A model generated the notes under the pieces. It had not been told where the DNA came from. It made no database searches and saw nothing but the letters and a program-made list of their open reading frames with translations. Positions 1-34,354 of a stretch of DNA of 34,354 nt are shown here, piece after piece. The stretch comes from a virus (Duplodnaviria > Caudoviricetes): positions 1 through 34,354 of IMG/VR virus record IMGVR_UViG_3300028610_002076. One strand, given 5' to 3'. Each line of letters begins with the position of its first letter. Positions within the stretch are counted from its first letter, which is position 1. A program made the translations under genes and the position numbers.

Positions 1-183
1 AAAGATAGAATATTAACAAATAAGCATTTAATGAAATTATATATAGAAAAGAAATTGACAGCTGATGATGTTGCTGCAGTTTTAGAATGCTCTCCAGATT
101 ATGTTCAAAATTGGCTAATAGATAAATGGAAGACAAATCCAGAATATGAAGAAATTAGTAAAGAAGTCAAACAACAAGTGTAA
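1..183 (+). CDS. 3' end of an HTH-containing protein (possibly small terminase or other DNA-binding protein), truncated by the window edge
   Basis: Frame 1 is open from base 1 to TAA 181-183: KDRILTNKHLMKLYIEKKLTADDVAAVLECSPDYVQNWLIDKW..., an HTH-like 'LT.DDVA.VL.CS..YV..W' pattern. Not in the ORF track. Confidence 0.55.
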   Translation, partial: KDRILTNKHLMKLYIEKKLTADDVAAVLECSPDYVQNWLIDKWKTNPEYEEISKEVKQQV

Positions 184-361
184 AAAGTGTAAATTTGGTT
201 ATCTATACAATTCTATGATTTCTTCAAAACGATTTATGTGGCTAGAAAAATGCACTAGTTGTGATTTTAAAAAGGAACATGGGGAAAGAAGGAAGAAAAT
301 GAGAAATGACGAAAGTTCTAGACCAAGAAAAACAAAAGATGAAGAAGGGGATGTAAGATGA
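146..361 (+). CDS. small Zn-ribbon-like protein
   Basis: 71 aa with CKKC and CTSC pairs; overlaps the upstream ORF. Confidence 0.5.
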   Translation: MKKLVKKSNNKCKKCKFGYLYNSMISSKRFMWLEKCTSCDFKKEHGERRKKMRNDESSRPRKTKDEEGDVR

Positions 362-499
362 AAGATAGTATAAGTAGTAAAATGATAGATAAACAAGGCG
401 AAAGTTAAAATGAAACCAATAGGAGCGTAAAATGGGAGCAGGAGATGGTTCTTGAAATAAAGGACGAAGGATAAAATGAAAGAAAGTATAGGAAGTTAA
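339..499 (+). repeat. tandem array of coupled minigenes (stop-N-start junctions)
   Basis: MKKGM* 339-356, MKDSISSKMIDKQGES* 358-408, MKPIGA* 410-430, MGAGDGS* 432-455, (ATA)KDEG* 457-474, MKESIGS* 476-499. Each starts exactly 1 nt after the previous stop. Confidence 0.6.
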
Positions 500-516
500 A
501 AATACTTTTACCAAAA

Positions 517-592
517 TGCGGATGGCTAGGACTGGTGTTCTGAAGTGTCTCATAAGCACTTAACGTGAGTTCGATTCTCATGTCCGCTTCCA
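517..592 (+). tRNA. tRNA-Met(CAT) (or Ile2)
   Basis: Acceptor (T)GCGGAT/GTCCGC(T) with a U1:U72 mismatch; anticodon arm AGTGT-CTCATAA-GCACT; T arm GTGAG-TTCGATT-CTCAT; encoded CCA 590-592. Confidence 0.85.
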
Positions 593-666
593 CAGAGATT
601 AGGATAGTGGCAGTCCATATGGTTTGGGACCATAGGGCAGTGGTTCGATTCCACTATTTCTGACCA
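593..666 (+). tRNA. tRNA-Pro(TGG)
   Basis: Acceptor CAGAGAT/ATTTCTG; anticodon arm TATGG-TTTGGGA-CCATA; GGTTCGATTCC; ACCA end. Confidence 0.93.
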
Positions 667-779
667 GGCAAGTAACGGACAAGGCTGTAGCAATTGAGGG
701 TTTTCTAGAAATCTGGAATAAATAACTTGAAACCAATAGTTATCTCAATTGATGGGTAGCGAGTGGTTACTTGTCACCA
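667..779 (+). ncRNA. CCA-terminated structured non-tRNA RNA A (113 nt)
   Basis: Exactly fills the gap between tRNA-Pro and tRNA-Trp. 10-bp terminal stem GGCAAGTAAC(667-676)/GTTACTTGTC(766-775) followed by A-CCA; inner helices GCTGT/GTAGC, CAATTGAG/CTCAATTG and ATAACT/AGTTAT. Confidence 0.7.
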
Positions 780-853
780 AGGAGTTTAGTGTAGTGGCAA
801 CACATCTGTCTCCAAAACAGCTGATGTGGGTTCGATTCCTACAACTCCTGCCA
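780..853 (+). tRNA. tRNA-Trp(CCA)
   Basis: Acceptor AGGAGTT/AACTCCT; anticodon arm CTGT-CTCCAAA-ACAG; GGTTCGATTCC; GCCA end. Confidence 0.93.
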
Positions 854-885
854 CTTTACGTACTTTTACGTAGTTTTACGTACCA
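854..885 (+). repeat. 3x 10-bp tandem repeat (TTTACGTA) spacer ending in CCA
   Basis: CTTTACGTA-CTTTTACGTA-GTTTTACGTA-CCA; each unit carries the palindrome TACGTA. Confidence 0.85.
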
Positions 886-961
886 TGAAGGATAGCTCAG
901 ACAGTAGAGCAGTGGTTTGAAGAACCACGTGTCGTGGGTGCGATTCCCTCTCCTTCAGCCA
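886..961 (+). tRNA. tRNA-Phe(GAA)
   Basis: Acceptor TGAAGGA/TCCTTCA; anticodon arm GTGGT-TTGAAGA-ACCAC; T loop TGCGATT; GCCA end. Confidence 0.9.
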
Positions 962-1035
962 GCGTCTTTATTTCAAAGGCAGAATCTTTGGCTTCCAACC
1001 AGAGGATGAGATTTCGAAATTCTCAAGACGCTCCA
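962..1035 (+). tRNA. tRNA-Gly(TCC)
   Basis: Acceptor GCGTCTT/AAGACGC; anticodon arm TTTGG-CTTCCAA-CCAGA; U73-CCA; atypical T-stem closing pair. Confidence 0.88.
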
Positions 1036-1110
1036 GGCTGTGTAGCCGAGCAGTGAGGCAACTGTCTGCAAAACAGTTCCACGTAGGTGCAAATCCTACC
1101 ACAGTCTCCA
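1036..1110 (+). tRNA. tRNA-Cys(GCA)
   Basis: Acceptor GGCTGTG/CACAGTC; anticodon arm ACTGT-CTGCAAA-ACAGT; U73-CCA. Confidence 0.92.
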
Positions 1111-1185
1111 GGGACTATAGTTTAATTGGGAAAACTCCTGCTTTGCAAGCAAGAATTCTCGGTTCGATTCCGAGTAGCTCCACCA
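1111..1185 (+). tRNA. tRNA-Ala(TGC)
   Basis: Acceptor GGGACTA/TAGCTCC with G3:U70; anticodon loop TTTGCAA; GGTTCGATTCC; ACCA end. Confidence 0.92.
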
Positions 1186-1297
1186 ATAGTTAATAGAGAG
1201 GTTTCCATCGCAATGAGGGTCTGCCCTGAATCCGAGGTTAAATGCATTTAGCCCTAAAAAAAATAATATCGGATACGTCATTGTATTAACTATTCCA
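1186..1297 (+). ncRNA. CCA-terminated structured non-tRNA RNA B (112 nt)
   Basis: Exactly fills the gap between tRNA-Ala and tRNA-Val. Perfect 10-bp terminal stem ATAGTTAATA(1186-1195)/TATTAACTAT(1284-1293) followed by T-CCA; inner helices CAATGA/TCATTG, GGG/CCC, ATCCGA/TCGGAT and GGTTAAA/TTTAGCC. Confidence 0.7.
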
Positions 1298-1371
1298 AGT
1301 CTGTTGGTTCAATAGAAGAACGTCTGGCTTACATCCAGAAAATGAGGGTGCAATTCCTTCACGGACTACCA
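1298..1371 (+). tRNA. tRNA-Val(TAC)
   Basis: Acceptor AGTCTGT/ACGGACT; anticodon arm TCTGG-CTTACAT-CCAGA; T loop TGCAATT; ACCA end. Confidence 0.9.
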
Positions 1372-1443
1372 GCCTTCATAGTTTAACAAGCAAAACTACT
1401 GTTTTGTAAACAGAAGTTGGGTGTGCAAGTCATCCTGTCGGCT
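1372..1443 (+). tRNA. tRNA-Thr(TGT), possibly degenerate
   Basis: Anticodon arm CTGT-TTTGTAA-ACAG; T arm GGGTG-TGCAAGT-CATCC; acceptor GCCTTCA/TGTCGGC has two mismatches; followed by CTG instead of CCA. Confidence 0.72.
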
Positions 1444-1454
1444 CTGAAAAGTAA

Positions 1455-1521
1455 ATCAGGAAATGCCACAACCTGATGAGCTTCACAAGAACGTGGCAAT
1501 AAATCGGAGGTAGAACCCGAT
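1455..1521 (+). promoter_or_regulatory. putative H-type pseudoknot plus SD-occluding hairpin (leader of the 46-aa ORF)
   Basis: ATCAGG(1455-60)/CCTGAT(1472-77); loop TGCCAC(1464-69) pairs with GTGGCA(1493-98); ATCGG(1503-07)/CCGAT(1517-21) overlaps GGAGG and the ATG. Confidence 0.5.
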
Positions 1522-1660
1522 GAAAGAAAAGCTGGAAAAAGCCATCGAATTCCTTGCGGATAAGATGAGTGGTAAAGTTACTGCGGATGAGGCGTTGAAA
1601 TATACGCAAGCTGCATTAAATGCTGCACACGCTTTGAAAGTATTGTCTACGAGAAACTAG
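1520..1660 (+). CDS. small helical hypothetical protein (46 aa)
   Basis: GGAGG SD at 1506-1510; MKEKLEKAIEFLADKMSGKVTADEALKYTQAALNAAHALKVLSTRN*; below the ORF-track cutoff; followed by a terminator. Confidence 0.75.
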   Translation: MKEKLEKAIEFLADKMSGKVTADEALKYTQAALNAAHALKVLSTRN

Positions 1661-1680
1661 ACAAAAATTTTAGAAAATTA

Positions 1681-1713
1681 GAGCTAGTGATTAAGTTCGC
1701 TAGCTCTTTTTTT
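1681..1713 (+). terminator. intrinsic terminator
   Basis: GAGCTAGTGA-TTAAGT-TCGCTAGCTC followed by 7 T. Confidence 0.85.
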
Positions 1714-1722
1714 ATAAATAAA

Positions 1723-2309
1723 AACGAAGGGCTTCTCCTGCCTAAAAAGGAGAAAAAACAGAATGAAAAAAGAAGAAGTAAAAAAGGCTGTTGAGCTTGC
1801 CGAAAAAGAGCTCAAAGAAAAACGAATAAATAAAGTTAAAGAAATTGTTAAAAGAACTTTGGAAGCTATTGATAAAGAAGATGGAATAATTAAAGGAGCT
1901 ACAGAAAGACGTAGAATTTTAAAGATGGATTTAGATGATTTAAAACAAGGTCGTTTAGATAGAATTGAAGAAAGACAAAAGAAAGATCCTAAAGCTGAAA
2001 AAGTAAGTGTTGTCAAAGTTATAAAAGAGATTATCAGGGAAAGAGAAGTTCCTGTTTATCCTATTCCTTACTGGTATCAACCTTATAGATTAGAATGGAA
2101 CCCACCTTATGATCCAAATAGATTTTATTGTAGCACTGATGATGTTGTAACGATGACAGATAGTGCAAATAATTTAACTTTTGCTACAGAAGCTAATGGA
2201 ATAACTATTGATTGTTCAGTAGCTAAAAATTATAGTGCTGGAACTTATAATATTGATGGACAAATAATTAATTTCAGATAATTAATCGTAGGAGAAACCC
2301 TTCGTTCCA
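1723..2309 (+). repeat. 19-nt long-range inverted repeat enclosing ORF 1763-2281, followed by CCA
   Basis: AACGAAGGGCTTCTCCTGC (1723-1741) vs GTAGGAGAAACCCTTCGTT (2288-2306): 17 Watson-Crick pairs, one G-U and one C-A mismatch; CCA at 2307-2309. Confidence 0.8.
1763..2281 (+). CDS. hypothetical protein (coiled-coil N-terminus, Pro/Trp/Tyr-rich middle)
   Basis: 172 aa; AGGAG SD at 1748-1752; codon usage typical of the window. Confidence 0.85.
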   Translation: MKKEEVKKAVELAEKELKEKRINKVKEIVKRTLEAIDKEDGIIKGATERRRILKMDLDDLKQGRLDRIEERQKKDPKAEKVSVVKVIKEIIREREVPVYPIPYWYQPYRLEWNPPYDPNRFYCSTDDVVTMTDSANNLTFATEANGITIDCSVAKNYSAGTYNIDGQIINFR

Positions 2310-2441
2310 ATGAGAGACGAAAAAGCAAGATTTTATAGAGAACTAAATTTAGATAAACCAACAAAGAAACTTTTATATGATTACCAAAAATTTATTAAGA
2401 AAATGAGAAATGATAGGCAAATTAACACCAGAAGAACTTGA
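2310..2441 (+). CDS. small hypothetical protein (43 aa) overlapping the terminase start
   Basis: ATG at 2310, MRDEKARFYRELNLDKPTKKLLYDYQKFIKKMRNDRQINTRRT*; fills the gap before terL. Confidence 0.4.
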   Translation: MRDEKARFYRELNLDKPTKKLLYDYQKFIKKMRNDRQINTRRT

Positions 2442-3996
2442 ATTTGTAGAATCTTTTTACAATCCTATAGCTCAAACAGAATGTTTGTTTAGTGATTTTG
2501 ATAATTTGACATCTATGGAAGGTGAACAATTATCACATGTAAGATTAGGTCAATTACCTTTGCTTTCTTATGAATATTTAATAGATGATAATCCTAAATT
2601 ATCTGAAAAAGAAAACTTTCGATTAAAAAAAGCTGCAGGTGATATTTATGCTTTAGGTGGAAGATTATTTGGTAAAACTTTATGTGTAGAAAAATTGGAT
2701 ATTTTGTTAAATTTGATTAATCCAACTAGTGGAACAAAACTAGGATTTAGTTCTTATGATGCTATACACATAAGAGGTATATTAGAAGATCTTATTCAAG
2801 CTTTAGAACATCATCCATTTTTACGATTATTTAAAGCTATTATTAATAGAAGTCCTAATTATAGAATTGCTATGAAAGGTGTTTTGTTAGAAGGTGTTAA
2901 TATGAATATTGCTGGTAAAAAACCTGGAGCACAATTCTTCCAAAAACATTTTACTAAATTATGGATAGAAGAAGCTAGTTTTGAAACTAGACAAGTTTAT
3001 GCACAACGTAGGGATTCTGTTAGTGAAGATGGTTGTATTTTTAGAATATCAGGAATGACCAATTTCACTAAATATAGTCCATGTGGTCAAGTTTTTTATG
3101 ATATAACTAAAAAAACCTTTATTGTTAATTTACCTCAATATGTAAATCCTAAATGGGATAAAAATGAAGATGCAAAAGCTGTAAAGGATTTTAATGGCAG
3201 ACAAAGCATAAACTATAGAATATTTATTAAAGGTGAAGTTGTTGAAGAAGGTGTTAGTGTTTTTGATATGGAACGTATTCGTAAAAGTTATAATGAAGAA
3301 AAGATTATTAAAACTTTTGAGATAAATAAAAAGAATTTTAATAATTTCCAAGATATTATTGTAGTAGAAAGACCTAGTAATGCTACTAATGTATTTTTAT
3401 TTGCTGATATAGGTGAATCAGCACCATCAGAAGTAGGAATTATTTTTGAGATAAATAAAAAGTATAGATATACTTATAACATAACAATATACAATTTAAC
3501 AGACAAAGAACAATTTAAAATTTTTGAATGGTTAGCTAAACAGATACAAGCTAACTTTATAGCATTAGATTGTACCGATGGTACAGGAAGAGCAATATTT
3601 CGTTCTTTAGAACAAGTATTTTCTAAAGATAATTTAGTTTGGGTTCATTTTGCAGAAAAAATACCTGTAGATTTTGAAACTGATGATAATGGTAATAAAA
3701 AGTTTAAAGATGGAAAACCGATTTACAAAGAGGAATTTGTCGTAGATTGGTCTATAAAACATCTAAAAGATTTGTTTTATGGTGAAAGAATGGAAATGCC
3801 TATGGATTATAAATTTGATTCACAGATGAACAGTGTTATTTCAATGCAGTCAGGCAAAAGAGTTATATACGAATGCATTGCTCAAGAAAATCATACATTT
3901 CAAATGTTTCAAGTATTCAGTATTCTACATTGGTATTGTGAATTTATTATTGTCAAACCTATCGTTGAGAAAACGTTCGGAAAATCTGGCGTTTAG
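2410..3996 (+). CDS. terL: terminase large subunit
   Basis: Walker A GGRLFGKT, Walker B LWIEEAS, motif-III-like ISGMT, RNase H-like FADIG and ALDCTDGTG; lies directly upstream of the portal-sized gene. Confidence 0.9.
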   Translation: MIGKLTPEELEFVESFYNPIAQTECLFSDFDNLTSMEGEQLSHVRLGQLPLLSYEYLIDDNPKLSEKENFRLKKAAGDIYALGGRLFGKTLCVEKLDILLNLINPTSGTKLGFSSYDAIHIRGILEDLIQALEHHPFLRLFKAIINRSPNYRIAMKGVLLEGVNMNIAGKKPGAQFFQKHFTKLWIEEASFETRQVYAQRRDSVSEDGCIFRISGMTNFTKYSPCGQVFYDITKKTFIVNLPQYVNPKWDKNEDAKAVKDFNGRQSINYRIFIKGEVVEEGVSVFDMERIRKSYNEEKIIKTFEINKKNFNNFQDIIVVERPSNATNVFLFADIGESAPSEVGIIFEINKKYRYTYNITIYNLTDKEQFKIFEWLAKQIQANFIALDCTDGTGRAIFRSLEQVFSKDNLVWVHFAEKIPVDFETDDNGNKKFKDGKPIYKEEFVVDWSIKHLKDLFYGERMEMPMDYKFDSQMNSVISMQSGKRVIYECIAQENHTFQMFQVFSILHWYCEFIIVKPIVEKTFGKSGV

Positions 3997-4051
3997 CTCA
4001 TCTCAAATCTTCCTTTTTCTTTTCTGATTATTAAAATGTAAGGAGAAAATT

Positions 4052-5959
4052 ATGGCATTAGAAATAAAAGGCAAAACACAGTCGCTTCGTTGGCTTGCTG
4101 ACCTTTTGTCTTTTTTCCAAGCAGAAACAATTAAAGTACCTACTGATTATAGAAATCAAGTTATAAAAACTAAACAACTTTTAGAAAATGATGTATCAGG
4201 AATAGTAGGAACTATGTTAGATTTTGCTATTCAGTGTGCTTTAGTTGATTATAGAATTGAAACACCTAATGCCAATTTAACTGAAGAATTAAACAATTGG
4301 TTAAAAAAGGTTAATCTAAAAATAAATACTGATGAAGGAGTTAAAAGTATTCCTACAGGTTTAGAATCTTTAGCTAAAGAATATTTTAGGGAAAGATGGA
4401 AAGGTTCTTCTAATTTACTATTAAGAACTTTTTGGGATAAACAAAACAATTTACAATTACCTACTACCCTTTTCTTTATAGATGGTGAAGATATTAAAGT
4501 TAAAAGTAAAAAAGGAAAACAGAGTGCAGTAATATTAGGTGAAGAAAAATATTATTTAAGAATTAATGATGCTGAAAAAGATGATATAAAACTTCCTAGA
4601 TTCAAAGAAGAAATGATATTTGTTCAAAGACCTTACGAAAGTTGGAGTAATTTAATTCCTATTCCTTTCCTTATTAGAAGAGGTCTTTTTCATAATATGA
4701 GTTTTCATAAATTAATGTCTTCTAAAGGTGAATTTATAGTTGGTAAAGCTTTAGAATATTTGTTTGTTATGAAAAAAGGTAGCGAAAAAATGACAATAGA
4801 AGGTAGAGCTGAATTAACTTATAGTGAAGAAGATTTAAAGAAAGTTAGTAAAGATTTACAAAACCTTATACAAAAAAAGAAAAGTGAATCTGGATTACCT
4901 GGTTATGTGACAGGTTTTGATACAGAAATTTCTGAATACATACCTGATTATAAAAAAGCACTTGATGCTGCTATTTATAGTCCCATAGAAAAAAGGTTAT
5001 TATCTGGTTTAGGTTTAATAGAAATTATACAAGGAACAGCTTCTACTAGGAGAGAATCTGTTTTAAATCCAAAACCTTTTGTTTCAGAAATAAAATCAGG
5101 AATAAAAGATTTTAAAACATTACTTCGTGATATAATTCAAATTATTATAGAAAAAAATAGTAAATCTCATCCTAAATGGATGGGAGCTGAAATAAAGATA
5201 GTTTCTAGTCCTGTAAAAGAATTTATTACTCAGGAACTTAGAACAATGCTTCGTAGTATTTATGATAGAGGTGGATTATCTAAAAGAACATTAGTAGAAG
5301 TAGCTGGTGAACAAGATTTTGATGTTGAAGTCCAATATAGAAAAACAGAGAAAAAAGAAGGTCTTGATAAAGCATTATATCCACCTGTAATTCTAAATGT
5401 AGAAAAGGATATTGAACCAAAAAAACCTGTATCAGATGATAAAAAATCTATAGAAAAGAAAAACTTCTTACAAGCTTTAGAAGAAGCTGAATGTCCACAT
5501 TGCAAAGAAATATTTGATTTTGAGTCTCAAGAAGAAATAGAAGTTGGAAAAGTTAAGTGTCCTAATTGTCATAAAGGATTAACAAGGAAGGAATTATTAA
5601 AACTAGAAGAAGCTAAAATTTTTGAAGAAGCTCCTTATACTAATAAGAATTATCCTCCTCAATTAAAAAATCTTCCTGCAGGTGCAAGGTCAATTTGGAT
5701 AGATACATTCAACTCTGTGTATAAACAAACAAAAAATGAAACTCAAGCAAGACAAGCATCATGGAGAAATGTAAAATTGAGATATAAAAAATCTGGTGAT
5801 AGTTGGGTACGTAAATCTAAAGGAGAATTTGAAGAATCTTTACAACAACTTCCTTTAGATGACATTATAGAATTAAAAAAGTTAGATGTGTTAAATAAAC
5901 AAAGCAAGATCTTGGATAGACTTATAAAGGAAGAGGCAAAAGATGAAACTACTGACTAG
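4052..5959 (+). CDS. portal protein with C-terminal Zn ribbon and ChaB domain
   Basis: Follows terL; ~450-aa helical core ending in 'GGLSKRTLVE'; CPHC...CPNC; ChaB-like LPAGARSIWIDTFNS...ASWRNVKLRYKKSGDSW. Confidence 0.8.
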   Translation: MALEIKGKTQSLRWLADLLSFFQAETIKVPTDYRNQVIKTKQLLENDVSGIVGTMLDFAIQCALVDYRIETPNANLTEELNNWLKKVNLKINTDEGVKSIPTGLESLAKEYFRERWKGSSNLLLRTFWDKQNNLQLPTTLFFIDGEDIKVKSKKGKQSAVILGEEKYYLRINDAEKDDIKLPRFKEEMIFVQRPYESWSNLIPIPFLIRRGLFHNMSFHKLMSSKGEFIVGKALEYLFVMKKGSEKMTIEGRAELTYSEEDLKKVSKDLQNLIQKKKSESGLPGYVTGFDTEISEYIPDYKKALDAAIYSPIEKRLLSGLGLIEIIQGTASTRRESVLNPKPFVSEIKSGIKDFKTLLRDIIQIIIEKNSKSHPKWMGAEIKIVSSPVKEFITQELRTMLRSIYDRGGLSKRTLVEVAGEQDFDVEVQYRKTEKKEGLDKALYPPVILNVEKDIEPKKPVSDDKKSIEKKNFLQALEEAECPHCKEIFDFESQEEIEVGKVKCPNCHKGLTRKELLKLEEAKIFEEAPYTNKNYPPQLKNLPAGARSIWIDTFNSVYKQTKNETQARQASWRNVKLRYKKSGDSWVRKSKGEFEESLQQLPLDDIIELKKLDVLNKQSKILDRLIKEEAKDETTD

Positions 5960-6230
5960 AGACGGAAAGGAAATTAAGGAATTAGATTTAGGTATAGTAG
6001 AAGCAGGAACAAGTAAGAAATATGAATATTTAATATATAATGATGCTGAAGTAGAAGTAACTGATATAAAGGTATTAATAGGTCATGATGAAGTACAAAT
6101 TTTAGATTTTCCTAAAGAATTAGAATCTAAACAAAAAGGTTCACTTACAATAAAATGGTCGCCTTCTTTAACATTAAAAAGAGGCTTACAAACTTTAATC
6201 AAATTAGCTGGTACGGAGCTGTACCGTTGA
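5943..6230 (+). CDS. small beta-sandwich (Ig-like) protein
   Basis: 95 aa, 'LDLGIVEAG...YLIYN...LTIKWSP' pattern typical of Ig-like folds; GAGG SD. Confidence 0.6.
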   Translation: MKLLTRDGKEIKELDLGIVEAGTSKKYEYLIYNDAEVEVTDIKVLIGHDEVQILDFPKELESKQKGSLTIKWSPSLTLKRGLQTLIKLAGTELYR

Positions 6231-6856
6231 AAAGAGTTTATACTAAAGTAACTAAAAAATTTTTAGAACAAGAATATTTAGGAAATAAAAAAACCATTCA
6301 AAAAATAGCAAATAAAATTGGTTGCAGTTATACTTATATATGTAATAGGATGATTGAATTTAATATTGATAGAAGAAGTTTTAAAGAATTAACTCAAGGT
6401 AAAAATAATCCTTTCTTTGGTAAACATCATACAGAAGAAAGTAAAAGAAAAAGAGCTTTAAATATGCCTGACCAATCAGGTATAAATAATCCCATGTTTA
6501 ATAAATATCATTCTGAAGAAGCTAAAGAAAAAATAAGACAAAAAGCTATAGGCAGAAAACATACTAACGAAACTAAAAAAAGAATGAGTTTATCACATGG
6601 TGGAACAGGAATTAAAAAAGATGATGATTATCCATATGAATATTTCAAAATAAGAAACAAAATATTAAAAAGAGATAATTATATTTGTCAACTTTGTTTA
6701 GAATATGGAAATGAAGTTCATCACATTGACTATGATAAAGATAATAATGAAGAATGGAATTTATGTTGTTCATGTATTAAATGTAATAGAAAAGTTAATT
6801 ATAATAGAGAATATTGGAAAAATTATTTTCAATCCAAAAGTAAGGTATTAATATAA
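6227..6856 (+). CDS. HNH homing endonuclease with NUMOD3 repeats
   Basis: NPFFGKHHTEESK / NPMFNKYHSEEAKEKI / GRKHTNETKKRMS repeats; CQLC...VHHIDYDKDNN..NL...CIKCN. Probable start TTG 6227 (GGAG SD upstream, overlapping the upstream TGA) rather than 6155. Confidence 0.9.
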   Translation: MKRVYTKVTKKFLEQEYLGNKKTIQKIANKIGCSYTYICNRMIEFNIDRRSFKELTQGKNNPFFGKHHTEESKRKRALNMPDQSGINNPMFNKYHSEEAKEKIRQKAIGRKHTNETKKRMSLSHGGTGIKKDDDYPYEYFKIRNKILKRDNYICQLCLEYGNEVHHIDYDKDNNEEWNLCCSCIKCNRKVNYNREYWKNYFQSKSKVLI

Positions 6857-8745
6857 TGCCAGAAGGTTTTGAGTATCATAAAGATTTAACTGGAGCAGAA
6901 ATTCATGTTCCAGGATATACACAAGCAACAGATCCTGGAGCAGTAGGAGTTAGTAAATATTGGATAGACACTACATCAGGTGCAGGTGCTTGGATATTAA
7001 AAGTTAGAAATGTTGCTAATACAGGTTGGGAAGTAATAGCTGGTTCTGAAACAATGTCACATGCTCAATTAAATGATATGCCTGATACTGGTGGAATTAA
7101 TACTGACCATGATGCAAGATATTATACAGAAACAGAAATAAATACTGCTTTGGATTTAAAAGCAGACAAAACTACTATTATTTCAGCAGGTGTTGGATTG
7201 TTAGGAGGTGGAGATATATCAACTAATAGAATTTTGGCTGTTGATACTTCTCTTATTGCTACAATCGCTTATGTTAATGCTCAAAATCCAGAATTATATT
7301 GGGATAGACCTTCTGGTGGAATAACAATTATGCCATTTACTCCAAATGATAGCTTGGATATGGGTAGTGGCAATATTACTACTTCAGGCACATTAGATTC
7401 TTCCAATATGGCATTTGAAAAGGTTGCAGGAAAACTTACCTCTATTACTCCTGTTGCTGACCTTGACGATATGTCCGTAGGTGGAACGCCTACAGCTTTG
7501 GCATATACACAATACCGAGTTCAGATAGATTTAGCGGCAGGAACAGACACTTTCAAATGGAGCAATGACAATGGTTCTTCTTGGGAAGTAGAAGATGTTA
7601 CGATTACAGGTTCAGCACAAACACTTGAGAATGGCATTGAAGTAACTTTTGGTGCTACCACAGGACACACTCTTGGTGATAAGTGGGATTTTGATGTAGG
7701 CACAGTTATAATGCAGAAAAACCCTGTTTATGACGAGGACTTTCTTTTTGGCTCACCTCAACTTGCAGATGATGGGGATACTGACCACGATAAACGTATG
7801 TGGTTTGACAAATCAAAAGGAGCGTTTAGGGTAGGGCGTGTAACTGGTGATGACTGGGATGATTCTAATGTAGGCAATTATTCAGTAGCAATGGGTAACA
7901 ACTCAACAGCAAGCGGAACTTACAGCACAGCAATAGGTTCTTATGCAACAGCAAGTGGATCCTCCAGCATAGCAATGGGAGGGGACGCAATAGCAAGTGG
8001 TAACACCTCTATAGCAATGGGTAGTAGCTCAGAAGCAAGCGGTCCCTACAGTATAACAATGGGTGCTAGCTCAACAGCAACTGCCTACGCTGCTACAGCA
8101 ATGGGATATTATTGTAATGCAACTGCATCCTATGCCACAGCAATGGGAGGTAGTACAGCAGCAAGTGGTTTCTACAGTATGGCAATGGGGAACCAGACAA
8201 CAGCACAAGCATTTGCTTCTACAGTTCTTGGAAGATATAATGTCATTAGTGGAACTACTGACTCGTGGGAAGCTACTGAACCTGTATTTGTTATTGGGAT
8301 TGGGGCAAGTGCTGGTAGTCCTGCCAATGCTATGACAGTATTAAAGAATGGCAACATTGGCATCGGCGTAACAGACCCCCACTCTAAACTTGAAGTAAAC
8401 GGAGCAATATCCACTGGACAAGGGTTATTGGTTGCATCAGACCAGACAGAGAATGCTTATGATGTCTCAGGAATAAATTGCCTTATGATAGACTGCTCAG
8501 GTCCCGCTTCTGTTACAATCGGTGGATTTTCAGGTGGGGTCGCAGGACAATTTTTACACGTAATGAAGATAGATGATACTGCTGGAGAGTTTGCTAAATT
8601 AACACATGGGTCAGGGGCAGGAACACAAAAGATATACTTGCACGCAGGAGCAGATGAGACACTGACAGCAAATTATGGAGGTTGGCAACTTGGGTGTGAT
8701 GGAACAAGTTGGTTTGATGCTTCACACTCAAAACACGTGCCGTAA
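6856..8745 (+). CDS. fibre/adhesin protein with YadA-head (Hep/Hag-like) beta-roll repeats
   Basis: About nine 14-aa 'S.AMG....ASG' repeats (7876-8241), neck-like 'GNIGIGVTDPHSKLEVNG', and a 'DHDARYYTETE' fibre motif. Confidence 0.8.
   Translation: MPEGFEYHKDLTGAEIHVPGYTQATDPGAVGVSKYWIDTTSGAGAWILKVRNVANTGWEVIAGSETMSHAQLNDMPDTGGINTDHDARYYTETEINTALDLKADKTTIISAGVGLLGGGDISTNRILAVDTSLIATIAYVNAQNPELYWDRPSGGITIMPFTPNDSLDMGSGNITTSGTLDSSNMAFEKVAGKLTSITPVADLDDMSVGGTPTALAYTQYRVQIDLAAGTDTFKWSNDNGSSWEVEDVTITGSAQTLENGIEVTFGATTGHTLGDKWDFDVGTVIMQKNPVYDEDFLFGSPQLADDGDTDHDKRMWFDKSKGAFRVGRVTGDDWDDSNVGNYSVAMGNNSTASGTYSTAIGSYATASGSSSIAMGGDAIASGNTSIAMGSSSEASGPYSITMGASSTATAYAATAMGYYCNATASYATAMGGSTAASGFYSMAMGNQTTAQAFASTVLGRYNVISGTTDSWEATEPVFVIGIGASAGSPANAMTVLKNGNIGIGVTDPHSKLEVNGAISTGQGLLVASDQTENAYDVSGINCLMIDCSGPASVTIGGFSGGVAGQFLHVMKIDDTAGEFAKLTHGSGAGTQKIYLHAGADETLTANYGGWQLGCDGTSWFDASHSKHVP
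7876..8241 (+). repeat. 42-bp coding tandem repeat (about 9 copies)
   Basis: GCAATGGG...GCAAG(T/C)GG recurs every 42 nt. Confidence 0.85.
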
Positions 8746-8794
8746 TTAAGAAGGTAGGAAATTAACTTTTATTAAAAATAAGGAGAAGTAAGAA

Positions 8795-9094
8795 ATGAAA
8801 AAAATTAATTTTAATGTTGAAATCAAAAATTTAAAAAAAGAACCAGTAAAATCAGGTAATGAAGTTATGACTGCAGCAAAAGTGATTGCTAATAGTTTAA
8901 GTATAAGTAAACCTAAAAATCCACAAAAAGATGCAGTAAGACAATATAAATTGGCTTTAACTATTTATGATAAGAAAGAAGCAACAGATATTGAAGATGC
9001 AGATTTAGAAGTGATAAAAGAGGTATTAAATAGAAATGAATTAGGTTATACTTCATTAGTTTTAGGTCAGGTTTTTGAAATATTAAATAAGTAA
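8795..9094 (+). CDS. small helical protein, probable fibre assembly chaperone
   Basis: 99 aa immediately after the fibre gene; AAGGAG SD; function inferred from position. Confidence 0.55.
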   Translation: MKKINFNVEIKNLKKEPVKSGNEVMTAAKVIANSLSISKPKNPQKDAVRQYKLALTIYDKKEATDIEDADLEVIKEVLNRNELGYTSLVLGQVFEILNK

Positions 9095-9095
9095 T

Positions 9096-9692
9096 ATGGC
9101 ATACAAATTTACTTATGTTCATACTAGTGTTGATAAAAAGGTTATTACAAGTAGAAACAGAATTGTTGTTTTACAAGCTATTCCTGTTGGTGGAGGTGGC
9201 GGTGGTCTTTTAGAGATACCTACATATGTTAAAATACCATTTGAGATAGAAATGGATGTAGATGGTATTAAAGCTTTTAAAATTAAAAGACTTTATAGTG
9301 TGTTTGGTGAAATTAGAAAACTTGTTGTAGCATTAATCAATATTTTAGGTATTGTTAGTAAATCAAAAATTAAAGAATTATCATTAAATGGTGTTTCTTC
9401 CAAAGTTCTTGATGAAGTTTTACCATTGAGAGGAACTAAAACAAATATTGTTTCTAGTTTTAATCATGTTTATGGTAAAGTTGAATTTAAAGTTGTTACT
9501 GAACAATTTTTAAAAGGTATAATAAATCAAGAATTAAAAATATCTAATCATTTAATTGGAACAAAGAAATTTACAGATAAAAGAGAATTAAATACTATAG
9601 GAGCAAAATTAAATCCTATTCGATTAGATTATGATATAACAGGTAAAAGAGATAGAAGAAAGATAATATTGTCAATATTAAATATTGAATAG
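9096..9692 (+). CDS. hypothetical protein
   Basis: 198-aa ORF coupled to its neighbours; Gly run; basic beta-rich sequence. Confidence 0.7.
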   Translation: MAYKFTYVHTSVDKKVITSRNRIVVLQAIPVGGGGGGLLEIPTYVKIPFEIEMDVDGIKAFKIKRLYSVFGEIRKLVVALINILGIVSKSKIKELSLNGVSSKVLDEVLPLRGTKTNIVSSFNHVYGKVEFKVVTEQFLKGIINQELKISNHLIGTKKFTDKRELNTIGAKLNPIRLDYDITGKRDRRKIILSILNIE

Positions 9693-9706
9693 AGGATTGA
9701 AACAAA

Positions 9707-11368
9707 ATGGAAAATAGAATAGAAATATTTCTTAAAGATATGACGTTTAATACAAGATTTGAATTTTTAGAAGAATCTAAAAATAAGATTGAATTAGAAA
9801 AAATAGCAGCGAAGAGAGGAATTGTGCTTCCTGCCCATGATTTAGCAGTATTCAAAGGTGTATATGCTTATGTTGATAGAATGAACAAAAATAAATGCAC
9901 TTTACCTAAAGAAGAAGTTGAAAAAGCAATAAAAACTTTAATTGGTAAAGCTGTAGATTTTGACCATCTTCGTAAAAGAGTTGTAGGTCATTGGGTTGAA
10001 GCTGAAGTTATAGGAGATGAAATTATTGCTTATGGAGTCTTTTATAAAGGCAATTTTAAAGAAGAATATAATGATATAAAAGATTTAATGGAAAAAGATA
10101 CATTAGCTATTTCTTTTGAAGCTTGGGGTAATCGTAATTATGGTAAAGACAAATCTTATAGTTTAACTGATATAGAATTTGCAGGTGGAGCATTATTAAT
10201 GAAAACTGAACCTGCTTTTGATGGTGCTGAAGTAATAGAAATGTCTAAAAGAGAAAGAGTATTAGAATTTGCTAAAGTTATGACACCACCAAAAGAATAT
10301 ATTCATACTGGAGATATAAAAATAGAAAAAACTGATATAGATAACTTACCAGAGATGGCACGTTTTCATGTTTATGATATTGCTGGAATTATGAAATTGA
10401 TAAGTGAAGTTGATTGTTTGAGTTGCAAAGAAAAAGGTTTTTCAGATGTTCTTATGATAGATTTTGAAAATAACAAATCTAGAATTAAATGTTATAATTG
10501 TGGTGCTATTATGAATGTAGATTTAACACCATCTGCTAAATTAGTGAAAAAAGGAAGAAAAATTAAAAAGATAGCAATGGTTCAAAAAGCATCTATCGAC
10601 AAAAATGGAAAAAAGATAGATAGTAAAATAGAACCCGATAATAAAAACACAAAAGGAGTTAAAGAATTATCTATGAAAAAATTATTAGAACAATATAAAG
10701 TAGAAACAGTTGAAGGTTTATTTCAAGCAATTGCTAAAGTTTCAATTGATAGAGAATTAACTGCTGATGAATTAGAAAAAGCTTATACTTTAGTAGATTT
10801 AAAAGGTACAACAAAAGATCCTAACGATACTTCTCTGTTAAAGGTTCAAACTAAAAAATCTGATGCTAATGAAACTTCTTTAATTAATGCTAGTATTACT
10901 GAAGATGAAGTTAAAGGTATGATAACTAAAATAGTTAAAGAAACTAAAGATGCTGCTGAAGCTAAAGTAAAAGAAGATGCTGCTAAAGCTAAAGATGCTG
11001 AAATTGCTAAATTAAAAGCTGACAATATTAAGATTAAAGAAGATTTAGATAAAGCAAATGCTAAAGTTAAAGAGTTAGATGGTAAAGTTATTAAACTTGA
11101 TAAAGCTGAAAGAGACAAAAAGATTAAAGCTCGTAGAGATGAATTAGGTGAAAAAATTACTAAAGATATGAAAGATGAAGATATTCTTGATGAAAATAAA
11201 TTTAAGATGGCAAAGTTAGAAAGAGACAATGCTACGTTAAGAGCTGCAAAACCTGAAGCTGCTAAAAAACTTGATTTAACTATAGGTTCGAAAGACAAAG
11301 GTTCTGCTTCTTCAGAAGAAGTAAGTAGATCTAAAGTTCAAGATTATGCTTATCCCGATAAAAAATAA
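9707..11368 (+). CDS. prohead protease fused to Zn ribbon and coiled-coil scaffold
   Basis: 'AVDFDH...VVGH' (His), 'AISFE' (Ser) and 'GGALL...PAF..A' motifs of HK97-type maturation proteases; CLSC/CYNC; Ala/Lys/Asp coiled-coil C-terminus; upstream of the capsid gene. Confidence 0.8.
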   Translation: MENRIEIFLKDMTFNTRFEFLEESKNKIELEKIAAKRGIVLPAHDLAVFKGVYAYVDRMNKNKCTLPKEEVEKAIKTLIGKAVDFDHLRKRVVGHWVEAEVIGDEIIAYGVFYKGNFKEEYNDIKDLMEKDTLAISFEAWGNRNYGKDKSYSLTDIEFAGGALLMKTEPAFDGAEVIEMSKRERVLEFAKVMTPPKEYIHTGDIKIEKTDIDNLPEMARFHVYDIAGIMKLISEVDCLSCKEKGFSDVLMIDFENNKSRIKCYNCGAIMNVDLTPSAKLVKKGRKIKKIAMVQKASIDKNGKKIDSKIEPDNKNTKGVKELSMKKLLEQYKVETVEGLFQAIAKVSIDRELTADELEKAYTLVDLKGTTKDPNDTSLLKVQTKKSDANETSLINASITEDEVKGMITKIVKETKDAAEAKVKEDAAKAKDAEIAKLKADNIKIKEDLDKANAKVKELDGKVIKLDKAERDKKIKARRDELGEKITKDMKDEDILDENKFKMAKLERDNATLRAAKPEAAKKLDLTIGSKDKGSASSEEVSRSKVQDYAYPDKK

Positions 11369-11450
11369 AGATCCAAAAAATACAAAAGGCTCTTCCTAAT
11401 AACATTAGGTGAGAGATAAAAAATTAAAATTCAAGGAGGAATTATTCTAA

Positions 11451-12365
11451 ATGAAATATGATAGTCTAGAAATATCTAGAATTATAGGTGAACCTAATGA
11501 TCCTCGTAGACGATATCCTTTACTGGTAAATGATGTATGTAATGTTGATAGTGCTGATCCTAATGAATACGTTTATCAATTTGATGTGTTACTGGAAACT
11601 GATAAAGTTTATATAATTACTGCTACTGGTGCTGTTACTACTGAAAATGTTGCTACTGATACTCCAGTTGAAATAAGTTTTGCTGATATTGCTACACCAG
11701 AATATTATGTTAAAATTATTGATTTAGCTAAAGCTAAAGAAAGAGTTCTTGCTAGAAAAAATAAAACGATTAATAGAGCTTTAAATGCTGAAGAAAATTA
11801 TAGAGTTATTACTTTATTAGATGCTGCTGCTATTGCTAGAGGTAATATTAATGATTTAAAATCTGGTGAACTTTCTTTTAATTATGCTCATCTTATTGAT
11901 ATGATTGACCAAGTTATTGATTATAGTGAAGATTATGTTTTAGTTGCTGGAACTCAAATTGATAAAGATATTAAGTTATGGGATTGGACTGACGATAAAC
12001 ATCACAGTTTAAAAGAAGCTTTTGCTGATTTAGGAGTTACTGTTCGTAGAGTTAAACAAACAGTTACAAGAGATGGAAGCTCAACTACTGTTTTAGGTAG
12101 TAACCTTTGTTATTTAGCTGGAACCATTACTGAGTTACCTGGTAAACCCTTATTGTTTGTTAGGAAGAGAATGAACGAAATTGATAGATTAGGTGGAATA
12201 ATCTCCACTACAGGAGATCAAGCTGAGAGATTAGTGTTTACTTCTCCCAACCCTGTTCAAGTTAGTACTACTCGTTATTTAGCTGTTGGTTTAACTGGTT
12301 ATGAAGAAGTAGCTATTGCTACTCAAAATAGTTATGCTATTAGTAAATTTGAAAGAACTGTTTAA
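11451..12365 (+). CDS. major capsid protein
   Basis: 304 aa after the protease/scaffold; strong AAGGAGG SD; strongly biased codons; C-terminal 'GLTGYEEVAIA...NSYAI' as in HK97-fold capsids. Confidence 0.82.
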   Translation: MKYDSLEISRIIGEPNDPRRRYPLLVNDVCNVDSADPNEYVYQFDVLLETDKVYIITATGAVTTENVATDTPVEISFADIATPEYYVKIIDLAKAKERVLARKNKTINRALNAEENYRVITLLDAAAIARGNINDLKSGELSFNYAHLIDMIDQVIDYSEDYVLVAGTQIDKDIKLWDWTDDKHHSLKEAFADLGVTVRRVKQTVTRDGSSTTVLGSNLCYLAGTITELPGKPLLFVRKRMNEIDRLGGIISTTGDQAERLVFTSPNPVQVSTTRYLAVGLTGYEEVAIATQNSYAISKFERTV

Positions 12366-12381
12366 CAGTTTGACATAGATA

Positions 12382-12408
12382 GAAGGAAGGCAATGAAAAC
12401 CTTCCTTC
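12382..12408 (+). promoter_or_regulatory. stem-loop after the capsid gene, covering the SD/ATG of the next ORF
   Basis: GAAGGAAGG-CAATGAAAA-CCTTCCTTC, a perfect 9-bp stem with ATG 12393 in the loop; no U tract. Confidence 0.65.
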
Positions 12409-12902
12409 CCACAACGAAAAAAAATATAATGGTAGAACGTCTTAAAAAAACTAAAACAAAAGAACATCCTTGGTTATTAGATTATTTAGATAATAATGAG
12501 GATGCAGATTTTTATTATACTCAAGATAATGCTAGATTATATATTAGAGATGGAAGGAGTTTAAAAAACTTATTAAAAAATTCTGAACATATTTATACTT
12601 TATCAGATGAAGAAGGTTATGTAGGTGTTATATTAGTTTGGAAAAGTTTTGGGGGTGGAAAAAAGAGATATTATGTTAAAATTAATGCTTCTAATCCTGA
12701 TATAGCTCAAAAATTACTTACTGTTCTTTTATGGAATATTGATATAGATTTATTTATTAAAATGAGAAAAAATAATAAGTTTCTATCTATATTTAAAAAT
12801 AAAGGATTTAGATTCCAAGGAGGAAGAGGAATACAAATTCTTTTAAAAAGAAAATATATAAAACCGAGGAATTATAATGGCAGTGACATTAACAAATATT
12901 GA
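12393..12902 (+). CDS. GNAT-fold-like protein (divergent)
   Basis: 'EEGYVGVILV', 'IAQKLL..LL' and 'KNNKFLSIFKNKGFRFQG' resemble GNAT motifs; the start may be ATG 12429. Confidence 0.5.
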   Translation: MKTFLPTTKKNIMVERLKKTKTKEHPWLLDYLDNNEDADFYYTQDNARLYIRDGRSLKNLLKNSEHIYTLSDEEGYVGVILVWKSFGGGKKRYYVKINASNPDIAQKLLTVLLWNIDIDLFIKMRKNNKFLSIFKNKGFRFQGGRGIQILLKRKYIKPRNYNGSDINKY

Positions 12903-13443
12903 ATCTATAGTAAGAAATCTTATAGGTGATGATTCTCATACTATGTCTCCTGGAGATATATTTATTTATTCTACTTCAGCTGTATTTACTTTAACAGAAT
13001 CCAGTGTTATTTCTGTGAGTACAGTATTACATAATGATGCTGAATTAGGTTCAGGAGAATGGAGTTATGATTCTGATACTAATAAAGTTACTGTAAGTGC
13101 TAGTTTGACTAGTAGTGACATTATAGAAATTCGTTACACCTATTATCCTAATTATTCTGTTACAGAAATCCAAAATCAAGTTAAATCTGCTATATCTCAT
13201 TTAAGTATAAATAATTATAAAACATGGATTATTCAAAATGATACAATATTTCCTGAACCTGAAGAAAGAGAAAAAAATCTAATAGGTGTTATTGCATCTA
13301 TTTTAATTAATCCTCCAATTCAGGTATATAGATTACCAGATATAACACTTAATTATCCTAGAGAAATAAACATGCATGATAAGATAAGTAAAACAATTTC
13401 AATCTTTAAGAAAAATGTACATGGAGTATTTGATATAATATAA
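12877..13443 (+). CDS. head-tail adaptor/connector
   Basis: 'IVRNLIGD' N-terminal motif; position after the capsid gene; GAGG SD. Confidence 0.6.
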   Translation: MAVTLTNIESIVRNLIGDDSHTMSPGDIFIYSTSAVFTLTESSVISVSTVLHNDAELGSGEWSYDSDTNKVTVSASLTSSDIIEIRYTYYPNYSVTEIQNQVKSAISHLSINNYKTWIIQNDTIFPEPEEREKNLIGVIASILINPPIQVYRLPDITLNYPREINMHDKISKTISIFKKNVHGVFDII

Positions 13444-13453
13444 AGGAACAAAT

Positions 13454-13768
13454 ATGGCATTTGTAAAATTAAGAGACATAAAAATAGAAGGAAATTTGTG
13501 GTTGGGTTCTACTATCAAAATTACTGCTATTTTTAATGAAGCACCAACCAGTGTCAATATTACTATAGAAGATTCGGCTGGAACAGATAAAGTAGATAGA
13601 GTAGCTATGACTCAAGTTTCTGAAGCTGATAAAGTTTGGGAATATACTTATCAAAGTAGCGAAAATGATAACGATGGGGATTATGAATTTTATATTAGAG
13701 CAACAAAGGGAAGTAATACATCTCTTGAAACAGGTAAATTTACATTATTCGATGCAGATGATGATTAA
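13454..13768 (+). CDS. Ig-like virion protein
   Basis: 104-aa all-beta pattern 'TIKITA.F...P.SVNITI.D...WEYTYQ....DGDYEFYIRA'. Confidence 0.6.
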   Translation: MAFVKLRDIKIEGNLWLGSTIKITAIFNEAPTSVNITIEDSAGTDKVDRVAMTQVSEADKVWEYTYQSSENDNDGDYEFYIRATKGSNTSLETGKFTLFDADDD

Positions 13769-13792
13769 TAAATATTTTAAGGAGAAAAAAGA

Positions 13793-13999
13793 ATGATAGA
13801 AGAACTTCAACCTTGGTTGGATTTAGCTAAAGATAATGCTAAACATATAGCAACATTAAATAGAGAAATGGGTGGAGTATTAAATGCTCTCTCATGGATT
13901 AGAGGGTTAATCTTTGCTCATCTTGCTGCTATGGGTGGTTTATTTGTAGTTGGAATGAGAAACATATATTGGACAAAAAAGAACGGAAATAAAAAATAA
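13793..13999 (+). CDS. small coiled-coil plus single-TM protein (holin-like)
   Basis: Hydrophobic 'WIRGLIFAHLAAMGGLFVVGM' segment and basic tail; AAGGAG SD. Confidence 0.5.
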   Translation: MIEELQPWLDLAKDNAKHIATLNREMGGVLNALSWIRGLIFAHLAAMGGLFVVGMRNIYWTKKNGNKK

Positions 14000-14199
14000 T
14001 GTTACAAATAAATGAGGAAGAACTCAGTAACATTATACATGAATTAGTTAAAATTGCTTCCATTTTAAAAACGATAGAAAATGGAAACTTAACTGCAGGA
14101 CAAAAACAAATTTTACATGGTTGTGAAACAAGACTACAAGAAATTAGAGAAAAATTGTTAAAATCTGTAACAGAAAAAGAGGAGGAGAAAAAAAAATGA
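13999..14199 (+). CDS. hypothetical coiled-coil protein
   Basis: 66 aa; TAATG overlap. Confidence 0.65.
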   Translation: MLQINEEELSNIIHELVKIASILKTIENGNLTAGQKQILHGCETRLQEIREKLLKSVTEKEEEKKK

Positions 14200-14438
14200 A
14201 CATTATCAAAAAGTTGTTATTATGGGTGCCAAAAAATTTAGTTGCTATTTTGGGTATTCTTCAAGTTGGAATTAAACTTGTAAAAGAAATTTTAACATTA
14301 ATTGTTGATTTACTTTATCCTGTTATTTCTAGTGAAAAATTTGAAGATATTGTTGATACAATAAGAGAAAAAGTAAATATGGTAGATGAGTGGGTTGAAA
14401 AAATTAAAGATTTTTTGTTAAATATAGGTATCTCATAA
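14196..14438 (+). CDS. amphipathic/membrane protein (holin-like)
   Basis: 80 aa; GGAGG SD; ATGA overlap; hydrophobic N-terminal half. Confidence 0.6.
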   Translation: MNIIKKLLLWVPKNLVAILGILQVGIKLVKEILTLIVDLLYPVISSEKFEDIVDTIREKVNMVDEWVEKIKDFLLNIGIS

Positions 14439-14623
14439 AAATAGCAGGATTTTTATGTGGATTTAAATATTTCAGAATTAAATTTGGTAAATATTTCTTT
14501 ATGTTTCTATACAATAAAGTTAAAATTGTAATAGATGATGAAGACACCTTTGGTAAGTGGAAACTTGTATGTAAAGGTTCGCCACCAGAAGTAAAGTGTC
14601 ATTGGGAAAGAATAAATGAGTAA
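14435..14623 (+). CDS. unlisted 62-codon ORF with an ATA start or reached by -1 frameshift
   Basis: Open frame IKIAGFLCGFKYFRIKFGKYFFMFLYNKVKIVIDDEDTFGKWKLVCKGSPPEVKCHWERINE* exactly spans the 14438-14616 gap and overlaps both neighbours. Confidence 0.5.
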   Translation: MKIAGFLCGFKYFRIKFGKYFFMFLYNKVKIVIDDEDTFGKWKLVCKGSPPEVKCHWERINE

Positions 14624-15011
14624 ACTAAGAAAAATAGGGTTTATAGACAAATTATTAAAAAATAAAGAACATTCTACTAAAATATATCTCTACTTTGCAA
14701 CTAAAACTGCAGGGGATGATTTCGATCCTTATGAAAAGAATTATATTTTTAGTAATTTAAATCCTTTAGTTGTCAAAGCTTATGTTAGAGAACTTACTTC
14801 TGAAGCTGCATTTTATAAACAATACGGATTACATCAAAGTGGAGCTAAAGAAATAATTTGTGAAGGTAGATGGAGAACAGCCTTTGAAAATGCGAACAAA
14901 ATAGAAATAGACAGCATAGAATATCAAACATTCAAAGGTGGAAATAATAAAACAACAATAACTAAACGACCATACAATATGGTGCGTGTGGTTGTTGTAA
15001 GGAAGGGATAA
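14616..15011 (+). CDS. head closure/stopper protein (SPP1 gp16/lambda FII-like)
   Basis: 131 aa beta-rich, 'DDFDPY...VKAYVREL...KIEIDSIEYQ'; position in the neck module. Confidence 0.6.
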   Translation: MSKLRKIGFIDKLLKNKEHSTKIYLYFATKTAGDDFDPYEKNYIFSNLNPLVVKAYVRELTSEAAFYKQYGLHQSGAKEIICEGRWRTAFENANKIEIDSIEYQTFKGGNNKTTITKRPYNMVRVVVVRKG

Positions 15012-15012
15012 A

Positions 15013-15303
15013 ATGAGTAGAGCAATAGCACATCTTATAGAAATAGACAATTCAGGTTTTCAATATACTGGAGTTATTTATGTTTCAGGTTGGTACATAG
15101 TAACTAGTGGTAACACTGCAAGTGTAACAATTGAAGATGTTAATCATGTTCGAGTGATTAGGGGTGTAAGTGCAATAACAAGTGAAAGAATGATTCCTGG
15201 TCCACCTTTAGCTAAACCAGTCAGAATACAAAATTTAAAAGTATTGGATTGGACTAATATAGAAAGAGTTATTATCTTCATTGACAAATTTGGTGCAGAA
15301 TAA
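15013..15303 (+). CDS. hypothetical virion protein
   Basis: 96 aa, beta-rich, in the neck module. Confidence 0.65.
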   Translation: MSRAIAHLIEIDNSGFQYTGVIYVSGWYIVTSGNTASVTIEDVNHVRVIRGVSAITSERMIPGPPLAKPVRIQNLKVLDWTNIERVIIFIDKFGAE

Positions 15304-15313
15304 GGAATAAATA

Positions 15314-15790
15314 ATGACTTCTTATTTTAGAGAACCTAGAAATGTAGAATTGTCCACATTAAAATATCTAGAAGATAGTTTTACGAGTGATTGGTCTGAT
15401 ATTACTATCTGTAAGACTTTTAAACAAGTATATGCTAAAAATACTAATATACCTGTAGTTTGTGTTCGTCTTGCAGATACTAGTACTGTTAGATTAGAAG
15501 TAGGTTCAAAAACTTTAGAAAATAGATATCTAATTATTATTGATGTATTTGCTCGCAGTGATGCTCAAAGATTAGATATTGCAGGTTATATAAAAAATAA
15601 ATTAAAAGATGGATGGGTCCACTATGACCATGGTCATGTTTCAGGTGATAACACTACTTTAGAATTAACAGCAAATGGCAGAGATAACATAACTGAATTT
15701 GTTACAGATGCTAGAATTGATTTTACTGAAACTGTTGATGATAAAGATAAATATAGACATAATATTTCTGTCAGAGTGAGAAAAGGTTAA
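15314..15790 (+). CDS. tail terminator (SPP1 gp17/lambda U-like)
   Basis: 'IPVVCV...IIIDVFARSDAQRLDIAGYIKNKL' pattern typical of tail terminators. Confidence 0.7.
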   Translation: MTSYFREPRNVELSTLKYLEDSFTSDWSDITICKTFKQVYAKNTNIPVVCVRLADTSTVRLEVGSKTLENRYLIIIDVFARSDAQRLDIAGYIKNKLKDGWVHYDHGHVSGDNTTLELTANGRDNITEFVTDARIDFTETVDDKDKYRHNISVRVRKG

Positions 15791-16305
15791 TGAGAATTAA
15801 TATAAAAGTAGTAGGTACAAAACCTGCAGATTTAGAAAAAGAAATAAAATTCAAGTTTATTACTGTAAAAAATGGTTTAAAAAAATTAGGTTTTGATACA
15901 GCTCTTCATATGAAACAAGTTATTCAAAGTAATAAAAAAACTAAATCTAAACAGAATACTTTAGAAAATGCTATTAAAGTATATGTAGAAGAAACTCTAA
16001 ATAGACAAAGTGTTGGTGTTGGTAGAATTCAAGAATTAGATGTTTTAGCTCCATATTGGGCTGCAGTAAATTATGGTGCTCATTATATGATACCAAAATC
16101 AGGAGATATGTATCCTAAAAATGCACAAGCATTAAAATTCATAGGAAAAAAAGATGGTGCTGTTGTATATGCATCTAAAGTAAAACAAAGAGTACAAAAT
16201 ATATCTCCAATGAATTATATAGAAAAAACAGTGAATTGGCTTTTAACTGTTTGGAAAGTACAATTTTATAATTGGACTAGTGTAACAAAGACACATGCAA
16301 GATAA
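15790..16305 (+). CDS. tail completion/neck protein (HK97 gp10-like)
   Basis: 'LENAI...APYWAAVNYG...PKNAQALKF...PMNYIEK' motifs; basic. Confidence 0.7.
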   Translation: MRINIKVVGTKPADLEKEIKFKFITVKNGLKKLGFDTALHMKQVIQSNKKTKSKQNTLENAIKVYVEETLNRQSVGVGRIQELDVLAPYWAAVNYGAHYMIPKSGDMYPKNAQALKFIGKKDGAVVYASKVKQRVQNISPMNYIEKTVNWLLTVWKVQFYNWTSVTKTHAR

Positions 16306-16352
16306 TAACCTAATGGAGAGGTTTTAAAATTTTCAAGGGAGGAAAATATTAA

Positions 16353-17555
16353 ATGATACATACAAGTAATTACAAACCTAAAGTAATACCGATATTTGCA
16401 GATCTAGATCCAGTTGAGATTGACAGAGTGCAGGAATTAACTGCTGCAATTTCTCTTAACAGAGATAAGATTGAAGAAGTTGGTAGAGTTGGTATACTTG
16501 ATTGGAGAAAAATGGCACCTGGAGTTGGTGTCACTTTAAGACAACTAGAATATGGATCTATGGATTTTTGGAGGAAATTAGCTAATTCAAGCAATGCTGT
16601 TAATACTATTGAATTTACAGATTTTAAATCTTCTGCTGTTGATATAGCAGGATATAAAACAGATGATGATGGAACATTTTTGGGTACTGTGTATTATCCT
16701 ATGTTAAGATTAGCTGGTTTAGGATTAGCTATTGGAGATCCTGATGCTTTGATTGAAAGATCCTTTACTCTTAATGGTGAAGATGAAAAAATGTTGCAAG
16801 GAACAAATAAATTTTTATGTTTTAAAAGAAGTTCTATCAGTGCAGGTGCGAATCAAACAGTTTCTCTTTCAGCACCAACACCTGTTGCAGATCCTGATAA
16901 TAGTGGTAAATATTTATTTAGAGTTACTAGAAGTAGAGCAGGAGCAACAACTGAATTAACACATGGAACTCAATGGAGTTATGATGGTGCAGGAAATTTA
17001 ACAATCAATGGTACTTCAAATTCTGGAGATTTGATTAGAGTTTGGTATTCTGCTGGTTCTTATATGAGTAATGAAACAGTTTTTCTTAAAAATGATGTTG
17101 ATGTAGCAGGAATACAAGCAGATTGTGTTAGTATTTTCTTAGAAACTACTAATCAAGTTTACAGATTACAAACTGTAGGTATAGATAGTACTTTTGATAG
17201 ATTAGATGTTAGAGAAATTGGTAATAAACATGTTGTAGCTAGAGGAATCAGAGATATTACAAATAGAGTTACTTTAGGAAGAATTTTAGAAGATTATGAT
17301 GTTGAAGAAGTATTAAGAGGAAAAGCTGGAACTGATTATCCTATAATTGATATCAGAGAGTTAAGTGATGAGTTAAGTTTAACAATTAAAATTTATGAAG
17401 ACAATACTAAAACCAACTTCAAAATTGGTTATAAATTTAGAGATTTAGCACCTGTTGGTATTGATGATGGAACACCTGTTAATGATTATGTTTCTAAAGG
17501 TGTAACGCTTGAAGGTGAAAGTGCTTTTATAACAAATCAAAGTAGTCTTCTGTAA
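16353..17555 (+). CDS. major tail tube protein with inserted beta domain
   Basis: 400 aa; GGAGG SD; duplicated tube-like motif 'R.KIEEVGR' / 'RLDVREIGN'; precedes the chaperones and tape measure; no sheath gene seen. Confidence 0.72.
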   Translation: MIHTSNYKPKVIPIFADLDPVEIDRVQELTAAISLNRDKIEEVGRVGILDWRKMAPGVGVTLRQLEYGSMDFWRKLANSSNAVNTIEFTDFKSSAVDIAGYKTDDDGTFLGTVYYPMLRLAGLGLAIGDPDALIERSFTLNGEDEKMLQGTNKFLCFKRSSISAGANQTVSLSAPTPVADPDNSGKYLFRVTRSRAGATTELTHGTQWSYDGAGNLTINGTSNSGDLIRVWYSAGSYMSNETVFLKNDVDVAGIQADCVSIFLETTNQVYRLQTVGIDSTFDRLDVREIGNKHVVARGIRDITNRVTLGRILEDYDVEEVLRGKAGTDYPIIDIRELSDELSLTIKIYEDNTKTNFKIGYKFRDLAPVGIDDGTPVNDYVSKGVTLEGESAFITNQSSLL

Positions 17556-17562
17556 GATACAA

Positions 17563-17585
17563 AAGGGGGAGTGAAACTTCCCCTT
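17563..17585. terminator. GC-rich hairpin after the tail tube gene
   Basis: AAGGGGGAGT-GAA-ACTTCCCCTT; weak U tract on +, A run upstream. Confidence 0.55.
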
Positions 17586-17605
17586 CCATAACGTAGGAGG
17601 TAGTA

Positions 17606-17875
17606 ATGAGTAAGGAAAAGTTATTATTATTAAATATAAGTGATGAGTATTTAAAAGAATTACTTGATTATATCAGTAGATCTTTAGTTGGAAAAATACT
17701 CAAAAGATTTGAAATTTTAGATAACAAAGATGCGATTAAAAAAGCTTCAAGAGAACTTGTTTATGAAGAATTAAGAAATCTTCACAAACTGATTGAAGCT
17801 CATACAAAGGGATTAAATATATCACAATTTAAATTCAAAAAACCAAAACCAGAGAACCTTACTAATAATCAATAG
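17606..17875 (+). CDS. hypothetical protein
   Basis: 89 aa; AGGAGG SD; bracketed by two hairpins. Confidence 0.75.
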   Translation: MSKEKLLLLNISDEYLKELLDYISRSLVGKILKRFEILDNKDAIKKASRELVYEELRNLHKLIEAHTKGLNISQFKFKKPKPENLTNNQ

Positions 17876-17892
17876 TAGGGTTCTCTTTTTTT
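17851..17892 (+). terminator. intrinsic terminator
   Basis: AGAGAACCTTACTA-ATAATCAA-TAGTAGGGTTCTCT plus a T run. Confidence 0.8.
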
Positions 17893-17905
17893 ATTGGAGG
17901 TAAGA

Positions 17906-18559
17906 ATGGAACAAAATAAGGCAAAAATCAATGAAGAAGTACAAAAAATAAAAAGTAAAGTTCAAAAAGTAATTGATTTTGATAAAATAGAAGAATTGTT
18001 AATGAATAACAAAGTAGAGTTTGATTATGATAAAGTTAAATATAAAGTTGTTAGACCAAGTTTTAAACAAAAACAAGAAGTTAATGAAAAGAGAATAGAA
18101 AAATATACTCTATTATTACAAAATGAAAAATTCTTGTTAGAGGAAGATTTAATAAAGTTATATAAAAAACGTGGTATTGATATAGAAGCAATGAATAAAA
18201 ATTATGATGCATTAGAAGAACAAAAAAGTAAATTGTTATTTGAATTAGGTAAAGCTATTAAAGAGAAAAAACCTGAAAAAGACTTACAACCTTATAGAGA
18301 TGAAATATCAAAATTAAATACTCAACAAGAAGAAATTGTAATGAGAAAAGCTGTCTTATTGGATTCTTCTATTGAATGTCAAGTTAATGTTTATAGTTAT
18401 TCTTATTTAGCTTATTTAATAACTGAAAAATCGGTAAATAATAAATGGATAAAAGCTTGGGATACTTATGATAGTTTTTTAAATAGTGAAGAAACATTAA
18501 TTACTACTGTAGTTATGCATGCTTCTTTATTAACTAAAAATGAAATACCTATTTTTTAA
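17906..18559 (+). CDS. tail assembly chaperone (G-like)
   Basis: GGAGG SD before ATG 17906; coiled-coil; two genes upstream of the tape measure. Confidence 0.65.
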   Translation: MEQNKAKINEEVQKIKSKVQKVIDFDKIEELLMNNKVEFDYDKVKYKVVRPSFKQKQEVNEKRIEKYTLLLQNEKFLLEEDLIKLYKKRGIDIEAMNKNYDALEEQKSKLLFELGKAIKEKKPEKDLQPYRDEISKLNTQQEEIVMRKAVLLDSSIECQVNVYSYSYLAYLITEKSVNNKWIKAWDTYDSFLNSEETLITTVVMHASLLTKNEIPIF

Positions 18560-18561
18560 TC

Positions 18562-18909
18562 ATGGAAAACATTGATAAAATTATAAGGGGTTTAGCTAAA
18601 AATAATTATTGGCAATGCTTGTATGCATGTGCTAAAGAAACAAGTATAAGATTATTTAAAAACAATGACAGTTTTACTCATTTACAGGTATTTTTTCTAA
18701 ATTTTCTAAATTTTTATCATAATATTTTTATAGATATTGCTATGGGTGATGTAAATGAAGTAGTATTAAAAGATGACATATATGAAGATGCTTATGTGTA
18801 TTATAAAAATAAAAAAAGAGGTTTGAAAGAAGAACCAAAACAAGTGCAAGATAATAAAAAACAAACAAAAACATCTTATTGGGTTTTCAACAAACCCAAA
18901 AGGAATTAA
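18562..18909 (+). CDS. tail assembly chaperone second ORF (T-like)
   Basis: In the -1 frame relative to the upstream chaperone, no clear SD, directly precedes the tape measure. Confidence 0.6.
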   Translation: MENIDKIIRGLAKNNYWQCLYACAKETSIRLFKNNDSFTHLQVFFLNFLNFYHNIFIDIAMGDVNEVVLKDDIYEDAYVYYKNKKRGLKEEPKQVQDNKKQTKTSYWVFNKPKRN

Positions 18910-18915
18910 CAAATA

Positions 18916-21525
18916 ATGGATACCAGAACATTACGTTATATAATAGAATTTGATGCTAAATATGCTGCAAAAATGGAAAGAGTTTTACAGAGAACAAGAA
19001 AAGCAACTGATGCAGTTGATGGTAGTATGAGAAGAGCTTCAGCTAGTAGTAAAAATTTATCACATAGTTTTACTGGACTTGCTAAAAGAGCTTTCTTAGT
19101 TATTCCTGTTTGGTTGGCTTTGCGTAATGTCTTTTTAGCATTTATAAATACAATAAGAGAAGGTGTTCAGCATCTAAAAGAATTTGATAAAGCTATGGCA
19201 AGAGCACTTGCTGTAACTCATGGTGTTAAAGATATGGCTAAATTTACTGAAGAATTAAGAACTAAAATCAGAAACTTATCTATAGACACAGGCGAAAGTG
19301 TAGATAAAATTGCAGAAGCTTACTATAGATTTGGTACTGCTGGTCATGGTGTTGAAGTATCTTTGGCTGGTATGGGGTTGGCTATAAAAGCAGCGATCGC
19401 TGTTATGGGAGATTCTACTCAAACAGCTAGAACTATGGCTGATGTTTATAATTTAATGAAAAACAACATTAAAGGTGCTGTAGGTGTTCATGAAAAAATG
19501 CAGAAAATAGCATCTACCATAGCTGTTCTATGGGCACACAACGCCTTTGAATTAAATGAATTCAATACTGCTTTAGCTAGATTTACTGGAGTAGCTAAAA
19601 ACTACAATTTAACTATGGATGAGTTAATGAGTCTTTTAGCTGCATCTCATACTCTTATGCAACGTGGTGGAACTGCTGGTGCTCAATTAAGTAGAACCTT
19701 TATGATGATGACCAGTAGGATTAAGAGAGTGGAAGTAGAATTAGGTAGATTAATTGACCTAAAATCCGAAAGAATATTTGATGTATATTTAGAATTATTA
19801 AGAAAAATTAATGTAGAATATGCTGATTCTGCATTAAAAATGAAAGTTTTAAATGATATTTTTGGTATGAAAGGAATGAGAGTTACAGGTTCCTTTGCTG
19901 CAAACTTGGGTAAAGTAGTTGAAGAATTAGAAAGATTACAGAACTTACCTTTAGGTGAAAGAATGAAAAAACTTAATGAATTGTTCGAGTTACAAATGAA
20001 TACCATAGATAGACAACTTAAAAGATTTAGGGAATTAAAACAAGTTACTATAGAAGCTTTTGTTATGGGTGTTACTGGAGCAGCTAATTTTGTAGATGCT
20101 TTAAAAACTATTAATGATTATATGGAAAATAATTTAATACCAAGAGCTATGTTTTTCGGTATTACTATGAGAAGAATTTTTGAATCTCTGGCTAAAGCTA
20201 AAGATGTAGTTTCTGGTAAAGCAACAATTGAAAGTCCTACAAAAAAAATGGGTGAAATATATGCTAAAAAATATTTTGAAACTCAACCTGGATCTATAAC
20301 TGCTCCTGGAACTGAATTACCAGTAGAAACATCTTTCAAAAAAGATTTTCTTGGTCCATTTGAACAAGCTAAAGCTGGAGGAGATGTAGTTAAAATGATG
20401 AAAATGTTAGTTGTGGATTTGGGAATGGCAGAAAGTGAAGCTAAAAAATTCTTAAATAGAACAGAAGAAGTTACTTTTGAAATGATTAAATGGCAAAAAG
20501 GTGTAACAACAGCTACAGGACTTATGGAAAAGTTAAGTGGACAAACAAAAGTAAACGTATCAGAAACTGAAAAAATGGCTGCTTTATATATTATGATGAA
20601 AGCATCTTTAGCATATCAATTATTAGAATCTGAAAAATTAACAATGTTTGGTTTTAGTCAAGTCCAAATAGAACAAGATAAGTTAGATAAGATGATAGCT
20701 CAAAAAGACCAATTAAAAAATCAAGAAGATATAGTTAAACAAATGTTAAAGCTTCAAAAAGCTATTAATGCTGAAGCTATTAAATTTAGTGGTCAGCTTC
20801 AAGGTGCTTTTCAAAATGCATTAGCTGGTATATTAAAAGGAGAATCCTCACTGAAAGAAGCTTTTAAGGATTTAAGTAAAAGTATGAGTGATATTTTTGC
20901 TGATATGTTTGCTGGTCAATTAACTAGAGTATTAGCAGCTACTGGTGTTTTTGCTCAAGGTGGAGGAATGGCTGCAGGGATAATGGGTGCTTTAGGTGGG
21001 GTACAATCTAAAATATATATTGCTTTTGTTACTGGAGGAGATATAGCTGCTGCAAAATTAAAAGCAGCTTTAGTAACAGGTGCTAAAGCTGGAACTGCAG
21101 GTGGGGGTGCTGCTGGAGATAAAGAAAAAGGACCTGGACTTATGCAATATGGAATGTCTGCTGCAATGGGAGCTATAGCAGGTGCTGGTGGTGGTGGTGG
21201 TGTAGCAGGTGGTATAATGGGTGGAGTTGGAGGAGCTTTAATGATGATTCCTGGATGGGGACAGATTGCAGGTATGGCTTTAATGATGGGTAGTTCGTTA
21301 ATGGGAAAAATGAAATCTAAAACAGAGGTAACAGAATCTCAAAGAACTCTCCAAATAACAAGTAGAATAAATGTTACAAATAAAAAATTAGATATAGTAA
21401 ATAGAAATTTAGTAGAATTAAAAAATACAATGGAAACATATCTATTACCTGGATCAGCATATTTTGCTGAAAAACGTAATATAGAAGACCAATACAGTCT
21501 ACATGCACGAAGAGGATTAGTATAA
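18916..21525 (+). CDS. tape measure protein (TP901-family-like core)
   Basis: 869 aa helical; 'EFDKAM', 'IAEAYYRFGTAG' and 'GGTAGAQL' motifs; Gly/Ala-rich hydrophobic C-terminal region. Confidence 0.92.
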   Translation: MDTRTLRYIIEFDAKYAAKMERVLQRTRKATDAVDGSMRRASASSKNLSHSFTGLAKRAFLVIPVWLALRNVFLAFINTIREGVQHLKEFDKAMARALAVTHGVKDMAKFTEELRTKIRNLSIDTGESVDKIAEAYYRFGTAGHGVEVSLAGMGLAIKAAIAVMGDSTQTARTMADVYNLMKNNIKGAVGVHEKMQKIASTIAVLWAHNAFELNEFNTALARFTGVAKNYNLTMDELMSLLAASHTLMQRGGTAGAQLSRTFMMMTSRIKRVEVELGRLIDLKSERIFDVYLELLRKINVEYADSALKMKVLNDIFGMKGMRVTGSFAANLGKVVEELERLQNLPLGERMKKLNELFELQMNTIDRQLKRFRELKQVTIEAFVMGVTGAANFVDALKTINDYMENNLIPRAMFFGITMRRIFESLAKAKDVVSGKATIESPTKKMGEIYAKKYFETQPGSITAPGTELPVETSFKKDFLGPFEQAKAGGDVVKMMKMLVVDLGMAESEAKKFLNRTEEVTFEMIKWQKGVTTATGLMEKLSGQTKVNVSETEKMAALYIMMKASLAYQLLESEKLTMFGFSQVQIEQDKLDKMIAQKDQLKNQEDIVKQMLKLQKAINAEAIKFSGQLQGAFQNALAGILKGESSLKEAFKDLSKSMSDIFADMFAGQLTRVLAATGVFAQGGGMAAGIMGALGGVQSKIYIAFVTGGDIAAAKLKAALVTGAKAGTAGGGAAGDKEKGPGLMQYGMSAAMGAIAGAGGGGGVAGGIMGGVGGALMMIPGWGQIAGMALMMGSSLMGKMKSKTEVTESQRTLQITSRINVTNKKLDIVNRNLVELKNTMETYLLPGSAYFAEKRNIEDQYSLHARRGLV

Positions 21526-21920
21526 TGGCAGAAAGACAATCTTGGAGTATATATATAGAAGCTTCAGGAGACCAATGGGATGCTGATGGAACTATTTATC
21601 GCCCTAATGATGATTTAGATATAAATGTAATCAGTACTCAAACAAAAACAAAATTAGCAGATGGTAGTAATGCTTTTGTCAATCCTGAAACTAAATCTGT
21701 AAAAGAACCTATAAGACTTCTTTGGCTTGAATTAACAGATTCAGATTATAATAATTTAAGAGCAAAAATACAAGCATATATAGATGCAGGAACTAAAGTA
21801 AAAATTGTAGACCACAATTCAGATGAATATATAGGAAGATTTCTTAATGTTAGAAGAATTTGGTTAGTAGGTATAGAAGATACAGAAGATTTAGAAGCAG
21901 TATTTGAGAGAATGGAATAA
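21525..21920 (+). CDS. distal tail protein (Dit-like)
   Basis: 131 aa immediately after the TMP; 'TKLADGS...IRLLW..LT..DY..L' pattern. Confidence 0.65.
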   Translation: MAERQSWSIYIEASGDQWDADGTIYRPNDDLDINVISTQTKTKLADGSNAFVNPETKSVKEPIRLLWLELTDSDYNNLRAKIQAYIDAGTKVKIVDHNSDEYIGRFLNVRRIWLVGIEDTEDLEAVFERME

Positions 21921-22108
21921 TGGAACAAAAACAAGATACTAGACTTACTATTAAATTTAAACTTACTTGTAAATGTGGTAATGATAACATAGGTAAATTT
22001 ATTATTAATAAAGGATTAAACTGTATTGAATTATTATGTGTAATATGTGAAAAAAAATATGAAGTTAAATTAACTTCAGAAGAAATAAAATTATGGCAAA
22101 AACATTAA
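21920..22108 (+). CDS. small Zn-finger protein
   Basis: CKCGN...CVIC in 62 aa; coupled to both neighbours. Confidence 0.6.
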   Translation: MEQKQDTRLTIKFKLTCKCGNDNIGKFIINKGLNCIELLCVICEKKYEVKLTSEEIKLWQKH

Positions 22109-25100
22109 CCTCAACTATACAAAATCAAATAGACAATCAAGATATTAAAATCACATTTACATTTAAGATTGATAGTACTGATTTTTCTTCTTATCTTTTG
22201 GATTGGAATGATTCTACTGATAAAAATTTTGGTGCTGCTTCTGCTACTTTCACTTTAAATAATGATGATGGTAGATTTAGTAATAGTGGAATTAATCAAA
22301 TAGATGTGGGAGATACAGTAGAATTAATAGAAAATTATGGGGGAGATACAACAAACTGGAAAAGATTTTATGGTTTAGTTACTCAACGTTCTATAGGAAA
22401 AACTGCTACAACAAGAACTATTAGTATAAGCTGTCTTGATTATATTTCTGTATTACAGAGTTTAGATATAGATTTAGTGATAGAAGGAACTAAAGTTAAA
22501 GTAGAAAACGAAACTTTAACTCCAAATTATTTAGCATCTCCTAATGACAGTTTGGCTCAATTATATGATTTTGCTAATGATTCTTTATGTGATAATCCTT
22601 TACCTATTGTGGTAATTTATGATAGAGTAAATAGTTTAGACGACCCTCAATATGATGGATTGGAAATATTATATGAGCAAGGGCAATTGAAATTAGGTAG
22701 TCCTTTAAATACAAAATATAATTATCATGTAATAGCGAGAGAATATCATTATTATACAAAAGGTAAATATATTGAAGATATATTTGAAGAAATAATTACA
22801 GAAGTAGATGGTTATGGTAAATATTTATTTGGAGAATCTTCGGCTTCAGATGTAATAACTAATCATTTAACAACTACTTTTAATGAAGAAGAAGGAACTA
22901 ATCAAGATATAATGACACCAAATTATACTTCTTCTACTATTACTATAGAAACTACTTTATCTGCTAATATTTCGGCAGGAGTAACAAGTATAATTCTAAC
23001 AGATGCTAGTGGTTTTTCAACTAGTGGTACAGGTTCTATAAATGGTGATACTTTTACTTGGACAGGAAAATCTAGTAATACTTTAACAGGTATTCCTACT
23101 TCAGGTTCTAATTCTCTTAAAGCTCATAGTTCTGGTGATTATGTAGAATATGAAGCAACTTATTCTCCTGGACGAGTGTGGTATTTAACTTACAGTAATG
23201 TTCAAACAGATTTAAGTGATAGTGATTTTACAATTCCTTCTCCTGGAAGATTCTTTTATTTTGATAAAAGATATGGTAGAATAATTTTAACTACTAATAT
23301 TGGTACATCTTCTACGGTAATCAGTAATACAAATTATACTTTCAAAACTTTACAAGCAACTGGAATAGAATTGAATAAAATATCATTTCGTTCTAGAGAA
23401 GTAGCAAATAGATTTGAAGCTATTAATAAATTAAGAAATTATTTAGCTCCTAATTTTATAGTAAGAACTCAAGGGGATAATAAAATATGGGCTTCCTATT
23501 TATCTCAGAAAGTAAATGAGGACTATGATTTAGCTTTAATGACTAATGTAAATTATCTTGAAGATGAAGATTTGTATACAAGAATTTTATTTTATGGTAA
23601 AAATAAAACTCCTACAAATATAATGTTCGGTCAAGATATAGCTTTTATTACTCCTGACGTATCATATAAAGGAACAGCTAATCAAACAGAATTAAGTTAT
23701 GATAGAGATTCTGGTAATTATTATGTATATAAAACTACTATAAGTGGAGCAGGTTATATTGATTTAGATACTATAAAACCGATAGTCTATATCAATGGGG
23801 TTGCTATAGATAATAATATGAAAAGAATGAGTGCTCTACCTGTACAAATAGAGGTAAAATCAAGAACATTTACACGAACAGGTTGTCATGGTTATAGTAG
23901 TGAAACTTATACAAAAATTCACAGTTATTATTATTATAAAGTAATATTTCCTCACACTAGTATAGAAGCATCTCAACCAATTCGTTTATATAATTCACAG
24001 GGAACATTAACTAACACCATTAGTGCTTACGATTATAATATGGATTATGGTAGAGGAATATGGTATGTTCCTGGTATTGAACAAAATTCTAAAATAGAAA
24101 GTTTATCTACATCAACTTATTTTGTAATGTATTCTACAGGTAAATTAGTAATAGATTATGATGTTGTAGAATTTCTTATAGATAAATCTTTAGTTCCTTC
24201 TAGAGGAAAAGAAATAGTTACAGCAACTTTTGAATATTGGACTGTTATGATTCCTGTTACAGATATAGCTAGTATAATAGATGGTAGATGGGATAGTCAG
24301 ATACAAACAGAATTTTTTACTCAGCCACCTTCAGGATATAATTTTGCAATTCTTGATTTAGGACAAATTTATACAATACAAGCAATGGATTTAGTTGCTG
24401 GTTTTTTTAGACCTGATGAAATAAGAAAATATGATATAAATATGAGTTTAACATTACAATATTCTACTGATAACATTAATTATTATGCTATTAGCAGTGA
24501 AACTAAAGATTTTCAGTTAAATGGAGGTGAATCAATCAGTTTTGAAGAAAGTGATTTAGGAATTAATTTCCAAGCAAGATATTTAAAATTAATATTAGAA
24601 GATATTAAAAAAATAGATTTTAGAGATGGAGTTTGGGTAGTAGCTCTTTCAGAATTTTCTGCTTATAATGATATATATTTAAAATCTGAAAGTAAATTGA
24701 TAGCTACTACAAAATTAACTAAAGGAGTAAATGCTGGAGAGGAAGCTGTTGAAGTTGTATCTACAGCAGATTTTACAGATCCTGATTCTGGAGAAGAGAA
24801 AACAGCTTATATAGGAACTAATGCATTTACATATACTGATTTAACTTCAACACAATTTAGAGGTTGCACAATAGATAGTGGTATAACTGGAGAAATTGAT
24901 GATAGAGTAAGTCAAACAATGGAAGATGATACTAGTATTTATGATGATGATGGTTTGCTTCAAAAATTAGGAGATAGAGTTTATAAAGATATAAGAATAG
25001 ATGATGAATTTTTATATACACAATCTCAGCTAGATTTAATTTCAAAAGCATTTCTTGAAGAATATTATAAAAATCATACAAAAATAAGTGTAGATGTTTT

Positions 25101-25239
25101 GTATGCTCCTTATCTTCAAATAGGACATACAGTAAAAGTTACTGATGTATATAATGATATAGATAGAAATTATTTTATTGAAGGGATAAATGACAGAAAT
25201 GGTTATTACAATTTAACTTTAGCATATTATCCAGATTAA
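22093..25239 (+). CDS. baseplate hub/tail tip protein with discoidin (F5/8-type C-like) insertion
   Basis: Hub motifs 'ATFTLNNDDGRF', 'RFYGLV', 'ISCLDY' and C-terminal 'APYLQIGHTVKV.D...YFIEGI'; 'IIDG...ILDLG...LQYSTD...ARYLKL...LSEF' discoidin signature at about 24270-24670. Confidence 0.78.
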   Translation: MAKTLTSTIQNQIDNQDIKITFTFKIDSTDFSSYLLDWNDSTDKNFGAASATFTLNNDDGRFSNSGINQIDVGDTVELIENYGGDTTNWKRFYGLVTQRSIGKTATTRTISISCLDYISVLQSLDIDLVIEGTKVKVENETLTPNYLASPNDSLAQLYDFANDSLCDNPLPIVVIYDRVNSLDDPQYDGLEILYEQGQLKLGSPLNTKYNYHVIAREYHYYTKGKYIEDIFEEIITEVDGYGKYLFGESSASDVITNHLTTTFNEEEGTNQDIMTPNYTSSTITIETTLSANISAGVTSIILTDASGFSTSGTGSINGDTFTWTGKSSNTLTGIPTSGSNSLKAHSSGDYVEYEATYSPGRVWYLTYSNVQTDLSDSDFTIPSPGRFFYFDKRYGRIILTTNIGTSSTVISNTNYTFKTLQATGIELNKISFRSREVANRFEAINKLRNYLAPNFIVRTQGDNKIWASYLSQKVNEDYDLALMTNVNYLEDEDLYTRILFYGKNKTPTNIMFGQDIAFITPDVSYKGTANQTELSYDRDSGNYYVYKTTISGAGYIDLDTIKPIVYINGVAIDNNMKRMSALPVQIEVKSRTFTRTGCHGYSSETYTKIHSYYYYKVIFPHTSIEASQPIRLYNSQGTLTNTISAYDYNMDYGRGIWYVPGIEQNSKIESLSTSTYFVMYSTGKLVIDYDVVEFLIDKSLVPSRGKEIVTATFEYWTVMIPVTDIASIIDGRWDSQIQTEFFTQPPSGYNFAILDLGQIYTIQAMDLVAGFFRPDEIRKYDINMSLTLQYSTDNINYYAISSETKDFQLNGGESISFEESDLGINFQARYLKLILEDIKKIDFRDGVWVVALSEFSAYNDIYLKSESKLIATTKLTKGVNAGEEAVEVVSTADFTDPDSGEEKTAYIGTNAFTYTDLTSTQFRGCTIDSGITGEIDDRVSQTMEDDTSIYDDDGLLQKLGDRVYKDIRIDDEFLYTQSQLDLISKAFLEEYYKNHTKISVDVLYAPYLQIGHTVKVTDVYNDIDRNYFIEGINDRNGYYNLTLAYYPD

Positions 25240-25254
25240 AGTAAGGAAGAAATA

Positions 25255-25734
25255 ATGAAATCTATGACCCATGATTTGCGTAAAAAGATAAAGATGTATA
25301 TTAAAAACAGATTAGATATTTCGGAACTTATAAAAGATGTTTCAATTAAAGGAGAAGACTTATCTAGAGCTATAATTATACGATTAGTTAAGGTAAATTG
25401 TGATTTATCAGCTTGTAATTTTTCTGGAGCTGTAATAGGTAAAGAGGGAGAAATTGTACAACTCTCTGGTTCTATATTACGTGATTGTAATTTTACTGAT
25501 GTAAAGTTTATAGGAAAGATTTGGATGAGAAAAGTAGATGCTAGAGGTTCAAATTTTAATGGTTGTTTTATGCCTTATTTAGAATACCAATATTCAGATA
25601 TGAGAAATTGTAAATTTTGTGGCACAATTATCAGATTAGGTTCTAAAGAAGGATATAAAGCAAAAGTTGATGGAAGTATTTTTGAAGCTTTATCTAAAGC
25701 GTGGAATGTAAATATAGAAATAAAAGAAAAGTGA
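25255..25734 (+). CDS. pentapeptide-repeat protein
   Basis: EDLSR, CDLSA-CNFSG, SILRD-CNFTD, VDARG-SNFNG and SDMRN-CKFCG repeats. Confidence 0.8.
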   Translation: MKSMTHDLRKKIKMYIKNRLDISELIKDVSIKGEDLSRAIIIRLVKVNCDLSACNFSGAVIGKEGEIVQLSGSILRDCNFTDVKFIGKIWMRKVDARGSNFNGCFMPYLEYQYSDMRNCKFCGTIIRLGSKEGYKAKVDGSIFEALSKAWNVNIEIKEK

Positions 25735-25741
25735 GTAAGAA

Positions 25742-25903
25742 ATGGATATTAAAGAACTTGAAAAAGAATTAAAACAAAAACGAGATCAAGAAAAACAATT
25801 AGAAAGTGCTTACCTTCAAGTTTTAGGACAAAGGTCATTATTAGAATATTTAATAGATAAAGAAAAAAATAAAAAAGAAAAACCCAAGGAAGACTCTAAA
25901 TAA
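25742..25903 (+). CDS. small coiled-coil protein (53 aa)
   Basis: MDIKELEKELKQKRDQEKQLESAYLQVLGQRSLLEYLIDKEK...*; fills the gap; below the ORF-track cutoff. Confidence 0.7.
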   Translation: MDIKELEKELKQKRDQEKQLESAYLQVLGQRSLLEYLIDKEKNKKEKPKEDSK

Positions 25904-25907
25904 TAGT

Positions 25908-28175
25908 ATGCCTAAAAATACTTATAAAAATCTATTTACATTAGTAGATGAACAAATATTTAAAAGATTAAATTATTCTACTTCCAAAGCATATAGTGGT
26001 CAATTATCGAGAACTTCTATTAGACCTTTAATGTCTAATGCTTATTCTGATATAGCAATTGCAGATTTAATAACTGCTGTTCAAGATTTATTAAGACAAA
26101 CTATACCTTCAATTATTATAAATGGATTGACAGTAGAAGCAACTGATCCTGTTTCTGATGCTGTTACAGTTAAAGCAGGAAAATGTTCAAAAGGTGGCAG
26201 AATATTTGAAATTGAAGAAGATACTACACTCCCAATACCACTTAATAATTACAATAGTGTTTTTTATATTAATATATATTTAAATGGTATTGAAATAGAA
26301 ACTAATGAACATGAGGATAAAGTAACTATTGCAAAAATAATTGTTCCTGAACCAGGTACCACTACTAAAATAAAAAATAATAAAAATGATGATTATCCTT
26401 GGGATGCTTATATAATTAATTTTAAAGAATATAAATTATATGGTGATGGTTATGGTAATTTAGAAGAAGATAGTATTGAAATTCTAAGAGATAATTTGAG
26501 ATATATTGTTTCTGACAATTTAATTGGTAATATTAAATTATCTGAAAATCTTAAAATTATAAATACTCAAGGAACACTAGAATTAAATAGTGATTCTATA
26601 TTAATTAAAAATATTGATGGAGATGTTTTGGGTAAATTTAATAGAGAAGGAACTTTCTTTTATGATAATAATGGAATAGAAATAGCCAAATTTAGTGTAG
26701 ATGGTGCTAAAGTTGGTAATATAGTAATTACTAAAAATAGCATTGAATCTGGTGATTTTGTTAGTGGAAAATTAGGAGCTGGATTTCAAATTTTAGATAG
26801 TGGTAGTGCTGAATTTAATGATATATCTGTTAGAGGAAAATTAACAAATACAGTTTTTGAAAAAGATACTATATCTGTAATAGGTGGTAATTTGTTAGTT
26901 ATGGATGGAGATAGATTAGAAGTTGATATGACTGCTCTTGATAATTCTACTTTAACTATAAGTGGTGATACTACTTTTGCAGTAAATGATATTTTAAGAA
27001 TAAAAGATGGAATAGACGATGAATGGTTTCAAGTAACAAATATTGATTCTGCCCCTACTTATATAGTATCTAGAGATAAAGAGGGAGCTTATTCTACTAA
27101 TAATAATCCAGTTTGGAAAAAAGGAACTTCTGTTGTAAATTTCGGTGCCAGTAATGAAGGTGGAATATTTATGACTGCTTCAGAATCAAATGCTCCCTAT
27201 GTAAGTATAGTAACTCATGCTGGTTCACCTTGGGATACATTAACTACTCATTTAAGATTAGGTAATTTAAATGGATTTTTAGGTTATTCTAGTGATTTAT
27301 ATGGAATTGCTATTGGAACAACAAATGATTATTTAAAATATGATCCTACAAATGGATTACAAATAAAAGGTAATATTACTATTACAGGAGGTAACGCTTC
27401 TGTAACCTTTTATCAAACAAGTGAACCGAGTGGAGAAGGTGAAAAAGATGGAGATTATTGGGTAGATACTGATGATGATAATGCTTTATATGTTTATGAA
27501 AGTGGTTGGCAGTCAGTTTCAAGTGGAGGTGGTATTACTTCTTTTAGACGATCTTCTATACCAACTGCCGAAAATACAGGTGATTTATGGATAGATACAG
27601 ATGACAATAAATTATATAGAGCTACTAATGAAGGTGATGACGAGATTACTGCTGGAGAATGGGAATTACAAAATGCAGCTATAGCTACTGGTTGGGCTCA
27701 TGGAGATGATGTTACAAAAATTGATGGAGGAACTATTTTTACAAATACAATCATTGCTGGTGCAATAAATGTTACTACTTTGAGTGCTATTACAGCAAAT
27801 TTAGGTACAATTACAGCAGGAACAGTAACAGGAGCAACATTACGAACAGCATCTAGTGGTTCTAGAGTTTTAATGAACACTACAAATTTAATTGCTTATG
27901 ATGATGCAGCTGGAACTATTCTTAATGTTATTTTGAGTGGTGCAGATGTTGGTGATGTAATAATAGGAGATTATGATAGTACTAAAGGTCTTTTATGGGA
28001 TAAATCTGAAAGCACTTTTAATATTAAAGGTGTAATAACAACAACTTCTGGAACTTTTACAGGAACTGTGAATGTGGGAGCTGCAGGCAAAGTTTATATA
28101 GATGGTGCTAATGAAGTAATTAAAATTTATGATGAAAGCTCAAATTTACGTGTAGAATTGGGGAAATTAGCATAA
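25908..28175 (+). CDS. central tail fibre/spike-like protein
   Basis: Triple-beta-helix-like repeats, 'GDYWVDTDD' / 'GDLWIDTDD' repeats, 'LSAITANLGTITAG', and a J-like C-terminus 'LRVELGKL'. Confidence 0.75.
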   Translation: MPKNTYKNLFTLVDEQIFKRLNYSTSKAYSGQLSRTSIRPLMSNAYSDIAIADLITAVQDLLRQTIPSIIINGLTVEATDPVSDAVTVKAGKCSKGGRIFEIEEDTTLPIPLNNYNSVFYINIYLNGIEIETNEHEDKVTIAKIIVPEPGTTTKIKNNKNDDYPWDAYIINFKEYKLYGDGYGNLEEDSIEILRDNLRYIVSDNLIGNIKLSENLKIINTQGTLELNSDSILIKNIDGDVLGKFNREGTFFYDNNGIEIAKFSVDGAKVGNIVITKNSIESGDFVSGKLGAGFQILDSGSAEFNDISVRGKLTNTVFEKDTISVIGGNLLVMDGDRLEVDMTALDNSTLTISGDTTFAVNDILRIKDGIDDEWFQVTNIDSAPTYIVSRDKEGAYSTNNNPVWKKGTSVVNFGASNEGGIFMTASESNAPYVSIVTHAGSPWDTLTTHLRLGNLNGFLGYSSDLYGIAIGTTNDYLKYDPTNGLQIKGNITITGGNASVTFYQTSEPSGEGEKDGDYWVDTDDDNALYVYESGWQSVSSGGGITSFRRSSIPTAENTGDLWIDTDDNKLYRATNEGDDEITAGEWELQNAAIATGWAHGDDVTKIDGGTIFTNTIIAGAINVTTLSAITANLGTITAGTVTGATLRTASSGSRVLMNTTNLIAYDDAAGTILNVILSGADVGDVIIGDYDSTKGLLWDKSESTFNIKGVITTTSGTFTGTVNVGAAGKVYIDGANEVIKIYDESSNLRVELGKLA

Positions 28176-28768
28176 TGGCAGAGTATGGATTAAGACTAAC
28201 AGATACTTCAAACAATAAACTTACTTTGACACCAGATGTTGGAACTATAATTAGTGCTGGAAAAGTATCTATGCCAAATTCTCTTGAAGGTGATAATACC
28301 TATGGAATAGATATAGATTTGCCAGGAGAAGGTAGTTATCCAGCAGGAGATATAGTAGTTCTTGTGGTTCCAGGTAGACCTAATTTTAATAGTGTTTATC
28401 TTCATACGACTTATGGAGGGAATTTTTCAGGAGGTTTTCATTATGCTGATGATGAAGCTACTTATTATACTAGAAATGACAGTACAGGAGCAATGACATC
28501 TTGGAGTGCAGGAGCTATGACACATAATCAACAGGCAACTTTCGATATAATATACTCAATTTTTCCGCTTGCCTTTTGGGATAAAATGGGTGATGAGACT
28601 TTTACTTCAGTCAGACTGTTTGCTGCTACTTGTTATTTATTAAGGGATGCATCTGCTTCTGGAACACCTGTAGATCCTAAATTAGGTACTAGTATAAAGA
28701 CATATTCTATTGGTGATAATGGTGTAGTTTCAGTTGATTATGTAGTGGCTATAAAGAAGGGAACATAA
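28175..28768 (+). CDS. tail tip accessory protein, paralogue 1
   Basis: 'YGLRLTD' start; shares GDNTYG.DIDLPG, YYT(R/K)N and Y(S/T)IG..GV..V.Y with the next two genes. Confidence 0.7.
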   Translation: MAEYGLRLTDTSNNKLTLTPDVGTIISAGKVSMPNSLEGDNTYGIDIDLPGEGSYPAGDIVVLVVPGRPNFNSVYLHTTYGGNFSGGFHYADDEATYYTRNDSTGAMTSWSAGAMTHNQQATFDIIYSIFPLAFWDKMGDETFTSVRLFAATCYLLRDASASGTPVDPKLGTSIKTYSIGDNGVVSVDYVVAIKKGT

Positions 28769-28770
28769 AT

Positions 28771-29343
28771 ATGGTTTATGGAGCGAAAATCTATGATGCT
28801 TCTGGAAATTCATCTTTGCTTATGCCTAACATTTCAAAGATTATCGCAGGTGGAGCTTTAATTATGCCAAATTCTCTCAATGGAGACAACACTTATGGAA
28901 CTGATATAGATTTACCTGGAGATGCAGGTATTCCTGTAGGAGATATTGGAGTTATGGTTTATCCAGTTACTTTTCATTATCAAATAGATGTTGACTGGTG
29001 GTTTTTCAACCCTGGCACTAAAATATCTTTTATGACAGGTATTTATGCAGATGATGCAGAGACATATTATACCAAAAATAATAGCACTGGAGTAATGACT
29101 TCTTGGAACGCTGGTAATATGACTGATACTCAACAAAACACATGGGATCCAGTTTGTTCCATTTTCCCTCTGACTGGATGGGATTTGCCAGGTAATCCTG
29201 AAACAGTTACTGAAGTTAGAATATGGGCTGCCACAGCATATCTGCTCTGGGATACTAGTGCAAGTGATGGTTTAGCAGTTTATAGTATAGGTAACAAAGG
29301 AGTAGAAACAGTAAATTATATGATATTTTTAAAAAATAATTAA
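28771..29343 (+). CDS. tail tip accessory protein, paralogue 2
   Basis: Same motifs as 28175-28768. Confidence 0.7.
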   Translation: MVYGAKIYDASGNSSLLMPNISKIIAGGALIMPNSLNGDNTYGTDIDLPGDAGIPVGDIGVMVYPVTFHYQIDVDWWFFNPGTKISFMTGIYADDAETYYTKNNSTGVMTSWNAGNMTDTQQNTWDPVCSIFPLTGWDLPGNPETVTEVRIWAATAYLLWDTSASDGLAVYSIGNKGVETVNYMIFLKNN

Positions 29344-29361
29344 GAATAGGAATGTTTTAAT

Positions 29362-30480
29362 ATGGGATATGGAATTAGAGTAAAAGACGCAAGTGAAAAT
29401 GTATTGACAATAACACCAGATATTATAAATATATCTTCTGGGGGTAGAGTTTCTGCTCCTGCTGAATTAAATGGAGATAATACCTATGGGACTGACATAG
29501 ATTTGCCAGGAACCGAAAATTATCCAGAAGCAGATATTGGTGTGCTGGCTTATTCTTTTATAACAAATTTTGAATTTCATGTTGTTTCTGCTGAAGGAGG
29601 AGCAGGGGAGTATATAATGAGTTTTTGTCTTGATAATAATTACAATTATTATACCAGAAATGAAGCTAATGGTGTAATGAGTTCCTTTACTCCAGGAGAT
29701 CGTTCAAATAACAATAAATATGATTCTATTGTTTCTCTTTATCCTATTGCTTTTTGGGATAAAATGAGTGCTGAGCAATTTACAGCTGTTAGATTATTTG
29801 CTGCTTCCTCGTATATGATATATGATTATAGTGATTATGCAGATTCTTTTATAAATATAGTTAGAGAGGCAGAAACATCACATGATTATACTGGTGGTGG
29901 AACTGGTGCTCTCGGTATAGATGATAATTATAATACTGCACACCTTGTAGAACAATCATCAGGAGATTACACCATAAATGCTGTTATTACATCTGAACAT
30001 ACATTTGATGGTGCTTATGACATTAAACAGATAGATTATAAATTTTATGCTTACGCATATGGATATACAGATGGATGGACTGAGGTTGATGTTGATTGGA
30101 AAATAGAATGGTATAATGGCAGTTCTTGGGTTTTGGTTACCTCTGGTGGACCATCAAGTGATCCCACCCTGTTGAGTTATGTTGACCATGCCCAAAGGGG
30201 TGGTGGGGGTAGTTCTCAGGTAGAAGGTGCTTCTGGACACATTCTGCTTCCAGTTGACATTGTCAGCTGTGAAAAAATAAAGGCTACTGTCCATGCTTAT
30301 TCTTATAGTTCTGGTTCAGGGGGAGGCAGCACAAGCCTTTCAATTAAAGTGTATATCTATGAAATTGCGGCATATACAGCTGATGAAGAAATAAATCCCT
30401 ATAAGACTGTTTATACAATTGGAAGTCAAGGGGTAGAAAATATAGATTATCTAGTTTCTTTAAGACATTATAAGGAGTAA
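29362..30480 (+). CDS. tail tip accessory protein, paralogue 3 with inserted beta-sandwich domain (candidate receptor-binding protein)
   Basis: Same scaffold plus a ~185-aa insert between 'RLFAA' and 'YTIGSQGV'. Confidence 0.7.
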   Translation: MGYGIRVKDASENVLTITPDIINISSGGRVSAPAELNGDNTYGTDIDLPGTENYPEADIGVLAYSFITNFEFHVVSAEGGAGEYIMSFCLDNNYNYYTRNEANGVMSSFTPGDRSNNNKYDSIVSLYPIAFWDKMSAEQFTAVRLFAASSYMIYDYSDYADSFINIVREAETSHDYTGGGTGALGIDDNYNTAHLVEQSSGDYTINAVITSEHTFDGAYDIKQIDYKFYAYAYGYTDGWTEVDVDWKIEWYNGSSWVLVTSGGPSSDPTLLSYVDHAQRGGGGSSQVEGASGHILLPVDIVSCEKIKATVHAYSYSSGSGGGSTSLSIKVYIYEIAAYTADEEINPYKTVYTIGSQGVENIDYLVSLRHYKE

Positions 30481-30482
30481 AA

Positions 30483-30824
30483 ATGTTACTAGGATACAAT
30501 AAGAATGGAGAAATAAAGTTTTTTTTTACTGATGATAATTATTTAAAAAATAAATTTCCTAATAATTCAGCTAAAATTTCTAATTTTTGGAAATATAATC
30601 ATGGTTTAAAAGAATTATTTACAAATGATTTCAAAGATTTTAAAAATATCCATTTATATAAAGTAGTAAACAAAAAAATTGAAAAAAAGACTGATAAAGA
30701 ATTAAAAGAACAAAAAGATGAACTTAAAATGACAAAAAAAGGAAATATACAAAGTTCTTTAATTAGTAACGGAAAATCTTTTGGAAGAGTAAAAAAAATA
30801 TTAGACATTGAGGAATCAGGTTAA
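30483..30824 (+). CDS. hypothetical protein (possible fibre chaperone)
   Basis: 113 aa; AAGGAG SD; basic. Confidence 0.65.
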   Translation: MLLGYNKNGEIKFFFTDDNYLKNKFPNNSAKISNFWKYNHGLKELFTNDFKDFKNIHLYKVVNKKIEKKTDKELKEQKDELKMTKKGNIQSSLISNGKSFGRVKKILDIEESG

Positions 30825-30826
30825 TA

Positions 30827-31285
30827 ATGAAAACAAAATTAAAATATTTATTAATACCATTTTTATCATTTATTGGAGCGATATTGTATAGATTGGGTGG
30901 AATAGGTAAACCATTCAATACCAAATATAGAGATTTTGGTGTTCCTGTTATTGCTTTAGGATTATTAGCTTTATTAGGTGGAACAGCACCATGGTGGATT
31001 TGGCTATTAACTTTTTTAGGTATGTTTGGAACAATGACTACTTATTTTGAATTTGATAAAAATGTAGATACAGATTGGTACGAGTGGTTAGTTTGTGGTT
31101 TTATGATGGGGTTATCCGCATTACCATATGCTTGGTATAATGGTGCTTGGTTTTGGTTAATTATGAGAACGATAATATTAACAATAGGTATTACAATTTG
31201 GTCAGTCTTGATAAAGAAAGATTGGCTAGAAGAAGGAGGAAGAGGTTTATTATTTACAATTACTACACCTCTTTTATTAATATAA
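30827..31285 (+). CDS. polytopic membrane protein
   Basis: 152 aa with 4-5 hydrophobic segments; Trp-rich. Confidence 0.75.
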   Translation: MKTKLKYLLIPFLSFIGAILYRLGGIGKPFNTKYRDFGVPVIALGLLALLGGTAPWWIWLLTFLGMFGTMTTYFEFDKNVDTDWYEWLVCGFMMGLSALPYAWYNGAWFWLIMRTIILTIGITIWSVLIKKDWLEEGGRGLLFTITTPLLLI

Positions 31286-31288
31286 AAA

Positions 31289-33847
31289 ATGGATATTAAA
31301 AAAGTTAATAAAAATTTATCTAGACAAGACCAGATAGATGATTTAAATAATATGATTTTAGAATTAGAAGGTTTTGCATATCAAGGTAATTTTGATGTAA
31401 ATGAAATATCACAACTATATAGTGATATAGGAATAGATAGAAAATATATAAGAAATGTAAGTTTAGGTAATACATTAGGTAATTATACTAATTGGTCTCA
31501 TTTACAAGAGGAGACAGGTTATTCAATATGGAAAACATCACCAACTTCATATAGTTATAATTCATTAAACCAATTATATTTTGATGATAGATTGTTTAGT
31601 AATAAAGGTGAAGCAGATTCAGAATCAGCAACAAGTTTTGATAAAGTTTTCTTTTATAATGGTGATAGTGGGTCAGGTTATACTGATAATACAACAGAAG
31701 CTGGAACAGAGGGTGGAACTGAATTTAGTTTAATGGATACAGCAAATGATTATTTATATTTTGGTGAGGCTTCTACATTTGCAGGTGCTAAATTTGAATG
31801 GCAAACAAGAGGTAGTAATTATACTTTAGTAGTTGAATATTGGAATGGTTCTGCATGGACAACTATGACAGCAAATGATAATGATTTAGATGATGATACT
31901 TCAAATTTTGAAAGTAATGGTAGAATTACTTGGACTATACCTGATGATTGGGCAACAACAACAGTTAATAATCAAACTAAATATTGGATAAGAATATCTA
32001 CTTCTACAACACCTGTAACTGTAGCTAAATCATATTATGTAATTCCTGGTGATAATGTAATCAGTTTACTTGCTTTATCTAGTACAGAAATATCAGAGGA
32101 AGATTGGGCATGGTGTTCATATGGTAGTTCTATTTATGTAACAATCAGAAATTCTGGTGATAGTTCTTATGAAGGAGATTATCATATAACTTCTTCTAGT
32201 AGTGCTACTAATTTAAAGAATTATTTTATATATAATCATATTTTTGAATTAGACCATGAAGATTCAACATATGTTGCTAGTGGTAGTGTTTTATTAGCAG
32301 ATGGTTCTATAGCATTAACTGGAAATTTGGATTTAGGTCATAATAGAATAATTAATTTAGATGATCCTATAAATCCTAAAGATGCTGTTAATTTAAGTAC
32401 ATTAGAAACATATCTTGGAGTTGAAAATTTATGGGATAGACTTTCAGGAACTACAACATTAAAACCTTATTATGATAATGATGATATTGATTTAGGTTCT
32501 GGTGATTTTGATACTACTGGTAATGTAACAGCTACAGCTTTTAAAATTGGTGGAACTACTTTAGATACAAATGAATGGGCTTATCTTGATGGTATAAATC
32601 AAGCATTAAAAACAGGAGATACTGTTACTTTCAATGATTTAACTATATCTTCACCTTCTAATATTTATAATCTTAGTCATGATTCTTTTACAGATTTTGT
32701 AGCCGATGAACATATAAATTGGAAAAACACTAGTAATGATTTAATAACTACAGGATTTGGTAGATTTACTAGAATAGAATTAGATAGTCCTGATGTTAGT
32801 ATAGACCAAAGCTCTGGTGGAAACTTAATTTTTAATGATGGTGTTACTGGGTCAATTATATTATCTTCAATCGCTAAAGTTACACTTGAAAATTTATCTT
32901 CAACAGCAATCAATACCAATTTATTACCTGCTAATGATGCAAATATAAATTTAGGTTCTCCATCTAAAAGATGGATAACAGGTTATTTTTCTGCTGGACT
33001 TAGAATAGGTACTTCTGCTGATGCTACAGCAGGAACAATTCGTTGGTCTGGTTCTGCTTTTGAAGGATATAGCGGAGCTTCTTGGCAATCATTTACGGCA
33101 GCTGGAACTGATGAAAAATTAAAAGTAGATGCTGGAGCAACTGCTGATTATTTAGGTGCAGCCAATGGTGATGGAGTTTTAAGAACTTCATCTCCTATAG
33201 TTTATACTGATGGTGGAAATTATATTACATTATCAATAGACGAAACTGTTATCAATCATGATAATTTATCTGGATTTGTTTCTAATGAACATATAGATTG
33301 GACAGGAACTAGTGACGATTTAGTTACAACTGGTGTTGTTAGAGCTTCTCGTTTTGAATTAGATGATCCAGCAGTAAGTATAGACCAATCTTCTGGAAAC
33401 AATTTAGCATTTACAGATGGAGTTACAGGAACAGTAATATTATCTTCTTTAGCATTTACAGATTTAAGTAATCTAAATTGTGCTGCATTTAAAATAGATA
33501 TTACAAATACAGAAGTTTCTTTTTCAGGTTTTGCTGGATTTATAGAAACAGATAATGGTGATTCTGGTGGGGCAGATACAATAAATTGGGGATTGAGTAA
33601 TAAACAAAAATCTACTTTAACAGATGATTGCACTTTCACATTTACTAATCCTGCAAGTAAAGGTAATCTTTTATTAAAATTGGTTCAAGATAGTAGTGGA
33701 AGTAGATTAGTAACATGGCCAGGAAATGTAAAGTGGCCATCAGGAACAGCTCCTACATTATCTACAGGAGCATATGCAATAGATATAATTACATTTTATT
33801 TTGATAATACTAGTTATTATGGTAATTCTTCATTGGACTTTAGTTAA
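31289..33847 (+). CDS. tail fibre/virion structural protein with internal duplication
   Basis: 'LLADGSIALTG', 'RIINLDDP...DAVN' and 'AGTIRWSGSAFEGY' fibre motifs; C-terminal 'LVQD.SGSR.VTWP..VKW..GTAPTLST...DII.F' domain; duplicated ~73-aa block. Confidence 0.78.
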   Translation: MDIKKVNKNLSRQDQIDDLNNMILELEGFAYQGNFDVNEISQLYSDIGIDRKYIRNVSLGNTLGNYTNWSHLQEETGYSIWKTSPTSYSYNSLNQLYFDDRLFSNKGEADSESATSFDKVFFYNGDSGSGYTDNTTEAGTEGGTEFSLMDTANDYLYFGEASTFAGAKFEWQTRGSNYTLVVEYWNGSAWTTMTANDNDLDDDTSNFESNGRITWTIPDDWATTTVNNQTKYWIRISTSTTPVTVAKSYYVIPGDNVISLLALSSTEISEEDWAWCSYGSSIYVTIRNSGDSSYEGDYHITSSSSATNLKNYFIYNHIFELDHEDSTYVASGSVLLADGSIALTGNLDLGHNRIINLDDPINPKDAVNLSTLETYLGVENLWDRLSGTTTLKPYYDNDDIDLGSGDFDTTGNVTATAFKIGGTTLDTNEWAYLDGINQALKTGDTVTFNDLTISSPSNIYNLSHDSFTDFVADEHINWKNTSNDLITTGFGRFTRIELDSPDVSIDQSSGGNLIFNDGVTGSIILSSIAKVTLENLSSTAINTNLLPANDANINLGSPSKRWITGYFSAGLRIGTSADATAGTIRWSGSAFEGYSGASWQSFTAAGTDEKLKVDAGATADYLGAANGDGVLRTSSPIVYTDGGNYITLSIDETVINHDNLSGFVSNEHIDWTGTSDDLVTTGVVRASRFELDDPAVSIDQSSGNNLAFTDGVTGTVILSSLAFTDLSNLNCAAFKIDITNTEVSFSGFAGFIETDNGDSGGADTINWGLSNKQKSTLTDDCTFTFTNPASKGNLLLKLVQDSSGSRLVTWPGNVKWPSGTAPTLSTGAYAIDIITFYFDNTSYYGNSSLDFS

Positions 33848-33861
33848 AAAAGGAAAAAAAT

Positions 33862-34354
33862 ATGTCAAAAAATCTTATTTTAATGATAGCTGTTGGCGAT
33901 ACTTATAAAAAAATAGCTGAATACACACATCCGATAATAGAACAATATGCAAAACGTATTGGTGCAGATTTTATAGTAGTTAAAGAAAGTCAATGTTCCA
34001 CTCCTCATTGGGAGAAATTTTTGGCCATTTATAATTATTTGAATAAATATGAACGTATTTTATATTTAGATACTGATGTCATAATAAGAAATGACTGTCC
34101 AGATTTATTTAAAATTGTTCCATCCAACAAATTAGCTTTATTTAATGAGATGCCTTTTACAAATCAAAGAAATCAGTCTTTATATGAGGCTTGTAAAGAA
34201 TATAATATCACATTACCTAAATGGAATGGTAAATATTATAATACTGGAGTTATGTTAATTCCTAGACATTTTAAACAATTATTTAAGAAACCAGATAAAG
34301 AAGCATTTAATTTTTATGAACAAGGTTATCTTAATGCTCATATAGCAAAACATT
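33862..34354 (+). CDS. GT-A fold glycosyltransferase (GT8/GT34-like), truncated by the window end
   Basis: ATG 33862 with AAGGA SD; MSKNLILMIAVG...YAKRIGADF...WEK...YERILYLDTDVII...PDLF...YYNTGVML...EQGYLN (DxD motif). Absent from the ORF track. Confidence 0.85.
   Translation, partial: MSKNLILMIAVGDTYKKIAEYTHPIIEQYAKRIGADFIVVKESQCSTPHWEKFLAIYNYLNKYERILYLDTDVIIRNDCPDLFKIVPSNKLALFNEMPFTNQRNQSLYEACKEYNITLPKWNGKYYNTGVMLIPRHFKQLFKKPDKEAFNFYEQGYLNAHIAKH

What the first reader, a model, noticed from the sequence alone, without database searches (positions are those of the whole stretch)
279..499. Chain of translationally coupled minigenes (5-16 codons) directly upstream of the tRNA array
Seen in sequence: six micro-ORFs are joined by stop-N-start junctions, mostly TAA-A-ATG: MKKGM (339-356), MKDSISSKMIDKQGES (358-408), MKPIGA (410-430), MGAGDGS (432-455), ATA-KDEG (457-474) and MKESIGS (476-499). 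The TRA-A junction motifs at 378, 406, 428, 453, 472 and 497 are spaced 28, 22, 25, 19 and 25 nt apart, all 3n+1. That is expected if each unit is a whole number of codons; the naive chance is (1/3)^5. Most units contain a GGA/AGGAG that could serve as the SD for the next start. Unit 358-380 (ATGAAAGATAGTATAAGTAG-TAA) is a copy of unit 476-499 (ATGAAAGAAAGTATAGGAAGTTAA) that lost one base and fused to its neighbour. Further micro-ORFs (MGKEGRK 279-302, MTKVLDQEKQKMKKGM 306-356) extend the chain inside the Zn-ribbon gene. Established: lambda bar minigenes cause peptidyl-tRNA drop-off and deplete specific tRNAs. Inference: the array may be a translation-hijacking device paired with phage tRNAs, a ribosome relay that protects the tRNA precursor from termination or decay, or a source of micro-peptides.
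Basis: partly seen in the sequence, partly recalled or inferred. Interest (0 to 1): 0.85.

Follow-up and report, generated by a model that had tools for sequence, protein, structure and literature searches.

The report
Coupled mini-gene chain before phage tRNAs
In an uncultured bacterial virus the short stretch in front of its tRNA genes is tiled by five or six tiny reading frames joined stop-to-start, and close relatives reshuffle or lose them, so it is likely a tolerated, duplication-built spacer that ribosomes would read through rather than a device for hijacking the host.

Summary
The chain is real. All micro-ORFs sit where stated, and a strict stop-N-ATG chain of four arose in 0 of 5000 local shuffles and 3 of 300 whole-window shuffles. 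The (1/3)^5 figure is overstated: the 354-378 step (24 nt) was left out, and two junctions have no ATG.

The chain starts at an ATGA overlap with a real Zn-ribbon gene. It ends inside a hairpin-plus-ACCA element, of a kind this phage family often puts before tRNAs.

Three contigs of close relatives (one study) show a hypervariable strip. One lacks 175 nt of it; two carry rearranged units that are still in frame and joined stop-to-start. No comparable chain occurs in the other 189 family loci.

The best reading (0.5) is a spacer built by duplication and deletion of a ribosome-site/stop/start junction, likely read through by coupled translation and tolerated, with the peptides irrelevant. A selected ribosome relay that shields or gates the tRNA precursor remains possible (0.2). 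Lambda-bar-type tRNA depletion paired with phage tRNAs is poorly supported: the array has no tRNA-Ser, though 3 of 5 units end in Ser. Tandem promoters lack -35 boxes. No RNA data were available.

The parts
1..183 (+). 3' end of a 271-aa gene conserved upstream of the terminase large subunit; likely small terminase subunit (inferred from position and a weak Pfam hit)
   Evidence: full ORF in L061 6959-7774; tblastn hits in 90 of 141 family loci, redundant ones included; PF10668 E 0.011, below cut-off
146..361 (+). Real Zn-ribbon gene (CxxC...CxxC); its stop overlaps the first chain start (ATGA); predicted ribosome source of the chain
   Evidence: homologues in L017, L099, L101; 41 proteins at E<=0.001
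279..356 (+). Out-of-frame micro-ORFs inside the Zn-ribbon gene (279-302, 306-356, 339-356); likely incidental
   Evidence: SD score at 339 is -0.7 kcal/mol; 309-356 is replaced in two relatives
358..408 (+). Units 1+2, a 16-codon ORF: a copy of the last unit that lost one base and reads on in frame into unit 2 (382-408)
   Evidence: (family D7)
410..430 (+). Unit 3, 6 codons, +1 junction; borderline likeness to the last unit
432..455 (+). Unit 4, 7 codons, strong SD; its G-D-G-S-stop end recurs as the tail of the Zn-ribbon frame in a relative
445..474 (+). Unit 5: either ATA-started 457-474 or ATG-started 445-474; a relative has an ATG-started unit in this slot
476..499 (+). Unit 6, 7 codons; last ORF, its stop lies in the loop of the hairpin
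482..513 (+). 8-bp hairpin (482-489 with 502-509) followed by ACCA, 3 nt before tRNA-Met; a family-wide kind of pre-tRNA element
   Evidence: folds; 482-511 unchanged in relative X3 and 472-508 in X5; the CCA itself is altered in X3
517..1443 (+). tRNA array: Met, Pro, Trp, Phe, Gly, Cys, Ala, Val and a weaker Thr(TGT)-like gene, with two unannotated CCA-ended RNAs
   Evidence: ARAGORN; Rfam; folds

Best explanation
The 140-nt strip between a Zn-ribbon gene and the first tRNA gene of this phage is tiled by five or six tiny ORFs joined stop-to-start; it likely arose by repeated duplication and deletion of a ribosome-site/stop/start junction, is likely read through by termination-reinitiation, and is likely tolerated rather than purpose-built. 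Shown: the tiling, the ATGA overlap with a real upstream gene, one clear internal duplication (358/476), SD-grade sequence at most starts, an unstructured purine-rich RNA up to a final hairpin-ACCA, and gain, loss and exchange of units in close relatives. Inferred: that ribosomes leaving the Zn-ribbon gene restart at each unit and are released at 497-499 on top of the hairpin; that variants persist only if they keep the strip translated (weak purifying selection against naked RNA ahead of the tRNAs); and that the peptides are by-products whose Met, Gly and Lys residues reflect the start codon, the SD and A-richness.
For: Chain beyond chance. Direct repeat 354-382/472-500 at 83%. Relative X3 record 9 bridges 306 to 482 (68 and 186 aligned bases on either side) with 175 nt replaced by 30, leaving the Zn-ribbon stop next to the hairpin: the strip is dispensable. 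X5 records 15 and 18 carry different unit orders, each still stop-to-start. The junction form is ordinary for the family: +1 is the third commonest gap (45 of 414 gene pairs) and TAAAATG is its joint commonest form (17 of 45); the same 16-nt junction joins two real genes in L074. No other SD-bearing chain longer than 3 in 190 family loci, 1.76 Mb, redundant ones included (stricter SD set). No 3n+1 excess among TAAAATG clusters in unrelated viruses (105 of 403 spacings). Fold z -0.02 for 279-516. Tails of many Zn-ribbon homologues look shaped by the next gene's SD and start (my reading).
Against: It is not a plain tandem repeat: four junctions are an exact TAAAATG, a form seen at only 17 of 414 real junctions, while 13 of 15 unit interiors are not significantly alike. 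That pattern suggests selection on the junctions and favours the relay rival. There is no downstream protein gene, so the usual reason for keeping coupling is absent. The relatives are three short contigs from two samples of one study; X5 record 18 aligns over only 37 bases, and records 15 and 18 may not come from one phage. Translation was not observed. Some differences to X5 are synonymous (see micro-peptide rival).
Confidence: 0.5

Rival explanations
1. A selected ribosome relay: the chain is kept to carry ribosomes up to the hairpin-ACCA, so that the tRNA precursor escapes premature termination or decay, or so that its 5' processing depends on ongoing translation.
For: Exact junctions with divergent interiors. 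Every visible junction in relatives is stop-to-start with gap 0 or +1 (3 of 3). The one-base loss in unit 1 still yields an unbroken ORF. The last stop sits in the hairpin loop, 17 nt before tRNA-Met. A two-codon minigene is reported to act in cis, possibly by stabilising its mRNA (PMC8708949, abstract).
Against: X3 does without 175 nt of it. No equivalent in the other family loci, including those with large tRNA arrays; L078 and L017 have a near-consensus sigma-70 promoter just before the array instead. The strip is 7% C, a poor Rho-loading site by general knowledge.
Confidence: 0.2
2. The units encode functional micro-peptides, some of them stubs of small genes typical of this region.
For: Motif [AN][RG]DG[STI]: 5 of 9 hits in 141 loci lie in frames of 36 codons or fewer, all within 600 nt of a tRNA (one is this phage itself); L084 holds it as an 8-codon ORF with ATGA overlaps on both sides; L093's version weakly matches DUF5320 1-20 (E 0.55, below cut-off). 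Against X5, unit 4 keeps Ser and stop through synonymous changes (TCT/AGT, TGA/TAA), and unit 5 differs synonymously at three codons (read by eye).
Against: Compared with unit 2, the same X5 unit has 3 of 3 changed codons non-synonymous. Four more motif hits in 49 further loci are all in long frames. The collinear likeness to L077 is not significant (P 0.11 against shuffles, 0.044 against random family segments). Units are swapped or lost in close relatives; 5-8 residues is very short for a product.
Confidence: 0.1
3. The TAAAAT repeats are tandem -10 boxes or protein-binding sites, and the reading frames are a side effect.
For: TAAAAT matches TATAAT at 5 of 6; two sites score 9 of 12 in the sigma-70 scan. 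tRNA arrays need strong transcription, and the family uses sigma-70-type promoters.
Against: The best -35 hexamers match 4 of 6 or fewer and no site has an extended -10 TG; family promoters elsewhere are near consensus (33 hits, redundant loci included). The idea does not explain the fixed G after TAAAAT, the in-frame stops, or the gap-0 junctions in relatives. GGA is not enriched and the RNA lacks hairpins, which argues against a CsrA-type sponge.
Confidence: 0.1
4. Lambda-bar-type minigenes that release peptidyl-tRNA and starve the host of particular tRNAs which the phage replaces.
For: Four units are 8 codons or fewer and have an SD, inside the length range in which drop-off is reported (PMC2490762, passages).
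Against: The effect is reported to rise from 8 to 2 codons, and these units are at the weak end. Last sense codons are Ser in 3 of 5 and the array has no tRNA-Ser; 9 of 36 codons are read by array tRNAs. The 7.6 kb further upstream holds no other tRNA, but the genome is incomplete. The strip is dispensable in X3.
Confidence: 0.07
5. Chance in an A/G-rich spacer.
For: The region is 50% A and 26% G; loose chain definitions are common in shuffles.
Against: Strict chain 0 of 5000 locally and 3 of 300 window-wide; TAAAATG x4 in 0 of 10000; internal repeat; homologous units in relatives.
Confidence: 0.03

Closest known systems
Translational coupling by termination-reinitiation, with short ORFs that deliver ribosomes (review PMC12548453; integron ORF-11 and short ORFs in attC sites, PMC8876359)
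   Same: Gaps of -4 and +1, SD inside the upstream ORF, peptide sequence apparently unimportant.
   Different: Five or six in series, and the end point is a hairpin-CCA and tRNA genes, not a protein gene; coupling not tested.
Mycobacterial interspersed repetitive units (MIRUs), as summarised in PMC12548453 section 11
   Same: Short repeat units that hold an ORF and keep coupling intact, so that gain or loss of units is tolerated; unit content varies between relatives.
   Different: Single locus, not a dispersed mobile repeat; mostly +1 rather than -4 junctions; interiors diverged; not inserted at the start of a protein gene.
Lambda bar and synthetic toxic minigenes (PMC2490762 passages; original bar papers not read)
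   Same: SD-led ORFs of 8 codons or fewer on a phage transcript.
   Different: Longer than the most active minigenes, coupled in a chain, last codons mostly not matched by the phage's tRNAs; toxicity untested.
mg2 two-codon minigene of axe-txe (PMC8708949, abstract and outline)
   Same: A mini-ORF acting in cis, possibly by shielding RNA.
   Different: There a single minigene raises translation of a protein gene; here a chain precedes stable RNAs.

Membership tests
Coupled ORFs (termination-reinitiation) | Stop-to-start spacing between -4 and +3 nt | tested here: met
   -4 at 358; +1 at 410, 432, 457 (ATA), 476; 0 or +1 in relatives
Coupled ORFs (termination-reinitiation) | SD for the downstream start inside the upstream ORF | tested here: met
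   358, 410, 432, 445/457, 476 score -4.6 to -10.6 kcal/mol; real genes mean -5.8; only modestly above the G/A-rich background
Coupled ORFs (termination-reinitiation) | A downstream protein gene that receives the ribosomes | tested here: not met
   chain ends at 499; hairpin-ACCA and tRNA-Met follow
Coupled ORFs (termination-reinitiation) | Downstream translation depends on upstream translation | not testable with these tools
   needs reporter fusions; no RNA holder listed
bar-type toxic minigenes | SD plus ORF of about 2-8 codons | tested here: met
   units of 5, 6, 7 and 7 codons; weak end of the reported range
bar-type toxic minigenes | Peptidyl-tRNA accumulation and toxicity in pth-defective cells, rescued by Pth or the cognate tRNA | not testable with these tools
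   bench test
   2 of 5 last codons and 9 of 36 codons are read by array tRNAs; genome incomplete
MIRU-type repeats | Dispersed repeat inserted at start codons with -4 overlap | tested here: not met
   only the window's own locus holds the units; one -4 junction only
MIRU-type repeats | Near-identical tandem copies | tested here: not met
   1 of 15 unit pairs clearly alike, 1 borderline
MIRU-type repeats | Unit number varies between close relatives with coupling kept | tested here: inconclusive
   varies in three short contigs of one study; full strips not seen
Sigma-70 tandem promoters | -35 hexamer at 16-18 nt or extended -10 TG | tested here: not met
Sigma-70 tandem promoters | Transcription starts just after each hexamer | not testable with these tools
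   no RNA run held the stretch

The most novel reading that the evidence does not exclude
A translated leader for stable RNA: a modular chain of exchangeable minigenes, under selection for stop/start junctions but not for peptide sequence, hands ribosomes from a protein gene onto a tRNA-3'-end-mimicking hairpin and so ties survival or processing of the phage tRNA precursor to the host's translation state.
Probability: 0.2. Interest if true: 0.75.

Novelty: new variant of a known kind. Interest (0 to 1): 0.4.

Why it matters
If the best reading holds, it is a neat natural case of a spacer that expands and contracts while staying translatable, here ahead of tRNA genes rather than a protein gene; of modest general interest. 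If the relay is selected, it would be a way for a phage to make tRNA output depend on translation, and a compact, easily tested system for how far ribosomes can be passed along without leaving the RNA. Eight literature searches listed no paper on a minigene chain before a phage tRNA array; the library lacks most subscription papers.

Tried and rejected
No whole genome is held for the window. Terminase single-sequence scan found only the same phage. Pattern scans of viral contigs: TAAAATG triads gave 124 loci from 9 of 64 parts, mostly simple or coding repeats, with no 3n+1 excess; the tRNA-Met pattern gave 1 virus with no chain upstream; the odd-RNA pattern gave none; the last-unit pattern gave 73 matches, none with chain context. 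BLAST against annotated phages hit tRNAs only. No RNA holder listed, which is no evidence on expression. Runs X2 and X4 gave only short or tRNA-level pieces over the strip and were not used. The apparent collinearity with L077 failed a shuffle test and is kept as a lead only; so is a three-ORF chain 532 nt before tRNA-Met in L078. Search of whole records covered 1 of 5 handles and gave only short matches. The idea that the units are standard tails of the Zn-ribbon family failed: none of the 43 other sequences shown ends like a unit. PHROGs, PDB and the Atlas named none of the neighbouring proteins usefully; 'terminase large subunit' rests on one source's name for P0095. No Rfam match over 279-516 at E<=5. 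Earlier-findings look-ups were empty. No structure or complex prediction was run; supplements were not read.

Full report
Context. The window is part of an uncultured tailed-phage-like genome: eight tRNAs by ARAGORN at 517-1371, a ninth weaker one by Rfam at 1372-1443, then a 528-aa gene with 480 relatives, one named terminase large subunit by a source, and a structural block with a tape-measure hit. Locus L061 is the same phage and extends 7.6 kb upstream. It shows that window 1-183 is the end of a 271-aa gene that precedes the terminase in the family. The host is unknown; strong SD use and near-consensus sigma-70 promoters point to a bacterium (inference), although one family contig is binned as a Woesearchaeota MAG.

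Observation. Every ORF and junction listed is present. The strict chain of four ATG-started micro-ORFs joined stop+1 was reached by 0 of 5000 shuffles of 279-516 and by 3 of 300 locally shuffled whole windows; looser chain rules were not significant window-wide (124 and 28 of 300). The step 354-378 is 24 nt and was omitted, 453 has ATA, and 497 has no start. GGA is no commoner than composition predicts, but most starts pair with an anti-SD as well as the window's real genes do. The upstream micro-ORFs lie inside ORF 146-361, a real Zn-ribbon gene (homologues in L017, L099, L101; 41 proteins) whose stop overlaps the ATG at 358. The chain therefore most simply begins there.

Anatomy. Units 358 and 476 are copies (14 of 17 interior bases, P 0.0007), unit 410 is borderline, and 13 of 15 pairs are not significantly alike. 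Four junctions are exactly TAAAATG. Among 414 real gene junctions in family loci, +1 is the third commonest gap (45) and this form accounts for 17. So the junction is ordinary in kind but unusually uniform here. The RNA is unstructured (z -0.02) except for an 8-bp hairpin, 482-489 with 502-509, followed by ACCA and, 3 nt later, tRNA-Met. The last ORF forms the hairpin's 5' arm and stops in its loop. This element is a family habit: 82 of 127 non-redundant tRNAs that do not directly follow another called tRNA have CCA within 5 nt before them (4.8% expected), and 41 of those have a closing stem of 5 bp or more; some are missed tRNAs or tmRNA ends.

Relatives, distant. In 141 terminase loci (1.33 Mb, redundant ones included) the only SD-bearing chain of three or more was this phage's own. 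With a looser SD set and 190 loci there were one chain of six (this phage), two of three (L078, L349) and 44 of two. The region between the 271-aa gene and the tRNAs is variable and rich in small ORFs. A motif shared with unit 432 occurs in four other short ORFs near tRNAs, one weakly DUF5320-like (E 0.55), so that unit may be the stub of a small gene; four further hits in 49 later loci were all in long frames. L077 shares the tRNA-Met type and has tandem short ORFs in the same slot, but the DNA likeness is not significant. Unrelated viruses show no 3n+1 excess in TAAAATG clusters (105 of 403; partial scan).

Relatives, close. Run X1 holds the stretch in one piece without differences and may be its source. 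Three contigs from two samples of one other study are informative. X3 record 9 aligns over 239-306 and 482-667 and replaces the 175 nt between with 30 letters that end the Zn-ribbon frame with E-D-E-G-Q-G-V-R-stop; only the hairpin part of the last unit remains, with TTG in place of its ATG directly after the stop. X5 record 15 aligns over 148-308 and continues G-D-G-S-stop then ATG with no gap, so the tail of unit 432 is fused to the Zn-ribbon frame, with Ser and stop kept by different codons. Units thus come, go and change order, the visible junctions stay stop-to-start (3 of 3), the gap is 0 or +1, and the strip can be lost. Limits: short contigs, 30 loose letters shown, one study, and no proof that records 15 and 18 share a genome.

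Mechanism. Best reading (0.5): duplication and deletion at a ribosome-site/stop/start junction built an expandable spacer. Ribosomes finishing the Zn-ribbon gene would restart unit after unit, since -4 to +3 spacings are reported as most efficient (PMC12548453, passages), and would leave at 497-499. Frame-keeping would reflect weak selection against untranslated RNA before the tRNAs, or mere tolerance. Tiling, repeat, SDs and variation are shown; translation, origin and selection are inferred. The strongest point against is the exact junctions with diverged interiors, which keeps a selected relay alive (0.2): a terminating ribosome would sit on the hairpin next to the tRNA 5' end and could shield or gate processing. 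Against that stand X3's loss of the strip and its absence across the family. Micro-peptides (0.1) have mixed support. Promoters or binding sites (0.1) lack -35 and extended -10 elements. The bar model (0.07) fails its pairing test: 9 of 36 codons and 2 of 5 last codons are read by array tRNAs, and three end in Ser with no tRNA-Ser seen; drop-off is reported to weaken from 2 to 8 codons (PMC2490762, passages).

Comparison. It works like coupled short ORFs that pass ribosomes on (integron ORF-11, PMC8876359 passages) and like MIRUs in tolerating unit changes (PMC12548453 section 11), but it is not a MIRU (single locus, diverged units, +1 junctions) and has no recipient protein gene. Papers seen: PMC2490762 passages; PMC8708949 abstract and outline; PMC12548453 passages and section 11; PMC8876359 passages; others only as search listings. 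The original bar and MIRU papers were not read. Remarks on Rho sites, CsrA sponges, RNase P hairpin substrates and 6S RNA are recalled. Earlier AI notes describe several junction duplications in other genomes as tolerated expansions and CCA-ended hairpins in other phages; they are leads, not support. This case differs from them in its diverged interiors and its tRNA end point.

Verdict. Real, non-random, locus-specific and variable; a new variant of a known kind; interest 0.4, rising to about 0.75 if the relay proves selected. Two side findings in the same region, the inverted repeat around the 172-aa gene and the unannotated CCA-ended RNA at 667-779, are better conserved than the chain and may deserve their own follow-up.

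Noticed in passing
window 1723-1739 and 2290-2306, around ORF 1763-2281: The 172-aa gene is bracketed by a long inverted repeat in 26 of 28 non-redundant homologous loci (P<=0.01 against shuffled flanks), with different arm sequences in each lineage. In the window the upstream arm overlaps a local hairpin that hides the SD. It could be a processing stem or a long-range translation switch. The protein has no Pfam, PHROG or usable Atlas match. It is far better conserved than the minigene chain.
   Followed up: partly
window 667-779; L077 2010-2083; L079 1525-1655; L144 2730-2822: Unannotated RNA between tRNA-Pro and tRNA-Trp: long closing stem, invariant internal-loop core, variable apical part, CCA end in the window and L077; fold z -3.6; 4 of 13 consensus pairs with two-sided change; no Rfam match at E<=5. 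The shape recalls 6S RNA (recalled, untested). Also present in a 152-kb virus found by an unrelated search.
   Followed up: partly
window 1186-1297: Second stem-closed, CCA-ended RNA between tRNA-Ala and tRNA-Val (z -2.35); close variants in runs X2 and X3; only a weak permuted-tmRNA overlap at E 0.037.
   Followed up: partly
family loci; window 482-513 and 854-885: CCA, often with a hairpin before it, precedes 82 of 127 spacer-preceded tRNAs in the family. In the window a triple TTTACGTA repeat ending in ACCA fills the Trp-Phe gap.
   Followed up: partly
L084 about 1573-1650; L079 about 1793-2180; L095 about 500-560: tmRNA-like 5' and 3' ends that ARAGORN did not call; in L084 the two ends are only about 75 nt apart, like a tmRNA with its middle removed (read by eye).
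   Followed up: no
L074 1070, L101 8592, L093 1210, L054 about 4000: Recurring very small SD-led genes near the tRNA region: Lys/Gly-rich 9-14 codon ORFs ending in Cys-Lys, and Gly/Arg-rich 34-36 codon ORFs weakly like DUF5320.
   Followed up: partly
L061 about 5700-6900: A 1.2-kb region without long ORFs between the divergent gene blocks, with repeated CCTCACTAT-type words and strong strand skew; possibly an origin or genome end.
   Followed up: no
window 517-592: tRNA-Met(CAT) has a U:U mismatch at the first acceptor pair and lacks the three G-C anticodon-stem pairs of initiator tRNAs (read by eye); Rfam scores it only weakly. ARAGORN missed the similar gene in L077.
   Followed up: no
window 667-671 and 1444-1707: Close relatives carry 153 extra bases after tRNA-Pro (X3) and lack the 1445-1700 segment with its small ORF (X3, X4), so the whole tRNA region gains and loses modules.
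   Followed up: no
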